64,000 nucleotides of DNA from Octopus sinensis (Eukaryota), in NCBI RefSeq assembly GCF_006345805.1, contig NC_043003.1, positions 63,612,001 through 63,676,000 of the forward strand, read 5' to 3'. This document shows positions 1 to 64,000 of the stretch, in pieces. The position numbers and the translations under genes were made by a program. The notes beneath the pieces were generated by a model that was not told the origin of the DNA, did no database searches, and was given only the letters and a program-made list of their open reading frames with translations. The number at the start of each line of letters is the position of its first letter. Within the stretch, counting starts at the first letter, position 1.

Positions 1-776
1 GTTCATGAAATTTATCCGACTAAATGACGACAGTTCTATTATGTGTGTGTATTTATGTGTAAGAGATACGCCTTTTGAAAAACGTCAAATTTGATCGTAT
101 TCATTTTTATTCGACGCCTCAATATTGCTAATAAGTATTATATTTGAAAACAATGACAAATGTTGCTGGGGGAAAAGCGCTAACAAAACCTCAATTAAAC
201 TATCAGATATTGCCATTTTTCTCTTAGCGACCTGACATTCACAGAAGTCAAGGCAGTAACATGGCTATCAATTGCCTTTTTTTTATGAGTCGGAGACGGC
301 CAATACTCTTTAACCGTCTTTTCATCAAAGAATGTATTGAGAATTATTTCATCGCTCTGACAGCTTCATTATTTAACGTCTTTCACGTCACCTAAGAGAA
401 ATTTCTAGTTTATTATGGCAGAATTTCCAGTGGCAGCAAGCATCTTAATTAAACATTTTCATTGAATACGAGAAAAAGGAAAGGGGAAAGAAAAAAAATA
501 AAAGCAAAGAACAAGGAAGAATAAAAACAAATAAAAATCTAATTGAATAGTTCACTGATTTCTTATTTTGCCTTACTATAAAATACGACACTATTTTGTT
601 AAGGGAAGCAATAAAGCTTGTTAAATAGCTCCGGTTAATCACCGGTATATGCATTTTTCTTTCTAAAAGATGAAATGCAATGTCTGCCTCTTGATAAATT
701 CGCTGTAGATGCAGAATAGTAAAGTTAGCAAGACCTAGGGCTGACATTCTTTTTCGCTGTTGTGTTCTGATCGCAA

Positions 777-1030
<254 letters not shown>

Positions 1031-1204
1031 AGTTTTCACTAAATATGAGCCTAGGCAAAAGAAATGTACACGAATTGAATTGCCTCAACGATCTCTCATA
1101 TGATGACCGTAGTCAAGTTGTAATGATGATCCTCTCTCCACTCTCGCTGCACCAACTTTTTCAGTTAAAATTACACTAGTAGTGAATATATATATATATA
1201 TATA

Positions 1205-1328
1205 TAGGCCTGCTCGCTTAGCCAGCAGAGTGGCGTCATTTGAAGGCTAAAACAATGCGTGCGAAGCGCATTGTGACCAACGATGTGTAGCAACATCAGA
1301 TAGCTTGGTCGGTCACGGTGATCACGGT
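1205..1328 (+). mobile_element. Short interspersed element embedded in (TA)n, related to 55418-55799
   Basis: Shares GGCCTGCYCGCYYAGCCAG..TGGCGTCAT..GGCTAAAACA and the terminal GTGATCA repeat with 55622-55799; both are flanked by TA runs. Confidence 0.6.
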
Positions 1329-1352
1329 AATATATATATATATATACATACA

Positions 1353-1388
<36 letters not shown>

Positions 1389-2134
1389 TACACACACACA
1401 CAAATATATATATATATATATTATATATATAGGTTTTAAGATTAATTCTGATTAAGAACGGCAAGGGACATCAATATGAGAGTGTAATTACTTTTAAACA
1501 ATGTATATATATATGTAATTATATGTACATATATATATCATTAGATATATATACGTATATACATACGTATATACATATTTATACATATATTCATATATTT
1601 ATACATATATTCATATATATATATATACATATACATGCAATGTATATGTATATTTGTATATATATATGTATATATATACATATATATATATACGTATGCA
1701 TACACACATACACACTCACACATACACACACACACAGCAGCAGTAGCAGCAGCAGAGCAGCGGGATGTGAACCTGCGTTTGGCATGTATAAACACTTAAG
1801 CATTGTGTCACCAGCATGAAGCCAAAATAAATGAATAAATAAATAACTACAAACAGTTACGCTATGAGTGAGAATCAATATTAATCAACGATCTACCATT
1901 TTAGAAAGTATTCTAGTTATGAAGACTGTTTTGCTTTTCGAGATAAAATAAGAAGCATTTAATTACTGAGGTCTGGAGGGAAGAGCTATGCTCTTGGATT
2001 TTGCTGACTCTCCAAAACCTGTGAGATGACCATGGCTAATAATGTTGATCTTGAATAGTTGCGTGATGAAAGTTGCAGGAAAAAAAACACACATGTGCAG
2101 GCTGGATACTCGAGAGAAATGATGATCAGTTGGT

Positions 2135-2455
2135 AAAGTCAGAAAACAGCATAGCTCCCATGACTTTCGGAAACATTTTTTCACGCTAAGAGTTGCTGAA
2201 GCATGGAACAAACTGCCGGCATCAGTTGTTAGTTGTCGGAGCACTGCATCCTTCAAAACTTCCATGCTTCCTGAGATTCGCCAACACTACACCTGATTTT
2301 CTCCCCTCCATACACACGCAAGCATGTATCTGACTCATACACTGTTCACTTCCCAGACATTTGTACATTACTGCATGTACTTTATACGCACTTTCTGACA
2401 AGTTGTGGTGCACCTGAGCACTGTATACAATAATTTCATTATATATTATATTATA
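2135..2455 (+). mobile_element. CR1/L2-type LINE 3' end (ORF2 C-terminus and 3' UTR)
   Basis: 2135-2296 reads KVRKQHSSHDFRKHFFTLRVAEAWNKLPASVVSCRSTASFKTSMLPEIRQHYT*, matching the CR1-type FFxxRVxxxWNxLP...FK motif; followed by a UTR and a short AT-rich tail. Confidence 0.85.
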
Positions 2456-2902
2456 TAAACGACCTGGCGGGTGACGGGAAGAATAGAGGTGAGTGAGCCG
2501 GGTGTATGTGAGAGGTCAATTCCAAGGGGCATAAGCCAAAGTCGAAGTTGTTAAAAACTTAGAGAAGGAACAGCACGTCTGTGGAACAGAAGCTGGAGTG
2601 CATTGGTAAGCGACTTCATATCAATCAGTCTACTGGGCCTTACTTTGGCTGCAGTCTAAGACATCTGTATGAGTAGCAGCCGCATCGTCCCAGGTGTAGG
2701 CTCATTACCCGATTGTGGGTCTCACCTGTAATTTGTTGCGAGTTGGTAGTTGTTAGGTGGGCGGGAAAACTAAAATATTTTCTTGCTCTGAAGAGATTCT
2801 TTCTGGTGCGTTCCTTTCCAATTCTGAGAAAATGAAATTGCTCTGAGAGATGGTGAGGACCAGCATTTGTAGCGAGTTTGAGAGTTCTAGTCGCTTGTTG
2901 TC

Positions 2903-3280
2903 CTTTTACTTGTTTCGTTCATTTGATTGCGGCCTGCTGGAGCACCGATTTTAGTCGAGCAAATCGACCCCTGGACTTATTCTTCGTAAGCCCAGTACTT
3001 ATTCTATCGGTCTCTTTTGCCGAACCGCTAAGTTACAGGGACGTAAACGCACCAGCAATGTTAGGGGGACAAAAACAGACATACAAACATACACACACGC
3101 GCGCACAAACATAGACACACACATATACGACGGGCTTCTTTCAGTTTCCGTCTATCAAATCCACTCACAAGGCTTTGGTCGGCCCGAGTCTGTTGTAGAA
3201 GACACTTGCCCGAGTGGGACTGAACCCGGAACCGTGTGGTTGGTAAGCAAGCTACTTACCACACAGCCACTCCTGCGCCT
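2903..3280 (-). mobile_element. SINE family A, near full length
   Basis: tRNA-like head (AGGCGCAGGAGTGGCTGTGTGGTAAG..GGGTTCAGTCCC), central (TG)n tract, tail ending GAAACAAGTAAAAG. Confidence 0.9.
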
Positions 3281-3619
3281 TGTTGTTCATGTTTATATTG
3301 AATAATGGCGTTATTTTACTGATACATATCTTTATGTTCTTGAAAGAAACAATATTAGTATGACTCCGAAGGAGATGTCTTCGAGGCCCTCTCTGCCCAT
3401 GTAATTAGAATAGATTTCGCATGAAATGTCTAGGCTGCATGTCGCCAACACTTGGGGACAAGAGATCGGGGGAGAGTAAAGGGTGATATCATTGGAGTTG
3501 GAGTGAGTATTTTTGGGTATGATGGCAAGTAGGTCTTTGATGTGAATGAGGAAGAGTATTAGGAGAAAAAATAATCAACCTTGGGACACAAATGTTACAT
3601 AATTTGTATTATGTCAATA

Positions 3620-3835
3620 TTGGTTTAAAATCTTGGCACATGGTCTGCAATTTCGGGTAAAGCGTACGTCGAGTATATCGACCCCCAGTGCTCAAATGGT
3701 ATTTAATTTATCGACCCCGAAAGGATGAAAGTTAAAATCGATCTAGGTGGAATTTGAACTCAGAACATGAAGACGAATGAAATACCGTTAAGCATTTTGC
3801 CGGCGAGCAAACGATTCTGCGAGCTCACTGCCTCC
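3620..3835 (-). mobile_element. SINE family B copy
   Basis: Head GGCAGTGAGCTCGCAGAATCG..GAGTTCAAATTCC and body TTTCATCCTTTCGGGGTCGATAAA. Confidence 0.85.
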
Positions 3836-4304
3836 AAAATTATACAAATATAACATATAATAGTGTATATTATTAGTTCGATGTCACCTTGGTAGAAAGA
3901 GACAAAACGAAGAGGCAGAACATAGAAGACGTTAAATGCAAGTGGGGGTGGGGTGATCAAAATATTGCGAGAAACAGGTGTAGAGAGAGATTTTGCAATG
4001 GCTGAAGTAACGTGTCTTGATCAAAATGAAAGTGCAAATTTTTATCGTAATATTGGTGAAATATATATTTTCACTTATTATTATAGTTTATGTTCAAAAG
4101 GGAAGAAAGAAAAGATAAACAGTGGGGAAAAAAACACGTCACGTGTTGATTCTAAATGATAGGAGTTCACACACTAAATTTCATAGTTTATATTGAAAGC
4201 GAAATACAAAAATAAAAAAAATACAGAACTGGAAACAAAACACGTTTAGTATCCGTATTGATTTTACGTAATGGAAGTTCACACACCCAAACACTAGTAG
4301 AAGC

Positions 4305-4524
4305 TCTCACTCACTCACTCACTCACTCACTCAATCACTCACTCATTCACTCATTCACTTACTCACTCACTCATTCACTCACTCACTCACTCATTCACTC
4401 ACTCACTCATTCACTCACTCACTCACTCACTCACTCACTCACTCACTCATTCACTCTCTCACTCACACACTCACTTTTACAGACAGAAATACGCAAACTA
4501 TTTTTTCTCTCTCTTTTTCTCATT

Positions 4525-4562
<38 letters not shown>

Positions 4563-4600
4563 TACACACACACATACACACACACACACATACACACACA
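4305..4600. repeat. (ACTC)n, (CT)n, (CA)n microsatellites
   Basis: Directly visible. Confidence 0.95.
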
Positions 4601-4922
4601 CAGGCAATATAACAGAACTATTGTTTTCTTGACTGAACGTACGAAAACCAATCATTAACATAACACTTTGCAGGTCGGTTTAGAAAAACATTTTCTAGGT
4701 ACAAAAAAATTGTTTAGCATTTAATTTCGCATACATACATACATACATACATACATATGAATACATATATACATACATACATCATACATAGATTCAAACA
4801 CATGCAAGCATACACACATGCACATATACTAACATATATATACACACACATGCGTACACTCATACACACACACACCTGCATCCATACAAATATGTTTGTG
4901 TATGCGTGTGTGTATATATAGG

Positions 4923-5609
<687 letters not shown>

Positions 5610-6106
5610 TATATATTATCATGTATTTAAGATTTATTTTGAAAAGAAAAAATTATTTAATTTCTCGTATATATTTTGTTTTAGAAATTGCTTGCGAAAG
5701 AAACGCAATTAATATTTAATCACGCACAGGAACACACACACACACACACACACACACCACACACACACACACACACACATGTATGCATGTATGTATGTCC
5801 ATATACGCGTGTGTGAGTGCGTGTGCTTGTGTGTTTGTATGTGCGTACTATGTGTGTTAAAAGATACGTAACGAAAAGTTTCACGGACTTAAAAAATAAC
5901 ATCACATTTACAATTTAATTTAATTCTTTTTTTTATGTTAAACACAAACTGCGAAGTTTTTAGATAAGAAATTATCAATGGCTTCTGGTTTTTAATGGTT
6001 ATGCTACTTTCTATTGATAATAAAATTACCGGAATTTTTTCTCGGCGTTTCCGTCTATGTTATATATATATATATATATAAATAATATTATATTATATTA
6101 TATTAC

Positions 6107-6492
6107 CTTTTACTTGCTTTATCATTAGACTGCCACCATGCTGGGGCACCGCTTTGAAGAATTTTAATCGAACGAATTGACCCCAGTATTTATTTTTTTT
6201 AATAGCTCGATACATATTGTATCGAACCCTTTTGCCGAACTGTTAAGTTACCAGAACATAAACACACCAACACCGGTTAGCAAGTGATGGTGGTGAACAA
6301 GTACACACACATACACACATATATATATAATATACGACGAGCTTCTTTCAGTTTCCGCCTACCAAATCCACTCACAAGACTTTGGTCAACTCGAGGCTGC
6401 AGTACAAAACATTTGCCCAAGGTGCCACGCAGTAGGACTGAACCTGGAACCATGTGGTTGGGAAGCAAACTTCCTACCACATAACCATACCC
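6107..6492 (-). mobile_element. SINE family A copy
   Basis: Same head, microsatellite core and tail as 2903-3280. Confidence 0.88.
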
Positions 6493-6544
6493 CACCTTAC
6501 ACACACACATATACACATATATGCATATATATATATACATATGC

Positions 6545-6603
<59 letters not shown>

Positions 6604-6610
6604 CCCACAA

Positions 6611-6646
<36 letters not shown>

Positions 6647-6811
6647 TGTATGTATGTATGTATGTATGTAGGTAGGTAGGTAGGTAGGTAGGTAGGTAGG
6701 TAGAAAGGCAAAAATACAAGTCAGCTTAATGTATATATTTATACTGAATACAAAATACAGATTATGGATTAAAGGAACAAAGTAAACGAAAGGTGTGATG
6801 AAAGAATTTTA

Positions 6812-7440
6812 TGTTCGCAGCTGTTTCGGTAGCGCTATGCTCTGTGCCGTAACGACGTTCACACGCATGGAATATCCATGATGTGACATGTGTATGCAAT
6901 AGCATAAGATCCAGTGGCTTTGTTTGGCGGAAGTCTGGTCACCGTCATCAGAAGTGAAAATAGCGAATGCGTATTTCATAGCAGTGTTTACAATGTATAA
7001 AGTTTTATGGAGAAGAGAATGGGTTAGTAAGGGAAGTGTTCGAGGAAAGAGAAGGTATAGATAGAGAAGTGGTGGTGGAGTGATTAAAGAGGAATTAATG
7101 TTATGAAAATTAGGTGACAAAAACAGAAGAGAGGGTAGATAAAGTATATTGTGATAGCATGACAGTTGTAGGGTGGTCTTCAAAAATATATGGAATAGCA
7201 GGGAGACCATGAGTAGTAAACGCCAGTACAGACATGGTAAGTTGTAAAGGAAGACAGCTGCAACTCAATGATATAGTAGGGGATGTGTATATCTTCAGTG
7301 AATCGTCACTTAATGTCGTTGATAGATTCTTGAGCAGTAAAACGGAGTAAAGCGAATCCTAGTTTATAACGTGTTCAATAAGGGAGTCAAAGTTTCCATT
7401 CTTACAATATATTCCTACGGCATATTCTCAACCACAAATG
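6812..7440 (-). mobile_element. Penelope-like element 3' end with degenerate hammerhead motif
   Basis: Minus strand has METLTPY (resembles the PLE C-terminal xTLxPxGLN motif), then CTGATGA (6951-6945), stem CGGT/ACCG, and GAAAC-AGCT-GCG where GTH is expected. Confidence 0.5.
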
Positions 7441-7513
7441 TATTAAGAAACTTCTAAATATGGACTTAAAACACTTCTGGTATTAAACGATGAAATATGA
7501 CCGTGTGTGTGTG

Positions 7514-7568
<55 letters not shown>

Positions 7569-7649
7569 ACGGTAGAAATGCATTCAAGGTATAGATAGAA
7601 AAGTAGTGGTGGAGTGATTAAAGAAGAATTAATGTTATGAAAATATATC

Positions 7650-8965
7650 TGGTGGGCTCTATAGGGACGATGCCCTCATGGCAGTAAATGGCTTATCTAA
7701 ACCGAAAGTCGAACGTATAAAGAAGTCATTAAGAAAATTTGTTTAGAATCTTTTTAATTTCAATATTGTATTTGATACTAACACAAAAATTATGAATTGC
7801 TTTGGATGTCACACTTAATTTAAATATCCTTACTGGAAACCAAACCAAATATTACAATATATAAACGTTTCCTCTAATCCTCCAAAATTAACCCTCGATA
7901 GTATCGTTATGGCTATCTCTATTAGAATATTCAACCCATCAGCAAATGAGATCTTTAATGCACATCTCCCATTTTATAGTCGAGCCCTTAAACTAAACGG
8001 ATTTCGTGATCATATTTTCTACATCCACGACACCAGACTCAAAACCAATTAGCTAATTTCCATTCTGACAATCTTGAAATTACTAATACGATTTCTGCCT
8101 TCAATTATAAACGTACAAGAAAACTTTTTTGCTAACCATACGAAACTTCATAACCTTCATTTTAGTAACCGCAATAAACGTAGTCCCTCTATATCTGAAC
8201 ACCCTATTGTGGTAACCCACTCTAAATCTAGAAAGAGAAATTATTTGGTTCGCCCCCCACCATTTTCTCTCAGTCAAAAATTTATCAAAACTGTTTAAGA
8301 TTCTGAAATTAAATTTTCCTAAGCACCACAAATATTACCCCATATTTAACACTCTATAGAGTTATCTTACTCTACCACATCGAATTTGGGACCTATAATG
8401 GCATCCTCAAATAGAAATAGACTCCGACTTCAAATGGTTAAAAGCTTAGATCACCATAAGGTGCACCATATAAGTCCAAATAAGATTAATAAAACAAAAG
8501 TCTATCTAAATCTAAAAGCAATCAATCCCAACTAAACCTCGGCCAACACGACACAACTTTAATAAATCTGAGTAAAATTAAAGATAGAAATGGAAATACT
8601 TGTAACTGTAAGGTCCCCGAATTATGTCCGCTCGCTGGATTTTTTTTTTTTTTTACGAAAAAATGTAATTTATAAATGCAGTGTGGAAAATGGCAAACAT
8701 CAGATAAGGGTATACATAGGAAGCATTACAGATTTTAAGAGACGATATCGAACCCATTTACATTCCTTTAGTAAACTAAAATATAAACTGCACTGCGCTA
8801 GCTTGATACATACATGATTTAGAATTACAGAACATCAATTGCACATTATCTTGGTCTATTATAGATGAGGTTACCCCCCCCCCATACGATTATAGGCAGA
8901 TGCAGAATGTACACAAAAGAATCATACTATCCTCCGCCTGTATAATTCTACCGTATTAAATAAGT
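7650..8965 (+). mobile_element. Degenerate Penelope-like retroelement (RT C-terminal half plus GIY-YIG endonuclease; Naiad/Poseidon type)
   Basis: Frameshifted motifs in order: GGLYRDDAL (7651-7677), xLDVTLNLN, QYINVSSNxP, RKRNxIWFxPPFS, FPKHHKYYPIFN, SYST, CNCKVPELCPLAG, NVIYKCSV..VYIGSITDFKRRYRTH, WSII..CRM. Confidence 0.9.
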
Positions 8966-9584
8966 TTTTCGATGCTATTCATTCGTATAACCACAGATAT
9001 TACTCAACTTTCATGAGACCTTTTAAAAATCCGAACGTAGCCTTACTAAGTTACGCCGCACAACTTAAGACAATATTGCCTATAACACGATATTGCCAAT
9101 ATAAATTTTAACAAAGACATTAAGTAGTGTAGCTTTTACTCCCATCAGCCCTCATATAGACTTCCACCATTTGCATAAATATAGCCGTTCTTCCATAAAA
9201 TCTTCTAGTTACCTCTGAATGCATTAGACCCTGTTTATGGGCTCCCAACGTGTGTGTCAATTTGAAAGCGATAACAAATTGTTTTCTTTGTTTTTGTGTC
9301 CACAGACAGCCGTAGTAGACAGTCCATATTTAGTTATCAAAGAATAAATATTTGCTAAGCAAAATTATTAACCGCACTTTCTATCACAACTCGATTCAAA
9401 ATCAAACAATAACCAGAAGTGGCTTTTCATGAATCTTGCAAACTTCATAATTCGCCACGAGGCTGCTATGTTTTAATATGTACTTTTACCACCCTACACA
9501 ACTGTTTTTTTTTTTATTTATTCGTCTAAATCTATGACTTTCATTTAACAACTTTTTCTAAGAATCCTTAATACGTCAAACAGA

Positions 9585-9770
9585 TGCTTAGTGACATTTT
9601 TTCCGGTTCATCTTCTGAGTTCAAATGCTGCCGAAATCGACTTTGCCTTTCATCCTTTCGGAATTGCTAAAATAACTACCATTTGATCTCTGGGGCTAAT
9701 GTAATCGATTTAATCCATCTTCTAAAATTGCTGGCACTGTGCCAAAATTTGAAACAACTATTTAATACCG
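9585..9770 (+). mobile_element. SINE family B, degenerate
   Basis: GAGTTCAAAT..GACTTTGCCTTTCATCCTTTCGG..CCAAAATTTGAAAC. Confidence 0.75.
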
Positions 9771-10310
9771 CGTCTAAATAGATGTTAGAATAAAAAGGTT
9801 TTACTGGAAAATCGAAAAGGAACCGGTTTGCGTTCAGTACATCTGATAATCATTAAAAAAAAAACACCCATCTTGCTATAGAAATGCATTAGTTCGAATC
9901 TGTTAAACACAAAGGCGTGCTTTAGGTTTCATTGTCTATTTTATGTCTTATGAACTGACGTACCTTAAAATAGTTACATCTCTTTGAAGATGTGGATGGA
10001 TGTATAAATATAGCTTCTGAGATGATATTCCTGAAATAAAATATAGTGAAAAATCAGTATCGTTGTCTATAACTTTTTATTTATCTATATTTCCCTGAAC
10101 TGAAAGCACAAATTACAAAAGAAAGGAAAGCATAAAAGGAAACAAAAAAAAAATTCTGTTTGTGAAGTGAACACTTTGCGGAATGTTTTTTCATAGTATT
10201 TTGGTTTTATAGTGTTACAACAATGTTATAACGAAATGATGTTGAAATGAACCACGTTTACTAAGCTCAGCCACCTAACACGTACATACATTTTATTTAT
10301 TTATCTATAT

Positions 10311-10716
10311 AGGAGTAGGAGTGGCTGTGTGGTAAGCAGCTTGCTTACGAACCACATTGTTCCAGGTTCAGTCCCACTGCGTGGCAACTTGGGCAAGTGT
10401 CTTCTACTATAACCTCGGGCCGACCAAAGTCTTGTGAATGGATTTGCTAAACGGAAACTGAAAGAAGCCCGTTGTATGAGTGTATATATGTATGTATGTG
10501 TTTGTGTGTCTGTGTTTGCCCCCCCCCCCCCCCAACATCGCTTGTCAACCGATGCTGGTGTGTTTACGTCCCAGAAACTTAGCGGCTCGGTGAAAGAGAC
10601 CAATAGAATAAGTACTAGACTTACAAGGAATAAGTCCTGGGGTCGATTTGCTCGGCTAAAGGCAGTGCTCCAGCATGACCGCAGTCAAATGACTGAAACA
10701 AGTAAAAGAGTAAAGA

Positions 10717-10717
<1 letters not shown>
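10311..10717 (+). mobile_element. SINE family A, full length
   Basis: Complete head, microsatellite core and tail CAGTCAAATGACTGAAACAAGTAAAAGAG. Confidence 0.92.
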
Positions 10718-10763
<46 letters not shown>

Positions 10764-10929
10764 ATATAAACACACACACACACATATATATGTACATGTA
10801 TATTTATGTGTATGTATGTATGTGTTACATATAAATATAGACATACGTCCATACATAAAAACATGTACATAAATAATATATTGCATAGATATTACATATA
10901 ATATGTGTGTATCATAAAAAGTTAAGTCT

Positions 10930-11360
10930 CTACTCCCTAGAATGAAGTGGGGAAAGATATGCAGTGATATACCTCTGGAAGAACTTGTACTAAACTTTGG
11001 CATTGGAAATTACAAACAGTAGAACGGGAGGCCACTGCATAGTGCTAAATATCCCAAAATTGCCATCAGGATACAGGACCAGATACTGCAACATTTGGGT
11101 TTCAAGGGGCTCACAGCTCTTTAATATTCCCCCAAATACCTGAGAGACCTACATGATGTCTTCAAAACATAACTGCATCTCCTTTCAAGAATTTTGGAAG
11201 AAACCACCTTGCGGCAGGAAACGCATAAGGGCAGCAACATCAAACACCCCTCATTCACCAAATACCACATATCAGGAGGTTTCAAGTGGTGAAAGTGTTA
11301 ATAAAGCTAACGGCAGTGCCCCAGCATGGCCGCAGCTCTCGTGCTAATACTAATAAAAGA
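10930..11360 (+). mobile_element. CR1-type LINE 3' end (same family as 21803-22362)
   Basis: Degenerate RYAVIY..ELVLNFGI..NSRTGGHCIV..RAATSN; ends in GGCAGTGCCCCAGCATGGCCGCAGCTCTCG, similar to the SINE A tail. Confidence 0.8.
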
Positions 11361-11967
11361 AAAATATAAAAAAGAAATTGATAATTCATATTGTGCAGAC
11401 TATAGTTAAGCTCCAGGTTCGGTGATTATGCGAATGAGGATTCCAACGTAGGTCATATATTAGCATGCATATATATAAAAAATTAACAGAACGAGATATT
11501 TTATCGCACCGTCTCCGAGGTCCTAATTTTAGGTGAATTGTGAACTTGCTATTAAAGTCGTTTGGGCAATGCTGTTGGTATAATCTCCACATCGTGCAAA
11601 TGATATAACACTCAAGAAGACATCGAAGGGATTAGAAACTTAATACTCAAGATCTGTTAAACTATTTATTTTGCTTCGTAGAACGATATCACAGAGAGGA
11701 AGCAGTATTCAAGGAGAGGGCCACACAAAGGAGGAGAAAAGGGGAACGATGACATCTGCCTCTCTGAACTCTAAAGTTCTGAAGATCCAGGATCTCATCC
11801 TTGGAGCTCCATAGCCTTTCTGCATATATACATACATTCATACATACCAACATCCCTACCCCATCCCCCACACACATATAAATTTTAATATATTATATAT
11901 AATATATTCATAATATAAAATATATATGCATGTATATGCATAAGTAGTGTTATATATATACACGCGT

Positions 11968-12004
<37 letters not shown>

Positions 12005-12195
12005 ATATATATATATATCACGTACATATAAATATTATATACATACAGTATGATATTTATTCTTAAATATATTGTGTATACATGTATATATACATTATAT
12101 ATCTATGCATATATGCTATAAATATTACGTATCTATATATTCATATATATTTTCTGTAAATATGTATATATTTACGTTATATATATGCACACATA

Positions 12196-12237
<42 letters not shown>

Positions 12238-13364
12238 ACAAATATATGCATACATATGCAATGCCAAGTATGCATACATATATTATACATGTACATATAT
12301 AGTTGAATGTGCGTGCGTAAATGTTGTTTAATAAGAGAGGAACTGTGAATGTGTAAATGTGCGCGAATGAATTCAAACATAATAAGCGTTGATATGTATA
12401 AAAATAATTGAATAAAATTAATATCTTAAAACCGGAGAATTTAAAATCCAAGAAGGATATTAAACTACAGATAAATATAAATATACAAGATTGTTGATTT
12501 AACTGTCATCGACGTAAATACTATAGGGAAACTAACCAGCGAATTTCGTTAAATTTTCTGATACATCTTGGTAAAAATTGTTTGATTATTTGAAAAGTAG
12601 GTTTTTTAATGTAAAAATATGACAGTCATCAACTTGAAAGAAAATGGCAGATTTGACACAAGCCACACCAGCAGTAACATCACAGGTAGATAAAAATTAC
12701 CATATACCTATACCAGGAAAACAACAAAATATAATTCACCAACTGCAACTATAGCAACACCTATAACGACGAAAAAATTGCAACAAATCTAAAATAAGAT
12801 ATTTGGACATTTTGTAAATGAAATGTGTATTAATAATTTGAAACACTTCATTGTTATGTAAATTTGAACTTGTCAATAGCCATAAGTATATGCATCACAT
12901 CCATTTTTAAATCTTATCTTATGTACATGCCATAAATTTCTACAAATAAAGATGTCCCAGAGCAGTAGATAATAGTTTGATTGCAGCGAAGATTTATAAT
13001 TCTGAGTTATATTTGATATGGTTATTACAACAACAACGATAGATAATGGTTTTATGGCGGCTGTTGTTTAATATCATACTGATCTAGTTAAAGCAGAAGT
13101 GCACAGAGTCGACTTTACGGAAAAGGGAATTTCTTACGCTTGTATAAATTCAGATTTATCTTTGTAGCACAGAAGAATTTAACATAAAATTCCACTTGAA
13201 TTTACGGATTCTATATCGTTTCGACAAGCAGTTATGTACTCCTTGCTGTCAAATTGCCGAAACGTGTGTATGCATTATAAAGTATAAAATACTATATACG
13301 TCTTTTGTATTTTATCAAAACTGTATTGGGCTTTCTCATTTATAAATTTATAATAATGTCTACT

Positions 13365-13924
13365 ATAGGCGCAAGGCCTGAAATTTGTGGGGAAGGGACT
13401 AGTCGATTACATCGACCCCAGTGTTTCACTGATACTCAATTTATCGACTCCGAAAGGATGAAAGACAAAGTCGACCTCGGCGGAGTTTGAACTCAGAAGG
13501 TAGCGACAGAGAAATACCTATTTCTTTACTACCCACAAGGGGCTAAACACAGAAGGGACAGACAAACGGATTAAGTCGATTATATCGACCCTAGTGCGTA
13601 ACTGGTACTTATTTAATCGACCCCGAAAGGATGAAAGGCAAAGTTGACCTCGGCGGAATTTGAACTCAGAACGTAGCGGCAGAAGAAATACCTATTTCTT
13701 TACTACCCACAAGGAGCTAAACACAGAGGGGACAAACAAGGACAGACAAACGGATTAAGTCGATTATATCGACCCCAGTGCATAACTAGTACTTATTTAA
13801 TCGACCCCGAAAAGATGAAAGGCAAAGTTGACCTCGGCGGAATTTGAACTCAGAACGTAGCGGCAGATGAAATACGGCTACGCATTTCGCCTGACGTACT
13901 AACGTTTCTGCCAGCTCGCCGCCT
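13365..13924 (-). mobile_element. SINE family B tandem array (head plus three body units)
   Basis: One head at 13924; internal junctions tail-AAAGAAATA|GGTATT at 13518 and 13692. Confidence 0.92.
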
Positions 13925-13956
13925 ATGATAATAATAATAATAATGACGATGGTGAT

Positions 13957-14645
13957 GATTTCATTTATCTACACCAGGGCGAATTATGAATGGGACAAAT
14001 ACAAAGACAGAGTGTTGGAAGCTTACATATAATGGAATGATAAAAATAACAACAAAAAAGTAAGCTTACACGGTATAAAATGAAGAGGAGGGGAATACAC
14101 ATAGTGTACAGAGGTTGGAAAAAGGTGGGGATGATAGAGATGTAGCCCTCCTGATAGAAGATGACCTCTAGGGATAACTGAGGAACCCTACTATCCGGAT
14201 TTTCTCTGAACACCAAAAGCAAGTGCCCTCTACAATCCCCCTTCTCCGACTCACAGGTCTACATTTAGAGAGGGTACCATCCACTCTTGCCATTTTCGGA
14301 ATTTCCACTCACCTTTCAATAAACTCACTCAAGGACAGCTCTTCCTTATTCACCCTCACTTTCCTTTTCAAGTGAAACTTGAAGAAGTTAATGAGAAATC
14401 TACCAAAGAGGAATGTATCTGTCCTCATGCCTTTCACAACCTTGCCCACCAAACAACCGCTTTTGCCACAGCCACCAGGCAAAGGGAAACTGCCTTAGTT
14501 CCCCGATTGAAGGAGGGCAGAGGTATAATCACCACTATGGACTCGACCGATAGACAAATCTATCCCACACGCGACAGCAGCTGTTCGACACAACCCCACA
14601 AGTCAGCAATGCCCGTACAATAATAATTTATGCAATATTTCAGAG
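13957..14645 (-). mobile_element. Tx1/L1-clade LINE 3' end (ORF2 C-terminus and 3' UTR)
   Basis: Frameshifted E(I)LHxLLCTGIADLWGCVEQLLSRVG..AVAKAVVWWAR..GRFLINFFKFHLKRKVRV..FIERx; the 3' UTR ends TGTCTTTGTATTTGTCCC..GCCCTGGTGTAGATAAATGAAAT. Confidence 0.75.
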
Positions 14646-14651
14646 CCAAGA

Positions 14652-14700
14652 AGGCGGCGAGCTGGCAGAAACGTTATCATGCCGGGCGAAATGCTTAGCG
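14652..14700 (+). mobile_element. SINE family B head (49 bp), interrupted by a Tx1 element
   Basis: AGGCGGCGAGCTGGCAGAAACGTTATCATGCCGGGCGAAATGCTTAGCG, then unrelated sequence. Confidence 0.9.
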
Positions 14701-14961
14701 ATTTTGTTACGTGTGATTAACTCTGTGGTGTATTCTTTGCTTGAAGGTTAGTGTTGAAATTAGTGTTGCTGAATTCTTTCATTGTTGTGTTTAATACCGT
14801 TCTGCGTGTGGCAGACAGAGTGAACTTTTATTCTCTTCTGTGAGGGGTGGGTGGGAATTGTCAATTTTTTTTGTGGTGTCTTTTCACAATTTATTTTGTT
14901 AAAAACGAATTCTTCCTCTGCAGAGAAAAAAAACTGTGAAAAGAACTTTGAAATATTAAGT

Positions 14962-16140
14962 ATGCCGACGGCAGAAAAACTTGTCGAACCAGCAAAAAAG
15001 TTTAATTTTGCAGCTGCGGCTGGAGTGAAAAAAAAGAAAAACTATGTATTGACAAAAATATACTAATGCAGCACCAAAACATGTTTGCAAAAGCCACCCT
15101 CCCGAGTGAAATTATAGAAGAAACCGCGAAACAAATAGTATTTAAAAGTCTTGTTCTAAAGGAAAAGAAACTAGACAAAGCACCAAAAGAAGCTATAGAA
15201 AAATGCCTACAACCGGTCTGGCAGGACATGGAATACCTGACCAGAGACAAACGCTTTGCCGCGGTAGTGGTGTATTTCAAAAGTGAAGACAAAGCAAAAA
15301 CTCACTCAGTACAATCTTTGAAAACCACGGACATTGTATGGCTGCCAACATACTTAGGCAGGCGCACATAAAAAATCACGATAGAAGAGATCCCGCCAGA
15401 AATAAACGTATCATGGCTACTCCCAGCCCTACTAATGGGAATAGAAGAAGAAATAACGATATTAGAGGCCTCAAAAATACACCAACAGAATTGGAAGGGG
15501 CAAGGCCTCGAGGTCATTATCCAAGCAGCACCTCAGACCCTAGAAATGATCGTAGAGAACATACACCTCGGAGAAGAAATCACCTTACGAGTAATGGTGG
15601 AGGGGAGAAGACCCCGGTGCTTCGAATGTGGAGAGAAAGGCCACATTCGGGCAAACTGTCCTACCTGTAAGGTGGAGACGGCCCAAAAAAAGGACGCAGA
15701 AGAGATATAGACACGGAAGACCGACCAACAGGCTCCCAGCAATGAAAACACTCAACCAGCTGGAAATGAAGACGGATGGTCTACGGTAAAAAGGAAGAAA
15801 TTAACCAAAAGGAAGAACCCAAATCCCACCCCCTCAACATCCAACTCGAACAAGAAAAAATCTCCCTCAACAGACACACACGAAACTCAAACAACCCTTC
15901 CCCCACCAAAACACCAACATCCCCTCCTTCCAACCCTGATAACCTCCCCTCCTTCCCACCCAGCCCTGATATTTCACCCCTCCAGTCCCCATCCTCCAGT
16001 CTCGATATCCCTCCCTCCGCACATCTCCTCCGCCCAGCCCAAGAAAAATCATCCCTCCCCTCCAATCCGGAAAAAAAATATGGCAAAACAAATTACTATT
16101 AGTGGCAATAAATGCCACGAACGAACAATTAACATCTAGA
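14962..16140 (+). pseudogene. Tx1 ORF1 (gag-like CCHC nucleic-acid-binding protein), disrupted
   Basis: ORFs 15066-15371 and 15435-15710 are one frame split by TAA at 15369; another stop at 15708; probable frameshift near 15066. Confidence 0.8.
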
Positions 16141-16388
16141 ATTTGAAATATTCCTACAACAGAAATCTTCACAGAACATTATACAAAACTTCCTGAAGGA
16201 ATTATGATAAAACGAATCGACAATATAAACCTTGCAATACTAAAATCATATTTCCCCATAGACATAGCCCTCGCCTCCCGAGGTTGGACTTCAGTAAGTC
16301 CATGTACGAGGACCTTTGTCAAACCACTCCACGAGCCCAGGTAAAGGAAAAGGACAAGGATGAAAGCCATTGATGCCAAGGTAAATAG

Positions 16389-16564
16389 ATGGTTTGTATT
16401 CGTGTTGGTTGTTTGAATGTGCGTGGCCTGGGGTCAAGCTGGAAGCAAGGTCGCTTCCTTAATGACATCAGGTCGCGCAATTTGGATGTCATTGTTGCTA
16501 CGGAAACCAGGTTAAGGGGGCCAAGAGATCTCCTCCCGCTATTTGATGACTACGAGAGTTTTAG
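16389..16564 (+). pseudogene. Tx1 ORF2 AP-endonuclease N-terminus (truncated)
   Basis: LNVRGL and D-V-I-V-A-T-E-T correspond to the first two APE motifs. Confidence 0.85.
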
Positions 16565-17705
16565 TCGTGAAATGATAACAATAATCATAAGATCAGGTCA
16601 AGAAAGAATTCGAGAAGAGATACTTAAAAAAATATAAAGCAAAATGCATTTCAGCGGCAATGTTATGAAGCAGTCTATCGCGTAAGGAATTCCGAGTCTT
16701 CGGAGGAAACGATCGTCGATTCATTTCAGGCTGATCTTAGCGTGAAGACGAATCAGAATTTGCTCTCGTGAATATTATATGCAAAATCTTTATCAAATTC
16801 ATATCTTCTTTGTCTTTCTGTGCCAGACAGTACACGTTTTTCACGTCTTTGATGTGATAACTCATTTATATTCATATCATTTTCTCTGTTACGAACTGAT
16901 GGATCTGTTAAGCCTTATGGTTGTATAACTGAAATTAGTCTCTGAATGTCGTAGTTTCTGAAGTGTGCAGGACAAATATATATTTTCACAAACTCAGTGG
17001 CATAGCTAGAGTGTGTAGCCACCCGGAGAAGCGCCTTGAGTTCGAACCCCAGCCCCCAAAATGTTTTTGTTATTAATGTATATTAAAAAGTTTCACTTTT
17101 GGATTTGGTTTGCAAGATTCTTTATGTGAGTTCGTGTGTTGAAGCATATTCTGTTGCGTCTGGGGAGAGTCATTCTCTTTTAGTGCCTTATAATTTAACA
17201 CTCACACCGGTAAAATTTCCACTTATTTCTTTTTTATTTTTCTAAAATTTTCGTTGCATCTTGCAATCTTTTCAGTGGTTTGATTCAAAACTATTGTATA
17301 CAAAGCAAGGTTGTATACAAACTCGCTACCAGTTCAAATATGCTCCTGGCATATTCGAATCCATAAGAAGGCATTTATTCGGATCCAAATATGCTTCAAG
17401 TGTATTTGAACTGGTAACATGTTTGTATTTACCCACATAACTGCTTAGCGCTTCTACCCCGTTTTAAACAGGTTGACTTACTGCCTACCCTGCACATTTA
17501 TTCACAGCACGTTCCTGACATATGTTTAGTTAAACTAATTTTAAATCTGTGAGTAGTGTCCCAACATTAGAAACACCTTTATTTTAATACAGCCTATACA
17601 GACTTATACAGCACAAACACACCACCCGGGGTGAATCGCTTCTTCTGGTTGTGCTACACGCTATCTTCGTGTGAGGGATCGACTGTTTTCTATAATGTCT
17701 TATTC

Positions 17706-17874
17706 AGGCGTAGTTGTGTGGCAAGAAGCTTGCATCACAACCACATGGTTCCGGGTTCAGGCATGCTGTGTGGCACCTTGAGCAAGTGTTCTCTACCATA
17801 CCCTCCTTCCAACCAAAGCCTTGTGAATGGATTTGGTAGACGGAAACAGAAAAAAGCTTGTCGAATATATACAT

Positions 17875-17931
<57 letters not shown>

Positions 17932-18125
17932 CAAATGTATGTGTGCGTTTGTGCTTGTGTAGTGTGTGTATGTGAGAGAGAAAGAGAGGGAGTCTTTGTG
18001 TTTCTGTTTCCCACCACAGTTTCACAATCGGTGTTAGAGTATTTACGTCCCTGTAACCTCACTGTTCGACAAAAGACACCGATAGAATAAGTACCAGGCT
18101 TTAAGGGGTCGATTCATTGGACTAA
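17706..18125 (+). mobile_element. SINE family A copy with expanded central microsatellite
   Basis: Head and body match family A. Confidence 0.85.
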
Positions 18126-21100
18126 AACTTCGAATCTATTCTTTTTCATTCGCAAAATGAGCCCCCTTTAATTCTGCTCAGATTGCTTTCAATTTTGGTG
18201 TATCGATGCAACTCTGAATTTTGATTACGATCAACCAGTTACTTTATCTCGTAAGTTAAAGAATCTGATGTTATTTGGAATCAAAGTTGGGAAATTTGGG
18301 TAATTTTAGGCAATCAATCGACAGTGTGGCATTAGCAGCTTGTTACCATGACAACCGCACGCAGTGTTGTGGTTCACTTGTTCTATGTTGATTTTTCACA
18401 CTTGATTCTTCACACAACGAGATTTTTTTCACCCGCGTGTTTTGTTTTAATTTTTCTGTATGTTAGTATATTACATATTTTTCTGTGCTTCTGTGTGTTA
18501 GTATTTTTCTGTGCTTTTTCTGTGTTAGTATTTTTACATATTGTTCCTTTCATATATTTTTCATATATATTCAGGGACTCATTCATTCAGATAGCTCTAT
18601 TTATGATTTCACTAGGTTAATTCTATTCATAAAAATTTGAATTAGGAGTATTTCTTAAACCGTTAGCTTCACATTTCAACAGTTTAAATGAAATTTAGCC
18701 CACGTAACAGGAACAGTGAGAGATACCGGGAAACAGAGAAACTGTGAGCTATACAGATAATTTGGCATTATTTTTTCATTTTTGGAGCAAATTCTTGGAG
18801 CATTATTTTTTCATTCTTGGAGCAAATTCTTTGTTGACCAGTGTTATTCTTATCGTAGTTTACAAATCCAAGTATGAAGACGTTACTCAACTTTGAGTTT
18901 TGGAGACAAACGCCCCCTTCACACACACATTAATGCATAAATGTACTTATAAACTTATATATGAATACATACATCCACATGCACTTATATATTTATGATG
19001 TACACAAATACATGACAGGTATGCATAATACTGAAATACGCATAAAGTAAACACATACAGACAAATATATTAATATAACAAGTTTTAAAAAAATAATAAT
19101 AAAAACATACAATCAATGAAGAGACAAGAGAAACAGTATGATGATACATGTTGATTTCATTAGGTATTTCTGTTTATTTAGAAACCTGCAATAAACCTGC
19201 AATGTCACAAACGCTAAACTATAATTTCACAGGGTACAACTTTAAGTTGACACCGCTCCGCGAAAGGCAGAAAATTCCTGTCTCGCTATTGGCTAAAAAT
19301 ACAGAGGTTTTCCAATTTTTAAACCTCTGCAACTTTTTCCTCCATTTTTTTTTTTTTCTTAGCAACATCATACCTTCATAGCAATGAGACTGGAAGACCA
19401 CATTATTATAGCCAATTTTCAGATTTTTTACTTCCTTGCAAAAAATGTACATTTTGCAAATGAAAAAAATAACTGTATCCAAAACTTCTTCAAAGCGGTA
19501 CCCCAGCATGGCCGCAGAAAATGAAAAGTAAGTAAAAAAATAAAAGCAAAAGATTTAAATAAAGATTGGAGATTCAAGTCTTTCTAATACCTTCACAGTT
19601 CTCGAAGATTTTATGTTTCATCCTTTAATTGACCTCTTACAGTCCATTCTGTTTTTGATTAAAAACGAATAACAGGAAGCAGAATTATCTTTTTCGAACC
19701 AGATATTTATAGAAGACGCATTTTAGTGCGTATATATTTAGAATAAACACTTGTGCGTTTAAGATACTGCTGTAGTCAGTCTTCGAATGCAGGAGTCGAT
19801 GTATCGTCAAGCTGTGAAGCAGCTTTGTAAGTGCGTCGGTCCCCATCTACTGCAACTTTAGAGCTGTTCGGGGCCACCCACCGATATAAGAGACAAAAAT
19901 TCCCGTACATCACCACGAGCTTGTTGAGTCAGGTGTTGCGACGCTGGGGCCAGATGTTCCTATCATCTTTATTGCTAGTTCTTGCCCTGCCAATCATTTT
20001 GTTTCACGAGCCAAGTGTAATGGCTGACATTCTCAACAGCGTCTGACAATTTTTCAGACGACATCTTTTCTCTCCTTCTTAGCTGGTTCAAAGCTCCCGA
20101 GCATCGAGTGAGCCCTGGTTCCAACTAATCCTCTAACGCTTTCTGAAGTAAAGTTATAAACGTATTTGTTAAATAACTATAACACTTGGTACCCAAACTA
20201 ACTTAGCATTAGAAAATACTACACAGATGGCTTAGGGACGATAAGAGAAGGAATGAGATTATTAAATAGCAGAAGGAAGCGCACGTATATATATATATAT
20301 GTGTGCGTGTGTGTGTGTGGTGTGTGTGTGTGTGTGTGTGTGTGCGTGTGCGTGTGCGTGCGTGTGTGTGCGTGTGTGTGTGTGTGTGTGTTGTGTGTGT
20401 GTGTGTGCGCGCGCGCGCGCTAGAATGTATTGAAAAATCTACTAGATAGCAAAATACCTTATTTGTAGAACGCCATATGGAGATGTCGGCAAGTTATCAC
20501 CATCAGTCAGTGTCGCAGTTAATATATAGAAACACATGTAAGGTGGAGCGGCACATGAGATAAATAGAAAGAAAAACAATCGCTCTTTCTTCACCACAAA
20601 CTACTATAATAGGATTTTCCTTTTCTTTTCCCTTCTTTTAAAATATATATATATATATATTTTTAACTTTCAGTAGTAATTGGAAGCAAGCTATTTCCAG
20701 AATTAGGAGCTAAAAATGAGTTAGAAACAGGAGAAACGAGAGACGACAAGAGCAAAGACAGTAAAGTTAAAGAAAACAAAAGATAGAAGTGAAATATATA
20801 GTGAGAAAGAAGTGCGATGGAAACGGTGCATGATTAAATAGGCTAAGAATGACAGACAGCAAAGTAAATGTATTGTAGACATGAAAGGGAAAGCTAAAAC
20901 GAAATATCTTAGCTTTAAACAAGTAAAGATTCAGACCTCCATCAAACACATATGTATGCAGGCATGACTGCCAGAGGGCGTTACGGAATGTTGTCTCTGA
21001 GTAAGGAGTTGTCAGTTAGCTGTGATCATTTTATGTAATAGAGATTATTTATTATTTGTTTATTTTTTATTTATGTTTTATTTTTTAAATTTTTATTTAT

Positions 21101-21267
21101 GTATTATTTTTTTAATGTTTATTACTATTTGTCATTATTATTTTGTCTGTTATAAACTTTAAACGAAGTCGAAGTTTATTATGTTTTCAGAAGAGATAGA
21201 CTTACAGCCACATCCGGGTGCCTATACGTTGTCATTTGACTTGCTAGAAATAGTACCTAAAGCTTCT

Positions 21268-21550
21268 GCAGGAGTGGTTGTGGGGTAAAGAAGCTAACTT
21301 CGCAGCCATGTGGTTTCTGGTTCAGTCCCATGGGTAGCACTTTGAACAAGTGTTTTCTGCTATAACTTTGGGCCAATCAATTCTTATAAGTGAATGTGTG
21401 TCTTTATGCTTGACAACCGGTGTTGTTTTGTTTTCGTCCCCTTAACTCAACGGTCGGGCAAAAGTAACCTTTAGAATAAGTACAAAGCTTTAAAAAAGTA
21501 CTGCAGTTGATTTGTCCAACCTCTTAAGGCGGTGTCCCAGCATGGCCGCA
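21268..21550 (+). mobile_element. SINE family A copy
   Basis: Head GCAGGAGTGGTTGTG.., tail GGCGGTGTCCCAGCATGGCCGCA. Confidence 0.8.
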
Positions 21551-21802
21551 TAAAAGGACATTGAATAATGTGGTCTTGCTTTTCCCCCCTTCCACATTGA
21601 GAAAAAAGGCGGGATTGTCACAGGATTAATAATAAAAGACAACAATATTCATAACCTTACAGGATTTTTCATATTCCACCTTAGCTGTTGTTGAAAGGCA
21701 AACCCTTTGAAATATATTTGAGATGCAGTAGAATCGCGTCAGTGACCAGGTTGCAGTTGGTGTGACGAATATTTGGATACCTAATAATAAATATTTAAGT
21801 TA

Positions 21803-22362
21803 TTGACGGCGGAACTCAAAGCAATCCAGCGAAGCTACACAAAGAAGATCATCTCAATGCGACACATCAGCTTCTGGGGAAGGCGGAAAAAGTTAAGACT
21901 CTACTCTGGAGAACGAAGTGGGGAAAAGCAATGCAGTAATATACATCTGGAAAATCCTGGAAGAACTCCTACTAAACTTTGGCATTGAAAATTACACAAA
22001 CAGTAGAACGGGGTACCACTGCATAGTACCATAGATCCCAAAATTGCCATCAGAATACAGGGCCAAATACTGCAATAGCTTGTGTTTCAAAACCACACAG
22101 CTCTTCAATATTCTCCCCAATAAGCCTGAGGGACCTACTTGGGGTAGATGCAAATGTCTTCAAAAGAGAACTGCATCTCCTTTCAAGTGTTCTGGTTGAA
22201 CTTACCTCGCGGCGGGAAACACAGATAAGGGCAGCAACATCAAACTCCCCTCATTCACCAAACGTCACATATCAGATGAGAGTTCAAGTGGTGAAAGTGT
22301 AGTAAAGCTAACGGCAGTGCCCCAGCATGGTTGCAGCTCTCGAGCTGAAACTAGTTAAAAGC
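21803..22362 (+). mobile_element. CR1-type LINE 3' end
   Basis: LTAELKAIQRSYTKKI..RKKLRLYS..AVIYIWKILEELLLNFGIENYTNSRTG..QLFNILP..VFKRELHL..RAATSN; tail hairpin CAGCT-CTCG-AGCTG. Confidence 0.88.
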
Positions 22363-22566
22363 GTTAAGTCTTTGTGTGCTATCCAATGGCTAACAACTAT
22401 CTTACATGCTGTAATTGTTTTGAAAATGTTCGTCAGTGGTTTTGAGAACGATAATTTATAAAATACTTGTATATCCCTCAGCTACATCTATTTTATTTCA
22501 GTTTCGCCGGTAGTCTGCTTGGAAAAGAAATGTTTTCTACATTTTTATCATATTCTTTCTTCAGAC

Positions 22567-22715
22567 GTGGCTATGTGGTAAAAATGTTGATTTCCAGCCA
22601 CATGATTCCGATTTCAATCCCACTGCGTGACACCTTAGGCAAAATGCCATCTACTATAGCCTCGGGCCGAGCAAAGCCTTGTTGGTGGATTTGGTAGATG
22701 GAAACTGAAAGAAGC
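22567..22715 (+). mobile_element. SINE family A, 5' half
   Basis: Head and CCTTAGGCAAAA..GGAAACTGAAAGAAGC segment. Confidence 0.8.
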
Positions 22716-23479
22716 TCACTGTACACACACACACAATTGATTTAGACAGCAGTACGGAAATGTGTACCAAAAGGAAAATTATAACCGGCAATGCTCGAAG
22801 GGTTACCAGAGACGACCCGAGCAGAAACTGACAAAGCGTGACTGCAACGACACATGCGCCCATACCTGACCTGATTGGCTAAGAACACAGTGCAGTGACT
22901 ATGACTGGACGACTACTGTCTTTAGTTGTTTGACACATCAATCCATTGATCTCCTACGCTCTCTTAGTCTACCATGTGTCATTTTAACTGATCAGAATGT
23001 TTACGAATATTCTGTATCCTATAATTTTATGGCTTTGCCTGTTAGACTGCGGCAATTCTTAACTGTTTGAAGGCTCATATCCAATCGTGCTTACCAATTC
23101 ATTGGAGGATCACTTTATATGAAAGCTGAAATATAATATCATAATTACTAATAAACCCATTTAACATATTGGATGCTATTAATTTTGAGCCACTTGATCT
23201 TTTATTACAGAGAGTTCTCTGTATATCATGTTTAATATCCAGGTGATTTCGAAAGAACGAAAGTTGTATACATCAACAGTAAACGAAAAATGACGTCACT
23301 TTGTCACCCTTTTCTTGCATACCCACATATAGACTCCGGCAACACCGGGTAATGTGAGCAGTCAAATGTTATAAAAATGAGGGCTGTGAAAGACATCTCT
23401 ATCCCTAAATAATAATCAAGTTTACTTGTCGTTAAAAGAAAGCAAATGCACAGTCTTGCTGTTTATAGTGCAATATTGT

Positions 23480-23692
23480 AGCTGTTGTTTCTAGTTTAAA
23501 CCGAAATTAGCTCTGTTTAAGTAGACCAATAATCAAAGACATTCCAGCTTACCTTTCTTTTACAAAGTGTTTCTAGGACTACATTAACCAATGTAGTATT
23601 TTTTTTCTCTAAGACAGTAATGTGTTTTCAGAGGGAGATTTGGTTGTTATTTCGCATAGGTCTGACAACCATGTAGAGTCTCCTTTGTCGGC
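23480..23692. repeat. Old interspersed repeat (family E); related copies near 21214-21260, 32955-33165, 53880-54030
   Basis: Shared motif similar to GAGCCTCYAYRTGGTYGYTYRACCTGCTAGAAATAGC in both orientations; class unassigned. Confidence 0.5.
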
Positions 23693-23837
23693 TGACATAA
23701 TGGAACGCTTGATCAAAGAGTAGTTAGGTAGCTTTCTCCATGAGTAATCGGTTTCCAGTTCGCTAATGAAATCAGAGATGTTATAATTCTTTTTAGCTGC
23801 ATTGTACTAAATGTACTCGTTAGCTCCGTTCCAACAG

Positions 23838-23878
23838 AATATATATATATATATATATAATATATATATATATATATA

Positions 23879-23909
<31 letters not shown>

Positions 23910-23932
23910 GTATATATATATATATATATGTG

Positions 23933-23976
<44 letters not shown>

Positions 23977-24065
23977 GTGTGTGTTTGTGTGTGTGTGTGT
24001 GTGTGTATAATATATATATGTGTGTGTGTGTGTGTGTGTATTATATATATATATATATATGTGTG

Positions 24066-24099
<34 letters not shown>

Positions 24100-25098
24100 T
24101 GTGTGTTGTGTGTGTGTATTATATATATATATATGTGTGTGTGTGTGTATATATTATATGTATATATATATATATGTGTGTGTGTGTATTATATATATAT
24201 ATGTATATATATATGTAATATATATATATGTAATATATATATATGTATATATATATATATGTATTATATATATGTATATATATATATATGTATATAATAT
24301 ATATATGTATATTATATATATGTATATATAATATATGTATATATATATATTGTATATATATATATATGTATATATATATATGTATATATATATATATGTA
24401 TATATAATATATATATATATATATGTGTGTATATATATATATATATGTATATATATATGTATATATATATATGTATATATATATATATGAATATATATAT
24501 ATGTATATATATATATGTATATATATATGTATATATATATGTATATGTATATGTATATATGTATATGTATATATGTATGTAATGTATATGTATATATATG
24601 TATATATATATGTAATGTAATGTATATATATATATGCATATATATGTATGTATATTATGTAATGTATATGTATATATATGCATATATATATATATGTATG
24701 TATATATATGTAATGTATATGTATATATATGCATATATATATATATGTATGTATATATATGTAATGTATATGTATATATATGCATATATATATATGTATG
24801 TATATATATGTAATGTATATGTATATATATGCATATATATATATATGTATGTATATATATGTAATGTATATGTATATATATGCATATATATATATATGTA
24901 TGTATATATATGTAATGTATATGTATATATATATACATATATATATGTATGCATATATATGTAATGTATATGTATATATATATACATATATATATATGTA
25001 TATATATGTATATATACATATATATATGTATATATATATGTAATGTATATACATATATATATATATAATGTATAGGTATGTACATATATACGTATATG

Positions 25099-25129
<31 letters not shown>

Positions 25130-25152
25130 AGAAATATATATAATGTCTATAT

Positions 25153-25183
<31 letters not shown>

Positions 25184-25280
25184 CCTATATACATACACGC
25201 ACATATATATACACACATGTATACGTATATATATTTATATGTGTGTGTGTATGTATGCGTGTATGTATGCATGCATATGT
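23838..25280. repeat. About 1.4 kb (TA)/(TG) low-complexity tract with an approximately 50-bp higher-order repeat at 24600-24990
   Basis: Directly visible; unit GTAATGTATATGTATATATATGCATATATATATATATGTATGTATATATAT recurs about seven times. Confidence 0.95.
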
Positions 25281-26159
25281 ATGTCAACTATCGTATGCAC
25301 ATTGTTCAGTTATAAAGACATCAGTATGATAACGAACTGACTGTAAAAACTATTTAAAAAAGTAAGTTTTGCAAGTCTTTTTTTTTTTTTGGCTTTTCGT
25401 CTTATTTTATGGTGTATCCTTTGTTTTAAACAAGTGAGACAACATTTGCAATTCTTAATTTACTCGTCATTGCAGTCAGTTATTCTAACATGGCTTAATC
25501 ATATAAACAATCTCTGAAGACAAAATAACACAAGCAACCGAATTAATTGCATGACAAGACGTCATCATACTTCAGTTAACAAAGAGAGATTCGAAAATAG
25601 ATTTATCATGTATTTACACTAAGACTTGAAAGAAATATAAACGAAATAAAATAATAAACCTTCAGGAAGAGTACACGTGACGAACAAGGGAAAAGGAAAA
25701 GAAAAAGAAAAGAGAGCAGTTTGGAATTGGAAAATTGTTTATGTTAGGGATGAATCGAGAAATAGGATTACATGGGAAATAAGATTTAATCGAAGTAAAA
25801 ACACAATAAGAGGAAAGCTAGCTATGTCAGCTAAGCTATCTGGTTTATACTTATTGACACACGGTGATGCATGAAGTTGTGAATTATCTCCTAAATTTAA
25901 CGCTAAATAAGATGAACCACAGCCTGGCCGATAGCGGTCGCTCAATCTATAAGAAATAGCTGTGGAATCTGTTTCCAACCTTACCCGTCCGTCTTACATA
26001 TACAAAATGTCGTCCGTCTTACATATACAAAATGTCGTCCAGTTATACTATCCTTTTAATAGCTTCAGCCATTGGTCTGCTGCTATGCCGAAGCAACTCT
26101 TACAAAGAGTTTATTCCATTGGGTACTTTATTTTATTGGTATTATCTAGTTTAAGGTAT

Positions 26160-26370
26160 TGAGCTGGTAGAATCGTTATCATGCCGAGCAAAATGCTTAG
26201 CGGTGTTTCGTCCGTCTTTGAATTTTTAGTTCAAATTCTCCCGAGGTCGACTTTGTCTTTCATCCTTTTGGGGTCGATAAATTGAGTATCAGTTGAATAC
26301 TAGGGCCGACGTACTCGAATTACCCACTTCCGCTGAAATTGCTGGCCTTGTGCCAAAATTTGAAATCACT
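26160..26370 (+). mobile_element. SINE family B copy
   Basis: Head, body and CCAAAATTTGAAA tail. Confidence 0.85.
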
Positions 26371-26937
26371 ATTATTGTCTATTTTTTTTTTTGAATGATT
26401 AAGTTATATCATCGAATGATTAAGATGCGTAAAAAGACACACCACGACGGTGCGTGTGTATGTGTGTGTGTGTGTGTTTCTTTTTCGGTAGGTACAAACA
26501 CAGGCACGCCTGCTGCATGAAAAGCTAGCAGTAAAGTGAGTGACGAAATAAAATTTAAGAACTAATAGCACAACACAACAAATATTGAAATACCAGGGTT
26601 CAAACTAAAGAATAGTATCTAAAAGACAACTTAATGAATAAATAACTAAATGAAAATTCTCGTCAGTGTAATTAATGAAAAATAAATTACTTTTTACTCT
26701 TATTTTTCCTTGCAGAGTAACCTGTTGAGCAGAAATCCTCTCTTCTCAAATTACTTTTTATAATTAAAACAGGAATGTTTCTCATGGATTAAACTCTTGA
26801 ATGCATTCGATTAGATTAAGTGTTTGCTGATGTTGAGGCAATGAATATATTCAGAGTATATACCTAATCTCCGAGCTAAAATTATAAATATACATATCAG
26901 TTGCAACTGGAAAAAATTGTCTGTTTAAAAATTATTT

Positions 26938-27341
26938 AGGCGCTGGCGTGGCTGTGTGGTAAGACTTTGCTTCTCAGCCACATGGTTCTGTGTTCAGCCC
27001 CACTACATGGTACCTTGAGCAAGTGTCTTCTACTGTAGCCTCGGTCCGACCAAAGCCTTGTGAGTGGATTTGGTAGACGGAAACTGGAAGAAGCCCGTCG
27101 CGTATATATGTGTATATGTTTGTTTGTGTGTGTGTGTGTCTGTGCCTGTGTTTTTCCCCCACCACTGCATGACAACCGGTGTTGGTGTGTTAATGCACCC
27201 GTAACTTAGCGGTTCAGCAAAAGAAATCGATAAGATAAATATCTGCCTTAAAAAAAGTACTGGGGTCGATTAGTTCAGCTAACATTTTTTCAAGGCACTG
27301 CCCCACCATGGCCGCAGTCTAATGACTGAAACAAGTAAAAG
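26938..27341 (+). mobile_element. SINE family A, full length
   Basis: Complete head to GACTGAAACAAGTAAAAG tail. Confidence 0.9.
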
Positions 27342-27478
27342 ATGAAGAGAAACAATGACAGGAACAATATGTCAAATTAGAAATCTTTGTCGTTAATATG
27401 ATACTTCCATGGTGGATGAAATAATGTACACGAGTCAGGTTCATCCGTTGTACGTCTTATCGATGTATTACTAGTCTA

Positions 27479-27991
27479 AGGCAGAAAGCTGGCTGAAACG
27501 GTAGCACACCGGGCGAAATGAGTTCAAATTCGGCCGAAAGCGACTTTGCCCTTTATCCCTTCGGGGTCGATAAATTAAGTACCAGTGGAGGCACATGGTC
27601 TAGTGGTTAGAGCAGCGGACTCACGGTCGAAGGATCGCAGGTTCGAATCTCAGACCGGGCGATGTGTGTGTTTATGAGCGAAACACCTAAACTCCACGCA
27701 ACTCCGGCAGAAGGTATTGGCGAACTTCTGCTGACTCTTTCGCCAAAACTTTCTCTCACTCTTTCCTCCTCCATCTTGCAGCTCACCTGCGACGGACCGG
27801 CGTCCCATCCAGGTGGGGAACCTCTACGCCAAGGAAACCGGGAAACCGGCCCTATGAGCCAGGCATGACTTGAGATGGAACAAACAACAAATTAAGTACC
27901 AGTTACGCACTGGTGTCGATGTAATCGACTTAATCCCTTTGTCCTTGTTTGTTCCCTCTATGTTTAGACCCCTGTGTGCAATAAAGAAATA
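27479..27991 (+). mobile_element. SINE family B (GCAATAAAGAAATAA tail) hosting a C2 insertion
   Basis: The body is split by 27586-27888; flanks TATTACTAGTCTA / TATTATTAGTCTA are a probable TSD. Confidence 0.85.
27586..27888 (+). mobile_element. SINE C2: tRNA-Arg-like head with a different (RTE-like) tail
   Basis: 14-bp TSD AAATTAAGTACCAG (27572-27585, 27889-27902); head similar to 31411; tail CCTGCGACGGACCGGCGTCCCATCCAGG..GGAAACCGGGAAACCGGCCCTATGAGCC. Confidence 0.88.
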
Positions 27992-28012
27992 AATATATTA
28001 TTAGTCTAGTAA

Positions 28013-31000
28013 AGAGGTGAGCAAGCAGAATGGTTAGCACGCCGGGCAAAGTGCTTAGCGGCATTTTGTCTGACTTTATGTTCTGAGTTCAAATTCTGCC
28101 GAGGTCAGCTGCACCTTTCATCATTTCGGGGTCGATAAAATAAGTATCATTTGAGCACAGGTGGTCGATGTAATTGACTTTACCCCTCCCTCAGAATTGC
28201 TGGTTCTGTGCCAAAATTTGAACCCCAAATCAGTATAGTGCCCATTTCAACTTTGTGAAGATATTGACACAGAATGTAGTGTAGTATTACTCATCCGGTG
28301 TAAAAGTGACCGAGAGAACAGCATTCCCCCAACAACGGGACGCCGACCCGTAGAGAAGAGGGGAAAATCGATTACATCGACCCTAGAACCCGAATGGTAC
28401 GTTATTTTATAGAACATGAACGGCTGGAGGCAAGGACGACCTCGATGCGATTTGAACTCAGAATATGAAGAAAAGCATTTTGCCCGATGTGCTAACGATT
28501 AAAACTACGATACACAGTAAACTTCCCGCAATAGGTGAAAATCCGCGAAGTAGAAACAGTACTGTATATATATGTTTTTAATTATTTTTATAAATTGTAT
28601 ATATTTATTTTATTATAAATGCAAAACAACACCACAGAAGAATTGACGAAAGCTTAAATAATAAACCGCGATAGGTGAACCGCAATATGTATTCCTTTCT
28701 ACTACAGACACAAGTGTATGAAATTTTGTGGGAGGACGATACTCGATTACATCGACACCAGTTCCCGTCTGGTATTTATTTCATCGACCCCCAAAGTGAT
28801 GAACGATAAAGTCGAACTCAGCGGAATTTGAACTCAGAACGTAAAAACGAACGAAATGCTGCTAAGCCGTTCGTCTGAAGTGTTAACAATTCTGCCAGCT
28901 CGCCACTTTATATTTTGATATATTCTTTTCTACTCTAGGCACAAGGCCCGAAATGTTTGGGGAGTGGGGCCAGTCGATTAGATCGACCCCAGTACGCAAC
29001 TGTTACTTAATTTATCGACCCCGAAAGCATGAAAGGCAAAGTCGAACTTGGCGGAATTTGAACTCAGAACGTAAAGACAGACGAAATACTGCTAAGCATT
29101 TCGCCTGGCGTGCTAACAATTCTGCCAGCTCACCGCCTTATACTATGATATATTATAAGACATTTACTATGGTACTGTACTGTTTCTCCAAAGTTTCGGT
29201 CTTGAAATATAATTTCGATTTCATTAGTATCATTTGTATCTAAGATGGTAACTACAACAAAAAATTTTTTTTGTTGCGAAACGCACTAATGTCAATTTAT
29301 CTTTTTACAACCTACTTCCGGTTCATGAATAAGAGGCAATAATAGTATAAGGTGGTGAGCTGGCAGAAACGTTAGCACGCCGGGCGAAATGCTTAGCAGT
29401 ATTTCGTCTGCCGTTACGTTCTCTGTGTTTAGCCCCTTGTGGGTAGTAAAGAAATAAGCATTTCATCTGTCTTTACATTCTGAGTTCAAATTCCACTGAC
29501 GTTGGCTTTGTCTTTTACCTTTTAAGGGTCAATAAATTAAGTACCAGTTAGCCACTGGGATCGATGTAATCGACTCCCCCAACACTCCAAATTGCTAGTC
29601 TGGTGTCAAAATTTGAAGTCTATAAAATAATTGTTTAGAGCGGCGAGCTGGCAGAAACGTTAGCATGGCGGGCGAAATACTTAGCAGTATTCTCTAGGTT
29701 CTGAGTTCAAATTACGCCGAGTAGAAAAGAATGCTTAGCGGTATTTCGTCTGTCACTACGTTCTGAGTTCAAATTCCGCCGAGGTAGACTTTACCTTTCA
29801 TCCTTTTGGGGTCGATGAAATAAGTACCAGTTACGCACTGGGGTTTATGTAATCGATTAGCTTCTTTCCCCCCAAATTTACAAGGTCTTGTGCCTGAAGT
29901 AAAGACAATATAAGTACCAACTGAGCACTGGGGTCGATGTAATCGACTTCCCCGCCTCGTAATCGCTAGTCTTGCACCAAAATTTAAAACCAATAATATA
30001 ATACGCTTTTTTTTTTTATCGATCGATCGTTTAATTGTACCCTTTTTTTACGCAAACCGGTTTCTACCAAACCTCTGCTTTTTGTCCATTTCCGTGTACT
30101 TTGCAGCTCTACTCATTTTAGCAATTAAATATTTTTGTCAATAAACTTACTACATGAGGCATCTTTTCATAAACCGGAAACGAATGAATAAATCTACAGC
30201 AATAATCTGGACGAAAGTTTGCATTTCAGGGGTATTTATACATATGCGTATAACAAGCATAACAAGGGAAGCACAAATAATACAAAGGCAGAGTAAACTA
30301 CATACATAATAATAATTTTCTTCTCTAGGTACATGGCCTGAAATATCAGGGGAGAGTAAAGTCGATGACATTGATTCCTGTACTTGACTGGTGCTTAATT
30401 TATCGACTTCGATAGGATGAAAGGCAAAGTCGAACTTGCGGGAATTTGAACTCAGAACGTAGCGACAACGAAAAACCGCTAAGCATTCTTTTCTACTTTA
30501 GGCACAAGGCCCGAAATTTTTGCAACTGGTGCTTAATTTACCGAAAGGAGGAAAGGCAAAGTCGACCTCGGCGGAATTTGAACTCACAACGTAAAGACAG
30601 ACAAAATGCTGTTAAGCATTTCGCCCGGCGTGCTTAACGTTTCTGCCAGTTCGCTGCCTTTCGTGTCACTCTATATTGGTTTGAAGTTTTGGCACATGGT
30701 GGTTATCAATTTCCGGAGAGGGGTTAAGTCAATTATATTGATTCAAGTGCTCATCTGGTGCTTGTTTTAACGACTCCGATAAGATGAAAGGCAAAGTCGA
30801 CTTCGGCGGAATTTGAACTCAGAGCGTAAAGATGGACGTAATGCCGCTAAGCTTTCTTCCAACTCACCTTCCTTCGCCAGTTACTACAAAAACGATAATA
30901 AATCGTTTATGTAGATCGACTCCAGTGCGTAACTGGTTCTTAATTTATCGACCCCGAAAGGATGAAATGCAAAGTCGACTTCGGCGGAATTTGAACACAG

Positions 31001-31390
31001 AGCGTAAAGACAGACGAAATACAGCTAAGCATTTCGCCCGGCGTGCTAACGTCTTTGATGCCAGATCACCGCCTTCATTAAAACGGACGAAATACTGCTA
31101 AGCATTTTGTCCAGCGTGCTAACGATTCAACCAGGTTCGCCGTCCTACTGCATACATAATAATGACTGGAATAATAGAAATCATACATAACAACGGTTTC
31201 TAATTTTATCATAAGACCAGCAATTTTAGGCAAGGGCTCGACAGATAATTTTTTATCTACTCCGAAAGAATAAAAAGCAAAGTCGACCTGAACAGGAATT
31301 GAGCTCAGCATGTAAAGAACCGGAGGAAATACCACTAAGTCTAATTTTTTTCCGACGCGCTATAGATTTTGTCAAGTAGCCACCCTTCGT
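28013..31390. mobile_element. Dense cluster of about 12 SINE family B copies and fragments in both orientations
   Basis: Recurrent GAATTTGAACTCAGAACG / GAGTTCAAATTCCGCCGAGG and CTGGGGTCGATGTAATCGAC motifs at about 28013, 28350, 28700, 28928, 29350, 29638, 29930, 30320, 30495, 30675, 30915, 31200. Confidence 0.88.
28515..28689 (+). mobile_element. Possible pogo/Tigger-like MITE fragment
   Basis: Starts CAGTAAACTTCCCGCAATAG with internal CCGC(A/G)ATAGGTGAA repeats; no intact right TIR. Confidence 0.35.
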
Positions 31391-31410
31391 CGGCTTCTAC
31401 ATGAATGATA

Positions 31411-31798
31411 GTGGAGGCGCAATGGCCCAGTGGTTAGGGCAGCGGACTCGCGGTCGTAGGATCGTGGTTTCGATTCCCAGACCGGGCGTTGTGAGTGTTT
31501 ATTGAGCGAAAACACCTACAGCTCCACGAGCTCCGGCAGGGCATGGTGGTGATTCCTGCTGTACTCTTTCACCACAACTTTCTCTCACTCTTTCTTCCTG
31601 TTTCTGTTGTACCTGTATTTCAAAGGGCCGGCCTTGTCACTCTCTCTGTGTCACGCTGAATATCCCCGAGAACTACGTTAAGAGTACACGTGTCTGTGGA
31701 GTGCTCAGCCACTTACACGTTACTTTCACGAGCAGGCTGTTCCGTTGGTCGGATCAACCGGAACCCTCATCGTCGTAACCGACGGAGTGCTTCCATCC
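31411..31798 (+). mobile_element. SINE family C, full length
   Basis: 12-bp TSD ACATGAATGATA (31399-31410, 31799-31810); tRNA-like A box TGGCCCAGTGG and B box GGTTTCGATTCC. Confidence 0.95.
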
Positions 31799-31849
31799 AC
31801 ATGAATGATAATAAATATGATCTGCAAACTAAGTTAGTGTCACACTATA

Positions 31850-32000
31850 TTCTTTTCTACTCTAGGTACAAGACCCAAAATTTGGGTGGGGTGGGGGAGG
31901 GGGCAAGTCGATTACATCGACCCCAGCAACCGGTGCTTAATTTATGGAAAGGATGAAAAGCAAAGTCGATCTCGGCAGAATTTGAACTTAAAACGTAAAA
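31850..32000 (-). mobile_element. SINE family B, 3' part
   Basis: CCTAGAGTAGAAAAGAAT tail and body. Confidence 0.75.
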
Positions 32001-32559
32001 ACAATACATCTCATAGTTGTAAAATAAGGCATTTTGAAACTACATATACATCAGCAACAAAAAGCTAGCTGCGAACTCGCTGTGCACCGGCGCACTTTAT
32101 GTGTAAATAAAACACTGATGTCGAGCAAACGAATAAATATATGTAAATAATATTTCTTCCTCCTTGGTGCTGATTCTTCGATGGTGTTGATTCTTCGAAC
32201 AGAGTAGTGACATTTAGTAAAGATAAACTGGAAGTTGTTCCTCTTCGATCACTATCATAAACAGCAGTAGTTTTCTTCATCCGAATACACGTCGTTGATT
32301 GGTTGAAATTAGCAAAATACGACAACTTTAACACGAAATAACTTCTAAATTACGAAATTTTGTCAAAAACGTTCAGAGTTAACTGTGTTCTACATGAGAA
32401 ATTCTACCAGTATTCGAAGTTTCAAACTGTTTAGTTAAAAGAAATTAATTAAAAGATCTATGATTGAGATGGAATAGAACCAGTTGTTCTTGGAAAGAAG
32501 GTGATATAAAAACTTGCAAAATTTAGCCCGAACACCCGGTGTATATATCAATCAGTTCC

Positions 32560-32700
32560 CATCAACCAAATTCATTTACAAGGAATTGGTCGGCCAGGGA
32601 CTCAAGTAGAAAACACTTACCGAAAATCCCGCGCAGTGGGACTGAATCCGAAACCACGTGATTGCAAAACAAGTTTCTTAACCACGCCGCCATGTCTGCG
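32560..32700 (-). mobile_element. SINE family A, 5' half
   Basis: Degenerate head with GGATTCAGTCCCACTGCG. Confidence 0.7.
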
Positions 32701-33371
32701 ACTATCTTGTTAAAAAAACAAAAACAAAAGAAGTACAAAAATTCATCAAAAATGTTCTTTAGAAGTCAGTTGTAATTTAGGTTGTTGATAACCTGCTATT
32801 ATAGCAAATATATTAGTTTCTATTGAGTGAGGATAAATGGAAAAGAGTGACGTTTACGCCTTCAAAGTGTATTAACATCCTAATGGAAGTAAAATAGCTG
32901 CAAGCGAAAATCGAAACGAATATGACTCACCTCCTTAGCTTCACAGCGCTCACCAAATAAAATAGCCTCTACATGGTTGTTCAACCCGCTAAAAATAGTA
33001 GCTAATTTTTTTCCATACGCCAACCGCTATGAGATTACAATGCATTAAAAAGAGAAAGATATATTGGGTAATATAGTTCTTTGAGTGGAATGGGCAAGAC
33101 TGGCATGTCTTTCACGATAGGAGGCTTGCTCGAATAGCGCGATAAGCTAGGGATAAACAGCAAAAATAGATCTCGAAGGTGTGTCAAAAAATTAATTAAA
33201 GGAACTTAATAAAGATAAAAAAGAAAATTAACTTGGTGATGAAAGTTATATTTTGACTTAATATTTACAATTGGTTAATTAGCAAAGAATTCGATTCCGC
33301 CAGAAAATATAGATTCAAAGCTAACTGTTCATAGGAAACTAGTAAGGGAACCGGGAAATGCAAAATAGCCA

Positions 33372-33483
<112 letters not shown>

Positions 33484-33784
33484 TGAGAGAGATGCATACA
33501 TCATATATACATACATGTATGCACAAACATACATATACATATATAGACATGCGCACACACGCACGCATATATGTAAACACTACGTGGGAAATAGTTTATG
33601 TTCAACAAGTGAAACCTAATAACAGAAATCAATATAATGAAACGAACCCAGGAAATACCAATTACTTTAATCGATAGTATTTTGGGGACAGCGTTTGCAA
33701 ATTCTATAACGAACAATAAATACTACCTTTGTATCTATATGACTAACTATACAATGCATACATCCCCCCCACATAACTAGCTAT

Positions 33785-33849
33785 GAATGCATATATGCAT
33801 GAATGTGTATATATATATACGTATATGTGTAGATATATGTAGATATATA

Positions 33850-33897
<48 letters not shown>

Positions 33898-34113
33898 AAT
33901 ATATACTTATATATGTATATATATATGTACATTTAATATATATATATGTATATATATTTGTATATATATGTATATTTTATATATATGTATATATATGTGT
34001 GTAGATATGTATACGTATATATGTATCCGTATATATACATACATTATATATATATACACATACATTATATATATATATACATTATATATACATATATATA
34101 TATACATATATTG

Positions 34114-34147
<34 letters not shown>

Positions 34148-34250
34148 CATATGTTTAAACACACACACACATATATATATACATATGTTTAAATACACAC
34201 GCACACACATATATGTAACTTATACGCACACACACACACACACACACACA
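33785..34250. repeat. (TA)n/(CA)n low-complexity tract
   Basis: Directly visible. Confidence 0.95.
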
Positions 34251-34799
34251 CCAACTTACCAGCAATAGTTACTATAATGGGAATATTATCGATCATTGCT
34301 ACTCTAAGGCCCACAGTGTGGCAATGTTTCCAACTGCAGTTGGTGCTTGTTGACGGATATACCTGAAGCGAAAAGAACTACTCAAGCAGTCAACATGTAT
34401 TATGTATAGAAATATTGAAATAATGAAATATGGGTCGATCAGCCGTGAACGAGAGGGTTAGGGGTTAGAGTTGGGATTAGAGAAGTGGATGGTTGTGGAA
34501 ATAATGTTTGATTCTGCTGTGCAATTGGTCTTCAATATTTCCTATGACTCAGTTACCCCCGTAGGGATACATGCAATAAAAATAGCAGTTTCGACCGCAG
34601 CCGCAATTAAGTGTAGTACAGGCAGTGTTGTGTTCGAAGCAATTCAATAACTACAGAAAAATGACCAATAAAACAATAAGTGTCCATGAGAATAGTTTTA
34701 ATAATAGTAACGGTGCTAACGTTTTCTCAGACTCAGATATAGGGTGACACGAATTTAGTTGGCAGTTCATATTTATTATCGTTTATGGAGAGACTGGGT

Positions 34800-36485
34800 T
34801 TAGGATGGTGAGTTGGGAGAGCAGAGGTGTCGATGTAATGGATTTAACCCCTTCCTCAGAAATTGCTGACCACCATGTGCCAAAACTTGAAACCAATATA
34901 AAGTGACACGAAAGGCGGCGAGCTGGCAGAAACGTTAGCAGGCCGGGCGAAATGCGTAGCCGTATTTCGTCTGCCGTTACGTTCTGTGTTCAAATTCCGC
35001 CGAGGTCGACTTTGCCTTTCATCCTTCCGGGGTCGATTAAATAAGTACCTTTCACTGGGGTCGATATAATCGACTTAATCCATTTGTCTGTCCTTGTTTG
35101 TCCCTTCTGTGTTTAGCCCCTTGTGGGTAGTAAAGAAATAGGTATTTCGTCTGCCGTTACGTTCTGAGTTCAAATTTAGCCTTCTCTGTACCACTCAGGC
35201 GGCAACCTTCCAGCCCACGGGTCTATTTGTGTTGACGTTGCTAAAGGTCGTTTTACAAGTTGAGAGTGCAAATCCCGAACTCAACCTTTTTATGACACGC
35301 AAAGGAAATGTTGGGTCTATTCTTTGACATGTCGCACCCCTACACACGCACGCACGCACACACACGCACACACGCACACATACACACACACACGGCACTA
35401 GAGCAACGTAAATTAAAGTGTTTCACTGACAATCGTGAGTACAACATCCTAACCACTAGTTGTTTCAAATTTTGGTACGGGGCCAGCAAATTTCGAAGAG
35501 AGGTGAAGCTGATTTCATCGACCACAGTATATGACTGGTACTAATTTTAAGTCCCCCGAAAGGGTGAAGAGACGAAATACCGGTCAGCATTTTGTCCAGC
35601 GTTTTCTCCGGTATGTTATCGATTCTGGCAGCTCGCTGCATTTATGACAACCACAATGATCCTTTCTACTATAGGCAAAAGGCCTGAAATTTCTTAGGGG
35701 ACAGAGCTTGTCAATTACATTGATCCCGGTATTTAACTGATACCTATTTCATCGATCCCGAAGGGACGGAAGGCAAATGCGACTGCATTAGAAATTGGAG
35801 TCAGAGCATAGAAACGGACGAAATACCAGTAAACATTCTGTCCGGCATGCTAACGATTCTTTTATACTCTAGGCACAAGGCCCGAAATTTTGGGGGAGGG
35901 AGTCAATCAATTAGATCGACCCCAGTATACAACTGGTACATAATTTATCGACCCCGAAAGGATGAAAGGCAAAGTCGACTTCGGCGGAATTTGAACTCAG
36001 AACGTAGCGGCAGACGAAATACCTATTTCTTTACTACCCACAAGGGGCTAAACACAGAGAGGACAAACAAGGACAGACAACCGGATTAAGTCGATTATAT
36101 TGACCCCAGTGTGTAACTGGTACTTAATTTATCGACACCGAAAGGATGAAAGACAAAGTCTACCTCGGCGGACTTTGAACTCAGAACGTAGCAGCAGACG
36201 AAACACCGATAAGCATTTCGCCCGGCGTGCTAACGTTTCTACCAGCTCGTCATTTTTATGAGAACTATGATAATCCTGTCTTCTATGGGCACAAGGACTG
36301 AAATTTGGTGGAAGCGGGGTGGTAGTCGTTCACATCGACCCCAGTACTCAACTGGTACTGAATTTATCGACTCCGAAAAAGACAGAAGGCAAAGTCGACA
36401 TCGGTGAAATTTGAACTCAGAACGTAAGAACTGCTGCTGAGCACTTCGCCCCGCATGTTAACGATTGTGCCAGCTCGTCACCTTT
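34800..36485. mobile_element. Cluster of SINE family B copies, including dimers at 34913-35180 (+) and 35862-36250 (-)
   Basis: Tail|GGTATTTC junctions at 35141 and 36023. Confidence 0.9.
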
Positions 36486-36940
36486 ATGAGAACTGTAATA
36501 ATAAATTATTATACTATTTCAAAAACACAAAGCACCCTCTCAGTATTAGTGAACCACAGCTGGCTTTTCTCCAGTTACACTTTACTCATAAGATACTTGA
36601 CTCTCAGACAAAAATATAGATTTAACCTCTAAAGAAAATCAAAGAATTTGGATATCTCAGACAACAAAATAGATTTAAGCACTGAAGAAAATTTAAGAAA
36701 TTGGATATTTTCAAAACACCAGTTTCCTACTAAACAACGAATACAAAATCTAGTTAAAGTGGTATCGTTCGTTCATTCATTGTTAAGTAGTTTTCCAAGA
36801 CATGGAAACACGAAAATCCGATTAACTGGAGGTATCAAGTATATTTGGTAAGTTATAAAAATAATACCAATATATTAAAGAAATCAGATAGAAAAAAATT
36901 CGTGCGAATGGAATTTATAAAGAAAATGAAATAAAGTTTT

Positions 36941-37091
36941 AGGCGCAGGTATAGCTGTGTGGTTAAAAAGCTCGCTTTGCAATCATATGATTTCGAGTTC
37001 AGACCCACTGCACAGCACCTTGGACAAGTATCTTCTATTTTACGCTACAGCCGACCAAATGGGCGTTTAAACAAGACACGTGTGACATCGA

Positions 37092-37132
<41 letters not shown>

Positions 37133-37441
37133 AAAATTCTATAATCATAATTAAGGTTCAGCAAAAATTGCTTCACCACATACCGAAATTTAGAAATAGC
37201 AGCTAACTACTATTCCACTACCATAAGATAACTTATGATAGTGGAATAGTATTTAACTGCTATTTCTAAATTTCGGTATGTGTTGAAGCAATTTTTGCTG
37301 AACCCTAATTATGATTATGCTTATAATTAGAGAATTTTTGTATAAGGTTACCGATAATAGTTCTTTTAACATACCGAACTACTTGGTAAAATGATTTATT
37401 ATTAATTGATTAATTAATTTTACTCTTTTTTATTATTGATA

Positions 37442-37489
<48 letters not shown>

Positions 37490-37765
37490 CGCGTAGATAG
37501 ACAAATAGACATATTTGCATATGTGTGTGTGAACACTCGCGTGCATATATGTTGGTGACGTATTTTTCACCCCTCACCTCAACAGTCGATAACCGGTGTT
37601 CGTTTGTTTACGCCCCCTCCATCCGTAAGTTGATGGATCGGCAAACGACACCAATAGAAAAAGTATCAGACTTTAAAATCCAAGTACCCGTGTCGATTAA
37701 TTCGATTAAAACCCTTCTAGGTGGTGCTCTTGCATGGCTACAGTTCAATGACTGAAACAAGTAAA
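36941..37765 (+). mobile_element. SINE family A split in its central microsatellite by a foldback element
   Basis: 5' half 36941-37060 and 3' half about 37530-37765, same orientation. Confidence 0.65.
37127..37344. repeat. Foldback palindrome, 87-bp core arms with a 4-nt loop
   Basis: 37141-37227 is the reverse complement of 37232-37318 (about 5 mismatches); outer TATACAAAAATTCT / AGAATTTTTGTATA also pair. Confidence 0.92.
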
Positions 37766-37971
37766 TGATTAAAGATTATTAAACATATTTAATGACTTAT
37801 CAAAGTAAAACCGACAACACTCGACAAAAAAGATGGGCAGAAAAAATTCACTAAAATGAATTTATATGTGTTGAGGAATATTTTACGAAACTAAATCATT
37901 CATAATTTTTCTGGAATCTTCTTTTCGGGACTCTGCTGAAACTGGGACACTATTTAAACTTAGTATGATAG

Positions 37972-38790
37972 AAGGGTGGCGAGCTGGCAGAATCGTTAGC
38001 ACGCCGGGCGAAATGCTTGGCGGCATTTCGTCTGCGGCTACGCTGTGAGTTCAAATTTCACCGAGGTCGACTTTGCCTTTCATCCTTTCGGGGTCGATTA
38101 AATAAGTACCAGCAACGCACTGGGGTCGATGTAATCGACTTAATCTGTTTGTCTGTCCTTGTTTGTCCTCTCTGTGTTTAGCCCCTTGTGGGTAGTAAAG
38201 AAATAGAAATAGGTATTTTGTCTGTTGCAACGTTCTGAGTTCAAATTCCGCCGAGATCGACTTTGCCTTTCATCCTTTCGGGGTCGATATAATCGACTTA
38301 ATCCCTTTGTCCGTCCTTGTTTGTCCCCTCTATATTTAGCCCCCTGTGGGCAATAAAGAAATAAATATAAGTAAGTAAGTAAGCAGGCAGAAATGTTAGT
38401 ATGCCGGACGAAATGCTTAGTAAATACAGACGAAATGTCGCTGAGATTGATTATACCTTTCACCCTTTCGGGGTTGATAAATTAGGTACTTGTTGAGCAC
38501 TTAGGTCAATATAATCGACTTACCCTCGCCCCAAATTACTGGCCTTGTGCTAAAATTTGAAACCAACATAATCAGAAAATAGGGCGATGAGCTGGCAGAA
38601 TCATTAGTATAGCGAGCAAAATGCTTAGCCGCATTTTGTCAGTTTCCACCTGAGTGAAAATTCGGCCGAGGCCCACTTTACCTTTCGATGATCGATAAAG
38701 CAGGTACCAGCTGAGAACTGGCATTGATGTAATCGATTTACTCTATGCCATCCGAAAGTGCTGGCCTTGTACCAAAATTTGAAACCAATA
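37972..38790 (+). mobile_element. Nested and tandem SINE family B array (four units)
   Basis: Head 37972, junction tail|GGTATTTTG at 38212, GCAATAAAGAAATAA tail near 38364, further heads near 38386 and 38581. Confidence 0.9.
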
Positions 38791-39013
38791 TAAGAAAAAA
38801 GAGTAAAAAGTAGCTCCTGACTACCAACCAAATGAGTACCAATTACTTATTTTTTTAGGAGTGGCTGTGTGGTAAGTAGCTTGCTTACGAACCACATGGT
38901 TCCGGGTTCAGTCCCACTGCGTCGCACCTTCGGCAAGTGTCTTCTACTATAGCCTTGTGAGGAGATTTGGTAGACGGAAACTGAAAGAAGCCCATCATGT
39001 ATATACATATATA

Positions 39014-39304
39014 TAAGAAATTAAAAAAGGAAAATACGCACACTTACATGGTTATAATATAATTTTTAATGTATCGACCGGTTTCGCAATCGTTATTCAT
39101 GATATAATGTTTAATTTATATGAATATATATTTCACTCGTGAATTTCATTACAAACAACATGGACAAAAATTCTTCTTAAGAAAAAATATATATTCATAT
39201 AAATTAAACATTATATCATGAATAGCGATTGCGAAACCGGTCGATACATTAAAAATTATATTATAACCATGTAAGTGTGCGTATTTTCCTTTTTTAATTT
39301 CTTA
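39014..39304. repeat. Inverted repeat, 120-bp arms (1 mismatch) with a 51-bp spacer
   Basis: 39014-39133 versus 39185-39304, checked base by base. Confidence 0.97.
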
Positions 39305-39391
39305 ATTTTTTAATTACAATCCACCACGTGGGGACAACCGAAATTCCTTTTTTCTGTTACTACTACTACTATATAATATATATATATATAT

Positions 39392-39667
39392 ATAAATGAA
39401 AGAATGGAGTCGAACGAAGATGTTAACAAAATTCCTTTACTCTCGACATATGTTTCGAAGACAACATGTTTTCATTCCAAAGGAATAGGCAGTCATCGAA
39501 ATTTTTGTTTGTCTTGTTGTCGAGAGAGGCTCCTTTTCTTTCCTGATGAGAAGATTGCATAATGTACCCTTTATTCCTTTGGAATGAAAACATGTTGTCT
39601 TCGAAACATATGTCGAGAGTAAAGGAATTTTGTTAACATCTTCGTTCGACTCCATTCTTTCATTTAT
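39392..39667. mobile_element. Perfect 96-bp inverted repeat with an 84-bp spacer; Penelope-type inverted pLTR remnant
   Basis: 39392-39487 versus 39572-39667 are identical in reverse complement; contains a hammerhead motif. Confidence 0.85.
39532..39625 (+). ncRNA. Type I minimal hammerhead ribozyme
   Basis: Stem I CCTTTTCTTTC/GAGAGTAAAGG (10 of 11 pairs), CTGATGA 39543-39549, stem II GAAGA/TCTTC, GAAA 39603-39606, palindromic stem III ACATATGT, GTC cleavage triplet ending at 39614. Confidence 0.85.
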
Positions 39668-39818
39668 TCATACACAACACACAAATTTCTGCACATGAAC
39701 CCGGAGTTTCTACCCTTGGACAGGTTGCTTCAACCGTGTTTCTGACGTGAATTTGCTACCCAGGTTTCGGTTAAACGAATTTTCCATACTGACGATAAAC
39801 ATAGGATAATTCATTCAC

Positions 39819-39919
<101 letters not shown>

Positions 39920-39924
39920 TGTGT

Positions 39925-39970
<46 letters not shown>

Positions 39971-40189
39971 TTGTGTGTCTGTGTTTGTTCCCCTACCATC
40001 GCTTGACAACAGATACTGGTGTGTTTACGTCCCCGTAACTTAGCGGTTCGGCAAAACAGACCGATAGAATAAGTACTAGGCTTACAAAGAATAAGTCCTG
40101 GGGTCGATTTGCTCGACTGAAAGCGGTGCTCCAGCATGGCCACAATCACATGACTGAAACAAGTAAAAAGAGAAAAGGAAAAAAACGAT

Positions 40190-40385
40190 AGGTATAAGGC
40201 TTAAGATTTTAGGCGAGGGAAAGGGCTAGTCGATTCCATCAACTGTTACTTATTTTATTGAACCCGAAATGGTTAAAAGGCAAAGTCGATCTCGGTGGTA
40301 TTTGTTACTCGGAACGTAAAGTCGGAAGAAATACCGCTACGCATTTTGTTTGGCAAGCTAACCACTCTTCTAGCTCGCCGCCTTC
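40190..40385 (-). mobile_element. SINE family B copy
   Basis: Degenerate head and body. Confidence 0.75.
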
Positions 40386-40924
40386 AAAATATTCCTTTAA
40401 TGAAATCAAAATTAATAAGGAAGATTTTACGAAACCAAATCAATCATCATCTGTCTTGTAAGAAACTTTGTTTTCGAAACTATATCGAAACTTAGTACAA
40501 TATAAGAAAGTAGATGTAAGAACTAGCCACTAACTACCGCGTAGACTTATATCGTGATTGCCAATGAGTCATAGCGCTCAGTAATTGAATGCCATCTTTT
40601 TATGATTTTACCTACGAAGTAGAGTAAATCTGTAATCTTTCAGAAGTTTCGCTAAAAGTAGCAATTTTCAGTCAAGAGCTCTACTTCATTAACCTGATAA
40701 TATGGCTAAGAAACAGAAGGAAATGAAGTAAGCAAAATCTCAGTTACTAATTAATATCGAAATAACTGTCCTTACTCTAAAGTTTAATAGTTTACCGTTT
40801 CATCTACATCTGGATTATCATTGCTATTACTAAATATCGATTTATCGATCACTTTCATGTTTTGCTTTGTTTTAGTTTTTTTGTTGTTGTTGTTATTTTT
40901 GTATTTGTTTTGTTATTTTCATAG

Positions 40925-41127
40925 CAGTTTTGTGTTCGTTGAAGGCCCTTGAAGTTTTGGGGAAAATAGACGGGGAAATTGTTGAGTATGATGATAAACG
41001 AGATAATTATAAATTCTTTCTTTTTAAATGTCGGAAAGCAAAAGAAATCAAACAAATGCTATTTATGTCTGTTCATCGTTTGATTCCTGAACAGAAGTTT
41101 AGTAGAACATTTCTCCATTATATCTAA
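40925..41127 (+). CDS. Candidate terminal exon, unknown product
   Basis: Long T-rich tract and TAG acceptor at 40924; open frame VLCSLKALEVLGKIDGEIVEYDDKRDNYKFF..HYI*; no family recognised. Confidence 0.25.
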
Positions 41128-42570
41128 AGTCCACTATTGTAGCATTGTACCACAATTTGTGATGTTACTTCTAGTTTTTCTTTTTTCTCTCTCCCTCTCT
41201 TTTTTTTTAATATTTTGATAGCTTTGGTAATATCTCCTTGTCTGTGCGTATCACACAACCATAACTAGAGAAAATTTCTAACAAAGAAAATACTGCAGTT
41301 GATGTAGCGATCGTTTTATCGACATCATTAATGTTATCGACTACTGAATTTTACTACACTTCGTCGTTACTGAAGCATATTTTATTACTTCTTTTAGTTC
41401 TTTATTGATATGTTTGTTGCAGTTTTACTAATCCAAAGTTTTCTTTTTCTTCTTTTTAAATGAATAAAACTGACACAATTGGAACAATTTCAGAAAAAGG
41501 AAAAAGAAACAAAAAAACCTATATTATGTTCACCAGCCATTACGACTTTGCGGGCGAGAAACCATCCTCCTTCTACACTGTATTTAATACAAACTTAACA
41601 AAGAGAGATTAATGTTCACATGTGTTAGTGAAGAAGATTGCAACTTGTTAAATACCATCCAATGTTGCTATTAGGCGAAGTAACTACACTGAATCGACTG
41701 ATGTAAATCTAAGATAATGAGAATTCGGTGTTTCCTAGCAAATTTTCCATGCAGAGCCACCAAAAAAGTATGTCTGAATGTTATAAATTATAACCTGAGT
41801 TGCTGGAGATATTTTTTGATCTATTTATTTATATAATTTATTCATGTTTTCATATGATGTTGCAAAAGAAATAATATGTTATTTCAGGAGGACCAGCCTT
41901 CAAACTTGTGGAAAATATATAATTTTCTGTTATGATTTTGGGAATAATTATTTGTTAGGGAATAATTATTTGTGTCTATTAAGGTCTAATAAGCTACGTT
42001 TAAGATTTAAGTGGTAAATATACGATACTGCAGTGTGTAAATAACTCAACGCTTTCAAACACTATATTTTGTGACTTGTGGGAATCCGCCAGAGGGAAGA
42101 TATAACGCTTTTACACATTTTGCCATCAGCGAGAATTTTTTTCCCTACGGTAACTGCAGTAAATATGCCTCTAGAAGTTACAATATGTCACAAACAGATT
42201 TTAACTAACCTAAAGTCCGTTTATTCCTAATCATTCATTGGCACCACAGCCGTTATTACTATATTTTGGTTTCTTACTTGAGTTAACGACTAGAAATTTA
42301 CAAAGAAAGGGAATGAGACTGTGTCATTCATACCTTTCTCGATGTCTTTGATCATTTAAATGAAGTGAAATGGATTCAAGCAAAATTCGAAAATGTATTG
42401 CAGTGACGGTTTTCAGAGATTCTGATCTTTGTTTTGCGTCCCCGCAAATGGATGCACGCACGACTGGTTAAACGCGCACTTCGCAATGACATGACTTCTT
42501 GTTCAAATCCATTTCGCGACATCTTGAGCAAGAATAGTCAACCGTAACCTTGGCTGTGAATGAAATTTAG

Positions 42571-42906
42571 TCAGCGGGAACTATGAAACAGTGCGTCGGA
42601 GAGACTGTACCTCTTTTCGAGCAATATATTTGATCCATTGCTTTGTTTAGTACAACCTTCTGACCCGTGAGTGCTTTTAGCACAACCATCTGGCCTATGG
42701 GAAGCTTTAGTACACTCATCTGGTCCATGGGGTTCTTTTGAGTAGTAAGGGCCTGGCCTATCAATGTTTCTAACATAGCCACCTGACTCGTGGGTACCTT
42801 TAGAACAACCCTTTGGCTCATGGATCCCTTTAGGACAACTGCCAGGCTCATGGGTCCCTTTTGGACAACTGCCAGGCTCATGCGTGCTTTTAGCACATGA
42901 GTGCTT
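42571..42906 (-). CDS. Candidate coding segment with nine Cys-x-Lys-x-x-His-x-Pro-x-Gly decapeptide repeats
   Basis: 336-bp stop-to-stop frame absent from the ORF track; repeat units show many synonymous third-position changes and a single 3-nt indel. Confidence 0.45.
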   Translation of the reverse strand, partial: KHSCAKSTHEPGSCPKGTHEPGSCPKGIHEPKGCSKGTHESGGYVRNIDRPGPYYSKEPHGPDECTKASHRPDGCAKSTHGSEGCTKQSNGSNILLEKRYSLSDALFHSSR

Positions 42907-44461
42907 TTAGCGGAGACTTCTCTCTTCCAAGTATTCGGTCAGTAAGAGGATAACTTCCTCTTTTCTCTCTCTCTCTCTCTCTCTCTCTCACTCACTCATA
43001 CACACACACTCACACACACAAGTTTTTGAGGCCCTGAACAAAGTAATGAGTGCTTCTCAGTCTTCTTGTAAGTAATAAAACATTTAAAATACGGAAACAG
43101 AAATACTATGCATTATTCATAAATCAATTTAGATAATGTTAGGGTTCCATAACCTTTCAAAGTGGATCATATTTCCTCCAATGTTATGGGTCTTGCTAAA
43201 AAAACAAATCAAAGTAGCAACCATAGGGAATACCCAGAGTAACTATTACTATTATTATTATTATAAGATGTAACATCAAGTTTGAGTGCTCAGTTTGTTA
43301 TTTTCCTAGTGTGTTATAAGGTGATCCATAAAAAAATAAATGGATGGATATCAGTACAAAAGAACGAGTTCTTTTTCTCTTGCACCTTTGTTCAGAGATT
43401 ACGTCACAAAAAAATTAATCATTAAACTTAAATAATTAACCAAAACTTTTATCTAGTCTAATAAATACCATTTAAACCTTAAAACTTATTTTAGGTTTGG
43501 TGGGTGTTCCACATTTATAATGTTTGAAAATGGGCCTTACATGAAAAAAATGCTGCATAGTACTAAGATCGATCTGTTTATTTATTTATTTATCGATCTA
43601 TCTATTATCAATTTATTTATCTAAGTATATATTTTATCTATCTATCTATCTATTTGTCTATCTAGCCATTAATCTATAATTATTTATTTATCTATGTATC
43701 TGCTATCAATCTATTTATTTATTTATGTATCTATATATTTATCTATTTGTCTGTCTATCTTTCTACATATCAATCTATTAATATGTCTCTCTATGGGTCG
43801 ATGAAACTAAACTTCCACTGGGCAATTCCACGTAGCTGTAACTAAGTATCATAGTTTACTGTTATAAGTAGCAGAGACAGTTTTTTTTCATTTGTTATTG
43901 TCTCTTATGCTATTGTTATGTGCAACATTTTCTTTTAGCAATCTTAGTTTCGTTTCTGTCCTCTCAGTTATGTTATTTGTTAACTATGGTTTGTTATGAG
44001 TAGAATGACATAACATCCGGTGTGTTCTTTTGATTTATAACAATTTACTCAACTCCCAAACCAGCAAGATAGAATGCATAGCGTGCGCTTGAGAAGTTTG
44101 ATGTAAAGCCAAACTTACCTGTTGCCGAGAAGGAATTCAGCGAAGAACTTTTGAAAATTTCATTACCGAGTGTCATGAAAGAGCATCTGACAAACTGTTA
44201 TCCTCAAAAAAAAAAAAAAAAAAGAAGAAAAGAAAGAAATACATGTCGGCAATATCATACGAGTATTTTGCGGTTGTTACAGACTTTGGTGCAGCAATAC
44301 AAGAACTAGGAAAAATGTATTTAAATAAGGAAAAGTGTATTTAAATAAGGAAAAGTGTATTTAAATAAGGAAAGGGAGATATTCACCAAACAGCAATTTG
44401 CTACAAGGCGTCAGTTACGAGTTTCTTTGTGGTCTGCACAATCTGAATAAAGAACTGTGTC

Positions 44462-44833
44462 GTGGCACTCCGTCGGTTACGACGACGAGGGTTCAAGTTG
44501 ATCCGATCAGCGGAACAGCCTGCTCGTGAAATTAACGTGCAAGTGGCTGAGCACTCCACAGACACGTGTACCCTTAACGTAGTTCTCGGGGAGATTCAGC
44601 GTGACGCAGAGTGTGACAAGGCTGGCCCTTTGAAATACAGGTACAACAGAAACAGGAAGAAAGAGTGAGAGAAAGTTGTGGTGAAAGAGTACAGCAGGGT
44701 TCGCCTGCTGGAGCCTCGTGGAGCTTTAGGTGTTTTCGCTAAAATAAACTTACAACGTCCCGTCTGGGAATCGGAACTGTGATCCTACGACTGTGAGTCC
44801 GCTGTCCTAATCACTAGGCCATTGCACCTCCAC
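44462..44833 (-). mobile_element. SINE family C, full length
   Basis: Reverse complement of 31411-31798 with minor indels. Confidence 0.93.
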
Positions 44834-45312
44834 TAAAGCATCTTACTCCGTAAAACATAATAGTTGAACAATATCGTAATGGACTTACTATGGGTGCCTT
44901 CGTAAATGGATTGTCCTCAATTATTCTTTCTGTTATTTCAGTTTGTTTGTTGACTATGTTATAGGACTATGTTATAGGACTATGTCATAAGCCTATGGTT
45001 TATAACAAATGCAACACTTAATAATTACTTAGGAAAGTCACAAATCTACTAGAGGATACTTAATAAAATATTTCTAACTGACTTCCATTTATCTATATAT
45101 GATTTCTCAGGTGTCCAAGTCTTCTCACTGTATCTTAGCCTATCTATAAAATCATTGTTTTTAGGGACTTTAATGTACACTAGAATTTGCTCTCCCTTCT
45201 CACTGAAACTGCTCACACTGAGGGTTAAATCGTTTGCAATTCCGAACTGTTTCCCTAAATTATATCCACTCGTATTTTCCCTCTTCCCAGAAAGACTTAC
45301 TAACACAGTACC

Positions 45313-45516
45313 TATTTCTTTACTACCCACAAGGTGCTAAACACAGAGAGGACAAACAAGGACAGACAAACGGATTAAGTCAATTACATCGATCCCAGTG
45401 CGTAACTGGTACTTATTTAATCGATCCCGAAAGGATGAAAAGCAAAGTCGACCTCGGCGGAATTTGAACTCACAGCATTCACCCGGCGTGCTAACGTTTC
45501 TGCCAGCTCGCCGCCT
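45313..45516 (-). mobile_element. SINE family B with GTAGTAAAGAAATA tail and TSD
   Basis: 16-bp TSD TTACTAAC(A/G)CAGTACC at 45297-45312 and 45517-45532. Confidence 0.93.
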
Positions 45517-46157
45517 TTACTAACGCAGTACCATTAATGTTTCACCCAGATATTATTGCCTCGGCAGCCATAGATCACTGAATCATTTTTTAATGAAGGA
45601 AACATAGCGTGCAATACCTCAAACACCTTTCGGTACTTCAGATTAGATAACTGCTCAGAACTTCAGTTCTATGCCGACTACTCCAAGCACTAAATGTTTG
45701 TTTACTCTAAGCCACTCGAGACAGCTAAAGCAGATAGCTGCAACCATCTTGCTTAGTATATCCCTCTACAGTCTAAAAACAACCAACGTTTATAACCTTC
45801 ACATCCCGATGTACTTTACCTGCCACTGAACTGCAACAGGGTAGGCAATAACAGTGTTACTAACTGAGATCCTTTTATCCACGACTGCGGATAAGGCTAC
45901 TATGAAAAATGCAAGCGGTACTGCCGTGCTTTGCGCAGTCGGGAAACTCACTCACCTAAGTATAAATCGGTACTATGCTGAAGTAGTTACTGTTGTAAAA
46001 TGTAGAATCTGAGAATTTATTTTCTGTTCACTACAATTTATCAATGAACGATTAAATGGATTTGGCTGTACCAAAAACTGAATGGGAACTAAGAGAAATC
46101 TAAATTGTTTTCGGATTGTTAGTCCTGCTTGCTTTCCCTGGGAGTTTTACTTCTAAG

Positions 46158-46410
46158 ATCATCATCATCATCATCATCATCAATCCCCAGATATGACTGT
46201 CCATGGACCCAGGCCTCATAGGGGTGGTTATCCGTTTTCCATGGCGTATTATGGATTGAGATTACAACACTCGCCCCTAAGCGAGACGTCGTTTTTTTGG
46301 GGGGAATTACTTTCCTAACTATTGCTGGAACTCATTTGTAGCTGAGTGGACCGGAGCAACATGAAATGGTGTGTTTTGCTCATGGAGACAATCTGAGAAT
46401 CAAAACCACT
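46158..46410 (-). mobile_element. SINE family D (tRNA-like remnant, RTE-like tail ending in (GAT)n)
   Basis: Minus strand GAGCAAAACAC..CATGTTGCTCCGGTCCACTCAGCT..GCCATGGAAAACGGATAA..(GAT)8. Confidence 0.55.
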
Positions 46411-46479
46411 TCGCTACGCACCTTTGCTTTGAGATTAATGCAACGTTGGTTTCAAACTTTCGCACAAGGTCAACAAGTT

Positions 46480-47303
46480 CAGAAGAGAGAGAGAGAGAGA
46501 GAAAGCGAAAGCGAATGTAAGCCGATTATATCGACACCAGAGTTCAACTAGTACTTATTTTATTGACCCTCAAAAAAAATGAAGAGAAAAGTCGACCTCA
46601 GCGGAATTTGAACTTAGAACGTAAAGACGGACGAAATACCTATTTCTTTACTAACCACAAGGGGCTAAACACAGAGAGGACAAACAAGGACAGACAAACG
46701 GATTAAGTCGACTATATCGACCCCAGTGCGTAAATGGTACTTAATTTATCGACCCCGAAAAGATGAAAGGCAAAGTCGACCTCGGCGGGATTTGAACTCA
46801 GAACGTAGCGGCAGACGAAATACGGCAAAGCATTTCGCCTGGCGTGCTAGCAGTTCTACCACATTACCGCCTTAGGGGTTAATATAATATTCTTTTCTAC
46901 TCTAGGCACAAGGCCCGACATTTTGCGGGGAGGGAGCCAGTCGATTAGATCGATCCTAGTACACAACTGGTACTTAATTTATCGACCTCGAAAGGATGAA
47001 AGGCAAAGTCGGCATCGGTGGAATGTGAACTCAGAACGTAATGACAGACGAAATACTCCGAAGCATTTTGCCTGACGTGCTAACATTTCTTATTTCTTTA
47101 TTGCCCACAAGGGGCTAAACCTAGAGGGGACAAACAAGGACAGACAAAGGGATTAAGTCGATTACATCGACTCCAGTGCATAACTGGTACTTATTTAATC
47201 GACCCCGAAAGGATGAAAGGCTAAGTAGACCTCGGTGGAATTTGAATTCAGAACGTAGCGGCATTTCGCCTGGCGTGCTAACGCTTCTGCCGGCTTGCCG
47301 TCT
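46480..47303 (-). mobile_element. SINE family B arrays using all three tail types
   Basis: Junction GGTATTTC at 46640 and GAAATGTTAG at 47090; the 46892-47303 block is flanked by GGGGTTAATATAATATT repeats (about 46875 and 47305). Confidence 0.9.
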
Positions 47304-48040
47304 TGGGGTTAATATAATATTATCATGTAGAATGTTATCAGTTGCGCTGTAGTATGTTATTTTTCAAGTTTAATTTTAGCACAACCGAGTGTCAAACAGA
47401 CATTTTTTTTTTATATCCATAATTGTCTTCGTGTACTAATTTTTCTTTCACTATTTATGTTTTCCCCTTCGTTGCGTCTCCCTACCCCCTTGTTCATTCT
47501 ATCAAACTTCCTTTCTTATGTTTCCTGTGTTTTCTTCTCTGTTTTTGTTTCATTCTACGCCAGCAGTTTATTCCAAACATTTCATTCAACTGAAAGCCTC
47601 ATCAATTCTCCAGAGATCATGTGTCTACAAAACAAAGAGAAAAAAATACAAAAAGCAACCACAAAAAAAAAAACGGAAAACGAACAGATGACAGATTTAT
47701 CTCAGCTGTTGTTAATGAGGTTTTATGTCTTTTAGAATATTGCCTCTGTATCAGTTTAAGCAATTATATCAACCGAAATCCATCGACATTAAGTTAATAT
47801 AAGGCCAGGCTTTCCTATGTAAATAATAAAAAAAAAAACGCTTTAAAAAATTCTTGGTAATATAGAGATAATAGATGGTAGTATGATCGCTTAAATAGTA
47901 TTGGCTGCAGGATATGACTAAGTTATGCTTCGTGAGACAGTTTGGGAACATTGCTTCCGGTCAGCCTTTCGCCTAGAGAGGCGCATCAGATGGAAATTGT
48001 TGTTACTTTTGCAACGCACGCTGCATTTTTAGTTTATCAG

Positions 48041-48147
48041 GTAATCGTTACGATGAAGAGAAAGATAATGATGACGGCGGGGATCCTCAGAGACGTCACT
48101 GGTATGATTGGTGCAATGAACGTGGACAAGCAGAAATACGCGCACGC
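48041..48147 (+). CDS. Candidate internal exon, unknown product
   Basis: Acceptor TTTTTAGTTTATCAG|G, donor C|GTGAGT, frame (G)NRYDEEKDNDDGGDPQRRHWYDWCNERGQAEIRAR; non-repetitive and higher GC than the surroundings. Confidence 0.4.
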
Positions 48148-48387
48148 GTGAGTAGAAAAAACGCACACACACACATGCAGTCGTGTGTGTATGCATATAT
48201 ATATGTATGAATGTATGTGTGTGAATGTGTATATAATAATGCATATAAACGTTTATGCATATATGTATATAGTACACGCATACATACAAACATACCTGCA
48301 TATATATGTGTGTGTGTCTGTGCGCGTGTATGTAGACAAACGAAAGAAAAGGGCACTCGACCCATTTAGTAAGAGCTACATGTTTTA

Positions 48388-48426
<39 letters not shown>

Positions 48427-48427
48427 C

Positions 48428-48640
48428 AGGCGGCGAGCTGGCAGACACGTTAGCGCGCCGGGCGAAATGCTTAGCGGTATTTCGTCTGTCGCTACGTTCT
48501 GAGTTCAAATTCCGCCGAGGTCGACTTCGTGGTCGATAAATAAAGCACCAGTTTCGCACTGGGGTCGATGTAATCGACTTAATCCCTTTGTCTGTCCTTG
48601 TTTGTCCCCTCTATGTTTAGCCCCTTGTGGGCAATAAAGA
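48428..48640 (+). mobile_element. SINE family B in (TA)n
   Basis: Full head and GCAATAAAGAAA tail. Confidence 0.9.
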
Positions 48641-48684
<44 letters not shown>

Positions 48685-48685
48685 T

Positions 48686-48910
48686 ATGAGTGGTTGTGTG
48701 GTAAGAAGCTTGCTTCTCAACCACATGGCTCTGGGCAAGTGCCTTCTACTATAGCTGCGGGCCGACCAAAGCCTGGTTAGTGGATTTGGTAGACGGAAAC
48801 TGAAAGAAGCCCGTTGTGCATATGTATGTATTTGTGTGTCTGTGTTTGTCCCCGCATCATCGCTTGACAACCGATGTTGGTATGCTTACGCCCCCGTAAC
48901 TTAGCGGTTA
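48686..48910 (+). mobile_element. SINE family A, internally deleted
   Basis: Head and body to CCCCGTAACTTAGCGGTT. Confidence 0.85.
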
Positions 48911-50127
48911 TCATAAACCCTTTCCGATCATCAGTGGCGACATACCGAACGTAAATATATGAAATATACATTATACATACCACCATAAGTGCAAAATAAC
49001 GTACATTCTTTTCGCACGTATTCACGAAATAAAATCCAAGCGTCTATTTCAACCATTTTTTTTATTTACTCAGAATAGTGCTGCAATAAATATGTTATAG
49101 GAGTGAATTAATATATATTTTTATACATAATATATATGGGGGAAAAGTACAAGGGAAATAACAGAGGAATGTAGAGAGATTAAACAAAGAGAATGCCAAG
49201 AGATGTGTGAGAGGGGGAGCGAGAAAAGGAAAATGGAAAGAAAGGGAATGCCAAGAAAGTGAGAGAGAGAGAGAGAGAGAGGGGGGGTGCGAGAAAAAGT
49301 AAAGAGGAAAGCATGAAGTCGCACATAATTTAGATATATACTTACTTACAAGCTGAACAAAAGGTGTATGTACGCCACTATATGTATATATGAATCCAAA
49401 AGACAGAACAAGAACGTAACGGACGACAATGAAAACATAAGGACAGATGGATGAAACAAGGACGGACAGGAGAACCAGGACGGAATGTTCGTGGCTTTCT
49501 ATTCATCAGTCAAGATTCCAATTATCACTACAGTTTCGGTCTGTTACACTTGAGACTGTTCAAAATTGGTAGGCCCCAAAAATCTAGGCTAAGGACATTA
49601 AGTTTTTGGAAGAACGCGATATATATACATACGCATATATGGGTACAGGATGTCACTAACAGTAAACAACATGAAATACAAAAACAAATTAGTTCAATAC
49701 GCAAACAACGAGAAAAACAGGACAAGTAACACAAAGAACGACCCTTCATCTACTCTACATTTCGAGCATTGAACGACAATGAGTCTTCGAAGACAGTTGC
49801 TCCCATAAATACCAACTTAAATTTGGGATTTATGGAGTGTCTAAGTTGGGCAACCAAAACAATAATTTGAACAATCATAAATTCAATTCAATTTAATTAT
49901 TTTATACAAACAAATGACACATCTCATGAACAAATGACATATCTCATAAATAAAACCAAGCTTTCTAAGAATAATAAAATCCCGTTTAAATACATAATGA
50001 GGCTTCATTAGATTGAAATATCTTCTTCAATATTTCACGAAAAATAGTAATTGATATTTAATATTCCTTAGGTAGTTTTTTAATACCAAGCTAAATTGTT
50101 TTATACATGCATATATATATATATATA

Positions 50128-50248
50128 GGGAGAGTTTACGAAAAAAACAAAAGACGAAGACAGGTGGTGTACAAAACAAACAGATGTATTAGTATAACGC
50201 TCAGGAATAGAAAAAGTATTTTACGTTTCGAGCCTACGCTCTTATATA

Positions 50249-50302
<54 letters not shown>

Positions 50303-50485
50303 GGAAAGTTTACGAAAATAAATAAAAGACGAAGGCAGGTGGAGTACAAACAAACAAATGTATTAGTATAGCGTTCAGGAATAGAAAAAGTCTTTTACGT
50401 TTCGAGTCTACGCTCTTCGACAGAAAGATACACAGAAAAAAAACAAGGACAGAAAAAAAATGCGTGTAGGAGCTAACGATCCTGA
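50128..50485 (-). mobile_element. Two tandem copies of a pLTR-like repeat with a hammerhead-like fold
   Basis: Units 50128-50243 and 50302-50485; minus strand TCTTT-CTGTCGA-A-GAGC-GTAG-RCTC-GAAA-CG-TA-AAAGA. Confidence 0.55.
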
Positions 50486-50581
50486 TATATACATACATAC
50501 ATACATACGTCCTGATACATACATACATACATACATACGACGGGCTTCTTTCAGTTTCTGTCAGCCAAGTCCACTCACTCG

Positions 50582-50695
50582 AAAAGATGAAAGGCAAAGT
50601 TGACCTCGACTGAATTTGAACTCAGAACGTAGAGACAGACGAAATACAGCTAAGCATTTCGCCCGGCATGCTAACGATTCTACCAGCTCGCTCCC

Positions 50696-50735
<40 letters not shown>

Positions 50736-50975
50736 TGATGATGAAGATATTAATTTTACTGCTGGCACAAGTCCTAAAATGGTAGAGGAAGAGAAAGAGG
50801 AAGTTGATTACGTCGACCCCGTTGCTCCACTGGTACTTATTTTATCGACCCCGAAAAGATGAAAGGCAAAGTTGACCTCACAAGAATTTGAACTTCTAAA
50901 CATAATGAGTTGGAAGCAGTGCCACAAAGCAATTTGTCTGGCGCGCTGACGATTCTCTCAGCTCGCCGCCTTCCT
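50582..50975 (-). mobile_element. Two SINE family B copies separated by (AAT)n(GAT)n
   Basis: Heads near 50697 and 50970. Confidence 0.85.
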
Positions 50976-51284
50976 CTCTTCAATAATACATAGAACACCA
51001 GACCCCATTCAATTGTCTTCAATGGCTTCAATTTAGGAAATTATTTCTGCTTAATGTCATCAGTTTAACCTATGTTGAGATAGTGATATCCTAATTTATT
51101 AGGTGGAAAGTGGGGGTGGAGGGCGAGGAGTGATGTTAAGGAGATTTTAATTAGATTTTTACGTCATGTCAGTGTAAAAATTTTCAACTTTTTTCTAATG
51201 GCATAATTTTTCATCATTCCTCTTTGTGATTCAGGGACACGCGTGTTCGTGTGTGTATTTTTGTGTTTGTGTATGTGTTTATGC

Positions 51285-51323
<39 letters not shown>

Positions 51324-52237
51324 CGATAGATTGTTTTCACTGTCATGTGCGTGAATATAAATGTGTGAATATAAATACGTCCTTTCATAGTGTAAATATT
51401 GACGGTATAATCAGTCAATCTCTATTGCCTATTCAAGAGCGTATGTGCGTGCGTGCGCATGTGCATATGTATGTGTATACGCGCACACGTGTATGTCTAT
51501 GCATATGCATGCGTGTGTGTGTGTGTGTGTGTGTGAATTTGTGCTGGAGTGTGCGTGCGGGTATAGATATCCATGAGTAAGAACGCTCTCATCAATCTTG
51601 TTTATTTATAAGCAGAAACGGGTTGTGTTTATGCATCTATAATAATAGTTTACTTTTTGAAAATAAACATGTGTGTATATACGCGTGTATATGCATGCAC
51701 ACAAGCGTATACTTGCCTGTGACAAACTGTGAGTGTATGTGTTTGTGTGACAGTGTGTCAATGTATGTACATATGTATATACACAGCACAGTGGCACTTT
51801 CAGTTAACTGTTTACATGTCTAAATATGTATGTGTATATGTTTATCAAGACCAACATTGATATTTACAATCGCTAAACCTAGCTTCATATATTAACTTTC
51901 CAGACAAAATGTCTGCTGCTATCAAAATATTACCGGGTGTTAACACGGTTTTTTTTATATCATGTATTTGTGAACAATAGCGTCTTGGTTATAGGTTACC
52001 AAAGGATCAATCATTATTTCACGACATTTCCGTTTTGTTTGTCATTTGCATGATGGAGCAGATACAATTAAATTAATTAATTCTGTAAAACGAATGCTTT
52101 AATAGTTGCTAGCCATAGCATAAAATTTTCTTATTTTGAAAATTTGTTTAAGCTTGTTTTGTAACCACGTGCCTCGGAGTTCAGTCCCATTATGCGGCAC
52201 ATTGGGCAAGAGTTTTCTACTATAGCTCCTTGCCAAC

Positions 52238-52405
52238 CACTAGCGTAGCTGGGGGAGGTGACTGTAGGTGCGGTCCGCCCCGAGTGGCACTTTTAAAGGG
52301 GTACCACTTTTGGGTCTGCTGTAAACAATATGTGTTTCTTGTGGTGTCCAGGGGCGGCAAACGGAAGGAGCGCTCTGGGCGGCACACACTCTAGCTACAC
52401 GAGTG
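52238..52405. mobile_element. hAT-type MITE inserted in a SINE A
   Basis: Imperfect TIRs CACTAGCGTAGCT / AGCTACACGAGTG; degenerate 8-bp TSD TTGCCAAC / GTGCCGAC matching the SINE A GGGCCGAC site. Confidence 0.75.
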
Positions 52406-52472
52406 GTGCCGACTAATACATTATAAAGTGAATTGGGTAGACGGAAACTGTGTGGAAACCCGTCATAGATGA

Positions 52473-52508
<36 letters not shown>

Positions 52509-52879
52509 CTTTGTGTTTGCCTTTGTGTTTGCCTTTGTGCTTGCATTGGTATCACAAACAGCTTGAGGACCTGTGTCGGAAAAATGCTTTGAAAATAGAG
52601 AAAAAGGTGAAGTGGACCTCAGCACAATTTGAACTTTGAAAGTAGAAAACCGGAATAAACACCTTCAGGCTTTCTGTCCGACGTTCTATTGCACAGTCAC
52701 AAACGTCTGTCTCCACCTGTAACAGGATAAAACTTTTCAGGGAAAATTTAAAACAGTCTCTTTTAGTAACATTCTTTTACATTCACTGCTATTTTGATTT
52801 CGTTATCTTCCAACGACTGTAACTTTGAAGTGTGAGACTGGAATTTAAAACAAGTGTTGCTTTCCTCGACTCTTTACAG

Positions 52880-53151
52880 TTGCAGAGACATGCTGTCATC
52901 TACGGCTAATTGGTTATCTTTATTTTTTTACTTGTTTCATGCATCGGACTACGGTCATGCTAGGGCACCACCTTGAAGGGCTTAGTCGTTCAAATCGACT
53001 CCAGTAGTTGCTTTTTAATCTGGTACTTATTCTATCGCACCCTTTTGCCGAACCGCAAATGTTCTGGGGACGTAAAAAATTTAACATCGGTTATCAAACA
53101 GGGTGGAGACAAACACAGACAGAAAAACACACGCACGCACACACACACACA

Positions 53152-53182
<31 letters not shown>

Positions 53183-53228
53183 CACATAATACATATATGT
53201 AAGGTGTGTGCATTTTCCTTCTTTAATT

Positions 53229-53266
<38 letters not shown>

Positions 53267-53810
53267 TCTTTTATTTGCTTCAGTCATTTGACTGCAGCCA
53301 TTCTGGGGCACCACCTTTAGTCGAGCAAATCGACCCGAGGACTTATTCTTTGTAAGCCTAGTACTTATTCTATCGAATTATTTTGCCGAACCGCTAAATT
53401 ACTGGGACGTAAACACGCCAACATTGGTTGTCACGCGATAGTGGGGGGACAAACATACATACACACACACACATACATAAGACGGGCTTCTATTAGTTTC
53501 CATCTACCAAATCCACTCAAAGCTTTGGTCGCCCCGAGGCTATAGTAGAAGATACTCACCCAAGGAGCCACGCATGAAGACTGAACCCGGAATATGTGGT
53601 TGGTAAGCAAGCTACTTACCACACAGCCACTCATATGCATATGAGTGTGTGTGTGTGTTTGACGGGCTTCCTCAGTTTCCGTCCACTAAATTTACTCATG
53701 AAGCATTGGTCAGCCTGGGTTATAGTAGAAGACACTCGCCCAAGGTACTGGGTATTGAGACTGAACCCAAAACCATTTGGTTTCAAAGCAAGCTTCTTAC
53801 CCTTACAGCC
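52880..53810 (-). mobile_element. Three adjacent SINE family A copies or fragments
   Basis: About 52880-53100 (3' half), 53266-53632 (full) and 53660-53810 (5' half). Confidence 0.85.
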
Positions 53811-54884
53811 ATGTTTTTTTTTTCAATATCTGAAACTTTCACTTAACCCTACATCCCATAAGGCTCTGTTATTAGTTTACTCTCCTGGCTCAGCCTACGA
53901 CGGAGCCTCCATGCGGTCATCTTACCCTCTTAGAAATAACACTATCGCACTGCTCCGTCAATAGGAAAAAAAAATTTTTAAGTGGAGAGGATACACTAGA
54001 TAATGTAGTCCTTAATACACTCCTAAAAAGAGTGAGTTTGCTGTTCGAGCAAAGCTGAAACAGTCCAAACAACAGCAACATCATAGAATGACAGCATCAC
54101 TCTCAGGCTCTCGAGAATATACCATAATACGACAACGTTTCACACGTCTTTTCAGTATATTACTCCATTATCAAAACAGTACGGACGGTAAACTCTGCAG
54201 AAGATTTGGCTGCTAATTAGAACATTTTGAGCCATCGTATAGAAAACAGAAGTTTCTTTGACACCTTGTGTTATCCTTAGTTATCTCGAGACGAGATCTG
54301 TCATTATTTCTTGTTCATAGGACTTGAAAAGCTATAAAAAACATTAAAAGACAAGAAGAGTTGCTTAGACTATTATTTAGTAACTTTTGATGCCAGCCTA
54401 ACTGAGAGCTCGTAACAAGTTCTTTAAAAGAAAAATTATTGCTTTGAACTGCTAACATCTAAATTAAAATTCCCAGTCATAATTATATTTCACATTTTAT
54501 TAAGTTATGTTCTAATCACCAACTTTATAATGGAAAAGATACTTACTTTACGTTTTTGTATTTGGTTTGCAAAGTTCTTGATGTAAACTTGTGTGCTGAG
54601 ACAGAGTTTGTTGTATTTCGGGACGGTAATTATGCCAATAATAAACACCCGCACTAGTTCTATTTCACTTCTTTGCTTTTTATTAGTCAATTTAAACAAT
54701 TAACTAACCGGTTGTTTTGATTAATAATTCGATCAATCAATCAGACCTGGAGTAGAGAGGTCATGTAATTGATGAGGTCCCGAATAGTGACGAAAGGGCT
54801 TTTAACATATTCGTTGACTGAAAAATGAATCAAACAGTCGACAAGTTAATTGGATATATGATTAACCGATGAACTAATTAACAA

Positions 54885-55100
54885 TGGTTTCAATTTTTGG
54901 TACAAGGCCATCTGTTTTTGAAGGAAGAGGGAAATCGATTGCATCGACCACCATACGTGCCTGGTGTTTATTTTATCGACTCCGAAATGATGAAAGGCAA
55001 AGTTGACTTCAGCAGAATTTGAACTCAGAACGTAAAGACGAACGAAATGTGCCAAGCATTTTATTTCCTCGTGCAAAAGATTCTGTCAGCTCGCTGCCTT
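54885..55100 (-). mobile_element. SINE family B copy
   Basis: Head, body and CCAAAAATTGAAACC tail. Confidence 0.82.
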
Positions 55101-55349
55101 AATGGTCTAATTAATAATAAAGAAATGAAGAAGATCCAGTACGTGTGTTTTATTTTTGGGACTATCACCCCCCACAAGAAAATAGTTATTTTACTAAATC
55201 TGTCCACATTCTTAGTTATTAGAAAAAAAATTAAAACACAGATTTTAAAACACAAAATATTTATTTGGCCCTGAACAGGTTAATCAAACCTTTACCTTTA
55301 AAGATCATAATATATACACGCACTCATACAAACATACACACACATTCAG

Positions 55350-55386
<37 letters not shown>

Positions 55387-55417
55387 TATATTATATATAT
55401 ATATTAATATATTATTA

Positions 55418-55799
55418 TGTCAGGTCGCTCTAGAGTGCTACTGGTAACATGTAATCCAGTACAACCTGTTGCATGGTCGGGACGTCGGCGACTAAACTGA
55501 CAACCCCACCAGGTTCGCTTGGTGAGGTGGGTGCTGTTGGACTCCCTGTGGGATGGAAAAATAAGACCCAACAAAGGGCGGATGAACTCCTGAAGAGTCA
55601 ACGGCCATCCAACAAAATACCGGCCTGCCCGCCCAGCCAGTGGGATGGCGTCATCTTATGGCTAAAACAGCACGAAGAACGAAGAGGGCCTCAGTACCCT
55701 GAGAAGGGCGCGATCCAGAGGGGAGTGGACAGCATGCTGTGACCAGCGGTGTCAAATGGACGCCTGACAGACTGGTCAGTCAAAGTGATCAAAGTGATA
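55418..55799 (+). mobile_element. GC-rich element embedded in TA-rich sequence, longer relative of 1205-1328
   Basis: Shared internal and terminal motifs; ATATTAATATATTA on both flanks. Confidence 0.65.
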
Positions 55800-56511
55800 T
55801 TAGTATATTATATTAATATATTATATGTAGAGATGTATTTCACGTCTTTCCAGTCCACTTGGCCGGCAAAAATGAGTAATTCTACAACGGACAGCCGTCA
55901 ATACCTTTGACTTCGCTGCCTTGCCCTCCACCACTATCACCACTGTCTTTCGCATCACATACTATCACCGTCATCTCTGACCGCCTCGGCTACCACCACC
56001 ATCACCTCCGCCTCTATCACGACTACAACTCATACTTTTACTATCAGCTCATTACCATCACAACCGTCAATCTACTACCGCCCTCACCGTCTCTATGCAT
56101 ACTATTACTCTCACCCCAATATGAGGAATAGTAGAAGTGTCATTGAATAGTGAGAGAGGGAGTCAAGTGTGACACACTGACACACAGAAATTCGTTTTGG
56201 CATTTGTTGTTATAGATAGATGGATAGATAGATATATTGTATATACGCACACATAAATACACGAATGTGTGTGAGCATATTTTCTTCTATCAAATAATTT
56301 CTATGACAATCTCCTGTCACATTTTGTTCCAAAGGAAAAATTTCTATATTATTCCTAGAATTTATTCAAACTTTCATTACTTAGATAAAAATTAAATATG
56401 ACATATATGCATTAAGTAAAATAAAACTCAGAACAGGACCAGGAGTAGTCGTAGTAGTAGCAGTAGTGTTGGCGTTGTTAGGACGATTTTAAAAATATAT
56501 AAATTTCTTAA

Positions 56512-56830
56512 GGCAACGACCTGGTAGAATCGTTTCCACACCGGAAAAAATGCTTCGCGGTAATTCGTCCGTCTTAAGTTCAAATCCCACCGGGGTTGAC
56601 TTTCATCCATTCGGAGTCGATAAAATAAGTACAAGTCAGGTGCTAGGAGTCGATGTAATCGATCCCCACCCACCAAAATTGCTAGCCTTGTGCCAACATT
56701 TGACACCAATATATAAATGGCATCTACGGTGGGCGAGTTAGCAGTGTCGTCAGCACGTCGGGCAAAATGTTTTGCGGCATTTCGCCCGTCTTTACGTTCG
56801 AGTTCAAATTCCGCCAAGGTTGATTTCTTT
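56512..56830 (+). mobile_element. Two SINE family B copies
   Basis: Heads near 56512 and 56727. Confidence 0.8.
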
Positions 56831-57352
56831 TCTACTGTCTTAGTCATCAGCTCGATTAGGACAACTGTGAGGTTAACCAACTGCCAAAATAACCACCATA
56901 TTATAATTGTTGGAGAAGTTAAACGACTAGACTTTAGTCGTTTAAAGCTAGACAGTAGAGGAATAGGACATTAAATTATTGTCTCGTAGTTTTTGAACGG
57001 GCTTTGTCTTTGAACTCGTGAGAGTTCAAAAGTATAGCACACGCTACATTATGTTTTTGAGCGTGTTATAGGATTCTAAATTACCTCGATGCATCTAGCT
57101 GCAAGCTATAGTTACTGAGCTTTTTCTAAGAATGTTTCACAGATGCAGGCTTCACTTGCAAGATGGTTAAAATGTTTGTTTTGCAACAACCTGGCTTCGA
57201 GCTCAGTCCCATTATTGGCACCTTGGGCAACTGTTTTACACCGTAGTCTTGGGTCAACAAAAGCGTTGTGAATGAAAATTAGTGGACAAAAACTGCGTGA
57301 ACCATCCCTGTGTTTTAGGTGGAAAACTTAGTCCGTTATTTTCTTTGATACC

Positions 57353-57767
57353 TATTTCTTTACTACCCACAAGGGGCTAAACACAGAGAGGACAAACAAG
57401 GACAGACAAACGGATTAAGTCGATTATATCGATCCCAGTGCGTAACTAGTACTTAATTAATCGACCCCGGAAGGATGAAAGGCAAAATCGACCTCGGGGG
57501 AAATTGAACTCAGAACGTAGCGGCATACGAAATACCTTTTTGTTTACTACCCACAAGCCGCTAAACACAGAGAGGACAAACAAGGACAGACAAACGGATT
57601 AAGTCGATTATATCGACCCCAGTGCGTAACTGGTACTTAATTTATCGACCCCGAAAGGATGAAAGGCAAAGTCGACCTCTGCGGAATTTGAACTCAGAAC
57701 GTAACGGCAGACGAAATACGGCTACGCATTTCGCCCGGCGTGCTAGCGATTCTGCCAGTTCACCGCC
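57353..57767 (-). mobile_element. SINE family B dimer with TSD
   Basis: 14-bp TSD TTTTCTTTGATACC (57339-57352, 57768-57781); internal junction tail|GGTATTTC at 57536. Confidence 0.95.
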
Positions 57768-58709
57768 TTTTCTTTGATACCTTGTAGATTTGGTGGCGTT
57801 CGCTTTTCCTGCAAACGTTCGATCCCGCCTCCGGTTTGAGAATAACTTCCTCATTTCCCTTTATGAGAAAAGAGGCCCTAAAAGAGTTTGTTGATGTGCG
57901 CTGGCTTTCTTCCTCTGACTAAATCATTAAAAACATAAATAAAGTAGCGTTCAGTCTAGTGGGAGATTTATCTATGATCAAATTAACGCTGCATGAAGCT
58001 AGAGATAAGCACTGGCTTTATGGATCTCTGCGATTTGTAAATGTCAAAATATTGATTATTAACAACAGGCAATTAACCCAATAAATAAATTAGCTTCAAT
58101 AATTTACAATAAAAACGTTGGTAAAAAAAATAATAATAAGTACGAAAGAAAAAACACACAAAACAAGGAGAAAAAAACTCTGTTGAAAATAGCGATGCTT
58201 CACTAGCATGGCCATTAAAACAATGATGCGAACATGGTTAAAAGAACTTAAGTTATTCAGGGTAAAAATGGTAAAACTAGGAAACAATCCATCATTTTGT
58301 TTTCTTTTGTTGTTGTAAAATACTTTCAGTAAGACAGGAAAGCACATCTGCTTCGCACAGTATTTTAGGTTAAAGGCAGAAAAGCTATTACAAAAATGTA
58401 ATGTAATATAAATCCAGACCCATGTTGGGGAAGCCTGGTTATTTTCCTTGCTGTCTTTAAAAAGAACAAAACAAAGAAAGCCAAACTGGATAATGTAAAC
58501 CTAGGTAAACAATGCCTCTCCACTAAAAAACAAAATAAGTGGTCACAGCATAAAGGTACTTAAGTGAATGTCGCAATGCACATCATTTTTTTTTTTTATT
58601 TTGAGGGATGGATGAAATATGAAGCTGGTTTTAGTTCATTAGGTTTACGCTCAGAGTTCGAATCCTGTCGCTGTCTTTCATACTTTTGCGTTTCATTTTT
58701 CTGGGTTGA

Positions 58710-59190
58710 TAAGGTGTGGAACTGGCAGAAACGTTAGCACGTCGGGCGAAATGTTTACTGTCTTTACTTCTGAGTTCAAATACTGTTAATCTTTTCGGGG
58801 TCGAGAGATTAAGTACCAGTTGCGTAATCAACCGGCCCCTCCCCCAAATTTCGGTCCTTGTGCCTAGAGTAGAAAAGATTCTTTCTGGGTTGATAAAATA
58901 AGTACCAATCAAATATTGGGGTCGATGGTATCGTCTAACTCTTCCCCTCAAAATCGCTAGCGTTCTACCTAAGAAGGAAACATTTTTCATTGACTAAAAG
59001 GCAGTGAATTTAGAGAATCGTTAACGGGTCACACAACTCACTTTACGTTTCGAGTACAAATTCCGCCGGGGTTAATTTTGGTTTCATCCTCTCGGGGGTC
59101 AATAAAATGAAGTACCAGTCAAATACTTAGGTTAATGTAATCGCCTTGCTCCCACCTCCTAAAAATACTGGCCTCGTGCCAAAATTTGAA
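58710..59190 (+). mobile_element. Three SINE family B copies or fragments in tandem
   Basis: Recurrent head, body and tail motifs. Confidence 0.78.
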
Positions 59191-59651
59191 ACTCATTGTT
59201 TTCTTTTGATATCGCTTCATGTAACAGTCCTTACTGGATGTCAACCTGATACCGAGGACAGCTATTGTCATGTAACGGTGGTGTTTCGCCACAGAATGTG
59301 GCTATATAAAAGGCATAGAATTAATTTAGACCTGCGATATAGAGATATAAATCAAAATAATAAGGCAAAAAGCTACAACTCTTTTATTAGGTATCAAAAA
59401 ATATGGCGAGGCTTTTGTATATGCTAGGTTTACCTATTTCTTTACTACCCACAAGGGGCTAAACACAGAGAGGACAAACAAGGACAGACAAACGGATTAA
59501 GTCGATTATATCGACCCCAGTGCGTAACTAGTACTTAATTTATCGACCCCGAAAGGATGAAAGGCAAAGTCGACCTTGGCGGAATTTGAACTCAGAACGT
59601 AACGACAGACGAAATACCACTAAGCATTTCGCCCGGCGTGCTAACGTTTCT

Positions 59652-61375
59652 TATTTCTTTATTACCCACTAGGGGCGACACAGAAAGGGACACTAAGAAA
59701 CATGGGGACATATAACATTATAATTAAACTTTATGAACATGAATTGTTAAACGAAAAAATGATTAAATGAAAGCGATACCAACGGCCCCGTCCGTCAGCA
59801 TCACTTACCTGTCCTTTGTTTTTCATAGTCACTTGATTTCCTTGCCAATACGAACAAATTCCATATCCATTCTTACTCCGAAATACTCATCCATATTTTC
59901 CACGAATTCATCGCTCATTCTTATATCTTTCACCTCCCAATTCTCGCATTCACACATCACCATAAAGTCACCTATGTTCTTCTTTCAATCACAGCATACC
60001 TAGTCTCACCAACATCATACCATTATACTCTTCCATTAGACTTTTAACTTCTTTCTGTTCAGTCATAGTACAAATGTACGGCCTGATATCGATTTCAATC
60101 TCTTGTGTGTGTGTATTCTTTTTTCTTTTGTTTTCTTGTTGGGGGGAGCGGGTGGGTTCAATGTATGCATGGATAGGGTGGGACTCAGAGGCGTGGGTGG
60201 TTTTGGGTGGATGGAGTTCCATATTATTTTCTTTTCCACGTATTCTTCTCTTCCTCTTACTTCCAGCTTCCTTCCATTTCTGTGTATTCTCTTCCTCTGT
60301 TCCTTCTCCTCTGGTTTCTGTTCTTCTCTCTCTGGTTCGGGATCCATTTCTTTCCCTGGGGGAGGGCAGAAGGCTCTTATGTGACCCCTCAGGCCACACT
60401 TGTAACAACGTGGAGCCCTGCCCTCCACCCACACTCTCATGATCACTTCTCCCAGTCTGATGCTTTCCGTCAGGTCCACCAGTACCTCGGTCTCTGCCTG
60501 TACGTTCAGCTCCACTGTTACGCCTCTCCAGCCCTCGGACTTAACCGAGGCATGGAGAATATCCACTTCGTCCTCGTGGCCGCTGATCACAGCCGCCACA
60601 ATCCATTCTGCCTCCACGTTTGGTGGCACTCCCTCCACCCTTTATTCGTGTAATCCTCCTGTTTAAATACGTAGGTAACAGTGTTACCTTTTCCGACTTC
60701 ACCGCCTTCGCCGCCATCTTCCTCGCTGCAGATTCACTTTTAAAATGCACAACTACGGTCCCATACTTGGATCCTCGAGTCAGAAAATTTATTTCCTCCT
60801 CAGTTCTTCGCAGGGCTTCCTCTATCCATTCCATGGTTACAACTTCTACCCTCTTCCTTTCGTTTGCGAACACCCTGTAAACAATGGTCCTCTTATCATA
60901 CCATTCTTTTCTCCTGGGTGTCGGTGATAGTTCCACTCACCGCTTTCCTTTTCATGTGTTTCTGGTACTGGTAGCTTGGCCAAGTCGACCCCTTTCTCTT
61001 CCGCCTTCTTGGTTACACCGGCATAAGTATAACTCAGCTCTTTTCCAAATTCCTCGCTGCCATTTCTAGCTCCTTCTCAGACAAGTCTGATAAAGACTCG
61101 AAAACTCCAGCCTTTTCCTCCATCAGCTTCACTGCAATTGCCTGTTCCAGTTCCTCATCTGTCGTGGACAAGTCTGTTAGAGACTCATAGTCCATTTCCT
61201 TCTGTCTGACAGACCGAAAACGGCCGCCAAAACAGAAAAAAGTTTAACGCGCTGAACGAGCGAAACGCGAAACCGCGTCAACGCCGTTCAGAATTTCCAC
61301 AACAACAACCACGCTTTTTGTTCTTTTTTACCGAATTTTCAGGAGCCGAAAAAAACACGACCGACGTCAAACGAA
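59652..61375 (-). mobile_element. Complete non-autonomous ORF1-only Tx1/L1-clade element (1724 bp)
   Basis: 14-bp TSD GTGCTAACGTTTCT (59638-59651, 61376-61389); about 180-bp 5' UTR, gag-like ORF, about 177-bp 3' UTR ending GCCCCTAGTGGGTAATAAAGAAATAA; no endonuclease or RT motif. Confidence 0.9.
59829..61195 (-). pseudogene. Tx1 ORF1 homologue (CCHC zinc knuckle), several frameshifts
   Basis: ATG at 61195; FLTRGSKYGTVVVHFKSE..LLPTYLNRR aligns with YLTRDKRFAAVVVYFKSE..WLPTYLGRR of the 15066 ORF; CYKCGLRGHIRAFC knuckle. Confidence 0.85.
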
Positions 61376-62225
61376 GTGCTAACGTTTCTACCAGCTCGCC
61401 GCCTTTGCTAGGTTTACCGAGGATGTTTTTCAAGAAACTCATCTACCCTTTTCTTTATGACACCAAATTCGTCAAAAATATATTAGGTTGTTTGTTTTCA
61501 ATTGCCACATTCTGTTTAACCTCGATTTCTCTATCTTCGGGCTTCACACATTTTTCACATTCTTTATCAGACAGAATCATGGTATAGTCATGTCAGTGAG
61601 TAGGCATGTTTTATTTTAAAATCTTGAACAACGATATCAGTCCAGTTGACGTTTATGGTGTAGTCTGGGTGGATTGTAAAATTCCATAAAACTGTTACAT
61701 CTCTTGCTTCGATTTCTGGTAAAGTATGGTGTTCATTCCAACTTCTATCATGTTCTGAACCATAACGTTTGCAAAGTACTCAATAAATGATTTAGCCCAC
61801 CCGATCGTACCCGGCTTTATATTCAGTTGGAACCAAGGAAGATCACTCTGAAGTTACATGTTCTATTGTCTTGATTTGTTCGTCACAGACTCTGCATTTT
61901 GGGTCTGGTTCATTTTTGAGGACGTTTGCTTAGCATTTTCTTATAAATAAGTTCTGGGCTTAGGCAGCAAGGAAAAATTCTTCTGGTTTCGCTTTTAACC
62001 CTCAGTTGCATAACCACTGATGGGTTTCTGGTTGGCCAGCATCAACAGCCTGTACATTATTTACATTGACGGATATGTTCTCATCAACATTTCGGCTGAT
62101 TTACTCTCCAGCCTTTATCAGGTGTCCTGGTAGAATTTTGAACCCAACACTGGCTTCTCATTCCTAAGGTATTATTTTTTTATTATATTTTTATTATTAT
62201 TATTATTATTATTTATTCAAGGCAC

Positions 62226-62292
62226 TGTCTGGAATTGAACTCGGAATCTTGAGGTTAGTAGCCCGCGCTCTTAACCATTATGCTATATGCCC
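62226..62292 (-). promoter_or_regulatory. tRNA-derived Pol III type-2 promoter (A and B boxes)
   Basis: Minus strand TAGCATAATGG (A box) and GAGTTCAATTCC (B box) with an anticodon-like loop CTACTAA between them. Confidence 0.7.
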
Positions 62293-62376
62293 GTGCCTTG
62301 AATAAATAATAATAACATCAGCAAACAAGTTCCTAAGGAATGAGAACCCAGAGTTGGGTTCAAAATTCTACTAGGA

Positions 62377-62418
62377 CACCTGATGAAGGCTGGAGAATAA
62401 ATCAGCCGAAACGTTGTG
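62377..62418 (+). ncRNA. Minimal hammerhead ribozyme motif
   Basis: CAC-CTGATGA-A-GGCTG-loop-CAGCC-GAAA-CG-TT-GTG: 3-bp stem I, 5-bp stem II, ACGT palindromic stem III, GTT triplet ending at 62415. Confidence 0.65.
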
Positions 62419-63609
62419 GTAACAACAAACAAGATGAGGACACATATTCATCCAATGTAAATAATGAACAGAAATCTTCATCTATGAAATATAGAACATC
62501 AACATCTTGAATGCAAAATGGGTTTTGGCCGTACAGAGAATTTTGCCACAGTCTATCTGTCAGTGTTTTAAAGTTCTCAGACTTTATTTCTAAGAATTCT
62601 AGCTGTCTTAGTTGAAAGTAGGTCAACTTGATTTTAAATTTCTGATATTGGTTTTTATTTCTTTTCAGTATCTCTCTGCTTCTTCTTGCTTTCGTAGTCT
62701 TTTGCTAATATTATCACCCAATTTGATTTTGTGTAGATAAGTTTGCAGGCCAATTATGGATGTTTCACAGGATAATCCAAGTAGGACGGTCTCTCTCCCA
62801 TCTTCTCTTCTCGGCAGGTAGAAATGGTTGATGTGTATTTCAGGGTGGAGCATTTTGCTAGCGGTGAGAAGTTAACGTGTTTTACCATCCATTTTCTGAC
62901 GGCCAATAGATTCCAGTTGATAAGAATTTAATCATGCTGCAGATACCGCTAAGGTGTTGACAGATTCGCTCATTTTTCGAAAGACCAGACTTACTCTTCT
63001 GCAAAACTCTTTTCAAATTTTTTTCTTTCCTTTGAGTATGTTAGATTCCATTGCACTCGTTTATATCTCGGAGATATTCATAAGTGTCCTCAAGATCCAG
63101 TTCTTGTACAGCAATTGTTTAGGTCATGTTTGATTGATGATGTGGTAAGCTTCCCTCTTCTGAAAGTTGTTGTTGGACACTTATCCAGTCAAATTCCAAT
63201 TTTAAGGTTTTACTAAACTGCTTTGCCGTTGTTAAAAGTCCTTCTAACTCCTGATCATTTTCAGCAGAGAGTTTCAGATCGTCCATAAAGATTAAGAGAT
63301 TGATTCTGTTAATGTTATTGTTTGTTCGCTTGAATTCGTATTCATTGTTATTCAGTTCACTAGAAAGTAGGAAGAATGCTATAGAGAAAAAGTGAGTGAG
63401 AGTCTTCTAGGAACATTCAGAATACTTTGATTTTGCTTTATTGCATGAGTCTGTTGTGCTGGTTAAAAAGAGCGAATTTATTCATTTCGTCATACTATAT
63501 AGACGAAAGCTAGAGATTACTTGGAGAGATATTGTGTGCTTCTAGAGGTTTCGGTATCCAAATTTATTGCTGTTTCTTTCAGTATTTTCCAGCGTTTGCC
63601 TCTGATAGA

Positions 63610-64000
63610 GACAGGCATGGTTATGTGGTTAAGAAGGATCGCTTTGCTACCACATGGTTTCGAGTTCAGTCCCACTTAAACAAGTGTCAACTACAATCTC
63701 GGATCGAACAACGCTGTATGAGTGGATTTAATTGACGGAAACTGTGTGGAAGCCCATCGTATATGTGTGTGTCTGTACGTGCGTGTATGTGTGTGTGTGT
63801 GTGTGTGTGTTCAATGACCGTCTGACAACTTATGTCGGTTTGTTTACGTCCCAGTAAATTAGTTCGGCGAAAGATACCGATAGAATAAGTACCAAACTTT
63901 GAAAATATAAATACTAGGGTCGATTTGTTTGACTAAACCCTTCAAAGCGTTGCCCAAGCATGGCTGCTGTCCAATGACTGAAACAAGTAAAAGATAAAAA
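63610..64000 (+). mobile_element. SINE family A copy
   Basis: Head, (TG)n core and tail TGACTGAAACAAGTAAAAG at the window edge. Confidence 0.88.

What the first reader, a model, noticed from the sequence alone, without database searches (positions are those of the whole stretch)
57339..57781. SINE B subfamily inserts at 5'-GGTA, a motif in its own head, producing self-nested arrays
Seen: of 11 copies with the GTGGGTAGTAAAGAAATA-type tail, 10 are immediately followed by GGTA (the exception, 29457, has AGCA). Three are in unrelated flanks with TSDs that begin with GGTA on the element strand: GGTACTGYGTTAGTAA (45297/45517), GGTATCAAAGAAAA (57339/57768) and GGTAAACCTAGCA (59422/61406). GGTA is also present in the upstream TSD copy, so it belongs to the target and not to the element. 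The other seven (13518, 13692, 35141, 36023, 38212, 46640, 57536) resume SINE B itself at GGTATTT in the head. Established: crocodilian SINEU shares target preference with a Tx1 family. Inference: a sequence-specific Tx1 endonuclease mobilises this SINE, and the SINE is its own most abundant target, creating a self-amplifying loop.
Basis: partly seen in the sequence, partly recalled or inferred. Interest (0 to 1): 0.85.

Follow-up and report, generated by a model that had tools for sequence, protein, structure and literature searches.

The report
SINE that lands in SINE heads
A young octopus SINE subfamily inserts almost only in front of the four bases GGTA, and mostly at one such site in the tRNA-like head of older related SINEs, so it builds head-to-tail SINE arrays; this is a real and fairly unusual target preference, but the enzyme and the exact joining mechanism are not shown.

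Summary
Eleven copies in the window end in GTGGGTAGTAAAGAAATA. Nine are followed directly by GGTA, one by GGTA after a 6-nt tail slip, and one by AGCA. Three copies in unique flanks have 13-16 nt target-site duplications (TSDs) that begin with GGTA on both sides, so GGTA belongs to the target. A twelfth copy, in Octopus sinensis, shows the same.

The preference goes beyond four bases. Seven of about 16 GGTA sites at SINE-head position 47 are occupied, against 3 of about 345 other GGTA sites. Tails with the same last 10 nt but GGGCAA or GGGTAA in place of GGGTAG never use GGTA (0 of 5).

The arrays do not come from one master dimer. The downstream units carry four different 3' modules, and the C- and D-type ones are older (8-22% diverged, against 2-6% for B).

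They are also not classical nested insertions. None of the 8 arrays has an orphan head or an internal TSD, and single TSDs flank whole arrays.

Best model: cleavage at ^GGTA in a resident head, with the 5' junction formed by annealing of the new cDNA to the resident's homologous head.

Tx1 involvement is untested. The "self-amplifying loop" is unsupported. Four of the seven B heads that span the site read CGTA there, not GGTA.

The parts
57768..57781 (-). 5' copy of the TSD GGTATCAAAGAAAA that flanks the whole dimer
   Evidence: 14/14 identical to 57339-57352
57537..57767 (-). Unit 1: full-length SINE with head, core and B 3' module. The tail is mutated to GTAGTAAACAAAAA and the head reads GCCGTATTT.
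57353..57536 (-). Unit 2: SINE lacking head positions 1-46. It starts with GGTATTTCG directly after the tail of unit 1 and has an intact B tail.
   Evidence: (period 184, 92% match)
57339..57352 (-). 3' copy of the TSD GGTATCAAAGAAAA
13372..13923 (-). Three-unit array: B full length, then B from position 47, then C-type from position 47. Both junctions read AAGAAATA|GGTATTTC.
29351..29625 (+). B unit (internal deletion 73-194) followed by an old D-type unit. The junction reads AAGAAATA|AGCATTTC, the only non-GGTA case. The array is flanked by AATAATWGTWTA (10/12).
34914..35176 (+). B full length followed by a 36-nt piece that starts at GGTATTTCG (cut off downstream)
35853..36252 (-). B unit followed by a C-type unit from position 47 (GGTATTTCG). 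The C tail in turn abuts another head at position 20.
37975..38363 (+). B unit with tail slip (GAAATAGAAATA) followed by an A-type unit from position 47 (GGTATTTTG)
46437..46871 (-). B unit followed by an old D-type unit from position 47. Head 1-48 of the B unit is far more diverged than its body.
45297..45532 (-). Solitary B copy (45313-45516) between TSD copies GGTACTGYGTTAGTAA
59422..59651 (-). Solitary B copy, positions 15-229 plus tail (59435-59651), and its 3' TSD GGTAAACCTAGCA (59422-59434)
59652..61375 (-). 1.7-kb ORF1-only retroposon with the related tail GGGTAATAAAGAAATA, nested at head position 15 of the B copy. Its TSD AGAAACGTTAGCAC lies at 59638-59651 and 61376-61389.
   Evidence: a relative at the same head position in O. 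sinensis
61376..61418 (-). Separated 5' end of the same B copy (head 1-28, of which positions 15-28 are the 5' TSD copy of the nested element) and the 5' TSD GGTAAACCTAGCA (61406-61418)
46875..47317 (-). Comparison array: A-type unit followed by a C-type unit from head position 15 (AAGAAATA|AGAAATGTTAGCAC). The whole array is flanked by TTATATTAACCCC.

Best explanation
SINE B is a young subfamily of an octopus tRNA-derived SINE family. All subfamilies share a head and a core and differ in their 3' module.

Proposed mechanism:
1. The borrowed LINE machinery starts target-primed reverse transcription at a bottom-strand nick directly 5' of GGTA on the element strand. The second nick lies 5-16 nt downstream, so insertions in unique DNA carry TSDs that begin with GGTA.
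2. The most used site is the GGTA at position 47-50 of the head of resident SINEs in the same orientation. Most of these residents are older.
3. At that site, the new cDNA, once it has copied B's own head, is homologous to the resident head just upstream of the nick. The 5' junction forms by annealing to it.
4. The product is [head][B body and tail][resident from GGTATTTCG onward]. It has no orphan head and no internal TSD, and it is still flanked by the resident's old TSD. Repeats of this process give three-unit arrays.

Shown: the GGTA target, the head hot spot, the independent origin of the junctions, the age order for the C- and D-type residents (B younger than the resident), and the array-level TSDs.

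Inferred: the homology-guided 5' joining, and the reason for the hot spot. That reason could be a longer endonuclease recognition site, easier completion where homology exists, or pairing of the primer with GGUA read through from the source copy's flank.
For: GGTA belongs to the target:
- The TSDs start with GGTA on both sides in 3 of 3 unique flanks.
- The same holds for a 5'-truncated B copy in O. sinensis: tail, then GGTAC, with a 5-nt TSD.

The preference is tail-specific:
- 10 of 11 B tails use GGTA. None of 5 A-like tails does, although they share the last 10 nt (Fisher p = 0.0014).

The head is a hot spot:
- 7 of about 16 head GGTA sites are occupied, against 3 of about 345 other GGTA sites (p = 9e-9).

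The junctions arose independently and the C/D residents are older:
- Downstream units carry B, A, C and D 3' modules.
- The C- and D-type downstream units are 8-22% from their window consensus. B bodies are 1.7-6.0% from theirs.

Array-level TSDs:
- 57339/57768 is 14/14.
- The A-plus-C comparison array is 13/13.
- A29 is 10/12, decayed as expected for an old resident.
- There is no sharp TSD around the array with the 17%-diverged D unit.

A resident-derived head:
- In the array at 46437-46871, head 1-48 of the upstream unit has 11/48 mismatches, against 7/183 in its body (p = 1e-4).

True nested insertion into the head does occur:
- The 1.7-kb element, whose 5' end is not homologous to the head, leaves the orphan head plus a 14-nt TSD.
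- A diverged relative sits at the same head position in O. sinensis.

Initiation at the RNA 3' end:
- The tail slip GAAATAGAAATA at 38200-38211 fits initiation there.
Against: - The head-age signal rests on one array. Without it, upstream-unit heads are not significantly older than their bodies (p = 0.28).
- For B-on-B arrays, including the one at 57339-57781, the two units are equally diverged (4.4% each). There, retrotransposition of a dimer RNA or a one-step template switch fits as well.
- Head subtype markers (positions 6 and 19) do not always match the type of the downstream unit.
- The window holds only 11 B copies and one extra locus. No empty orthologous sites were available.
- Family consensus sequences were built from about 11 copies each, so divergences are rough.
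- Homology-guided 5' joining is argued by analogy with chimeric L1 insertions in human cells, which I recall from memory and did not verify here.
Confidence: 0.6

Rival explanations
1. One-step template switching. Reverse transcription starts on the RNA of the downstream SINE at an ordinary target, stops near head position 47, jumps to the 3' end of a B RNA and copies it to the end. The array is born in one event with one TSD.
For: - Whole arrays have single TSDs and there are no orphan heads.
- Upstream units are always full length.
- In the B-on-B dimer at 57339-57781, both units are equally diverged.
- Template switching that makes chimeric SINEs is described in birds (PMC5729268, listed).
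Against: - Downstream C and D units are 8-22% diverged, against 2-6% for B. All D copies in the window are old, so co-activity is unlikely.
- The array with the old D unit has no sharp TSD, whereas a young one-step event should have one.
- The old head in front of a young B body at 46641-46871 would need two switches.
- The model does not explain why unique-flank B copies sit at GGTA.
Confidence: 0.17
2. Dimer or multimer source genes. An array, once formed, is transcribed through and retrotransposed as a unit, so many junctions are copies of a few masters.
For: - The TSD around the dimer at 57339-57781 is perfect.
- The consensus contains no TTTT terminator between the B tail and the following unit (sequence).
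- The two B units at 13519-13923 share a private base (A at position 95).
Against: - Downstream units have four different 3' modules and unrelated private changes, so at least five junctions arose separately.
- At most, this explains the three B-on-B junctions.
Confidence: 0.12
3. No sequence-specific endonuclease. The GGTA choice is carried by the RNA. Every B source copy is followed by GGTA, Pol III reads through the tail, and the nicked target must end in TACC-3' to pair with the read-through GGUA.
For: - A and B tails have the same last 10 nt but different targets.
- All B copies are followed by GGTA, so read-through RNAs would carry it.
- Read-through target sequence is known to guide precise insertion of site-specific LINEs such as R1 (recalled from memory, not tested).
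Against: - At 29457 the junction is AGCA with no added G, so the RNA there seems to have ended at ...AAAUA.
- No preference beyond GGTA appears in the four unique flanks, where the next bases are C, T, A and C.
- The 50-fold excess at heads is not explained.
Confidence: 0.15
4. GGTA is simply the last four bases of the element, and the TSDs were called four bases too long.
For: Every B tail but one is followed by it.
Against: - GGTA also precedes the element in the upstream TSD copy in 4 of 4 unique-flank copies. Chance for this is about 6e-11.
- At 29457 the tail is complete without it.
Confidence: 0.02

Closest known systems
SINEU-3 and Tx1-Mar in crocodilians (Kojima 2015, PMC4494074)
   Same: A SINE with a strong preference for one site in another abundant repeat. 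Tandem copies arise at that site. The target preference is used to infer the LINE partner.
   Different: - There the target is a Mariner DNA transposon, and tandem copies sandwich a TSD.
- Here the target is the head of related SINEs, the arrays have no internal TSD and no orphan head, and no LINE with the same target has been seen.
Site-specific LINEs of the Tx1 group (Tx1L in Tx1D, Keno, Mutsu, Dewa, Kibi, Koshi)
   Same: Insertion at a defined short sequence inside multicopy sequences, including small-RNA genes. The target choice is ascribed to the endonuclease (introduction of PMC4494074; some family names and targets recalled from memory).
   Different: No reverse transcriptase or endonuclease gene is in the window. 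The clade of the partner is unknown. The recognised core seen here is only 4 nt.
Alu insertion into A-rich tails and linkers of older Alus
   Same: A SINE whose own family supplies many of its target sites, giving head-to-tail clusters (recalled from memory).
   Different: For Alu this follows from the loose TTTT/AA preference of L1 and leaves ordinary TSDs. Here the site is a specific non-A-rich tetranucleotide in the promoter-bearing head, and the resident is decapitated.
Chimeric L1 insertions in cultured human cells (Gilbert 2002; Symer 2002)
   Same: The nascent cDNA anneals to a homologous resident element upstream of the nick, so the 5' junction lies inside homology and no TSD is seen (recalled from memory; not found in the held library).
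   Different: In L1 this is rare and deletes the DNA in between. Here the homologous head abuts the nick, so nothing is lost, and it seems to be the usual outcome (8 of 8).
Mosaic ('jigsaw') mollusc SINEs and template-switch SINE chimeras (PMC4758252, PMC5729268)
   Same: SINE families built from exchangeable head, core and tail modules. This window has one head and core with at least four 3' modules.
   Different: Those papers explain the mosaics by RNA-level switching. Here the DNA-level route (a tail module landing in a resident head) would give the same mosaics.

Membership tests
tRNA-derived SINE mobilised by a LINE | Short non-coding element with a Pol III-type head (A and B boxes) | tested here: inconclusive
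   Units are about 230 nt. A B-box-like GAGTTCAAATTCC is visible. ARAGORN and Rfam call no tRNA in the window.
tRNA-derived SINE mobilised by a LINE | Flanked by target-site duplications | tested here: met
   TSDs of 13-16 nt at 45297/45517, 57339/57768 and 59422/61406.
tRNA-derived SINE mobilised by a LINE | 3' end shared with a LINE of the same genome | tested here: inconclusive
   Only an ORF1-only 1.7-kb element shares the last 40 nt or so. No element with reverse transcriptase was found.
Target-specific non-LTR retrotransposition (Tx1-like behaviour) | Most copies sit at the same short target sequence, which is part of the TSD | tested here: met
   10 of 11 copies in the window, and 1 of 1 in O. 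sinensis.
Target-specific non-LTR retrotransposition (Tx1-like behaviour) | A LINE of the Tx1 clade with the same tail and the same target | not testable with these tools
   No octopus genome could be scanned. Searches of metagenome and prokaryote contigs and of the protein index gave nothing usable.
Classical nested TPRT insertion | Orphan 5' piece of the resident plus an internal TSD on both sides of the insert | tested here: not met
   Absent in all 8 B arrays. Present for the 1.7-kb element at 59652-61375.
Dimeric SINE from one master (Alu-like) | Both units and the junction are the same in all copies | tested here: not met
   Second units carry B, A, C or D modules and differ widely in divergence.

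The most novel reading that the evidence does not exclude
The tRNA-like head of octopus SINEs serves as a dedicated landing pad for one family of retroposon tails, with at least two separate positions.
- Position 47 (^GGTA) is used by the GGGTAG tail.
- Position 15 (^AGAAAYGTTAGCAC) is used by the GGGCAA/GGGTAA tails, including an ORF1-only 1.7-kb element seen at the same head position in two species.

A landing replaces the resident's body behind its own Pol III promoter ('head capture'). This would generate mosaic SINE families without RNA template switching. It could account for the hundreds of 'unclassified SINE families' reported for Octopus vulgaris.

Four B heads in the window carry a G-to-C change that removes the GGTA, which would make those copies poorer targets for their own machinery.
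Probability: 0.3. Interest if true: 0.7.

Novelty: new variant of a known kind. Interest (0 to 1): 0.5.

Why it matters
Target-specific SINEs are rare. SINEU-3 in crocodilians is the main described case.

A tRNA-derived SINE that aims at the head of its relatives would have three consequences:
1. It would give a DNA-level route to modular SINE evolution.
2. It would explain TSD-less head-to-tail SINE arrays and inflated family counts in cephalopod repeat libraries. SINEs make up 11.6% of the O. vulgaris genome, in 893 unclassified families (PMC13282606).
3. It would give a simple handle, the shared target, for finding the unknown LINE partner.

It also matters for annotation. Such arrays are easily called as new 'dimeric' families or as satellites with a 184-nt period.

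Tried and rejected
Attempts to get more genome sequence:
- A search of the protein index with a peptide translated from the SINE head gave no candidates.
- A search with the ORF1-like protein gave none.
- Exact look-ups of window ORFs found nothing on record.
- Exact-pattern scans for the B tail and the SINE core gave no matches: two scans of metagenome contigs and one of prokaryote genome contigs.
- The exhaustive HMMER search gave ORF1 relatives. One of them led to a single 20.7-kb Octopus sinensis locus. This identified the genus and added one B copy.

Attempts to identify the LINE clade:
- Pfam on the ORF1-like frames and on ten homologues showed only a CCHC knuckle.
- The window has no reverse transcriptase or endonuclease ORF.

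Attempts to recognise the head:
- Rfam and ARAGORN do not recognise it.

Ideas considered and set aside:
- I tested whether all upstream-unit heads are older than their bodies. Only one array shows this clearly, so I do not use it as a general result.
- Extended target similarity among the four unique flanks: none is convincing. An AAAY motif 8-11 nt upstream occurs in three of four, which is weak in AT-rich DNA.
- Pairing between the B tail and the head arm TATTTC is present, but A-type tails share it and go elsewhere.
- Unequal crossing-over cannot create the tail-to-position-47 junction. It could only expand existing arrays.

Full report
**What the window is.** The window is AT-rich (63% A+T) eukaryote DNA, full of microsatellites and copies of one SINE family.
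- Using the 231-nt upstream unit of the finding as a query gives 59 blastn matches.
- The same family occurs in Octopus sinensis. A 162-nt copy there is 93.8% identical.
- The closest relative of the only protein-like ORF in the window is O. sinensis LOC118767527.
- The window therefore comes from an octopus or a close relative.
- All copies share a tRNA-like head and a core (positions 1 to about 165). At least four different 3' modules follow:
  - B: ...GTTTAGCCCCTTGTGGGTAGTAAAGAAATA
  - A: ...GTGGGCAATAAAGAAATA
  - C: ...GCCTAGAGTAGAAAAGAAT
  - D: ...GTGCCAAAATTTGAAACCAAT

**Check of the observation.**
Nine are followed directly by GGTA. One is followed by GGTA after a repeat of the last six tail bases (38200-38211). 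One is followed by AGCA (29457).
- The three TSDs are exact: GGTATCAAAGAAAA (57339-57352 / 57768-57781), GGTACTGYGTTAGTAA (45297-45312 / 45517-45532) and GGTAAACCTAGCA (59422-59434 / 61406-61418).
- GGTA stands in the upstream copy each time, so it is target sequence. At a frequency of 0.0028 per position, three of three by chance is about 2e-8.
- A 5'-truncated B copy in O. sinensis (L001 6001-6165) is followed by GGTAC and has a 5-nt TSD, GGTAC. It lies in the antisense strand of another SINE's core. That is independent confirmation in a second genome.

**The preference is specific to the B tail and stronger than four bases.**
- Five elements have tails with the same last 10 nt but GGGCAA or GGGTAA instead of GGGTAG. 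They are followed by AATA, AATA, TATA, AGAAAT and AGAAAC, never GGTA. This is 10 of 11 against 0 of 5, p = 0.0014.
- The window holds 361 GGTA sites on both strands. About 16 of them are the site at head position 47-50, and seven of those carry a B tail directly upstream. Only three of the other 345 or so do (p = 9e-9).
- None of the roughly 35 antisense GGTA sites in SINE cores in the window is occupied.

**What the arrays are not.**
- They are not copies of one master dimer. The unit downstream of the junction carries a B module (13519, 57353, and probably 35141), an A module (38212), a C module (13372-13518, 35853-36023) or a D module (46437-46640, 29457-29625).
- They are not plain nested insertions either. 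In none of the eight arrays is the upstream full-length unit preceded by the resident's orphan head (positions 1-46) with a repeated target.
- Instead a single TSD flanks the whole array:
  - 14/14 at 57339/57768
  - 10/12 at 29338/29626
  - 13/13 around a comparable A-on-C array (46875/47305)
  - 16/17 around an 850-bp nest of five SINE pieces (30297/31147)

**Age order.**
- B bodies differ from the window's B consensus by 1.7-6.0%.
- The C and D units downstream of B tails differ from their consensus by 8.3% (C at 35853), 16.2% (C at 13372), 16.7% (D at 46437) and 21.9% (D at 29457). All D copies in the window are 13% or more diverged.
- These consensus sequences come from about 11 copies each and are rough, but the gap is large. 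B therefore arrived in front of much older elements. This argues against birth of such arrays in one reverse-transcription event.
- The array with the 17%-diverged D unit has no sharp TSD, as expected if the TSD is as old as the D unit.
- In that array the upstream unit is a mosaic. Positions 1-48 have 11 mismatches, and positions 49-231 have 7 of 183 (p = 1e-4). Its head is the old resident's head, and the change-over lies within a few bases of the insertion site.
- This is the only array where the head signal is clear. Without it, the pooled difference is not significant.

**A control inside the window.**
- The solitary B copy at 59435-61405 is split by a 1.7-kb element (59652-61375). That element has a related tail (GGGTAATAAAGAAATA), an ORF1-like frame with a CCHC knuckle and a 5' end unrelated to the SINE head.
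- Here the classical picture is complete: head positions 1-28 upstream and a 14-nt TSD, AGAAACGTTAGCAC, on both sides.
- A diverged relative (44% protein identity) in O. sinensis sits at the same head position of a C-type SINE at an unrelated locus, with the TSD AGAAAYGTTAGCACGCCG.
- An A-type SINE uses the same position (47091). There the insert's 5' end is homologous to the head, and again no orphan head is left.
- So orphan heads appear when the incoming 5' end is foreign and are missing when it is a SINE head.

**Model.**
- The simplest reading is target-primed reverse transcription from a nick 5' of GGTA. The 5' junction is completed by annealing of the new cDNA (the complement of B's head) to the resident's homologous head just upstream.
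- This gives [head][B body and tail][resident from GGTATTTCG], keeps the resident's TSD and leaves no internal duplication.
- It resembles the chimeric L1 insertions described in cultured human cells. I recall these from memory and could not confirm them in the held library.
- The 50-fold excess at heads may reflect a longer recognition site. The foreign-ended 1.7-kb element at one head position in two species points that way for its own tail type. Alternatively, completion may simply be easier where homology is available. The four unique flanks show no convincing similarity beyond GGTA.

- 'Tx1' is untested. No reverse transcriptase or endonuclease gene is in the window. Pfam on the ORF1-like protein and its homologues shows only zf-CCHC. 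The cited precedent is correct: SINEU and Tx1-Mar share a preference for Mariner-N4_AMi, although tandem SINEU-3 copies there sandwich a TSD (PMC4494074). O. vulgaris has recently active L1-Tx1, CR1, RTE and Dong-R4 LINEs (PMC13282606), so Tx1 is possible but not indicated.
- 'Its own head' needs correction. Only 9 of 30 intact heads read GGTA at the site. Four of the seven B-unit heads that span it read CGTA there (13866, 34949, 46814, 57710), and no other head in the window reads CGTA.
- The 'self-amplifying loop' is not supported. Each landing leaves one promoter-bearing head and one GGTA junction, so neither targets nor sources multiply by this step.

**Remaining rivals.**
- For B-on-B arrays, including the one in the finding, both units are 4.4% diverged. 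Retrotransposition of a read-through dimer RNA or a one-step template switch cannot be excluded.
- The two B units at 13519-13923 share a private base (position 95). This suggests local duplication or a common source.
- The GGTA choice could also be carried by read-through GGUA in the template RNA rather than by the endonuclease. The junction at 29457 (AGCA, no added G) speaks against an RNA-borne G.

**Verdict.** I rate it a new variant of a known kind, target-specific non-LTR retrotransposition, with moderate interest.

Noticed in passing
window 59652-61375 (-); L001 9458-11055: A 1.7-kb retroposon with only an ORF1-like gene (CCHC knuckle) and an A-like tail. It sits at head position 15 of a SINE with a 14-nt TSD. 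A diverged relative in Octopus sinensis (LOC118767527) sits at the same head position of a different SINE at an unrelated locus. This is a second site-specific landing place in the SINE head.
   Followed up: partly
window 13866, 34949, 46814, 57710 (all -/+ as): Four B-unit heads read GCCGTATTT where other heads read GCGGTATTT or similar. This one-base change removes the GGTA target. No other head in the window reads CGTA at this site. All four are the upstream units of B arrays.
   Followed up: partly
window 29730 (+), 30489 (-), 35852 (-): C-type tails (..GTAGAAAAGAAT) also abut 5'-truncated SINE heads, at position 38 (|GCTTAGCGG, twice) and position 20 (|CGTTAGCA). Head-to-tail joining at tail-specific head positions is therefore general in this family.
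   Followed up: partly
window 30297-31163 (-): A nest of five SINE pieces (about 850 bp) is flanked by one 17-nt TSD, ATTATTATGTATGYAGT. It includes an orphan head piece (31086-31142) in front of a full unit, so the classical nested form also occurs.
   Followed up: no
window 27587-27888 (+): An unrelated tRNA-like SINE (it starts GGAGGCACATGGTCTAGTGGTTAGAGC and has a B box GGTTCGAATC) is inserted in the core of an A-type SINE, with TSD AAATTAAGTACCAGT.
   Followed up: no
window 2953 (-), 10639 (+), 40100 (+), 52984 (-), 53319 (-): A further SINE type has the core GGGGTCGATTTGCTCGACT and the end ..GCAGTCAAATGACTGAAACAAGTAAAAGAG. In two of the five copies (10639, 53319) it runs into (TA)n.
   Followed up: no
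window 23839-25240; 4923-5609: Very long microsatellites: (AT)n of 1.4 kb and (GATA)n of 0.7 kb.
   Followed up: no
window 36245-36300 and 36480-36510 (-): Two neighbouring SINE units are both preceded by AGTTCTCATAAA..T and both start with the odd GACGAGCTGG. This looks like a long TSD that runs into the head, i.e. another 5' junction formed inside head homology.
   Followed up: no
junctions, e.g. window 36018-36031; head positions 35-57: The junction GAAATA-GG-TATTTC is a near-palindrome. In the intact head, CGAAATGC and GGTATTTCG are the two arms of a predicted hairpin, so the nick site lies at the base of the 3' arm.
   Followed up: no
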